Source: Nanobdellota archaeon (lineage in GTDB: Archaea; Nanobdellota; Nanobdellia; UBA10117; ARS21). Taken from it: a stretch of DNA of 35,669 bases. The translations under genes were made by a program, and so were the position numbers. Shown here in pieces: positions 1 through 35,669 of this stretch (position 1 is the stretch's first letter; every line of letters begins with the position of its first letter). The DNA lies in contig JAAZYP010000001.1 in assembly GCA_014239585.1 (NCBI GenBank), forward strand, positions 73,752 through 109,420, written 5' to 3'. Below the pieces are notes generated by a model. It searched no databases, had not been told where the DNA came from, and saw nothing but the letters and a program-made list of their open reading frames with translations.

Positions 1-181
1 ATTTTTTCCAATTATTTTTTATCCAAATTTTTTTCTTCATTAAAAATGCATCAATAAATTCAATCGGTATTTTTTCTCCAACATTTAGTCTAACACCCAG
101 TTCATCAATCTTTAATGAAACAGATTTACTATTTGTCCAATTAACATTATACGGTATTCCCAAATTATCTAAGATTTTCAT
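1..181 (-). CDS. Partial ORF (N-terminus only), probable YgjP/DUF45-like M48-family metal-dependent hydrolase
   Basis: Not in the ORF track. ATG at 181 directly follows the TAA of the upstream ORF. Reads MKILDNLGIPYNVNWTNSKSVSLKIDELGVRLNVGEKIPIEFIDAFLMKKKIWIKNNWKK off the window edge, resembling the YgjP N-terminal pattern (SxSLxI...I.xFL.xK.xWI). The catalytic HExxH is outside the window. Confidence 0.55.
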   Translation of the reverse strand, partial: MKILDNLGIPYNVNWTNSKSVSLKIDELGVRLNVGEKIPIEFIDAFLMKKKIWIKNNWKK

Positions 182-574
182 TTAGAATGGTAAAAATGAT
201 TCAACAAATGGCCAAATATAAGGAGTTCCTGCAACCAAAATTCCAATAACTAAACTGTGTGCCCACCGTTCGTGTGTACCTGGACCTCTTGCCCTAGAAA
301 ATACTGCAGATTTAGCATGCGTTACAATCACCGCAAGCAATCCCAATAATGTTAACATAATATATTGGTTAGATAGAAAACTAGGTAATCCCATTCCGAC
401 AATAAATCCAATATTTAATGCAGCGAAAGTCAAAGCAATAATATAAATCATCGAAGAAAGACCATGCATTATTGTAGATTTAGCATCACCCGACAAATCT
501 GAAATCATAAACCCAATATCAATTAAACCAATAATTGCACCCCAAATAATTGCACCAATGATTTCTAAAGCCAT
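182..574 (-). CDS. Hypothetical integral membrane protein (~4 TM)
   Basis: Four hydrophobic segments. ATG 574 is preferred over TTG 583 because TTTATATA lies about 22-30 nt upstream of it. Confidence 0.75.
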   Translation of the reverse strand: MALEIIGAIIWGAIIGLIDIGFMISDLSGDAKSTIMHGLSSMIYIIALTFAALNIGFIVGMGLPSFLSNQYIMLTLLGLLAVIVTHAKSAVFSRARGPGTHERWAHSLVIGILVAGTPYIWPFVESFLPF

Positions 575-652
575 ATCTATCAAAGTGTGACGTTCTATAT
601 AAAATTTTCTCGGGCAAAGAAAGTCTTTAATATTCTCCTCCTTAGATTAAAT

Positions 653-2101
653 ATGGTCGATATATCTGCATTTATTAAAAAAAACGGGTTAATTTGGGGT
701 CCGGAACCAGAAATTTATGATGGAATTGCAGGATTTTATACATATGGACCTCTCGGAAAACTACTTAAAAATCGAGTTGAAAATCAAATCCGAAAAACAT
801 TTTCAAAATTTGATATGTGGGAAGTCGAAACGCCATTGATTTCACCGGAAATTGTATGGGAAGCATCAGGTCACCTTGGAGGATTTACAGATCCGTTAAT
901 TAAAGATGAAAAAGGCGGATTACATCGAGTAGATAAATTAATTGAAGAACAATTAATTAAGGATGGAAAAAATCCCGATGAATTTAATATAGGAAATATG
1001 AGCAACAAAGAACTTCTAAAATTTATTAAAGATAATAAAATATTGGCACCAAATGGAAGACAACTTCAAGAAAAAATCGTAGATCATAATTTAATGATGG
1101 AGACAACAGTTTCAACAGATACTCGAGCATTTAATCGCCCAGAAACTGCAACATCTACTTATTTACCTTTCAAAAATTATCACGAATATTTTAGAAAAAA
1201 AGTTCCATTTGGAATTTATCAAATTGGTAAAGCTTTTCGAAATGAAATTTCCCCACGAAATAATGTATTAAGAGGAAGAGAATTTACTCAAGCTGAAGGT
1301 CAAATTTTTTTACATGAACACCAAAAGAAAGAAACGGAATTATCTAAAAAAATATTATCTACGGAACTACCTTTCTGGTCATATGCAATGCAAGATGAAA
1401 AAAAGAATTGGAATAAAATTTCAATAAAAAGTGCATTAAAAAAAGGACTTATCAAATCAAGAGGTTATGCGTATGCACTTGCAATTTCTTTCGAATTAAT
1501 AAACTCATTAAATATACCTAAAGAGCGAATCAGATATAGACAGCACAATCCCAACGAATTAGCATTTTATGCAGAAGATGCATGGGATTTAGAAGTTAGA
1601 ACTAATTCTCAAGCATGGGTTGAAGTCGCAGGTGTCCATGATCGTAAAAATTATGATTTAACACAACATCAAAAAAAATCAAATACTTCATTCAAAGTGG
1701 AAGGAGAAGTACCACATATTTTAGAAATTGCCTTTGGAACAGATAGAATTACTTATTCGTTAATAGATATTTTTGCTGAAGAAGAAAAAATAGGTAAAGA
1801 TACTAGAACTGTTTGGAAACTGCCAAAAAATATGGCACCAATTAGATTTGCAATATTTCCGCTGCAGAAAAAAGATGGTCTTCCTGAAAAAGCAAGTGAA
1901 ATTTATGATTTGTTATCTGAAAAATATCAGTGTGTTTATGATGAAGCCGGATCTATCGGTAAGCGATATCGACGACAAGATGAACGCGGAACACCACACT
2001 GCATAACTATCGATTATCAAACTCTTGAAGATAAAACTGTAACTCTTAGAGAAAGAGATAGTATGGAACAGAAAAGAATAAAAATTAACGATCTAAATTA
2101 A
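653..2101 (+). CDS. glyS: Glycine--tRNA ligase (alpha2, archaeal/eukaryal type)
   Basis: Motifs YGPLG, WEASGH, RPETA, QIGKAFRNEISPR...REFTQAE and EIAFGTDR, plus anticodon domain GSIGKRYRRQDE. Start trimmed to ATG 653. Confidence 0.97.
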   Translation: MVDISAFIKKNGLIWGPEPEIYDGIAGFYTYGPLGKLLKNRVENQIRKTFSKFDMWEVETPLISPEIVWEASGHLGGFTDPLIKDEKGGLHRVDKLIEEQLIKDGKNPDEFNIGNMSNKELLKFIKDNKILAPNGRQLQEKIVDHNLMMETTVSTDTRAFNRPETATSTYLPFKNYHEYFRKKVPFGIYQIGKAFRNEISPRNNVLRGREFTQAEGQIFLHEHQKKETELSKKILSTELPFWSYAMQDEKKNWNKISIKSALKKGLIKSRGYAYALAISFELINSLNIPKERIRYRQHNPNELAFYAEDAWDLEVRTNSQAWVEVAGVHDRKNYDLTQHQKKSNTSFKVEGEVPHILEIAFGTDRITYSLIDIFAEEEKIGKDTRTVWKLPKNMAPIRFAIFPLQKKDGLPEKASEIYDLLSEKYQCVYDEAGSIGKRYRRQDERGTPHCITIDYQTLEDKTVTLRERDSMEQKRIKINDLN

Positions 2102-2105
2102 AAAA

Positions 2106-2249
2106 ATGCTAGTTCGTATATTTGGAATTGCAGATTTATTGGCAGCTTTATTTTTGTTATCAGTAAGTTTTGATAGTGCAGCACTGAACATAGTTTTGAA
2201 ATCCATAATGGTAATCCATCTATACAAAGGAATGTTAAGTTTAATTTAG
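2106..2249 (+). CDS. Small 47-aa two-helix membrane protein
   Basis: Hand-translated MLVRIFGIADLLAALFLLSVSFDSAALNIVLKSIMVIHLYKGMLSLI*. Starts 4 nt after the glyS stop and exactly fills the gap up to the convergent PduO stop. Confidence 0.7.
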   Translation: MLVRIFGIADLLAALFLLSVSFDSAALNIVLKSIMVIHLYKGMLSLI

Positions 2250-2785
2250 ATATCAAAATAAACCTTTTTTTCTCCAACACCAGATTCCTTATTTTCTTTT
2301 AATGCAGCCAGATAAAAATAATCGGAAAGTCGATTTAAATATTTTAATAAGAACTTATTAATTTCTCGTTCTTGAGCTATCTTAACAACAGAACGTTCTA
2401 ATTTACGCGAAAGAGTTCTAGACATATGAATCATTGATCCAATTTCAGATCCACCAGGCATTACAAAACTATTAATCGGGCCAATATCGGCCTCTAAAAA
2501 TTTACATAAAATCTCAATTCTTTCTAAGTGTCTTTCTTGAATTCTTTTAGTCCTCGACTCATGTGCAGTCCCAATCGGAGTCGCAATATCAGCACCAACC
2601 ACGAATAATTCGTTTTGTATTTTTTCAAAATCATCAAAATATTTTCGTGATTGAATAAGTCCAATAAACGCATTCAATTCATCGGAAATTCCAATCGCAT
2701 CAATTGTTGTTGAATTTTTTCCAATGCGCGTTCCATCAAACAATGAAGTGTTTCCATTGTCACCATTTTTAGTAGAAATACTCAT
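2246..2785 (-). CDS. pduO: ATP:cob(I)alamin adenosyltransferase, PduO type
   Basis: Motifs STKNGDNGNT, DELNAFIG, QNELFVVGADIA, PGG, RTLSRKLER and YLNRLSD. ATG 2785 is 1 nt after the nrdJ stop. Confidence 0.92.
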   Translation of the reverse strand: MSISTKNGDNGNTSLFDGTRIGKNSTTIDAIGISDELNAFIGLIQSRKYFDDFEKIQNELFVVGADIATPIGTAHESRTKRIQERHLERIEILCKFLEADIGPINSFVMPGGSEIGSMIHMSRTLSRKLERSVVKIAQEREINKFLLKYLNRLSDYFYLAALKENKESGVGEKKVYFDI

Positions 2786-2786
2786 A

Positions 2787-5700
2787 TTATGAACAGCCAC
2801 TGGTTGCGCCACAAACATCACATAATTCGCATGCACCATTTTGTCGCATCATCATCGCACCGCATTCGCCACACTTACTTCCCGTGTAACCCATTGCCTT
2901 AATTGCGTCGTCAGTTTCTTCATCTTCAGTCAATACTTCAGTATTACCTGTAGATGAAAGTTTTGTTTGAATAATTTGTTGAGAGTATTCACCCCTTAAT
3001 ACATCTTCAACTTTTTTTAAGACTGGATGATCTTTCCAACTAGAAAAACATTCATCAATAAGTTCTTGAGTTTCATGTCCGCGAGAAAGTGAAAAACTTA
3101 ATGTACTGCTTATAAAGTCCAAAATTTCCTGATTACTCGGCGTAGTTTTTGGCATGACCAATTTAACTTTAATCAATTTACCTGCTTCGCTAACACTTGT
3201 ATGAACATACAAATCCTGAGGACCAACTTTGTGATGATTAATTGTTTCAACAGTTGCAAGTTCTAATTTTTTATTTGAACCAACTTCTTGAATTTTTTCA
3301 GTAAGGATAGCATCAAGTTCAGCATTAATCCCTGATGTTGAAGATAAAGGTTGACTTAATTTACTTTCATCTCGATATAATGCAACAGCTTTAACCATTA
3401 ATTTCCAACTATCATAATATGCTGATTTTATATCTTCAACACTGACTTCTCGAGGCATATTTATTGTTTTACTGATAGCTCCAGAAATAAAGGATTGAGC
3501 TGCAGCCATCATTTTAATGTGTCCACTATGATGAATGTATCTTTTTCCTTTTCGCCCACACTTATTTGCACAATCAAAAATTCTATAATGATCTCCTTTC
3601 AAATGAGGTGCACCTTCTAAAGTCATAGTTCCACATAAATATTCACCTGCGGCATCAATTTCGTCCTTATTAAATCCTAAAAATTTCAACATATTGAAAT
3701 TAGTATTAGTTAGTTGTTTATCCGTTAATCCCAATTTATTCTTACAAAAATCTTCACCTAAGGTCCATTTGTTGAAAATAAATTTAATTTCAAAAGCATT
3801 TTTCGCCTCATTTTCTAAAGCATCTAATTGTAATTTATCAAATCCTTTTTCAGATAAAGTTTTGAAATTGATAAATGGAGCATCTCTAATTGAGCCATGA
3901 CCCACACAATATTTTTCAATATCTCTAATTTGATCATCAGAATATTCTAATTTTTTCAATGCAGGTTTAACTGAATTATTTACGATTTTGAAATATCCCC
4001 CACCAGCTAATTTTTTAAATTTGATAATTGAAAAATCAGGTTCAATACCGGTTGTGTCACAATCCATAACTAATGCAATAGTTCCAGTCGGGGCTATAAC
4101 CGTTACTTGCGCATTTCGATAGCCATTTTTTTGACCAAGTTCTAAAGCATTATCCCACGAAGCTTGTGCTGCAGTTAACATCGCTTTTGGTGCAAGTTCT
4201 TGATTTAACGGAGTTGGTAAAATAGTTAGATCTTCATATGAATCAGATTTTGCAGCATACGCTGCTCGCCGATGATTTCGAATAACTCGCAACATATGAT
4301 CTTTGTTTTCATTATATTTTGCAAAAGCGCCTAATGTGCCGGCCATTTCTGCAGAAGTAGAATAAGATTCGCCACACATTAAGGAAGTTATTCCGCCCGC
4401 AATAGCTCTACCCTTATCTGAATCATACGGTACTGCCATCTTCATCAAAAGAGACCCCAAATTTGCATAGCCCAATCCTAAAGTTCTGAAATCATAACTT
4501 CCTTTAGAAACTGCTTCACTTGGAAATTGCGCCATCAATACTGAAATTTCTAAAGTTATTGTCCAAAGTCGAACTGCATGTTTGAATGCATCAATATCAA
4601 AAGTTCCAGTTTCTTCATCAAAAAATTTGGTTAAATTGATACTTGCAAGATTACACGCAGTATCATCTAAAAACATATATTCTGAACAAGGATTGCTTGC
4701 ATTTATTTTACCACTAACTGGACACGTGTGCCACTCATTAATCGTAGTATTATATTGAAGTCCGGGATCTGCACTAACCCATGCGCTCATCGCAATTTTA
4801 TTCCATAATTTTTGAGCAGGAATTTCTTTGTAAACTTGACCATCGGTTCGATTAGTCAAATTCCAATTCGTATTTGAGTCTAAAGCACTAAAAAATTCAT
4901 TTGAAACTCGAACACTGTTATTACTATTTTGACCTGAAACCGTTACGTATGCTGCACCCTCATAATGAGTATCCATTTCTACAAAATCAATTTTACCAAT
5001 ACCTTGTTTTGCTAACTCCATTACTCTCAAAATCATTCTAGCCGGAACGTGATGAGCATTAGCATCTCTAATCGCACTTCGTAATTTTTGATTTTCACTC
5101 ATATTTGCACCAGATTCATTTGCGATTGCCAAAATTTTATTTAAATATTTTTTACAAATTGCATTACCTGAAACCAATCCTGCGACTTTATTTTCTTCAT
5201 TTGATTTCCAAGTAATAAATTCTTCAATTTCAGGATGATCTATATCTAAGCAAACCATTTTTGCTGCCCGCCGAGTGGTACCACCCGATTTTACAGCACC
5301 TGCCGCCGCATCATTAATTTTCAAAAAAGACATTAATCCCGAGGATTGTCCTCCACCAGATAAAGATTCACCTTTACCTCGAATATCTGAAAAATTTGTT
5401 CCAACACCAGAACCATATTTGAAAATTCTTGCTTCACGCGTTACAAGATCAAAGATTCCTCCTTGGTTTACTAAATCATCTTTAACTGATAAAATAAAAC
5501 ATGCATGTGGTTGTGGTCGAGAATATGCGTCTTTTGAATACATTAATTCTTGAGTTTTTGGATCAACATATGAATGTCCTTGAGCTTTACCCGAAATACC
5601 ATATGCAAAATTTAAACCAGTGTTAAACCATTGCGGAGAGTTTGGAACCGCCATTTGATTCAACATCATATATGCCATTTCCTCGTAAAAAATTTGAGCA

Positions 5701-6047
5701 TCTTTTGTCGAATTAAAATAATCATGAGTTTTACCCCAATGAGTCCAACAACCAACCATTCGATGTACGACTTGCTTTAAACTAGATTCTGATTCAATTT
5801 CAGGAATTCCCTTACGTCTGAAGTATTTTTGAGCTAAAATATCTGTCGCAATTTGAGACCACCCGCTTGGAACTTCCACGTCACTTTGTTCAAAAACAAC
5901 AGATCCATCCGGATTCTTAATGATTGATTTTCTTAAATCATATTCAAACATATCATATGCAGATTTACCTTCTTGAGTAAAATGTCGTTGAACAACTAAA
6001 CCATTAGCGATAGTTTCTTGCTCTGTAGTAAACTCATTAGATTCCAT
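2787..6047 (-). CDS. nrdJ: Adenosylcobalamin-dependent (class II) ribonucleotide reductase
   Basis: Motifs PNSPQWFN, PQPHACFI, GGTTRRAAKM, NPCSEY (thiyl Cys), TACNLAS, IAPTGTI and ISKTIN, with C-terminal CxxC...CxxC-GATSGCS. Confidence 0.97.
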   Translation of the reverse strand: MESNEFTTEQETIANGLVVQRHFTQEGKSAYDMFEYDLRKSIIKNPDGSVVFEQSDVEVPSGWSQIATDILAQKYFRRKGIPEIESESSLKQVVHRMVGCWTHWGKTHDYFNSTKDAQIFYEEMAYMMLNQMAVPNSPQWFNTGLNFAYGISGKAQGHSYVDPKTQELMYSKDAYSRPQPHACFILSVKDDLVNQGGIFDLVTREARIFKYGSGVGTNFSDIRGKGESLSGGGQSSGLMSFLKINDAAAGAVKSGGTTRRAAKMVCLDIDHPEIEEFITWKSNEENKVAGLVSGNAICKKYLNKILAIANESGANMSENQKLRSAIRDANAHHVPARMILRVMELAKQGIGKIDFVEMDTHYEGAAYVTVSGQNSNNSVRVSNEFFSALDSNTNWNLTNRTDGQVYKEIPAQKLWNKIAMSAWVSADPGLQYNTTINEWHTCPVSGKINASNPCSEYMFLDDTACNLASINLTKFFDEETGTFDIDAFKHAVRLWTITLEISVLMAQFPSEAVSKGSYDFRTLGLGYANLGSLLMKMAVPYDSDKGRAIAGGITSLMCGESYSTSAEMAGTLGAFAKYNENKDHMLRVIRNHRRAAYAAKSDSYEDLTILPTPLNQELAPKAMLTAAQASWDNALELGQKNGYRNAQVTVIAPTGTIALVMDCDTTGIEPDFSIIKFKKLAGGGYFKIVNNSVKPALKKLEYSDDQIRDIEKYCVGHGSIRDAPFINFKTLSEKGFDKLQLDALENEAKNAFEIKFIFNKWTLGEDFCKNKLGLTDKQLTNTNFNMLKFLGFNKDEIDAAGEYLCGTMTLEGAPHLKGDHYRIFDCANKCGRKGKRYIHHSGHIKMMAAAQSFISGAISKTINMPREVSVEDIKSAYYDSWKLMVKAVALYRDESKLSQPLSSTSGINAELDAILTEKIQEVGSNKKLELATVETINHHKVGPQDLYVHTSVSEAGKLIKVKLVMPKTTPSNQEILDFISSTLSFSLSRGHETQELIDECFSSWKDHPVLKKVEDVLRGEYSQQIIQTKLSSTGNTEVLTEDEETDDAIKAMGYTGSKCGECGAMMMRQNGACELCDVCGATSGCS

Positions 6048-6137
6048 ATTACGAAGTATTATTTAATTGAAGATTTTGTTTATATTCGTTTATAGTTTTC
6101 AGGAAATAAGACTGTTCCCACTAGGTAAAAATAAAAA

Positions 6138-6413
6138 TTATTTTCTCTTAAAAGTCGTGAATTCATCTGTTGCCTCAGTATATTGAATTTGAACGTTTTC
6201 TACTTCTGAGAGTTTTGGACCGTCTTGACACCACAAATAAAATTCTTTCAAAATATTTTTTGGACCTTCGACAATTATCTCAACAGATCCGGTATCTAAA
6301 TTATCAATCGTCCCAGTTAAACCCAGTTCTAATGCAAATTCACGAGCATGTGCTCTATAAAACACCCCTTGAACCTTTCCAGATACTAGAATTTCAGCGC
6401 GTAGTTTCTCCAT
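6138..6413 (-). CDS. acyP: Acylphosphatase
   Basis: GKVQGVFYR signature and N..GSVEI..EG motif; 91 aa. Confidence 0.93.
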   Translation of the reverse strand: MEKLRAEILVSGKVQGVFYRAHAREFALELGLTGTIDNLDTGSVEIIVEGPKNILKEFYLWCQDGPKLSEVENVQIQYTEATDEFTTFKRK

Positions 6414-7018
6414 TTCTGCTCATTTTTGTAAACCAAAAAACCTCCAATTAATAATGATCCGAAATATAATGTTGAATTTCCAGATAAAATTTTTGCACCA
6501 TCAAACATTCCGAAGGGGATCATATTTATCGCCATTAAAATCATATTTATTTTTTTTGAAACAATCCATGCATGATTATATTTAGGCCATTTTTTACTCA
6601 ATAAAATACCTTCAGATAACCAATAAAGTCCGAAATTAGTTGCCGGTCCAGCCAACGCTAAAATCGCAAATTTTGCAGGATCTGCAACAGCTAAAGTACT
6701 AACTACAAATGCAGGAACAAAAAATATAATGGGAGATTTAACATATTTCAATAAAACTCCAATCCCGAGACCGATTATACTAATATGTAAAATTGAATCA
6801 AATCCGTAAAACAAACCAACAAATTTATGTCCAAATTCATGCAATAAAACTGCAGGTGTGGCGATCATAGCAGCATATTTAAATTCTGCCCAAGAATCAT
6901 GTCCAAAATAGCTAGATAATTCATCTTGTGGTTTTCGGATAAATCCTGAAAAGATATATCCCATCGCCATAGTCAAAATTGCAATATCTATAAGTTCTTG
7001 ACCAGAGATTATTCCCAT
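6386..7018 (-). CDS. M50 (site-2) family intramembrane metalloprotease
   Basis: HEFGH (HExxH), LAGPATN and NMIPFGMFDG (NxxPxxxxDG), with multiple TM helices. Confidence 0.9.
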   Translation of the reverse strand: MGIISGQELIDIAILTMAMGYIFSGFIRKPQDELSSYFGHDSWAEFKYAAMIATPAVLLHEFGHKFVGLFYGFDSILHISIIGLGIGVLLKYVKSPIIFFVPAFVVSTLAVADPAKFAILALAGPATNFGLYWLSEGILLSKKWPKYNHAWIVSKKINMILMAINMIPFGMFDGAKILSGNSTLYFGSLLIGGFLVYKNEQKWRNYALKF

Positions 7019-7059
7019 AATATTCCCTGCTCATACCCGCTTAAATAACTCTCGATTCC

Positions 7060-7080
7060 AAAGAAAAACTTTATAAAAGC
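7060..7080 (+). promoter_or_regulatory. BRE/TATA promoter of rpl15e (leaderless)
   Basis: GAAAAACTTTATAAAA lies about 20-30 nt upstream of ATG 7098, with no SD between. Confidence 0.6.
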
Positions 7081-7097
7081 ACTTCCCAAGCATACTT

Positions 7098-7613
7098 ATG
7101 TCCATGTACAAATACATCAATAAGCTTTGGAAGAGACCAAAAGCACATTTCGGAACTGACGCTTGGAAAAATTGGCTTGTAGAACTTAGAAGTCGACCAG
7201 CATTTGAACGAATTGAAAAACCTACTCGATTAGATCGAGCTAGAGCGCTTGGATATAAATCAAAACAAGGAATTTTTATAATTAGAGGAAGTGTTCCAAA
7301 GGGAACAACTAAACGACCTAAATTTACGGGTGGACGAAGACCTAAGCGATATACTCGAAGAGGAACTCATGCAAGAAGTAAACAATCAGTTATTGAAATG
7401 AGAGCTTCAAGAAAATATCCAAATGCTGAGGTATTAAATTCTTATTGGGTTGGTGAAGATGGAAAACGAGTATGGTACGAAGTCATCATGGTCGACAGAG
7501 ATCACCCATCAATTAAATCAGACAGAACGCTGTCATGGATTACGACTAAGAAAAATCGAGTCGCCAGAGGATTAACTTCATCTGGGAAAAAAGCTAGAGG
7601 ATTAGTTCGATAA
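7098..7613 (+). CDS. rpl15e: 50S ribosomal protein L15e
   Basis: Motifs RIEKPTRLDRARALGYK, LNSYWVGEDG...WYEVIMVD and RGLTSSGKKARGL. Confidence 0.97.
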   Translation: MSMYKYINKLWKRPKAHFGTDAWKNWLVELRSRPAFERIEKPTRLDRARALGYKSKQGIFIIRGSVPKGTTKRPKFTGGRRPKRYTRRGTHARSKQSVIEMRASRKYPNAEVLNSYWVGEDGKRVWYEVIMVDRDHPSIKSDRTLSWITTKKNRVARGLTSSGKKARGLVR

Positions 7614-7645
7614 AAGTTTTTAATAGAATCACGTAATTCTAGTTT

Positions 7646-8356
7646 ATGCGTCGCTACGAAAAAAGCGTAGAGGAGATTACAGATATTCTTGATTCTGCTC
7701 TCGAATCTGGCAAAGCATTTTGGGCAATTGAAGTTGGATCTCGAAATGCTCGAAAACCCAAACTTGAACAAGCCATTAGAGAGGCACAAGATACAAAGAA
7801 TTTTTTAGCAACTAGAGGAGATTATAATCCAATGGTTCTATCAACACTAATTTCTTTAGGATCGGGAATTACGCGTTCAAAAGGAAGAAAACGATTAACA
7901 GACAAAATTGATCGAATTTATGCTGCTGAAATGAATCCAAACATCCTTCAATATACAATTAACAAGATAAATAAATTACAATCAAATTTAATTTTTTCAA
8001 AATCTGAACGAGAAATAATTGAATCATCAAATTATTTGGAATTTGTTACACACGTTCGTTCCAGATCATCAGAAATAATAGATCTCAATCAGGAAACTCA
8101 GGGAAAAATTCCCGAAGAATATTTTTCTCAGATGTTAGGAATGGTTTTTCCTGACGCGATAATTCTCCCGCGAGTACAATATAATTGTGTAGGTGCTCGA
8201 ACACTTAGATTTGAAACTGAAGAATTACATCCTAAACCTTCTGAAGTTGATATTCTCTTAATTGACGATCCAAATACAATTTTCAGAAATGCACCGTTAC
8301 TTGAACAACCACCTTATAATCTGGAGAATCTTTTGCTAACTAAGGATTTAATATGA
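7646..8356 (+). CDS. Hypothetical protein (236 aa)
   Basis: Long ORF with an upstream TTTTTAAT element and an ATGA overlap with the next gene. No family recognised. Confidence 0.75.
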   Translation: MRRYEKSVEEITDILDSALESGKAFWAIEVGSRNARKPKLEQAIREAQDTKNFLATRGDYNPMVLSTLISLGSGITRSKGRKRLTDKIDRIYAAEMNPNILQYTINKINKLQSNLIFSKSEREIIESSNYLEFVTHVRSRSSEIIDLNQETQGKIPEEYFSQMLGMVFPDAIILPRVQYNCVGARTLRFETEELHPKPSEVDILLIDDPNTIFRNAPLLEQPPYNLENLLLTKDLI

Positions 8357-8682
8357 AACAAAAAAAATTAATTTTAATGATTTTAGTAGCATTTTTATTA
8401 CTTACTTTTCTAAATCCTTCTATGGCAAAACAAGGCGATACAGTTGCAGTTGATTATTGGTTAACTGCGGATGACAAACAAATTGATACATCTGAAGGAA
8501 GAGGATTATTTGAATTTACTCTTGGAAAAGGTCAAGTAATTCCAGGTTTCGACAAAGCAGTTGAAGGAATGAAAGTAGGCGAAGAAAAAACAGTAGTTCT
8601 TACTGGAAACGATGCTTATACACAAGGACCACTTGCGGGAAAAGATTTAACTTTCAGAATCATTTTGAGAGAAATTAAATGA
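8353..8682 (+). CDS. FKBP-type peptidyl-prolyl isomerase with N-terminal signal/TM segment
   Basis: GDTVAVDY, FTLGKGQVIPGFDKAVEGMKVGEEK and PLAGKDLTF; basic plus hydrophobic N-terminus. Confidence 0.92.
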   Translation: MKQKKLILMILVAFLLLTFLNPSMAKQGDTVAVDYWLTADDKQIDTSEGRGLFEFTLGKGQVIPGFDKAVEGMKVGEEKTVVLTGNDAYTQGPLAGKDLTFRIILREIK

Positions 8683-8939
8683 ATGTATATGAATCTCGAC
8701 CGGAAACTCCTAAAAACGGAGATATCCACATTTATTCCATGAGAGGTTCATCTATTTTATTTCAAGGAAAATCAGATACAATTCTTTTTGAAGGAGACGT
8801 TTTTGCAGAAAAATATTCTAATGACGAATGGAACAAACTTTCAAAGATTCCGCTAAATTCAAAATTTTATGATTCGAGAGGAGAACGAGAAACGTTAGAC
8901 GATTTCATTCAATATTTTGAAGGATTATCTAAAAAATGA
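8679..8939 (+). CDS. Hypothetical protein (86 aa)
   Basis: Start overlaps the FKBP stop and stop overlaps the next ATG, consistent with translational coupling on both sides. Confidence 0.65.
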   Translation: MNVYESRPETPKNGDIHIYSMRGSSILFQGKSDTILFEGDVFAEKYSNDEWNKLSKIPLNSKFYDSRGERETLDDFIQYFEGLSKK

Positions 8940-9052
8940 GCACCGTTGAAAATGAAAAAAGAATCAAAGAATTCATGGACAAAGGAATGACTCGAGAATC
9001 CGCAAAAATAATTCTGGGACTTACAGGGGATGAAAATGAAAAAAATATCTAA
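8936..9052 (+). CDS. Small 38-aa protein
   Basis: Hand-translated MSTVENEKRIKEFMDKGMTRESAKIILGLTGDENEKNI*. ATGA overlap with the upstream gene; fills the gap up to the nuclease. Confidence 0.55.
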   Translation: MSTVENEKRIKEFMDKGMTRESAKIILGLTGDENEKNI

Positions 9053-10451
9053 AACCGATTATGTTCAAAGTCTAAAATGTATGAATGTAGTTTGGCATAG
9101 ATTTCATGATCGTTCAAAACTTCCAGATTTATCCAATAATTTAATTGTTCAACTTGGAACCGAATTTGGTATTTTTGCAACAAAACTTTATCCCAAAGGA
9201 GTTATGATTGATACTGAATATTCGAAAGCAGCTAAAGAAACCGAAAAATATCTCGATATAGGAATCCCAATTTTTGAAGCAACTTTTGAAACCGAAAAAT
9301 TATATTGTAAGGTAGATATACTTGAACCTTCAACAAATGGTTTTGACATCATTGAAGTTAAATCTAGTTCTAGTGTAAAAAAAGATCACTATGATGATAT
9401 TGCTTTTCAAAAACATGTTCTCGAAAAACTTGGATACACAATAAACAATTGCTATCTGATGCATGCAAATAAAAAATATATTCGAAAAGGAAAATTAAAT
9501 CTTTCTGAACTTTTTCAAAAAACAGATGTCACTGAAAAAGTAAATCAATTAGAAAATACAATCGCACCAAATATTGAAAAAATAATAAAATATATTTCTC
9601 AAAAACTTCCTGATAACAAACACAAATTTTGTGCCAAACCAAAACAATGCGACTTAAGAGAAATCTGCTGGAACCATTTACCCGAACACAATATTTTGGA
9701 ATTACACGGACTTTGGTTTAATCATGCTGCACCACTAATGGACCAAGGAATATTGTCAATTCTAGATTTACCCGAAGAATTTTTTGAGAAACATAAACAT
9801 ACAATACAGAAAAATGCAATTTCCTCTGGTGAACCTCAAATAAATAAATCCGAAATCGAAGAATTCAAAAAATCATTATCATTTCCATTATCTTATTTTG
9901 ATTTCGAAACATTGGGAACACCAATTCCGCTTCATGACGGATTAAATCCGTGGGGAAAATTTCCATTTCAATATTCTATTCATATTGATGACGAAAAAAA
10001 ATTGACGCACTTAGAATTTCTTGCAGATTCAGATCAAGATCCACGAGAAGATTTAGCAAAACAATTAATCAAAGATATGCCAAAAACAGGAAGTATCATA
10101 ACATTCAATATGAGTTTTGAAAAAGGCGTAATTAAAGAGTTAGCCAAAAGATTTCCAAAATATGAGCAAGAGCTTAAGTCAATGATTGAAAGAATTGTCG
10201 ATCTTCAAACTATTTTCAAAAAATTTCATTATTATCATGCTGATCAAAAAGGAAGCGCTTCACTAAAATTTGTTCTTCCAGTTTTCTCCGACAAAAAATA
10301 TTCCGAACTCGAAATCCAAAACGGTCAAGAAGCATTTTCTGCATTTTACAATAAATATTATCTCAAAAAGAAAGGCGTGTCAAGAAAGGCACTTCTTGAT
10401 TATTGCGCATTAGATACTCTTGCGATGGTTGAGATACTTGAAGGGATTTAG
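9030..10451 (+). CDS. DUF2779-type protein: N-terminal Cas4/RecB-like PD-(D/E)XK nuclease plus C-terminal DEDDy exonuclease-like domain
   Basis: KVDIL...IIEVKSS...DDIAFQ with one N-terminal Cys plus CAKPKQCDLREIC. C-terminal FDFET, FNMSFE, DL, SLKFVLP and YCALDT. The start may be 9036, after GGGGATGA. Confidence 0.82.
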   Translation: MKMKKISKTDYVQSLKCMNVVWHRFHDRSKLPDLSNNLIVQLGTEFGIFATKLYPKGVMIDTEYSKAAKETEKYLDIGIPIFEATFETEKLYCKVDILEPSTNGFDIIEVKSSSSVKKDHYDDIAFQKHVLEKLGYTINNCYLMHANKKYIRKGKLNLSELFQKTDVTEKVNQLENTIAPNIEKIIKYISQKLPDNKHKFCAKPKQCDLREICWNHLPEHNILELHGLWFNHAAPLMDQGILSILDLPEEFFEKHKHTIQKNAISSGEPQINKSEIEEFKKSLSFPLSYFDFETLGTPIPLHDGLNPWGKFPFQYSIHIDDEKKLTHLEFLADSDQDPREDLAKQLIKDMPKTGSIITFNMSFEKGVIKELAKRFPKYEQELKSMIERIVDLQTIFKKFHYYHADQKGSASLKFVLPVFSDKKYSELEIQNGQEAFSAFYNKYYLKKKGVSRKALLDYCALDTLAMVEILEGI

Positions 10452-10452
10452 A

Positions 10453-10779
10453 TCAGTCATTCAAATAACAAACATATCTAGGTTTTAGGGCGTCTATTAG
10501 TTCTTCATCAGTGTAGTCGCTTAAGTCCTTGCAGTCTTCGCAGGTTGGGCAAGGTTCAGGTGTTGGAGCATCGGGACAAATTGTAGATGCAGGACATTCA
10601 GGAATTATTGGAACTTCTACTGAGTTGACGCCGGCATCATAAGCGATTGTTCCGGAAACTGCGCCAACCAAAAGTAAGGCGGTCAAAGCTTTGCCAGGTA
10701 AAAAGTTAATTGCCAAATCAATAATATCAAAAAATCCGATAAAAAACGGTTCTTTTTTTTGTTCTTTCTTTTTGGCCAT
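10453..10779 (-). CDS. Hypothetical membrane-anchored protein with Cys/Pro-rich segment
   Basis: MAKKKEQ start, hydrophobic helix, then CPASTICPDAPTPEPCPTCEDC. TATA spacing supports ATG 10779. Confidence 0.7.
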   Translation of the reverse strand: MAKKKEQKKEPFFIGFFDIIDLAINFLPGKALTALLLVGAVSGTIAYDAGVNSVEVPIIPECPASTICPDAPTPEPCPTCEDCKDLSDYTDEELIDALKPRYVCYLND

Positions 10780-10800
10780 AAAAAAGGTAAAATCTCTAAA

Positions 10801-10808
10801 TATATAAA
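10801..10808. promoter_or_regulatory. Shared bidirectional TATA box
   Basis: TATATAAA (+) / TTTATATA (-) lies 22-29 nt from both divergent ATGs (10779 and 10830). Confidence 0.6.
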
Positions 10809-10829
10809 TAATCGGATTCAAAGTAAAGT

Positions 10830-11420
10830 ATGGATTTCCTAATGTACAATAAGCAAACGAAAGATGTTATTGGAGATTATATTTATTTGGTCGGTCCGAA
10901 TGAATATAAAAGAGTTAAAGGTAACACGACATTAGAGATAGGAGTTTTGTATGAACCGAAATCTGGAGATTTAAACGAATTAAAAAAGTTTGATTGTGTG
11001 GTTATCGGTAAAGCAACTAATGAAAAGATTTTAAGAAAATTGATTGAACACAAAAAAGTTTATGGAGTTACTGGAATTGAAACTGATCGAGGTCGAGAAC
11101 ACACACACTATCGTCGATCGAATATGAATCAAGTAATTGCTAAGATGATAAAAGATAATGAGAAAGTTTATATTTTGGATTTTAAATATTTATTAAATTC
11201 AAAAAAGCGTGGAAAATTAATAGGAAGAATTTTACAGAACACTAAATTTTTGAATAAATATAAGTGTAAAACTGGAATTGCCACATTTGCTGAAAGCGTT
11301 TATGGAACTAGATTTGAAGATAATTTGGAAGCATTAGGTAGAGTTTTAGGAATGAAGAAATTGGCAAAGTTTGAAGAAAAATCAAACCTGCCAAAAGGCG
11401 TTAGAATTTTAGAAAACTAA
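10830..11420 (+). CDS. rnp3: Ribonuclease P protein subunit Rpp30
   Basis: RRSNMNQVIAK...YILDFKYLL...RGKLIGRILQN.KF..KYK...IATFAESVYGTR matches the archaeal Rpp30 pattern. Near rpl15e, Pop5 and exosome genes. Confidence 0.8.
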   Translation: MDFLMYNKQTKDVIGDYIYLVGPNEYKRVKGNTTLEIGVLYEPKSGDLNELKKFDCVVIGKATNEKILRKLIEHKKVYGVTGIETDRGREHTHYRRSNMNQVIAKMIKDNEKVYILDFKYLLNSKKRGKLIGRILQNTKFLNKYKCKTGIATFAESVYGTRFEDNLEALGRVLGMKKLAKFEEKSNLPKGVRILEN

Positions 11421-12710
11421 CTCTTCGCCTTGTTTTGGTGCTATTGCGTCCAATGACAATTGACTTCTTAATTCCATTGCGAATCTCGGACAGTGTGCTC
11501 CGTGGATACAAAGAACTTTCTTTGGTCGTAAATCTTTAACCAATTTTAGTAATTCGTCTCTTCCAGCATGAGAACTTAGTTCGAAATTATACATCGGACA
11601 TTTGACTTTTAAATCAACATCTTCAGTGACATATCTTCCGGTGTCCGCCAGATATCTTCCTGCTGTTCCAGGAATTTGGTAACCTGCAGTTATTAGTGCA
11701 GATTTCGGATCAGTGTAAACGTGTTTGATGTAGTGTGCAATTGGTCCACCGTCCATTGAACCACCAGTAGTGATTATAGCGCACGGTTTTGTTGCTGCTT
11801 TTCGTCTTTGTTCTTGAGTTTTAATCAAGATTGCTTTCTTCATACCACTCTTTAATTGAACAGAATTCCGAATGAACTTCGGATTTCTTGAAGAAATATC
11901 TACTGCCGCTCGGCCCATTCCGTCTACATATACTGGGAAATCTATGCCGTATTTTTCCAAAATCATCAATAATTCAGGTGCTCGTATAGCAAAAGAAGGA
12001 ATTAATGCAACTCCTCCACCCTTTACTGTCTTTTTGACTTGGTCTGCGAATGCTTTTTCGATTTTAGCCCGTTTATCTAATGATCTGGAACTGTAAGTTG
12101 TTTCCATGATTAGTAGATCGATGTTTTTAAGATGAGAATAATCTGCACCGTTTACTAGTTGAGTATCTTCGATTTTGAAATCGCTAGTATACAGAATTTT
12201 CTTTCCAGACATTTCAATTAATGCCATTGCAGATCCAGGAATGTGTCCTGCATCGTAGAAAGTTATTTTTGTATCTCCAATCATAAATGGTTTTTTGTAG
12301 TTAACAATATCCCATGCATGAAGTACACTTTTGATGTCATTTCGTCCAAAATTTCGAGGTTTACCTTTTAATTTTCCAACTTTTAGACTATCATAAAGAA
12401 CTAATTCTGCTAAATCTTTTGTTGCTTGCGTACCAAATATTTTTGGTTTTTTCTTTTGCACAGTCCATAATTCTGGAACTGAACCACAGTGATCTAGGTG
12501 TCCGTGACAGATTACTACTCCATCAACAGGAGTTTTTGGTAGTAATGGTCCAATTCCATCGGAAACATTAAATCCAAATTCCATAGAAATACGGTCTTTA
12601 CCGTTATCTAAAATTACTGCGTTGTTACCGACTTCTCTGAAGCCACCGTTACATTCGATCTTAATTGATCTATCTTTGTTTGTTTTATTTTCTATTTTTT
12701 TGTTTTTCAT
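11409..12710 (-). CDS. Beta-CASP metallo-beta-lactamase ribonuclease (aCPSF2-like, no KH domains)
   Basis: Motifs GGFREVG, HGHLDHCG, AGHIPGSA, YTSD, METTYS, GYQIPGT and SSHAG...IHG. Confidence 0.9.
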   Translation of the reverse strand: MKNKKIENKTNKDRSIKIECNGGFREVGNNAVILDNGKDRISMEFGFNVSDGIGPLLPKTPVDGVVICHGHLDHCGSVPELWTVQKKKPKIFGTQATKDLAELVLYDSLKVGKLKGKPRNFGRNDIKSVLHAWDIVNYKKPFMIGDTKITFYDAGHIPGSAMALIEMSGKKILYTSDFKIEDTQLVNGADYSHLKNIDLLIMETTYSSRSLDKRAKIEKAFADQVKKTVKGGGVALIPSFAIRAPELLMILEKYGIDFPVYVDGMGRAAVDISSRNPKFIRNSVQLKSGMKKAILIKTQEQRRKAATKPCAIITTGGSMDGGPIAHYIKHVYTDPKSALITAGYQIPGTAGRYLADTGRYVTEDVDLKVKCPMYNFELSSHAGRDELLKLVKDLRPKKVLCIHGAHCPRFAMELRSQLSLDAIAPKQGEELVF

Positions 12711-12754
12711 TGTTTTATACTAAATAAAAATCGCCTTGACGAATTCTATTGTGA

Positions 12755-13087
12755 TTATGATGTGAGGGAAATTGATTGGCCGTTTTTAAGCTTATGCTTT
12801 TTTATGAAACCCGCTGGAGTCTCAATTATGTATTTAGCCGGCTTTTTTGGAGATATTTTGAATTTGAAAGGCATAACTTTTTGTTTAAGTGAAACAATTT
12901 TTTTGTCTCTTATCCAAATGATATCTATTGGTTTTCTAACAAAACAAGTGTGTAAAGTTGAGTGCGCAATCGAAGGATAAAAAGTTTCTAAGACAATCGG
13001 TTGAATTTTACGAAACATTAGTCCGAAAGTAAATTTACCTAAATATTTTGCCTCGAATAACTTTTTTCGTCCTTGTTTAATTATCAT
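12755..13087 (-). CDS. DUF192 family protein
   Basis: GLMFR, LHTCFVRKPIDIIWI and AKYIIETPAG. Confidence 0.85.
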   Translation of the reverse strand: MIIKQGRKKLFEAKYLGKFTFGLMFRKIQPIVLETFYPSIAHSTLHTCFVRKPIDIIWIRDKKIVSLKQKVMPFKFKISPKKPAKYIIETPAGFIKKHKLKNGQSISLTS

Positions 13088-13668
13088 TCAGAAAAATTAT
13101 CCAAAGGTAATTCCCCGCCTTTTTTTATGCTACCTTTGATTTTCAAATATTCATTTGCTAAAACCCAATAAACTAGGCCTAATGATCTTGAACCTTTGTT
13201 GTTACAAATTATTGAAACATCAATATTTTTGAAAGTGTTATTTGAATCACAAAGTGCGACAACAGGAATACCGACATGATATGAATCTTTGATTGCATTC
13301 TTATCTCCTCTCGGGTCTGCTACAAACATAACTTTCGGTTCCATGAATGTTTTCAATTGAGAGTTAGTGATTATTCCTGCAGGATATCTTCCAACAAAGA
13401 ATTTTGCACCGATTGATTCAGCAAATGCTTTTGCTGCCTTCCAACCATTTTCTCTTCGACAAACAACTAAAATATCTTCAGGATTGTATTTAGCTAAAAA
13501 TTCTGCTCCAGATTTTAATTTTTCATCAATTTTTTGAACATCTAAAATTGCAACACCATTTTTTGGGTTGACTTTGTGAATATATTCAGACATATCTTTT
13601 GTTTTGAATTTGGTTCCGATTTGAATTCCAGATTCAAGATATTGATCGACAGCGACTAAGTTACTCAT
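13084..13668 (-). CDS. rps2: 30S ribosomal protein S2
   Basis: [30 protein letters not shown] and [14 protein letters not shown]. Confidence 0.96.
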
Positions 13669-13876
13669 CGTCTTCATCCTTTTCTTCTTCGATTTTTATT
13701 GGTGCGGGTCGATTAACTGTAATTGGAAGAACTCCACTTGCGAGTTCTTCCTTAGCAATTTGAACGGTATTGTACAAATCTTTTGGTCGTTTTATCAAAA
13801 TCGGAGCACCCATAGATAATTGTAGCGCACGCGCTCCAATAATTCTTGCCGTCTCAAATTTTGTTAATTTAACCAT
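13661..13876 (-). CDS. rpoK: RNA polymerase subunit K (Rpo6)
   Basis: [22 protein letters not shown]...LPITVNR. Confidence 0.97.
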
Positions 13877-13877
13877 T

Positions 13878-14663
13878 TTAATATTTGTTTATAAGCTTAC
13901 GTAGCTCTTTACCTTTGCTTGTTGCTAATTTTACAGCATTTTTAAGCTCTTCGTTTGTGACTGGAGTCACTCCGCCTTTTTGCATTGCGCAGATATTTCC
14001 ATTATCTATTGTTGCAATGTTTAGTCGAGCTTCCATAATCGATTCTTCTTCGAAAGTTGGATCAATTAATAATTTATCTCCAACTTTAGCAATAGTAACC
14101 ATTACTGGAACATTTTGAAGTTTAACTCCATTTTTTGTTCTAGTTTCATGTGCCACTTTGCCAGATTCAGCATCGTATTCAGGGAATTTAGCATTTTTTA
14201 TTGCAAGCAATGCTGCAATAACTCCTGCGTCAAATAAATTTCCATCTGCATTTGTCGGATAGATATCTACTGACAACATCCATGCTGCTTCACCTTCTTC
14301 GATACAAAGATCTTCAAAGTTTACAGTTTTAGATTCTCTAATTGCTCGGTCCACAACTCTCGAAAGCTCAATAGATTCCGGAGAAGGTGGCCCACTTCTG
14401 TAGTTTGGATTTGAAATCGGACTAAGTTCACCGTTTACCATAAACATACCTTGATTAGCTGTGTCCGGATAAGGTTTACCTACCGAAAATTTTACTCCAG
14501 CAATGACTTCAGTGTTACCTAGCCGAACTCTTGCAGATCCATTTGCTTGTGGAATAATTCCCGTTTCAATTTCAATATCTCGGTAGTCTTCTAATTTTCT
14601 ACCGTCAGATCTCACATTATTGTTAAGTGATTCCTTGATAAATTCTGTATTTACTAAACTCAT
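13878..14663 (-). CDS. rrp42: Exosome subunit Rrp42
   Basis: [35 protein letters not shown] and MQKGG. Confidence 0.96.
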
Positions 14664-15382
14664 TTTTTATTCTCCTTTTTGCCGATTAAAGCATTCTTTT
14701 GCACTTCGTAAATCTCCATTGCTGAATCCATTACTAATTTCATTGATTCATCAAATTCCTTTGAAGATAAATCACCGTCCATTTGAACGAGAGTTATTTC
14801 ATTACGATTTGGCATAACTGCAATTGGAAGATCTGCTTGTCCAAAGTTGTCCTCTGGTTGGAATAAATCCAATAATACTGTATCATCTGCTTTTCCTGCA
14901 GCGACAGCACAAACTAAATCTCGCATTTCAATTCCAGCATTTGCTAAAGCTAAAGATGCAGCATTAATTGCAGCGGTTCTAGTTCCCGCATTTGCATTCA
15001 AAATTTGTACGTGTATTTCGATTGCGGTTGCCGGGTATTTTTCAGTTATAACTGCTGCTTCTAAAGCATCAATCATAACTTTTGAAATTTCTTTACTTCT
15101 TCGACTTGGTCCAGGTCTACATCTATCTGTTGTTGAGAATGGAAGCATTGAGTAATAAACTCGAATTAATGCTCTATCATCCTTTGTCTGATGTTTAGGT
15201 AAAACTTCCTTTGGACCATAAACTCCTGCAATCGCAACAGTTTCACCCATAGTAAATCTTGCTGAACCATCTGCTTGTGGAATAATTCCAACTTCTGCAG
15301 TCATTTTTCTTAATTCATTTGCCTTTCGACCGTCAATTCGTTTTCCTTTGACGACAAGCGGCGTATCTGATTTTCCTGCCAT
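14660..15382 (-). CDS. rrp41: Exosome subunit Rrp41
   Basis: RIDGRKANELR, YSMLPFST, PGPSRRSKEIS, GTR and EDNFGQAD (catalytic Asp residues). Confidence 0.97.
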   Translation of the reverse strand: MAGKSDTPLVVKGKRIDGRKANELRKMTAEVGIIPQADGSARFTMGETVAIAGVYGPKEVLPKHQTKDDRALIRVYYSMLPFSTTDRCRPGPSRRSKEISKVMIDALEAAVITEKYPATAIEIHVQILNANAGTRTAAINAASLALANAGIEMRDLVCAVAAGKADDTVLLDLFQPEDNFGQADLPIAVMPNRNEITLVQMDGDLSSKEFDESMKLVMDSAMEIYEVQKNALIGKKENKK

Positions 15383-15383
15383 T

Positions 15384-16076
15384 TTATTTTTTTCCTCCTA
15401 ACATTTTCTTGACTTTTTCAGTTAATCCTGAACTTTTTGTATTAGATTCAATTAGTTTAATTGCTTCTTGAACTTTGAATACATTTTCAGTATTATCGCA
15501 ATGTACGTACACATAACCATTTTGGCCAATAACAACGTTACATCCTGATTCATCTTTCAATGTATTGATCATACTACCTTGTTTTCCAATAATTCGAGGA
15601 ATTAATCCCGAATCGACATTAATTAAATGTCCTGAAGGTAATTTTCGGTATAGTCGATCTTTGGCACTAACTTTGAAAGTGCCGTTTCGGTTACCAATTA
15701 TTTCTACGAAAACTAAATCACCTACTGCGAAAAATTGCGACATTTTTCCAGTTTCGATGAAAGATTGACTTCCTTCTCTGAGATCTAATTCACATTTGAC
15801 TGGAACTCCAATGTCCAGTGTCCATCCATAATTGTTCATGGAAACTACTTTTCCAATAATTTTATCGCCTTGTTTCGGCGCATATTTTTCGAATATAGGA
15901 ACAACTTTTACAACATGTCCCTTGTTACTTATTTTACCAACTACTGTTGAAGTAATTGATTCGCCATCCCTAATTGCTTTTCCTGACGGAATATAGCTCA
16001 TTCCTTCTGCCAGCAATTGTCCTGGGACAACAATATCATTGTCTTTTACGTGTAATTTTTTTACCATTTTATTCAT
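15384..16076 (-). CDS. rrp4: Exosome RNA-binding subunit Rrp4 (S1 + KH)
   Basis: VVPGQLL, YAPKQGDKIIGKV, PRIIGKQGSMI and GQNG. The start may be 16067. Confidence 0.95.
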   Translation of the reverse strand: MNKMVKKLHVKDNDIVVPGQLLAEGMSYIPSGKAIRDGESITSTVVGKISNKGHVVKVVPIFEKYAPKQGDKIIGKVVSMNNYGWTLDIGVPVKCELDLREGSQSFIETGKMSQFFAVGDLVFVEIIGNRNGTFKVSAKDRLYRKLPSGHLINVDSGLIPRIIGKQGSMINTLKDESGCNVVIGQNGYVYVHCDNTENVFKVQEAIKLIESNTKSSGLTEKVKKMLGGKK

Positions 16077-16773
16077 TTATTTCTGCTTCTCCATTAGTTA
16101 ATTTGTTAATTAATGAGTATATATCGTTTTTAGCTCCGCCAACGATTTCCAATTCCACGTAGATTCCGCCGTCGCTTTGCCATTCTTCCTTTTTCATTGA
16201 AGAACTATATCTATTTTTTAATGCACTGTAAGTTGAACCTGCAAATTTTGCAGGAATTGTGATTTTCATTTTAACTTTATCAAAAGATAAAGGAATTATT
16301 GTTCTAATTGATTTAATTATTTTCTGAGTTTGAGTTTCAAAATTTTCTGAATAATCTACACTAACTTTTACTTGATCCATTGCTAATTCGATTCTTTGTC
16401 GCGGATGTGGAGAATTTGATTTTGGATCAACAGAATTTTGTTGAATATATTCGATAATTCGATTTCGTCGAGTTTCCATTAATTTTTTTCTTTGATCGGC
16501 AGTCAAATGAAGTTCACCATCTTTGATAATTTTTGCAGCGGGAGAATCTCCTAGCACAGATTTAACTTTATCTTCAGATGATTTTAGACCTCGATTCGCA
16601 TCTTCAAAAACAGTTTGACTTTGAACAAACTCATTAATTTTAATATCTTGTCCCGATCTGAAAGCTAACGCTTTGTCAACATCTGAAATAACAACTTCAA
16701 AATTTTCTCCACCTTTCTTCAGGCGTGCGAGTGTAAATGAAACTCTCTCTTTATCGTAAGTTCTGTTTTGCAT
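16069..16773 (-). CDS. Ribosome maturation factor SBDS/Sdo1
   Basis: ARLKKGGENFEV, GELHLTADQRK and DPKSNSPHPRQRIELAM; canonical position between psmA and rrp4. Confidence 0.95.
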   Translation of the reverse strand: MQNRTYDKERVSFTLARLKKGGENFEVVISDVDKALAFRSGQDIKINEFVQSQTVFEDANRGLKSSEDKVKSVLGDSPAAKIIKDGELHLTADQRKKLMETRRNRIIEYIQQNSVDPKSNSPHPRQRIELAMDQVKVSVDYSENFETQTQKIIKSIRTIIPLSFDKVKMKITIPAKFAGSTYSALKNRYSSSMKKEEWQSDGGIYVELEIVGGAKNDIYSLINKLTNGEAEINE

Positions 16774-17468
16774 TAATCTTTTTTATTCGGAGCAACCTTT
16801 ATTCCCTTTGTATTTGAGACCATAATTTGGACTCGGGATTTCTTAAATTCTTTTCCAAGAATTTTGGTGTAAATTGTATTAACTAATTTAAGTCCGTCAT
16901 CTAAACTCATGTCTTTTTTCCAAGCCTTTTCAAGTAATTTATTTGCTTCGGTTGAATTGTTTCCAATTGCTTTAGCATTATATTTAAAATAAATACCTGC
17001 AGGTTCAGTAGAAAAAAGTTGCGGACCATTCTCAGTCATTCCACCTACTAAAAGTGATACTCCGAAAGGTCTTATCCCTCCGTACTGCGTAAAACTCTGA
17101 CAAATGTCAGAGATAAATTTGACAAGTTCTTCAGGCGCTATTTCTTCACCGTAAGTTAATTTATGTTCTTGAGCTTTTAATCGTGCTCGCTTAAGTAAAA
17201 CTCTTGCGTCACCAATATAACCTGCGGAAGTTAAAATAATATTTGAATCAACTTCTTCAATTTTTGAAACTGAATCTGCAACTAAAAGCGGATCAATTCG
17301 ATGAGTATCTGCAGCTAAAATAATTCCATCTTTAGTAGTTACTCCCAAAATAAGGGAACCTGCATCTATCGCTTTCTTTGCGTATTCTACTTGTAATATT
17401 CGGCCGTCCGGACTAAAAACTGTGATCGCCCGATCGTAACCCATAACTTGATTTGGTACAAATTGCAT
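16773..17468 (-). CDS. psmA: Proteasome subunit alpha
   Basis: GYDRAITVFSPDGRILQVEYA and TQYGGIRPFGVSLL. Confidence 0.98.
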   Translation of the reverse strand: MQFVPNQVMGYDRAITVFSPDGRILQVEYAKKAIDAGSLILGVTTKDGIILAADTHRIDPLLVADSVSKIEEVDSNIILTSAGYIGDARVLLKRARLKAQEHKLTYGEEIAPEELVKFISDICQSFTQYGGIRPFGVSLLVGGMTENGPQLFSTEPAGIYFKYNAKAIGNNSTEANKLLEKAWKKDMSLDDGLKLVNTIYTKILGKEFKKSRVQIMVSNTKGIKVAPNKKD

Positions 17469-17501
17469 CTTTCTTTTTTCCTCAATTATTGAATTTATAT
17501 A

Positions 17502-17843
17502 CTAAGTCTTTTTAAATGTTTCAATATGAAGTTTGTTCAGCATTCCGCTGACCTTCAAAACATCTATTTTGACTTTTTTTGAACATAATTTTTTGATAAG
17601 TGTTAATGCAGCCTTTGTTTCATCAAGATATTTACTATTTGTTCTGATAACACCGAGTTGAAATTTTTTATCAAAACTTATAAAATTAAGACCCGATTTA
17701 GCAATTCCTAATTCTCCCAGAAATTGTTTACATTCAACGAGAATGTGCTTTTGAGCGTCAATTTTAGAAAAATCAGAACTTGATTTAATTTTGAATAATA
17801 CATAACGTGGATTTTCTTTAAGAGTAGGTAAAATTGGTTTCAT
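17502..17843 (-). CDS. rnp2: Ribonuclease P subunit Pop5/Rpp14
   Basis: LPTLKENPRYVLF, FLGELG and VSGML; directly upstream of psmA. Confidence 0.88.
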   Translation of the reverse strand: MKPILPTLKENPRYVLFKIKSSSDFSKIDAQKHILVECKQFLGELGIAKSGLNFISFDKKFQLGVIRTNSKYLDETKAALTLIKKLCSKKVKIDVLKVSGMLNKLHIETFKKT

Positions 17844-17867
17844 AGATATAAAAAACAATAGAGATAT

Positions 17868-18071
17868 TTATTTCTTTGCTCCGCCAAGTCGAACCTTTTT
17901 TTGCTTGTTATATGAGTTAGTCCACTTAGTTTGAAGGGGTTTTCGTCCTAATTTTAAAAAGTTCTTCATTGCTTTACCATTTAAAAAATATAATACTCGG
18001 CCGCTGTTTCGAACTAACATTCGTCCCTTCCCTTTCGGAAGAGTTTTTCCACTAAATGAACATTCAACCAT
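17868..18071 (-). CDS. rpl24e: 50S ribosomal protein L24e
   Basis: CSFSG...GKGRMLVRNSG...LGRKPLQTKWT; follows rps28e. Confidence 0.93.
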   Translation of the reverse strand: MVECSFSGKTLPKGKGRMLVRNSGRVLYFLNGKAMKNFLKLGRKPLQTKWTNSYNKQKKVRLGGAKK

Positions 18072-18337
18072 TATTTTCGACCCCTCTTTCCTGAACTTGC
18101 TTCAATTTCAGTTTGAGTTAACATTATAATATCTCCAACGCGAGTCGGACCATAAACATTTCGTCGCATAATCTTTCCGGCATCTTTTCCATCAAGAACT
18201 TTACATCGAACCAAAGTAACAACTTGTTTTGTACCTTCTCTACCGCTTAATTCTACAATTTCAGCAGGATATGCTTTGAGAAGCTTACCACTAAGATCAG
18301 TGTTTGATGATTGTTTCTTTGTTTCCTTTTCAGCCAT
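18071..18337 (-). CDS. rps28e: 30S ribosomal protein S28e (N-terminally extended)
   Basis: PAEIVEL.GR.G...VRCKVLDG...RNVYGPTRVGDIIML. Confidence 0.95.
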   Translation of the reverse strand: MAEKETKKQSSNTDLSGKLLKAYPAEIVELSGREGTKQVVTLVRCKVLDGKDAGKIMRRNVYGPTRVGDIIMLTQTEIEASSGKRGRK

Positions 18338-18873
18338 TATTTCGATTTTTTATCTTCTTTCGGTTTTTCAACCTTTTCTGCAGGCTTTTCTTCTTTCGGT
18401 TTTTCAACCTTTTCTGCAGGCTTTTCTTCAGATTTTGATTCTTCTTTAACTTCTTTCTTTGGCGCTTCAGCTTTCGGTTTTTCTTCTTTAACTTCAGCTT
18501 TCTTTTCAACCTTTTTTACAGGTTTTGCTTCACCGTCTAAAAGAATTTTAATATCTTTCAAAAGTGTTTCCATCATTTTTTTATCTGCAGATACAATTGC
18601 TACAGCCGCTGTTGCGACAGGTAGACCTGCAGCTGCACCCAATTCTGATTTAGATGGTACATCCACATGCATGATGCTCTTTTCTTTTGCAATTAAAGGC
18701 AAGTGCATAATAATTTCAGCTGGAGAACTGTCAGCAGCAGAAATAGATAATTTCGCTTCTCCTCGTTCTAAGCTTTTAGTAACTTCATTTACGCCCTTTC
18801 GGATTTTACCTTCCGATCTGGCATTCTCAATTAGAGAATAAATTCTTTCCGTAATGTCTTTTGTTAGTTCCAT
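18337..18873 (-). CDS. rpl7ae: 50S ribosomal protein L7Ae with Lys/Glu/Pro-rich C-terminal extension
   Basis: GKIRKGVNEVTKSLERG, PAEIIMHLP and SKSELGAAAGL; about 60-aa low-complexity tail. Confidence 0.96.
   Translation of the reverse strand: MELTKDITERIYSLIENARSEGKIRKGVNEVTKSLERGEAKLSISAADSSPAEIIMHLPLIAKEKSIMHVDVPSKSELGAAAGLPVATAAVAIVSADKKMMETLLKDIKILLDGEAKPVKKVEKKAEVKEEKPKAEAPKKEVKEESKSEEKPAEKVEKPKEEKPAEKVEKPKEDKKSK
18353..18429. repeat. Perfect 36-bp tandem repeat (2 copies plus 5 bp) in the rpl7ae tail
   Basis: TCTTCTTTCGGTTTTTCAACCTTTTCTGCAGGCTTT occurs at 18353 and 18389 and encodes EEKPAEKVEKPK twice. Confidence 0.95.
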
Positions 18874-18874
18874 T

Positions 18875-18900
18875 TTAACCTCGTTAACCTCATTGGTTAA
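18875..18900 (-). promoter_or_regulatory. Kink-turn/K-loop element in the rpl7ae 5' UTR covering the SD sequence
   Basis: RNA reads UUAACC-AAU-GA-G-GUUAA-C-GA-GGUUAA-A-AUG: 6-bp C-stem, 3-nt bulge ending in U, tandem GA/AG, a G-C pair and a loop. TTTTTAAA TATA at 18930-18923 places the TSS near 18900. Confidence 0.78.
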
Positions 18901-18962
18901 TGAATTTGATTAACTCAAACTCTTTAAAAACTTTATTATTGGAGTATAGTTTGGAGTAAACA

Positions 18963-19280
18963 ATGGATAAATACACCAAACGAATTGACAGAAACATAGA
19001 AAAATTATCTGAAACTAGACAAATATTTCTGGAAAGTTTGATGAATAAATTAGAACATTCGTTAGATATAAAATCTGAATTAGAACCCGAATATAATTCA
19101 TTATCCAATACCGATAATGATTATCGAGAAATCTTAGATGTTTTGTCGGACGAAGTTATGAATGCCAATCGGATCAAAATGATGGATTATTTTGACAAAG
19201 CATCACCTTTCATTGCAATGGAATATTTTATGAGAAATATAAGTATCCAAGAAATGAAACTTAACGAATCTTCCGATTAA
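18963..19280 (+). CDS. Hypothetical protein (105 aa, acidic, helical)
   Basis: Fills the gap between rpl7ae and gltX. TTTATTAT lies about 25 nt upstream and GGAG precedes the ATG. Confidence 0.65.
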   Translation: MDKYTKRIDRNIEKLSETRQIFLESLMNKLEHSLDIKSELEPEYNSLSNTDNDYREILDVLSDEVMNANRIKMMDYFDKASPFIAMEYFMRNISIQEMKLNESSD

Positions 19281-20460
19281 GTGCGTTTAGTGTTTTGTAA
19301 ACTTCTTTCTTTTCAACAGTTTTGTCTCGTTTTGTCGGACCAATTTCATAAAAATATTTTATCAAAGTTTCAGGTTTAAATCCACGTTTTTTCAAAGAAG
19401 ATAGTGTTTCGATTTTTGAATCATCATATCCCGAGAATTTTCCCGATTCGACACCTTTTCGAATTTCAGACGCAGAAATATTCATACCTTTAAAATTAAT
19501 TCTTCCAAGATGAATATATTCAGGAATTTTCCAATTCATAAATTTGAAAATATTTTGTTGACGTCTAGTTTGATCTTCATGATCTTTTCCACGGATAACG
19601 TGTGTTAATTTTAAATCATGATCATCAATTGCTACTGAAAAATTCATCATTGGCCAAACTTTATATTTTTTACCAACACGAGGATGAGAGTTAGTATTTA
19701 TTCTAAATGCAATCCAATCGCGAAGTGCTGGATTTTTTAATCGAGAATCAGTTTTTACTCTAACAACCGCTTCACCCGATTTGTATTTACCCATAAGCAT
19801 CTTATTCCATTTTATCAAATTATCTTTAATTGAATTGTTAGTACCTAGCGGAGATTCACCATTTCTAATTTTTTTACGAATAAGTTCTGGATCTTCTTCA
19901 CAAACATACAAATGTCCAGATTTCAATAATTTTTCACCATATTTGTAATATGATTCAATTCGGTCAGATTGAATATATAATTCATCCGGTTTTCCAACTA
20001 ACCATTCAAAATCTCGCTCAATCATTTTGTAAAATTTTTTGAAATTTCCGTCAGGATTAGTATCTTCAATTCGAAGAATATGTTTTCCATTATATTTATC
20101 TCGATAAATTTTATTTATTGACAAGACTAAAGCGTGTCCGATGTGAAGCGGCCCCGAAGCAGATGGTGCAGAACGAACTCTAAATATTTTTTTAATATTT
20201 GGAAGATCAATTATTTCTTTCTTAATTATTTCTTTCGGATCAAAAAAGGAAGGATTTATTTTTTTCAATTTTTCAATTTGATCAGAAATCGATAATGCAT
20301 TGACTTCAGAAATTGTTTTTGCAACTGTTTTTGCAACAGTTGAAATTTTAGATTTATATTTAATAGTAGGTATGATTTTGTTAATTACTGCTTTTTGATT
20401 AGCCTTACCTTTAAATTCAACTGCATTTTCTAAAGACAGTTGAAGTATTTTCTTCCTCAT
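19261..20460 (-). CDS. gltX: Glutamate--tRNA ligase, archaeal type, lacking the C-terminal anticodon-binding domain
   Basis: Archaeal N-domain, then APSASGPLHIGH, LRIEDTNP, NPALRDW, WPMMNFSVAIDD..L.LTHVIRGKDH and ISAS (KMSKS-like). Only 399 aa. Confidence 0.88.
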   Translation of the reverse strand: MRKKILQLSLENAVEFKGKANQKAVINKIIPTIKYKSKISTVAKTVAKTISEVNALSISDQIEKLKKINPSFFDPKEIIKKEIIDLPNIKKIFRVRSAPSASGPLHIGHALVLSINKIYRDKYNGKHILRIEDTNPDGNFKKFYKMIERDFEWLVGKPDELYIQSDRIESYYKYGEKLLKSGHLYVCEEDPELIRKKIRNGESPLGTNNSIKDNLIKWNKMLMGKYKSGEAVVRVKTDSRLKNPALRDWIAFRINTNSHPRVGKKYKVWPMMNFSVAIDDHDLKLTHVIRGKDHEDQTRRQQNIFKFMNWKIPEYIHLGRINFKGMNISASEIRKGVESGKFSGYDDSKIETLSSLKKRGFKPETLIKYFYEIGPTKRDKTVEKKEVYKTLNALNRKIR

Positions 20461-20496
20461 AAAAGATTTAAGTCGCAGAAATTTAAAAGACTAACT

Positions 20497-21507
20497 TTAT
20501 TTCGGATAAGCGGAATTAATTATTAATTGTTTATTTTTGAAATGTTTATGAACTGTTTTAAGATAACGATTAAATACTGTTGCCAAACTTGATTTTAAAT
20601 CCGCAGGATGTATTTTTTTGGATTTGTAATCTTTTTCTAATTCAAAAATGGTTGAATAAGCTTTATTTCCTCCAAATTTTTCAGGGCGAATTATATCAAA
20701 TTTTCCGTCAACAGGAAATACAACATTCCGAACCATATCTATAACTCCATTATTTTCAACAATTCCTTCAGGACAGTAAGCTTTACCTATTTTTTTAGTA
20801 ACTGATTTTGACGAATCATCAATATATATTGAAGAATTAGGATCAGAAGCAGACATTTTACCACCAGATTTACTTAACCCGATCAGCGGTGTAAATATAC
20901 AAATTGGCTTTTTATGACCTAGTTTCGGAACTTCTTCTCGCGCAAGCATGTAAATTTTCCTTTGATCGATTCCAGAATATGCAATATCAGCATTAAGATG
21001 ATGAACATCAATTGCTTGCATTAACGCATAATTCATTGAACCCAAATCAGGATTATCTACTTGCCTCACAACTTCAGAACTTGCACGCATAGCACGCTTT
21101 AATTTAACCAGCCCCATAATCTTGTATAAATCAAAAATATAGTCTTTCTTTTGTTGAAATGATGAACCTAATACAAATTTTACTCTTTTTGTATCTGCGC
21201 CAATAGATTTTAATATGGCAGTCATGGCCTCCTTGTAGTATTTTGATCGAGCAGTTGCTAATTTCCACGGAGATTTTCGATCATCCAGATAAGCATGAAT
21301 ATCTGCAAGAAGATATTTAACATCTAATCCTGCATCAATAAAATCTTTCAATTTCACTGCCTGAACATAATAACCGATATGAACTTTTCCAGTCGGAGCA
21401 GCACCAATATAGACTGAAGGTTTCTTACGAGAACGTAAAAGTTTTTCCAATTCTGGGCGAGTAATGGTTTCGATAGTATTTCTCAAAATTAAGTCGATTT
21501 TATTCAT
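20497..21507 (-). CDS. tyrS: Tyrosine--tRNA ligase (archaeal type)
   Basis: YIGAAPTGKVHIGY, LADIHAYL, YALMQAID, GIDQRKI, KMSAS, KAYCP and HPADLK. Confidence 0.97.
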   Translation of the reverse strand: MNKIDLILRNTIETITRPELEKLLRSRKKPSVYIGAAPTGKVHIGYYVQAVKLKDFIDAGLDVKYLLADIHAYLDDRKSPWKLATARSKYYKEAMTAILKSIGADTKRVKFVLGSSFQQKKDYIFDLYKIMGLVKLKRAMRASSEVVRQVDNPDLGSMNYALMQAIDVHHLNADIAYSGIDQRKIYMLAREEVPKLGHKKPICIFTPLIGLSKSGGKMSASDPNSSIYIDDSSKSVTKKIGKAYCPEGIVENNGVIDMVRNVVFPVDGKFDIIRPEKFGGNKAYSTIFELEKDYKSKKIHPADLKSSLATVFNRYLKTVHKHFKNKQLIINSAYPK

Positions 21508-21596
21508 AATTACCTAAGTGTTTACTTTTTTATAAATAATTCCCATATTTTATGCTCTACATAATATTTATATAGGACAAGAAGCATATTTCGACT

Positions 21597-21776
21597 ATGA
21601 AAGCAAACTTAAGCACAGCTGCAACATGGATTGTAGTTCTTAGCGCTGTTAATGTTGCACTTGGATACGCAGGTATGGATTTAACTTCTTACTTAGGCGG
21701 ATTAAGCGGAGCATGGAATGCAGCAGTAGGACTATCCGGATTGTGGATGGGATATGGTTTATTGTCCGGTAATTAA
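21597..21776 (+). CDS. Small 59-aa hydrophobic protein, DUF378-like
   Basis: Hand-translated MKANLSTAATWIVVLSAVNVALGYAGMDLTSYLGGLSGAWNAAVGLSGLWMGYGLLSGN*. TTTATATA lies about 25 nt upstream and a hairpin plus T-tract follows. Confidence 0.8.
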   Translation: MKANLSTAATWIVVLSAVNVALGYAGMDLTSYLGGLSGAWNAAVGLSGLWMGYGLLSGN

Positions 21777-21804
21777 TCTTACTGGTACCAAAAATTTATT
21801 TACC

Positions 21805-21830
21805 GGGGAAAACTAGCTTCCCCATTTTTT
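21805..21830 (+). terminator. GC hairpin followed by T-tract
   Basis: GGGGAA-AACTAGC-TTCCCC-ATTTTTT between convergent genes. Confidence 0.6.
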
Positions 21831-21856
21831 ATTTAGAAAGTTAAGATAGAAAATTT

Positions 21857-23050
21857 TTATTCATATCTTAATGCATCTACGGGATTTAGTTTTGATGCAG
21901 CTCGAGCAGGAAGAATTCCAGATAAAATTCCTGCAATCGCAGAAAATAATATCGCACCACCAACAACGTATGGATCAATTAAAATAAGAAAAGGCAATCC
22001 TGGACTAAATGCTTCAATAGCATATTTGGCACCGAGTGCCATTAATATTCCGATAATACTTCCAATAATACCTCCAACCACACCAAAAAATGCAGATTCA
22101 ATTAAGAAAATAGTCATAATTGCTTTATTTGTTGCACCAATTGATTTCATTATACCTATTTCTTTAGTTCTTTCAAGAACAGACATGTACATTGTATTAG
22201 CAATACCTACTGCCCCAACAATTAATGCTATTCCTGCTATACCTACAATAACGTATTGAATTATACCTAAAATATTATTAATTTGTTCCAAAATAGCAGT
22301 TGAAGTACTCAGGATGAAGTTTTTATCTCCTCGATAATCTTCATAATCTTCTTCCAATTCTTCAGCAAATTTTTCAATATCTACTCCCTCCTTTACAATA
22401 ATTTGTGCACCGGTTACTTTATTCGCAGGCGCAAAAATTTTTCGGGCATCATCGATCGACATTGCAATAGAAGTATCATCGGCATCATTTCCAATTCGTT
22501 CATATATTCCGATAACTTTGAAAGTTTTTCCACCAACTTTAATTCGACTTTTTAGATCGATCTTCTTTTCAAAATAATCATGATTTAGTTTCCAGCCAAT
22601 AATAACTGAACCTGTTTCTCCATCTTGAAAATTTCGACCACGTTCAACTTCAAAATTTGATCGTCCTAAAAATTCAGCCCAAAATTCAGTATCTATAGCA
22701 TAAACAATCGGATATTTTTTTTCAGATTTGTATTCGACTTCCTGAGTATCATAAACATAAGGTATTACTATATCCGTTTCACCAAATGATTCAAAGAAAT
22801 TTATATCTCTGTTTTTAAGACCATATTCTCCCGGGGTTGGGGGACCAAAAGCCGTACCGCCTTGAACTAAAATTACATCGGTTCCAAATTCTTCAAAAGC
22901 CGCATTTACTGCATTTTCAGTACCTTGGGCAATTAAAGTCAAAGAAACAATTGCAGAAATACCGATAACAATACCTATAACGGTCAACCAACTACGTAAT
23001 TTTCTTCGTTTAAGATTATTTAACGCAATTAGAATATACTCACGTAACAT
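21857..23050 (-). CDS. ABC transporter permease, MacB/FtsX family
   Basis: RKLRSWLTVIGIVIGI, a large extracytoplasmic domain, SVLERTKEIGIMKSIGA and PARAASKLNPVDALRYE. Start trimmed to ATG 23050. Confidence 0.95.
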   Translation of the reverse strand: MLREYILIALNNLKRRKLRSWLTVIGIVIGISAIVSLTLIAQGTENAVNAAFEEFGTDVILVQGGTAFGPPTPGEYGLKNRDINFFESFGETDIVIPYVYDTQEVEYKSEKKYPIVYAIDTEFWAEFLGRSNFEVERGRNFQDGETGSVIIGWKLNHDYFEKKIDLKSRIKVGGKTFKVIGIYERIGNDADDTSIAMSIDDARKIFAPANKVTGAQIIVKEGVDIEKFAEELEEDYEDYRGDKNFILSTSTAILEQINNILGIIQYVIVGIAGIALIVGAVGIANTMYMSVLERTKEIGIMKSIGATNKAIMTIFLIESAFFGVVGGIIGSIIGILMALGAKYAIEAFSPGLPFLILIDPYVVGGAILFSAIAGILSGILPARAASKLNPVDALRYE

Positions 23051-23051
23051 T

Positions 23052-23963
23052 TCAGCTCTTCCTTTTTCGCATCCATCGGTATGTAATAAAAGCAAGAATC
23101 AAAAATAAAATTGTAATTTTTCCAAAGGAACTGCTTTTAATCAGCCCAATTTTTTGAGCATCATTTTCAGTATAAACATTAAATTTAACTTCTTCTTGAG
23201 TTTGATAGGTTTTGTAATTATCGTCAGAATACTCAACATTCAACAAGATACTTATTTCTTTAGAAGTTTTAATTTTAGGATTAATATATACTTGATAAGT
23301 TTCTCTTTCAAAATCATTTGTTTCCAGTTCACCTAAATATTTTCGAGGTGTAGAAATTATATCATAATCTTCAGTATTAATCATATCTATGGTCAGGAAT
23401 TGAATTCCAAGTTTGCCTTTATTTACTGCAGTTATAATTACTTCACCCAGAGTTCCCGGTGTAAAAACTTCATAATCATCAATTCCAATTTCGAGTTTTG
23501 GTTTTCCACCAGTATTAACCGAGATAGTGGTAACTATTTTTTTAACTTCATCTTCACAAAATTCATCTTCACAAACCTTTATATTAAGATTATAAGAACC
23601 ACTTAAGGCTTGATCATCAATCATCAATCTGAAATCAACAAGTTTTTCTCGTCCCGAAGACATTTGAGATATACTTTCTGCTCCAGATTCTGTGCCCATT
23701 AAATAAAAGGGATAAGTTGGATCAGCCACAATATAGAAATTTTTCATTTCCTTATTTCCCATATTTTTAACAACAACATAAACATCAAGATAATTTCCCG
23801 GTTCTGCAGGAACTGGATCATAAGTTGAACTTTCGAGTATAAGATTACCTCCTTCAATAATCGGTAAATTTAATGTTGTTGCAGGAATTGAAGCCGTTTC
23901 AGAATAAGCGGATACTCCCGAAATCAAAACTAAAACTAAAACTAAAACTAAAAAATTTCTCAT
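23052..23963 (-). CDS. COG1361 S-layer-domain family exported protein
   Basis: Signal peptide, YDPVPAEPG...V..KN.G, beta-rich Ig-like repeats and a C-terminal TM with basic tail; sits inside the ABC operon. Confidence 0.8.
   Translation of the reverse strand: MRNFLVLVLVLVLISGVSAYSETASIPATTLNLPIIEGGNLILESSTYDPVPAEPGNYLDVYVVVKNMGNKEMKNFYIVADPTYPFYLMGTESGAESISQMSSGREKLVDFRLMIDDQALSGSYNLNIKVCEDEFCEDEVKKIVTTISVNTGGKPKLEIGIDDYEVFTPGTLGEVIITAVNKGKLGIQFLTIDMINTEDYDIISTPRKYLGELETNDFERETYQVYINPKIKTSKEISILLNVEYSDDNYKTYQTQEEVKFNVYTENDAQKIGLIKSSSFGKITILFLILAFITYRWMRKRKS
23926..23949. repeat. (AAAACT)4 in-frame microsatellite in the signal-peptide core
   Basis: Four perfect copies encoding the LVLVLVLV run. 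Confidence 0.85.
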
Positions 23964-24640
23964 TAGTTTATCTCTCCATCTACAATCTTATATATCTTAT
24001 GTTCACTTGTTCGTTTTACAAGATCTAAATCATGAGTTACAATAATTATAGTTTTACCTTCTTTATTAATTTCATTAAATAAATTCATAATCATTTTACC
24101 GGTTTTGGTATCTAGATTTCCAGTAGGTTCATCTGCAATAATAACTTCAGGATTATTTGCTAATGATCGTGCTACTGCAACGCGTTGTCTCTCACCGCCC
24201 GATAATTCAGTCGGTAAATTATTTAATCTATGATTTAAATCAACCTTATTTAATAATTTTTTAGCGCGTTTTATTTTTTCTTCAACAGGAATTTCTTGAA
24301 AAGTCATTGGAAGCATAACATTTTCTAAAGCAGTCATACTATTAATTAAATTAAAGGATTGAAAAACAAATCCGATTTTACTTCCACGAATTTGCGCCAA
24401 ATCACTTTCAGTTAATGAAGAAATATTTATTCCATCAAGAAAAATTTTACCTCGAGAAGGATAATCTAAACTACCAATCATATTTAGTAATGTTGATTTT
24501 CCAGAACCCGATTTTCCAACAATAAATACAATTTCATTTTTGTTAATATCTAATGAAATATTGCGGTTTGCATATATTTTAGAATCACCCATATCATAAA
24601 TTTTCCATACCTTTTTCAGAGAGATAATGGGGTTAGTCAT
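23963..24640 (-). CDS. ABC transporter ATP-binding protein (LolD/MacB-like)
   Basis: GKSGSGKST, FVFQSFNL, LSGGERQRV, ADEPTGNLD and VTHD. Confidence 0.97.
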   Translation of the reverse strand: MTNPIISLKKVWKIYDMGDSKIYANRNISLDINKNEIVFIVGKSGSGKSTLLNMIGSLDYPSRGKIFLDGINISSLTESDLAQIRGSKIGFVFQSFNLINSMTALENVMLPMTFQEIPVEEKIKRAKKLLNKVDLNHRLNNLPTELSGGERQRVAVARSLANNPEVIIADEPTGNLDTKTGKMIMNLFNEINKEGKTIIIVTHDLDLVKRTSEHKIYKIVDGEIN

Positions 24641-24669
24641 AAATCAGATAGTGAGTTCTATCTTAAAAA

Positions 24670-25200
24670 TTATTGGTAAGTTTTTTGATAAAGTTTTATT
24701 GAATCTTTTATCGCCTTTCTAGCCTTTCGGGCGTTTACCCATTTTCCAATTTCAACTTTGTTTTTTCTAAGATCTTTATATCTATCAAAAAAGTGATAAA
24801 TTTCTTCCAAAAATGCTTTTGGAACGTGTTTCAAATCTTTAATTTCATCAAATCTAGGATCATTTGCAGGAACTGCTAAGATCTTTTCATCTGACTTTCC
24901 GCCATCAATCATATGTAACATCCCAACTGGCCTTGCTTTTACCAGAATTCCCGGGTGTAACGGAGAGTGTGTAAGTAAAATTACATCTAAAGGATCATCA
25001 TCATCACAAAGTGTTTGCGGAACAAAACCATAATTTCCGGGATAACTCATAGAAACTTCAAGAACTCTATCAAGCATTATTAATCCGGTTTCTTTATCCA
25101 GTTCATACTTATCTTTACTACCGCTTGGTATTTCAATGATAACATTGATTACATCAGGTGCATTCTTCCCGTATGAAATGTTGTGCCACATATTTGTCAT
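24670..25200 (-). CDS. ppa: Inorganic pyrophosphatase (family I)
   Basis: IEIP, KYELDK, YPGNYGFVPQTL, DDDPLDV and DEKILAV. Confidence 0.97.
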   Translation of the reverse strand: MTNMWHNISYGKNAPDVINVIIEIPSGSKDKYELDKETGLIMLDRVLEVSMSYPGNYGFVPQTLCDDDDPLDVILLTHSPLHPGILVKARPVGMLHMIDGGKSDEKILAVPANDPRFDEIKDLKHVPKAFLEEIYHFFDRYKDLRKNKVEIGKWVNARKARKAIKDSIKLYQKTYQ

Positions 25201-25239
25201 ATTAGTATCTCGTAATTTGAATTAAAAAGGTTTTGGATG

Positions 25240-25953
25240 TTATTGCTCATTTAGAATTTCATCTAAATTTTTCATCAATCTACTTGCTTGATCTGGAGCA
25301 AATTCTTTAACTAAACTTCTAACTTCTGAACGATCAAATCCTCTTCCTGAAGAAGATAAAGCCTTAGTTAAATTGTATATATCGATTCTATCTCCTGAAC
25401 TAAATCTACTGATTTTTGGCAGTATTAAAACTTCAGGTTTTGGAACAACAATTTTTGAAGAACATCCTTTTCCTCGATGATCATAAGTTATATCTAATTC
25501 AGTAGCAGATTCTACTTGATAATTGAATAATGCATCGTCAAATCCTTGATATATTTTTGGATCAGTTGCAAGTTGAACTCGCATTTGATGCCCATTTTTG
25601 ATTACACCCAAAGATTTATGACTTTTTTTTATATTTGGAGAAAATCGTTCTCTAATATGATTTTCTAATTCATATGAAAAAAATCTGTAATTCTCATTAG
25701 TAAGCATAACTATATCGATATCGTCAGTTGGTCTGAATACATGTTCTAGTTGTGCTCTTGCTTCACGCATAGATTGATAAAGAGGTTTTTGATTTTGCGA
25801 AGGATTTGTTAATATATCCGATAAATGAGCTTGAACTGCTCCGCCGCCCACAATAACATAAGGTATTGAATTTTCCTTTGCAAAACTATCGAGTGTTTCC
25901 ACTAATTCAAAATATTCCTTATCCAGCAAGGTGTTTTTATCTTTAATTTTCAT
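25240..25953 (-). CDS. Putative nucleotidyltransferase (Pol-beta fold, AbiEii/DUF6036-like)
   Basis: YVIVGGGAV...RPTDDIDIV (GG + RxTxDxD) and PEVLILPKI...DRID. Confidence 0.75.
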   Translation of the reverse strand: MKIKDKNTLLDKEYFELVETLDSFAKENSIPYVIVGGGAVQAHLSDILTNPSQNQKPLYQSMREARAQLEHVFRPTDDIDIVMLTNENYRFFSYELENHIRERFSPNIKKSHKSLGVIKNGHQMRVQLATDPKIYQGFDDALFNYQVESATELDITYDHRGKGCSSKIVVPKPEVLILPKISRFSSGDRIDIYNLTKALSSSGRGFDRSEVRSLVKEFAPDQASRLMKNLDEILNEQ

Positions 25954-25991
25954 AATCTGCTCGATTTTTTTGCGTTTATAAGCTTAACGAT

Positions 25992-26519
25992 TCAAGCAAA
26001 ACTCTTACCACAACCACAAGATTCCTCAGAATTTGGGTTTGAAATTCTAAAACCAGACTCATTTAATGTGTCTAAATATTCGATTTTTGATCCCTTCAAA
26101 AGTTTATTTGATTCAGAATCCATTACAAATTTAACGCCATTTGATTCAATTATTTTATCATCAGATTTCATTTTATCAAAATCAAGTTTATATTGAAATC
26201 CAGCACAACCACCGGCGATTACTTGAATTCTTAATACTGCGGGTTTATCTTCTTTTTCAGCCATTTCCTTTAGTTTTTTAGAAGCATTAGCTGTAGCGAT
26301 AAATTCACCCTTATCTTCAGTTAATACCGCATTAATTTCGGAAACTAATTGCTCAATTTTTTCATCAGAAAAACCATGTCCCTTACATCCTCCTTCGAGC
26401 GTTTCCCAATATTGAACTGCACAACCAACACAATGTAATCCGTGAGATAACATAACTTCTATTGCTTCAGGATGGTTCTTAATTATGTCTCCAATAGTCA
26501 TTTCTTTTGTTACTTTCAT
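25992..26519 (-). CDS. DUF1858 domain fused to A-type Fe-S carrier (HesB/IscA/ErpA family)
   Basis: N-terminal MTIGDII...GLHCVGC...ETLE.GC..HG and C-terminal GGCAGFQY...NPN...CGCGKSF. TAATG overlap with the ferredoxin gives start 26519. Confidence 0.9.
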   Translation of the reverse strand: MKVTKEMTIGDIIKNHPEAIEVMLSHGLHCVGCAVQYWETLEGGCKGHGFSDEKIEQLVSEINAVLTEDKGEFIATANASKKLKEMAEKEDKPAVLRIQVIAGGCAGFQYKLDFDKMKSDDKIIESNGVKFVMDSESNKLLKGSKIEYLDTLNESGFRISNPNSEESCGCGKSFA

Positions 26520-26761
26520 TATAATTTTGTTATGGTAATTGCTTGAACTGGACAAACATCTTGAGATTGAATTGCACGTTCAACATCAAATTTTTTCTCA
26601 TTCATATTAATGTACTCAATTCCATCTTCCTCAATTTTTCCATCAAGCAATATGTGAGCTTTTCCGTCTGAACCAATTTCCCAAAGTTCAGGATAAACAT
26701 CCGAACATGCGAATGCACCAATACATTTGTCTAAATTAATTTCGACACGGTATTTGCTCAT
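26519..26761 (-). CDS. Monocluster ferredoxin, probably [3Fe-4S]
   Basis: CIGAFAC (CxxAxxC) ... CPVQAI; 80 aa, acidic. Confidence 0.88.
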   Translation of the reverse strand: MSKYRVEINLDKCIGAFACSDVYPELWEIGSDGKAHILLDGKIEEDGIEYINMNEKKFDVERAIQSQDVCPVQAITITKL

Positions 26762-26815
26762 ATAATCTCGTAAAATCTTACCTTTTAATCATTGTGCTTC
26801 AGCACCAAATTCAAT

Positions 26816-27247
26816 TTAACATTTGGTTTTAGAAAGTTTTGAAATTGATAGAATTAAAATTCCTAATGCTAATAATTTTAGTTCCAAACCATAAAATGGA
26901 AAGAAAGAAATAAATCCCGCAATTCCTAAATACCCGGCCAGAGTTATGCTACATGCAGCACACCCAAAAAATAGTGTTCCAAGAATTCCGCCAACAAATC
27001 CCCTTTTGTGTTGAAGTTTTTTAGTTAAGGAATAATTATGTAAAAATAGGGCCAAAAAAATTGCGAAAGAAAAAGCAATTATTATATCTGTCGTGAATTG
27101 AAAATAAGCAAGTTTACCAAAATTATTTAGATTTAATTCAAGATTTGTAAAATAAATAACTATTGTTGAAAAAGAGACTAGTGAAATAAGAAATACAAAT
27201 CTATATTTTTTATCATTTAAAACAGATTTAATTTGTTCAAAATTCAT
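26816..27247 (-). CDS. Hypothetical membrane protein with intramembrane GCAAC (CxxC)
   Basis: About 4 TM helices and the motif GILGTLFFGCAACS; ATGA-coupled to the upstream gene. Confidence 0.75.
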   Translation of the reverse strand: MNFEQIKSVLNDKKYRFVFLISLVSFSTIVIYFTNLELNLNNFGKLAYFQFTTDIIIAFSFAIFLALFLHNYSLTKKLQHKRGFVGGILGTLFFGCAACSITLAGYLGIAGFISFFPFYGLELKLLALGILILSISKLSKTKC

Positions 27248-27633
27248 AGTAATAAAATTGCCAGTGCCATTAACCCCATGATTATATCTTCAATTAACGT
27301 AAATTTGGTCAAAGGAAGATTCAAATGATGTCCGAGTTTACCGAGGCATGCACAAGTAATATTTTTATTTTCTTTTAGAGCTTTAGAAACTCCAGCAATT
27401 CCGACAATCATTAACACTAACAATATTCCTGCGATAAATTTTACGTTCCAACTATATAGAAATGCACTACCAAGCAATACTTCAATTAATGGATAACTTT
27501 TAGAATAAATTTTACTTCTCATTGCAAGCAAATCATATTTTGAAAAATTTTCAGAAAATCTTTTCCAGTCCAAAATCTTTAAACTTCCTACTGCAACTAA
27601 AAACCAACCCATAAAGGGAATCATCCATTCCAT
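27244..27633 (-). CDS. MauE/DoxX-family membrane protein
   Basis: FMGWFL...LKILD...YDLLA...YPLIEVLLG, CACLG and TLIEDIIM; TAATG overlap with trxB. Confidence 0.82.
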   Translation of the reverse strand: MEWMIPFMGWFLVAVGSLKILDWKRFSENFSKYDLLAMRSKIYSKSYPLIEVLLGSAFLYSWNVKFIAGILLVLMIVGIAGVSKALKENKNITCACLGKLGHHLNLPLTKFTLIEDIIMGLMALAILLL

Positions 27634-28538
27634 TACCATTTATTATTCTTGATAAAATTATATATACTTTCTGCTGCAACCGAACCTTCTGCTGCAGAAG
27701 TTATGAATTGTTTCAAAGTATGACGCGTAGTTATATCTCCCGCTGCACAAAATCCTTTGATGTTAGTTTTTTGAGTATTATCTACCAGAATAAATCCATG
27801 AGAGTTAATTTTTACGTTAGATTCTTTTGCTAAAAAACTAAGGGGTATATGACCTATTTCAATAAATACAGCATCAACTTCTAATTTTCGCCCATTTTTT
27901 AATTTTATTCCTTTCAAAAGTTTATCACCATAAAATTCAACTGCCTCATTTTCTAACATGATTTTTATTTTCTTATTTTCTAACATCTGATCTTGAGTAA
28001 TTGGTTCTGCACGCATAGTTGGTTTTCTAACAACAGTATAAATTTGACTTCCATATTCTGATAAAAATAAGCTTCCTAATCCTGCCGCATCTCCGCCACC
28101 AATCACTGCAATTTTTTTGTTAGGATAGAGTGGTCCGTCACAAGTATAACAATAATGAACTCCTCGACCTACAAATTCCTTTTCGCCCAAAATCCCAAGC
28201 TTTCGATGTTTCATTCCAAGCGCATAAATTATTGATTTTCCATGATACGTTTTATCCGCCTTTACTGAAAAAGAATTATCTGATAGTTTTGAAATTTTTG
28301 AAACTTCAGATTCAACACGAGTAACTGCATATTCATCAACATGCTTTGTAAATTTATTCATTAAGTCCATCCCCGAAATTCCGGGTTCACCTATCCAATT
28401 ATCAACTTTATGTGCAATATTTCCTGTTCCACCAAATTCTTTGGCAATAATTAATGTTTTCAAATTATATCTTGCTGAATAAAGAGCTGCACCCAATCCT
28501 GCTGCTCCGCCACCGATAATTATAACATCGTATTTCAT
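27633..28538 (-). CDS. trxB: Thioredoxin-disulfide reductase
   Basis: GGGAAG, GRGVHYCYTCDG (CxxC), GGGDAA, VRK...R and AAGD. Confidence 0.93.
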   Translation of the reverse strand: MKYDVIIIGGGAAGLGAALYSARYNLKTLIIAKEFGGTGNIAHKVDNWIGEPGISGMDLMNKFTKHVDEYAVTRVESEVSKISKLSDNSFSVKADKTYHGKSIIYALGMKHRKLGILGEKEFVGRGVHYCYTCDGPLYPNKKIAVIGGGDAAGLGSLFLSEYGSQIYTVVRKPTMRAEPITQDQMLENKKIKIMLENEAVEFYGDKLLKGIKLKNGRKLEVDAVFIEIGHIPLSFLAKESNVKINSHGFILVDNTQKTNIKGFCAAGDITTRHTLKQFITSAAEGSVAAESIYNFIKNNKW

Positions 28539-29776
28539 TGTCGGCCTCTTAAACGCATTGCATCTGCAACTCGTTTAACTGCAATCATATATGCAGTTTC
28601 TCTAAAATCAATATTTTTTTCTTTTTCATATAATTTGTAAATTTTATCAAATGATTTAGTCAAAACCGAATCAAGATTTTTATTATATTTATTTAATGTC
28701 CAATATTCACCAGTATTATTCATGCTCCATTCAAAATAACTGCCAATTACTCCCCCTGCATTACATAAAATATCAGGTATAACCAATATTCCTCGCTTAA
28801 ATAAAATTTTATCTGCATCCACAGTAGTTGGTCCATTTGCACCTTCAGCAATTATCTTAGCTTTTATCTCAAACGCATTTTTACGAGTAATTATTCCCTC
28901 AAGAGCACAAGGCGCAAGAATATCACATTTTTGAGTTAATAATGAATCATTACTCATATGTTTAACGCCAGTCATAGTTGCTAGTTTACCTTCCTTTTTC
29001 TTATGCGCTAAAACTTCTTTAAATTTTATACCTTTAGAATTAAATATGGCACCTGATGAATCAGAATATCCAATAACTTTTATTCCTAATTCTTCATAAT
29101 ATTTTGCAGCAAACTGACCAACATTACCGAAACCTTGTATAATTGCAGATGTTTGTCGAGGTTTTAACCGTAATCGTTTCAATGCTTCACGAGTAGTTAT
29201 TACTACACCTTTACCTGTAGATTCATGTCTACCTGCGTGTCCGCCGAGTTCAACCGGTTTCCCCGTAAACGCGCCAGGAGCAGAAGTTTTTATTACAGAT
29301 TCATATTCCTCCAACATCCAAGCCATCGTTTGAGAATTAGTATAAACATCGGGAGCAGGTATATCTTTCCAAGGTCCAATTATCTTCGTGATTTTTTTAG
29401 AATAAGCTTTTGATAACCGTTCAAGTTCACTTTCAGATAATTTAGATGGATCACAAATAATTCCGCCCTTTGCGCCACCCAAAGGCAAACCGGTTAATGA
29501 ACATTTCCATGTCATCCATGCTGAAAGTGCACGAATTGTTTCAGCAGTTTCATCAGGATGAAATCGAATACCACCTTTATACGGTCCCAGTGCATTATTG
29601 TATTGACTTCTAAAACCCATAAATTTTGCACGACGTCGATTATCTAATCGAATTCTTACCCAAAATGAATAAAATAAATCTGGTTTTTTCAATCGAGCTC
29701 GCATCGGTTTACTGATTCCTAATTTATCTGCAGCTGAGTCTACTTGTCTTTTTGCTTCTTCGAAAGGCGAGGTCAT
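28535..29776 (-). CDS. gdhA: Glutamate dehydrogenase (Glu/Leu/Phe/Val family)
   Basis: GPYKGGIRFHP, MTWKC, GGAKGG, DIPAPD, GFGNVG, EGANGP and PDILCNAGGV. Confidence 0.95.
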   Translation of the reverse strand: MTSPFEEAKRQVDSAADKLGISKPMRARLKKPDLFYSFWVRIRLDNRRRAKFMGFRSQYNNALGPYKGGIRFHPDETAETIRALSAWMTWKCSLTGLPLGGAKGGIICDPSKLSESELERLSKAYSKKITKIIGPWKDIPAPDVYTNSQTMAWMLEEYESVIKTSAPGAFTGKPVELGGHAGRHESTGKGVVITTREALKRLRLKPRQTSAIIQGFGNVGQFAAKYYEELGIKVIGYSDSSGAIFNSKGIKFKEVLAHKKKEGKLATMTGVKHMSNDSLLTQKCDILAPCALEGIITRKNAFEIKAKIIAEGANGPTTVDADKILFKRGILVIPDILCNAGGVIGSYFEWSMNNTGEYWTLNKYNKNLDSVLTKSFDKIYKLYEKEKNIDFRETAYMIAVKRVADAMRLRGRQ

Positions 29777-30003
29777 AAATTTAAAGTTTTCTTCAATCTT
29801 TCTTTATTGAATCCAATAATTATTTCGTCTTTAATTTCAATTACTGGAACTCCCATCTGACCAGATTTTTCTAACAGTTCTGCTGCCAGAGCAGGATTCT
29901 TTTGAACATTTTTTTCAACATATTTAATTTTATTCTCATCGAAAAATTCCATTGCTTTGTGACACCATGGACACACATTTGTCGTATATATTACAACTTC
30001 CAT
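29773..30003 (-). CDS. Glutaredoxin-like protein (NrdH/YruB type)
   Basis: IYTT..CPWC, SGQMGVPVI and IGF. Confidence 0.93.
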   Translation of the reverse strand: MEVVIYTTNVCPWCHKAMEFFDENKIKYVEKNVQKNPALAAELLEKSGQMGVPVIEIKDEIIIGFNKERLKKTLNL

Positions 30004-30142
30004 TTATGAAAAGATATCTTTAGCTTAATAAGTTTATTTGTTATTTATCGGTTAATTGAATAAAAACTATAGTCTCAATGATACACATTTTTTCTCACTG
30101 ATCCATGATAACTATTTTATATCTTACTAACCATACATTTTG

Positions 30143-31555
30143 ATGGAAGATTTACTTAAATTTGCAATTAATACTGCACAAGATGCAGGCGCAAATTGGG
30201 CCGAAGCGAGATATGCTTCTGAAGATGTAACAGCTTTCTATTATGATAATGATATTCCAGTATCATCATATTATACGAATGATAAATCAATATTTGTGAG
30301 ATTTATTACCGGAAATTCGATGGGAACCGTATTTGTTAGTGAACCTACAAAAGATAAACTTGGAATTATGATTAAAAAACAAGTTAAAATTTCTAAGGCA
30401 GCATCACGAATTAATCAAGAAATATTTAAATTTAGTGATGAAAAAGCCCACCAAAAAAAATATTCAGTTAAAGAAAAAACAAAACTAAATTCGATTTCAG
30501 ATGAAGAAAAAAGTAAAACAGTTTTAAATCTACATAAAACATTAAGTAAATTAGATTCATTCGATTCAAGTTCAATCGGATTAACTACAAAATTTACAGA
30601 TAAACATTATTTGAATTCAGATGGTTCAAATATCATCTCTAAAATCCCCGAAATAAATATGAATTATTTCTTTACGGTAAAATCTAATGGAAAAATTACT
30701 CAACGAATGAATTATTTGGCAGGAAAAGGAGGATGGGAAACGCTAAAAAATTGGAATCTAACTAAAAATTTAACTTCAGAAGTCAAAAATTTAACAAATG
30801 TTTTGAACAAAGGTGTTCCCGCACCGAAAGGGATAATGGACTTTGTAGTAGGGCATGAAGTTACGGGAATAATGGTTCACGAATCAGTCGGACATCCGTA
30901 TGAAGCGGATCGAATTATGGGACGGGAATCAGCGCAAGCAGGAGAATCGTTTGTAAAGACAGACATGATTGGAAGACGAGTTGGTTCAGATTATGTCAAT
31001 ATTGTGGATACACCATTAACGTCCAATTCTGCAGCATATTATCTTTACGATGAAGAGGGTGTAAAAGCCAGAGATAAGATATTAATGAAAAACGGATTAA
31101 TTAATGAGTTTTTACATGATAGAAATTCTGCATCAAAAATGGGATTATCGAGTAATGCATCCTCTAGAATTTCAGATAATTCTAAAGAACCACTAATTAG
31201 AATGTCAAATACATATGTTCTTCCTGGAAAAGCTAGTGAGGCAAGTTTAATCAAAGATGTTAAAAAAGGAATTTATATGAAAAATTTTATGGAGTGGAAT
31301 ATAGATGATACACGTTATAATTTCAAAGCAAAGGGAAATGAATCGTATTTAATTGAGAATGGAGAAATTACAAAGCCAGTTTTATTTCCGACATTGGAAG
31401 TTGATACTTTCAAAATGTGGTCATCAGTAGACGGTGTTGGAAACAAAGCATCTTTCGGAATGGTGGGAGGACCGTGCGGAAAAGGAGAGCCAATGCAAGG
31501 AGTACCAACTTCGATGGGTGGACCAAGTTTGTTATTGAGAGGTATAAAAATATGA
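30143..31555 (+). CDS. tldD: TldD metalloprotease subunit
   Basis: HESVGH (HExxGH), YDEEGV, RMSNT and CGKG..Q (third metal ligand). Confidence 0.92.
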   Translation: MEDLLKFAINTAQDAGANWAEARYASEDVTAFYYDNDIPVSSYYTNDKSIFVRFITGNSMGTVFVSEPTKDKLGIMIKKQVKISKAASRINQEIFKFSDEKAHQKKYSVKEKTKLNSISDEEKSKTVLNLHKTLSKLDSFDSSSIGLTTKFTDKHYLNSDGSNIISKIPEINMNYFFTVKSNGKITQRMNYLAGKGGWETLKNWNLTKNLTSEVKNLTNVLNKGVPAPKGIMDFVVGHEVTGIMVHESVGHPYEADRIMGRESAQAGESFVKTDMIGRRVGSDYVNIVDTPLTSNSAAYYLYDEEGVKARDKILMKNGLINEFLHDRNSASKMGLSSNASSRISDNSKEPLIRMSNTYVLPGKASEASLIKDVKKGIYMKNFMEWNIDDTRYNFKAKGNESYLIENGEITKPVLFPTLEVDTFKMWSSVDGVGNKASFGMVGGPCGKGEPMQGVPTSMGGPSLLLRGIKI

Positions 31556-32889
31556 ACTTAAATTCTGCTCAAGATTATACATTAAAAAAATTAATTTCAT
31601 TAGGTGCAAAAGATGTTGTAGTCACATCACATTCAGGCGAATCTTTTCAAAATAAATTTGCAAATAACGAAGTTGTTGCAAACAAAAATTGGGATAATTC
31701 AACATTGTCAATTTTTTTATCGATTGGAGAAAATAATAAATTAAAGACTGGAGGAACAGATATTTCATATTCAAATCAAACAGACATAGATAATCAATTA
31801 AAACGATTAATCAAATTTACTAAAAATACTCCAATTAATAAAAATTTCTTAGGCTTACCTGAGGATAAATTCAAATATCGTGAAGTTAGAGGAATTTATG
31901 ATCCAGAAATTAAAAATTTAGGAACTAAATCAATTTCAATTTTACGAGATGCAATTGATTTAGCAAATCAAAAAGGTGCTAATCGAACAGGAGGAACATT
32001 ATCTCACGATTATGGAACGACTAGATTACTAACTTCAACTGGCGTTGATGAATCGTATGATTATTCAAATATAGCTTTATCTTTGAGAGCATTAACAAAC
32101 GAATCATCTGCACACAAAGTTTGTGTTGCAACAAATTTAAAGGAATTTAAATATCGGCCAAAAGTAATTCAGGCAGCAGAAGATGCAAAATTGGGAAGCT
32201 ATCCCGAACGAATTAAATCTGGAAAGTATGATATTATTTTTCAACCAATGGCATTTGCAAATTTAGTTAATGAAGTCGGTAGAGCAACAATTGCAGAATC
32301 AGTTGAAACAGGTTCATCATTTTATATCAATAAATTAAATAAACAAGTTACTAGTGAAAAATTTTCATTATTTGATGTAGGAAATTTAGCAAGAGGAATC
32401 GGATCAAGACCCTTTGATTCAGAAGGTAGGCCCACAAAAGCAACAGAATTAATTTCATCGGGAATTTTGAAAACTTATTTGACGAATAGTTCTTCTGCAA
32501 AAAGATTCAAATTACAACCAACTGCAAATGCAGGAATACTTTATTCAAGTCCTTCAAATTTAGTTGTTCCAATTGGAAGAAAATCAGATGAAAAGTTATT
32601 ATCTGAATTAGATGAGGGATTAGTAATTACAAATAGTTGGTATCATCGATACCAAAATTATATCAAGGGATCGTTTTCAGTATTACCACGAGATGCAATA
32701 TTTGTTGTAAAGGGCGGAAAAATAATCGGTTCTGCAAAAAATATTCGAATTTCAGGAGATATGATAAATTTAATGAAAAATGTTGACGAGTTATCAAATA
32801 AAAAGGAAAAAATCATAAATTGGGAATCTGATATTCCTGCTGAAGTTCCATCTGGACGAATAAATAATGTTAATGTAACTTCAGTCTAA
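31552..32889 (+). CDS. pmbA: TldE/PmbA subunit
   Basis: PFDSEG, TANAG and RISG motifs, no HExxH. Real start is ATG 31552 (ATGA overlap), not 31417. Confidence 0.88.
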   Translation: MNLNSAQDYTLKKLISLGAKDVVVTSHSGESFQNKFANNEVVANKNWDNSTLSIFLSIGENNKLKTGGTDISYSNQTDIDNQLKRLIKFTKNTPINKNFLGLPEDKFKYREVRGIYDPEIKNLGTKSISILRDAIDLANQKGANRTGGTLSHDYGTTRLLTSTGVDESYDYSNIALSLRALTNESSAHKVCVATNLKEFKYRPKVIQAAEDAKLGSYPERIKSGKYDIIFQPMAFANLVNEVGRATIAESVETGSSFYINKLNKQVTSEKFSLFDVGNLARGIGSRPFDSEGRPTKATELISSGILKTYLTNSSSAKRFKLQPTANAGILYSSPSNLVVPIGRKSDEKLLSELDEGLVITNSWYHRYQNYIKGSFSVLPRDAIFVVKGGKIIGSAKNIRISGDMINLMKNVDELSNKKEKIINWESDIPAEVPSGRINNVNVTSV

Positions 32890-32920
32890 AGTTTTATATT
32901 GATCAGAACATAATTTAATT

Positions 32921-34192
32921 ATGCCTCAATTGAAAAGAAATCTTGGTCTTTTTGAAACGACACTTATGGGTGTCGGAATAATTCTCGGCGCAGGAATATA
33001 TGTGTTGATTGGTGCAGCTGCAGGACTGGCAGGAAATGCAGTTTGGATGAGTTTCGGATTGGCATCAATTGTGGCAATTTTTACAGGTATGAGTTATGCT
33101 GAATTTACTTCTGGACGAACAAATGATTCAGCAGAATATGATTACGTTAAACGGTCATTAAATGAACGACTTGGATTTATGACGGGTTGGTTAATTATTT
33201 TAATGGGAATAATTTCTTCAGCAGCAGTAGCATTGGGATTTGCAGGATATTTTAAGGCACTTTTCCCCACTTGGTTAATTTCAAAAGTTGTTATTGCGAT
33301 TTTATTAATTGCAATATTTTCATTTATTAGCTATTACGGGATCAAAGAAGCAGCATGGACAAATATTATTTTCACGTTTCTCGAAACATTTGGATTACTT
33401 GCGATTATTTATTTCGGAATAGATTCATTTGGAAAAGTAAACTATTTTGAAATGGCTAACGGAGTTGACGGTATTTTTTCGGCAGCGTCATTAATATTTT
33501 TTGCATATATTGGATTTGAAAGCATAGCAAAACTTTCCGAAGAAACTAAAAATCCTAGCAAAACAATACCACGTGCAATTTTATTATCAATTTTGATTTC
33601 AACAGTAATATACATGTTAGTTGCATTGTCAGCAGTTAGTGTATTAGATTGGAAAACACTTGCTGCTTCGGCATCACCGCTAGCAGATGTCGCAGCTGCA
33701 GCATTTGGATCTTCTGCATTTTTAGCATTATCCATAATTGCATTATTCTCAACAGGAAATACGGTATTGATAATATTAATTGGATCTTCGCGACAACTTT
33801 ACGGAATTTCAAAATATTATAAAAAACTTACAAAATTTTCATCAGTGTCCAAATTAAGACAAACCCCGCATGTTGCAATCGCAAGTATCGCGTTATTGGC
33901 AATGGGATTTACATTAATAAATAATATTGGTACAATTGCAAATCTAACAAATTTCACCGTATTTTTAACTTTTATTCTAGTAAATATATCTTTAATTTAT
34001 AAACGTAAAAAGGAAAAATCCGTATCGAAAGGGTTCAGAGTTCCATTAAGTTATAAAAATGTACCAATTCCCGCAGTTTTAGGAATATTAACTTCATTAT
34101 TTTTGATGGTTCAACTTGATCCGCAAATCATTCTTGGCGGAACAGGATTAAGTGCGATAGGGTTGTTAATCCACAAGTTTGTTAAGGCGTAA
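32921..34192 (+). CDS. APC family amino acid permease
   Basis: GIILGAGIY, SYAE and FFAYIGFE...SEETKNPSKTIPRAI; about 12 TM. Confidence 0.95.
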   Translation: MPQLKRNLGLFETTLMGVGIILGAGIYVLIGAAAGLAGNAVWMSFGLASIVAIFTGMSYAEFTSGRTNDSAEYDYVKRSLNERLGFMTGWLIILMGIISSAAVALGFAGYFKALFPTWLISKVVIAILLIAIFSFISYYGIKEAAWTNIIFTFLETFGLLAIIYFGIDSFGKVNYFEMANGVDGIFSAASLIFFAYIGFESIAKLSEETKNPSKTIPRAILLSILISTVIYMLVALSAVSVLDWKTLAASASPLADVAAAAFGSSAFLALSIIALFSTGNTVLIILIGSSRQLYGISKYYKKLTKFSSVSKLRQTPHVAIASIALLAMGFTLINNIGTIANLTNFTVFLTFILVNISLIYKRKKEKSVSKGFRVPLSYKNVPIPAVLGILTSLFLMVQLDPQIILGGTGLSAIGLLIHKFVKA

Positions 34193-34227
34193 CCCTTTAA
34201 AATTAAATTGAACAACAGAAAATTGCA

Positions 34228-34632
34228 ATGGGACTCGGAAACGGTAGTTATGACGGAAGAACTATGACTAAACCAACATACAAGATTTTATCGTTAGTAA
34301 AAAAACATTTATCTTCTGAATTAATCGATTTTGGATACATTAGTAATTATGAAAATAAATTTACAACTCAACTTTTTCAATTTGAATCAGTGGGCGAAAG
34401 ATGGAAACGAAGATTATTCGGACACGGAGAATCAAAATATATTGGCGAATTTACATTAAAAGAACATGAAGATTCATTTTCAGTTGATTATGCTTTCAAA
34501 AGGACAACCGATACAAATCATGTTCCGAGAAGTAATTGGAGAGCTGCCAGAAAATTTAAGAATGATTGGAAAAAAGAATCTCTAGAGAAGAAAATAGGTA
34601 AAAAAATTATTTCAGATGCAAGATATAAATAA
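34228..34632 (+). CDS. Hypothetical basic protein (134 aa)
   Basis: Fills the gap, has an upstream TTTAAAAT element and abuts the convergent gene. No family recognised. Confidence 0.65.
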   Translation: MGLGNGSYDGRTMTKPTYKILSLVKKHLSSELIDFGYISNYENKFTTQLFQFESVGERWKRRLFGHGESKYIGEFTLKEHEDSFSVDYAFKRTTDTNHVPRSNWRAARKFKNDWKKESLEKKIGKKIISDARYK

Positions 34633-35337
34633 TCACGATAAAAAAGTTTGAATTATTTCTGCTGCATTTTTTTCAGTGATTCCACTTGAATCATTATCTG
34701 GAACAACTTCAACTAAATCGCAACCGATAATATTTCCTTTTTTTAGATGTTTTATTGAAGAAATAAGTTGAGTCATTGAAAGTCCCCTCGGAACCGGATG
34801 ATCCACTGCCGGAGCTTCACGCGGATCTAAAACATCCATATCTATTGTAACATAATATCTTCGCGAATGTATACGTTTTATTTGATTAAAATGAATCCGT
34901 TTTACTCGTTCAGTATCTTTCAAAAATTCTTTTTCTTCCGGTTCAATTGCACGATTTCCTATCAAATATATGGTTCGACAATTATGTAGTTCTAAAATTC
35001 TTCGCATAACTGTCGCATGGCTAAATTTGTGTTTATAAAAATCATATAAATCTGGATGTGCATCAAACCAAAATACATCAAAGGGTTTTGTTTGCGCCTT
35101 TAATATCGGATAAGTAATTGAATGATCTCCACCAATAAAAAATAAAAAATATTTGTTCAGAAGTTTTTTTGCTTTTGCATAGATCTTATCGTTGGCAGAC
35201 TCCTGAGTACAATTTGCTAAATTTAAACTTTGAAATCGGATACCTAACTCTTTCCGAATTGCAGCAACACCTTTTTCTGCACCAGTTTCAAATTCTTTAT
35301 AAAGTGCAATTGGCGCACCAATTAATTTAACTTCCAT
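34633..35337 (-). CDS. Arginase/agmatinase (ureohydrolase) family protein
   Basis: GGDHSIT, DAHPD, SHAT, DMDVLDP and DLVEV Mn-binding motifs. Confidence 0.9.
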   Translation of the reverse strand: MEVKLIGAPIALYKEFETGAEKGVAAIRKELGIRFQSLNLANCTQESANDKIYAKAKKLLNKYFLFFIGGDHSITYPILKAQTKPFDVFWFDAHPDLYDFYKHKFSHATVMRRILELHNCRTIYLIGNRAIEPEEKEFLKDTERVKRIHFNQIKRIHSRRYYVTIDMDVLDPREAPAVDHPVPRGLSMTQLISSIKHLKKGNIIGCDLVEVVPDNDSSGITEKNAAEIIQTFLS

Positions 35338-35668
35338 ATTCGCATCCAGCAATATTTGCTAATTGATTAAGATCCCTTACACCAGTCATTGTTTGACCTG
35401 CAATTTTCCAAGTAGGATATCCAGTAATTCCTTCGATTTGGCAACGTTCAGATTGAGGATTGTCTCCACGAGAATCACACTCAATATAATTAATATATTT
35501 GAAAGTATTACCGAACAATTTTTTTTGTTCAGCACAAGCGCCACACCAAAATGCACCATACATTTGTGCACCGTTATCTGTCAAACATTGAGCAAGTTCC
35601 GCAACTTCCGGATCTTCTTGAGAAGTCAAGTAAGAAATTGAACCAACTACAAATACCAAAACAACAAT
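35327..35668 (-). CDS. Membrane-anchored thioredoxin-like protein (5' end outside the window)
   Basis: MYGAFWCGAC..QK.LFG, YIEC...C...GITGYPTW. The frame is open to the window edge. Confidence 0.85.
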   Translation of the reverse strand: MVVLVFVVGSISYLTSQEDPEVAELAQCLTDNGAQMYGAFWCGACAEQKKLFGNTFKYINYIECDSRGDNPQSERCQIEGITGYPTWKIAGQTMTGVRDLNQLANIAGCEYGS

Positions 35669-35669
35669 T

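Follow-up and report, generated by a model that had tools for sequence, protein, structure and literature searches.

A putative L7Ae-binding K-loop with a competing hairpin in the rpl7ae leader of a marine DPANN archaeon

Feedback of the ribosomal protein L7Ae on its own mRNA is one of the few characterised translational controls in archaea. In Sulfolobus acidocaldarius, a K-turn in the l7ae 5′ UTR is bound by L7Ae, which blocks access to the ribosome binding site, as the available text of Daume 2017 (PMC5539422) describes; the same feedback through the l7ae 5′-UTR K-turn is described for Archaeoglobus fulgidus in the available text of Huang, Ashraf and Lilley 2019 (PMC6298567), where it is also argued that free leaders are unstructured, aided by high growth temperatures. 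As for DPANN archaea, in its available text the 121-species survey of Daume 2017 (PMC5539422) reports no Shine-Dalgarno (SD) sequence or UTR for Nanoarchaeum equitans and gives no other DPANN name. A full-text literature search found neither a competing hairpin in an L7Ae leader nor any DPANN L7Ae leader.

Here we analyse the rpl7ae leader within a window of 35,669 nt (the whole stretch of DNA that was analysed), for which the original prediction had proposed a K-turn covering the SD sequence together with an alternative hairpin that frees it. The leader resembles the l7ae 5′-UTR K-turns in belonging to the L7Ae gene, in having a 3-nt bulge that ends in AU and is followed by tandem G.A/A.G pairs, and in placing the SD within or adjoining the helix that the protein would stabilise, such that repression is predicted to act by occlusion of the ribosome binding site. 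Unlike the published elements, which are K-turns with a non-canonical helix, it is a K-loop with a 7-nt loop; it has C:G at −1b:−1n, which none of the six UTR K-turns in the available text of PMC6298567 has; its host is a mesophilic marine DPANN archaeon; and its free RNA, rather than being unstructured as in the model of Huang 2019 given there, is predicted to lie in a 6-bp competing hairpin built from a copy of the SD strand. A more distant parallel is yeast RPL30 (L30e), cited in PMC6298567, in which an L7Ae-family protein likewise binds a K-turn in its own transcript and blocks expression; that protein is a different, eukaryotic one that acts on splicing and translation, and the available text mentions no decoy hairpin.

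The K-loop form itself recalls the box C′/D′ K-loops of archaeal C/D sRNAs, with which it shares a C-helix, a 3-nt bulge with U at L3, tandem sheared G.A pairs and a short loop, but it is part of an mRNA leader rather than of a guide RNA, and it occurs in an order from which box C/D RNPs appear to be absent: a Nop domain protein, and with it seemingly Nop5, was found in 0 of 39 genomes, and a full-length fibrillarin match in one, on a short contig. At 3b:3n the box C/D consensus has U.U, whereas this leader has G:C. Bacterial riboswitches and ribosomal-protein leaders use sequestor/anti-sequestor platforms, in which a ligand selects between two exclusive helices, one of them hiding the SD; here, too, there are two mutually exclusive helices with one hiding the SD, but the ligand would be L7Ae, the device spans about 28 nt, and the competing 3′ strands are identical in sequence. 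The known part is thus the L7Ae leader feedback, and the new feature is a loop that holds a second copy of the 3′ strand.

The rpl7ae leader and its predicted transcript

On the minus strand, positions 18900..18871 read UUAACCAAUGAGGUUAACGAGGUUAAAAUG, which divides into UUAACC, AAU, GA, GGUUAAC, GA, GGUUAA, A and AUG; both the letters of the leader and its gene context had been given correctly. The element (18900–18875) lies directly upstream of the ATG (18873..18871) of a 178-aa ORF that matches Pfam Ribosomal_L7Ae (E 5.9e-23), and residues 2–108 of the product match solved archaeal L7Ae chains (E 1.3e-26), as a regular L7Ae domain would. ORFs and domain matches bear out the predicted order rpl7ae-rps28e-rpl24e-pop5-psmA-SBDS-rrp4-rrp41-rrp42, the last two being RNase PH genes, with rpoK and rps2 also following on the same strand. 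Possible joint tuning of rps28e and rpl24e and of the pop5, psmA and exosome genes had been suggested as well; translational coupling of rps28e and rpl24e to rpl7ae is plausible from the 1-nt overlap of each of their start codons with the stop codon before it, but an extension to pop5, psmA and the exosome genes found no support. The genome comprises 444 kb in 21 contigs (87% complete, 32% G+C), the sequencing runs that contain the stretch are marine or seawater metagenomes, and the closest named relatives of the host L7Ae come from records labelled Pacearchaeota, Woesearchaeota or Nanoarchaeota; these labels and the small genome agree with the DPANN-like host that had been anticipated.

Table 1. 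Features of the rpl7ae leader and the adjoining genes (positions in the window).
Feature	Position	Strand	Remark
Promoter: TATA box TTTTTAAA (18930-18923) and A-rich BRE-like stretch (18940-18931)	18923..18940	-	conserved in 17/17 family leaders aligned
Variable promoter spacer, predicted untranscribed	18902..18922	-	poor identity between lineages
Predicted transcription start, A after C, 22nd nt after TATA box	18901..18901	-	from TATA-to-ATG spacing
UUAACC, C-helix 5′ strand (bulged strand)	18895..18900	-	common to folds A and B; positions -3 and -4 covary across lineages
3-nt bulge AAU (L1-L3)	18892..18894	-	L2 A and L3 U are the consensus in distinct leaders
GA of bulged strand (1b, 2b)	18890..18891	-	read from sequence
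K-loop loop GGUUAAC	18883..18889	-	bases 1-6 (18889-18884) repeat the 3′ strand (decoy copy)
GA of non-bulged strand (2n, 1n)	18881..18882	-	also the first two SD bases
GGUUAA, C-helix 3′ strand	18875..18880	-	predicted paired in fold A, free in fold B
rpl7ae CDS	18337..18873	-	178 aa; L7Ae domain (residues 2-108) and Lys/Glu-rich C-terminal tail
rps28e	18071-18337	-	start overlaps preceding stop codon by 1 nt
rpl24e	17868-18071	-	start overlaps preceding stop codon by 1 nt

The start of the transcript was estimated from the genome's own promoters. The TATA 8-mer stands 21 nt before the ATG of seven other ORFs (7/13 of the cases within 20–24 nt, with three at 23 nt), and the distance from its 6-mer core to the ATG has maxima at 21 nt (22 ORFs) and 23 nt (20 ORFs). 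A sharp TATA-to-ATG peak marks leaderless genes, in which transcription begins with the A of the start codon, and the 21-nt peak therefore puts the predicted +1 of rpl7ae at A18901, one base before UUAACC; it would be 18899 if the 23-nt spacing applies. The pattern of conservation fits this estimate, as the conserved block begins exactly at the predicted start base: the promoter spacer agrees at 8/21 positions between the window's lineage (locus L001) and lineage C (L004) and at 14–19/21 within the window's lineage, the 28 nt after it are identical (28/28) between the window's lineage and lineage C, and in the contig of a diverged relative the similarity to the window stops exactly at 18901. 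A start near 18900, as originally expected, is therefore supported through the spacing of leaderless genes. Because the mRNA would begin at about A18901, its 5′ UTR would be some 30 nt long and hardly more than the K-loop, and a start at least 3 nt further downstream would weaken both folds. The sole RNA run, made with oligo-dT, contains a 246-nt contig of a relative that spans 18794–18985, and because it runs through the promoter it shows neither a start nor transcription. An upstream hairpin, GUUAAU/AUUAAC (18914–18896), and larger 56- and 81-nt folds were rejected because they are unconserved even in the closest relatives and lie upstream of the predicted start.

K-loop leaders of rpl7ae across lineages

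With UUAACC paired to the distal GGUUAA (fold A), the leader carries the whole K-turn signature, namely a helix, a 3-nt bulge and tandem G.A/A.G pairs, and the stretch GA-GGUUAAC-GA leaves a 7-nt terminal loop after the G.A pairs with a possible G:C closing pair, which is the form of a K-loop. Its C-helix has 6 bp, −1b:−1n is C:G and 3b:3n is a Watson-Crick G:C. The SD, GAGGU (18882–18878), consists of the non-bulged GA and the first 3 nt of the C-helix 3′ strand, so that by its sequence position it lies within the K-turn when the RNA is folded, and the element as a whole falls between promoter and rpl7ae start, inside the transcript if the start is as predicted. GAGGU can pair with the 3′ end of the 16S rRNA of this genome (...GGATCACCTCCTTTT). 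At 4 nt, its spacing to the AUG is short, at the low end of the 4–15 nt range in the genome; the proximal GAGGU is 13 nt from the AUG, a spacing that is also present (the census used an 11-nt 16S tail, a 15-nt tail being swamped by A-rich words).

L7Ae loci were gathered from 40 related genomes, and 80 were taken from species genomes and 80 from metagenomes. Of the 190 loci, 164 had a callable start codon; 15 and a further 11 were dropped for lack of a start or of enough upstream DNA. The pattern CC-NNN-GA-N3-25-GA-GG, ending 1–14 nt before the start, occurs in 52 of the 164 leaders (30 distinct). The GA pairs are fixed by this pattern, so their conservation is no independent test. The bulge and the stem positions beyond the two C:G pairs were left free, however, and among the distinct leaders L2 is A in 27/30 and L3 is U in 29/30. 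Stem pair −3 forms in 25/30 (14/30 in a slid control), as A-U in 16, U-A in 5, G-U in 2 and G-C in 2, and pair −4 in 20/30 (control 8/30), while positions −5 and −6 do no better than the control in the 30 leaders (18 vs 18 and 14 vs 13). In a model-based alignment of 19 matches, which is fitted to the structure and includes 9 seed sequences, the C-stem is 84.8% paired, 4/6 of its pairs change on both sides, and its covariation score is 0.202 against 0.086 in shuffles (0/500 reach it) and at most 0.05 in slid controls. Covariation in rpl7ae leaders had been named beforehand as a check, and the K-loop stem does covary.

The records that contribute members to the class carry labels such as Woesearchaeota, Micrarchaeota and Thermoplasmatota, and the RNA features are retained over stem-strand distances of 3 to 24 nt. 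In every one of them the non-bulged GA and the following GG(U) form the SD. A consensus bulge, tandem GA and a C-stem covarying across lineages, always on the rpl7ae SD, thus uphold the original K-turn/K-loop reading, and on these sequence features we consider it likely that fold A is a K-loop autoregulator, that is, the published L7Ae self-repression device.

The predicted competing hairpin

UUAACC (18900–18895) is perfectly complementary to the proximal GGUUAA (18889–18884; fold B) as well as to the distal one (18880–18875), and both of the pairings originally claimed therefore exist in the sequence. The predicted energies at 37 °C are −4.5 kcal/mol for fold B and −3.5 kcal/mol for the fold A C-stem without protein; a third hairpin (2:3), in which the loop's UUAAC pairs with the distal GUUAA, reaches −0.2 kcal/mol. 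Lowering the temperature to 20 or 10 °C does not alter this ranking, with −8.5 kcal/mol predicted for fold B and −7.6 kcal/mol for the fold A C-stem at the latter temperature. These values should be interpreted cautiously, as K-turns lie outside the energy model and the cell may live at a temperature other than 37 °C. In the predicted ensemble, the native leader forms the C-stem with a probability of 0.07 and leaves the SD strand free with a probability of 0.30, whereas across all 16384 7-nt loops the medians are 0.62 and 0.0017, respectively. The native loop ranks 114th for freeing the SD (top 0.7%), and none of 300 shuffles of it does so equally well. In L203, a class-level relative, the same UUAACC, AAU and GGUUAA surround a different 9-nt loop that lacks the copy, and this leader is predicted to be mostly closed (0.69 for the C-stem, 0.001 for a free SD). 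The claim that an alternative hairpin leaves the SD free thus agrees with the predicted ground state of the free RNA, and the decoy hairpin probably keeps rpl7ae on until L7Ae is in excess. On this modelling and on the conservation of the loop, we lean slightly towards a two-state switch.

The loop is strongly conserved in the family. The core occurs in 19 loci (18 distinct) of three lineages whose L7Ae proteins are 72–78% identical and whose third codon positions agree at about 53% (52/95, 52/95 and 50/95), and none of the seven positions of GGUUAAC changes across them. What varies in the block is L1 (A or G), the outermost base of the stem (which is 5 bp long in lineage B, not 6) and the spacer before the AUG. 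In other K-loop lineages, loops drift, with 2/7 differences at 92% L7Ae identity and 7/19 at 84%. If the loop evolved like third codon positions, the chance of its staying unchanged in the three lineages would be roughly 1e-4, an estimate that ignores tree structure. Fold B shows no covariation: all 19 family loci share one sequence each for the 5′ strand, the decoy and the SD strand, and because this three-way identity leaves nothing to covary, fold B is inseparable from other reasons for conserving the loop.

Loop shuffling was extended to 14 K-loop leaders plus L009, 15 in all, from 13 or 14 separate lineages. The decoy is significant only in L001, the window's own leader, in L014 (5/300 shuffles free the SD as well) and in L162 (10/300), is weaker in L027 (26/300), which belongs to the lineage of L014, and is absent by this test in the other 11 of 15 (L017, L030, L029, L170, L020, L102, L154, L134, L024, L097 and L009). 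L009, of family f2, looks alike by eye and was rejected as a decoy, with a C-stem probability of 0.73 and 271/300 shuffles freeing the SD as well or better. In L014 and L027, a conserved part of the loop, ACCAUCG, pairs with CGAUG of the bulged strand while the rest of the loop has diverged, and in L162 a loop-borne AUAGG pairs with CCUAU. The decoy is thus not a general feature of K-loop leaders in these predictions; that the conserved part of the L014/L027 loop is the pairing part points to selection for decoys in some lineages.

An ordinary autoregulatory K-loop without a switch would explain part of these results. The proximal GGUUAA would then be a fixed 9-nt tandem duplication of the SD strand (GAGGUUAAC / GAGGUUAAA), kept for L7Ae loop contacts, for loop geometry or as a second SD, and fold B would have no regulatory role; this would accord with the conservation of the K-loop class without a decoy in most lineages, with the same stem and different loop of L203, with the lack of covariation in fold B, and with a proximal GAGGU at a spacing found elsewhere in the genome. 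Such a reading does not readily accommodate a loop without a change at 72–78% L7Ae identity when other loops drift at 84–92%, the rank of the native loop among all 7-mers for SD opening, or the recurrence of loop-borne decoys of other sequence in L014/L027 and L162, and we regard it as unlikely, although it is the best of the alternatives.

Other readings and a proposed mechanism

What sets the leader element apart from chance is its conservation and its position, not its folding energy or a generic pattern. The 30-nt leader has a minimum free energy of −4.4 kcal/mol (z −1.84; 13/200 shuffles fold at least as well), and folding energy was set aside as evidence in itself, z-scores of −1.8 to −2.4 being unconvincing; a generic K-turn scanner was likewise too unspecific, with 798 matches with a stem of at least 4 in the genome. 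A sharper pattern, CC-NN-U-GA-N3-25-GA-GG, has 11 matches in 888 kb (both strands), two of which have an ATG within 10 nt: the rpl7ae leader and a site on the minus strand of contig C11 (111099), which was rejected as it lies inside an RNA polymerase B ORF. Five of the 11 are on contig C14, and the four within about 5 kb of the 16S 3′ end are probably rRNA. A covariance model of the K-loop (R1) finds the rpl7ae leader as its sole site in the 444-kb genome (41.5 bits, E 8e-8), with a runner-up of 21 bits that lies inside a coding sequence and lacks the GA pairs. All 8 of its strong matches in the order are directly before rpl7ae, in family f1; second-best matches in three genomes (L192 in G000, L201 in G007 and L202 in G026) were dismissed as chance, lacking GA pairs and lying inside or beside ORFs. 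R1 is narrow, with 19 matches at E ≤ 1 in 43 loci and matches in 5/151 genomes of the class, and because it recovers divergent K-loops poorly it is unusable as an estimate of prevalence.

Were the likeness to a K-turn a by-product of an AU-rich hairpin beside a GAGG SD, translation would be tuned only by RNA stability or temperature, and both the frequency of generic K-turn patterns and the lack of an Rfam family for the element would be unsurprising; Rfam gave no matches at the gathering score in the whole window and only chance-level matches in 18700–19100. L7Ae bound 7/8 archaeal UTRs tested, according to the available text of PMC5539422, which argues against such a by-product. So do the NAU bulge, which the search left unforced, together with the stem covariation, both found specifically before rpl7ae in many phyla, and the uniqueness of the element in the genome. 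A structured leader that does not bind L7Ae therefore seems improbable to us. A bacterial promoter and terminator scan also marked a "terminator" at 18881–18903 on the plus strand, which is the complement of fold B; such a scan is inapplicable because the host is an archaeon.

Archaeal repressors often bind across the start site, and the invariant block could in principle be recognised as DNA, its inverted repeat TTAACC-N5-GGTTAA and direct repeat (GAGGTTAA twice) over the start being an operator for a factor that represses the operon. The invariance of the whole block at the DNA level would suit such an operator, but no candidate factor was seen beside the locus, and an RNA fold is favoured over an operator of fixed spacing because the distance between the stem strands varies across lineages while the RNA features stay; we give this explanation very little weight. 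That the intergenic region holds a box C/D-like small RNA or another non-coding RNA gene is hardly credible, since the Rfam C/D snoRNA matches that hint at it (18868–18969; 17–20 bits, E 0.7–1.6) all fall far under gathering scores of 40–60 bits, Nop and full-length fibrillarin are found in only 0/39 and 1/39 genomes of the order, and the element directly adjoins the start codon.

Taken as a whole, the results are best explained, in our judgement with moderate confidence, by a leader that is OFF as an L7Ae-bound K-loop and ON as a decoy hairpin; what is shown here is the sequence, its conservation, the covariation of the K-loop stem and the predicted energies, and we infer where the transcript starts, that L7Ae binds and represses, and what the decoy does. 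The rpl7ae mRNA would start at about A18901, leaving a 5′ UTR of some 30 nt that is little more than one L7Ae-binding K-loop with a UUAACC/GGUUAA C-helix, an AAU bulge, tandem G.A/A.G pairs and a 7-nt loop closed by G:C. In the free RNA, UUAACC would pair with the proximal copy to form a 6-bp hairpin with an AAUGA loop and a single-stranded SD, the decoy being more stable than the K-loop stem by prediction and the first to form during transcription. Once L7Ae exceeds its rRNA and other K-turn sites, the free protein would bind and lock the K-loop, hide the SD and stop rpl7ae translation, and the same repression would probably extend to the overlapping rps28e and rpl24e. The two states would interconvert by exchange between two identical strands: because the 3′ strands are the same, the 5′ strand could migrate at no net base-pair cost, and L7Ae would decide the outcome.

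The leader has C:G at −1b:−1n and a 6-bp C-helix, and in a mesophile its stem is predicted to close the SD even without protein; a decoy holding the 5′ strand would restore the ON state, and the binding energy of L7Ae would then pull the RNA into the K-loop. By the rule given in the available text of PMC6298567, ions are less apt to induce folding when 3b:3n is a Watson-Crick G:C, in keeping with a need for the protein.

Our wider proposal is more tentative. The leader may be a minimal protein-sensing strand-exchange switch of about 28 nt, which arose in an ancestor of the family when 9 nt of the SD strand were duplicated in tandem within an older and simpler K-loop, a form that would survive in L203. 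The differing decoys of L014/L027 and L162 would then mark a general adaptation, by which thermophile-type feedback, unstructured until bound, was made workable in AU-rich archaea living in the cold, whose SD would be shut by the stem if there were no decoy. This leader may also be the only K-loop left for L7Ae to recognise in the order. The reading in its entirety, including the origin by duplication and the general adaptation, is possible, although we hold it at somewhat short of even confidence.

L7Ae/K-turn pairs are a standard part of synthetic translational switches. An invariant 28-nt device at the 5′ end of an mRNA would be a compact two-state design whose ON state is defined, and one protein with one 31-nt RNA (18901–18871) makes a simple test system. 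A natural version with a decoy would reveal how the feedback is adjusted when the RNA stem does not need the protein to be stable, and it would extend the reach of L7Ae autoregulation to genome-reduced DPANN archaea whose genes are mostly leaderless in appearance and in which the box C/D machinery was not found.

Leader use and the rpl7ae promoter

Throughout the 444-kb genome that carries rpl7ae, TATA-core-to-ATG distances cluster very sharply at 21 nt (22 of 527 ORFs) and 23 nt (20 of 527), so many genes of this archaeon are probably leaderless. Shine-Dalgarno (SD) matches of at least 5 nt were found for 38 of 526 ORFs, versus 17 in the control window; rpl7ae is part of the leader-bearing minority. 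The near-palindromic T5A3 box that forms its TATA element also lies 32 nt 5′ of a divergent ORF (region 18921-18965, read on the forward strand), and this ORF has GGAG 6 nt ahead of its ATG. A single TATA element may serve both genes. At its other end, the divergent ORF overlaps the 3′ end of an aminoacyl-tRNA synthetase gene by 20 nt (19261-19280).

Features of rpl7ae and its upstream neighborhood
Feature	Coordinates	Strand	Remarks
Lys/Glu-rich C-terminal extension of L7Ae, ~70 aa	18337-18545	-	repeated EKPAEKVEKPKE-like units
Divergent 105-aa ORF	18963-19280	+	no Pfam match
Class I Glu/Gln-tRNA synthetase gene	19261-20460	-	convergent to the 105-aa ORF

The L7Ae tail and box C/D proteins

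Solved L7Ae chains are 117-155 aa long and lack any equivalent of the C-terminal extension. Relatives across the order align to query residues up to ~176, and on this basis the tail seems widespread in the group. A spike in metagenome contig depth at 18484-18571 may result from the repetitive composition of the tail.

We also searched whole genomes of the order for proteins of box C/D RNPs, with positive controls in four model archaea, which gave the expected signal. None of the 39 genomes yielded the Nop5/Nop56 domain (PF01798), and only one had a full-length match to fibrillarin (PF01269), on a 600-base contig; the other PF01269 matches, two of them just above the cut-off, cover only the methyltransferase core. 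Judging from these searches, the order thus seems to be without box C/D RNPs. L7Ae and its K-loop leader are retained despite this apparent absence.

Leader architectures in related genomes

K-turn strand motifs are doubled in the L7Ae leaders of loci L009 and L036 (family f2) and L020 (f1 g3): the L009 leader contains two bulged-strand units, and AAUGAGCGA is present twice in that of L020. Strand duplication therefore seems recurrent. Loop shuffling of the L009 leader, as a test for a decoy, gave a negative result.

Many L7Ae leaders labelled Woesearchaeota or Aenigmatarchaeota share a different motif from the K-loop type, CUGA(A/G)UGAGG followed by a hairpin, with a separate GGAGG SD 20-45 nt downstream of the motif (L034, L045, L047, L048, L051, L052, L057, L059, L092, L101, L104, L132, L140 and L149). 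This combination looks like a second L7Ae leader architecture. In five relatives of family f3 (L015, L023, L026, L028 and L095), the L7Ae ATG follows the TATA box by 21-23 nt, and both SD and K-turn are absent before it. The gene looks leaderless in these relatives, and feedback through the 5′ UTR has therefore probably been lost or moved there.
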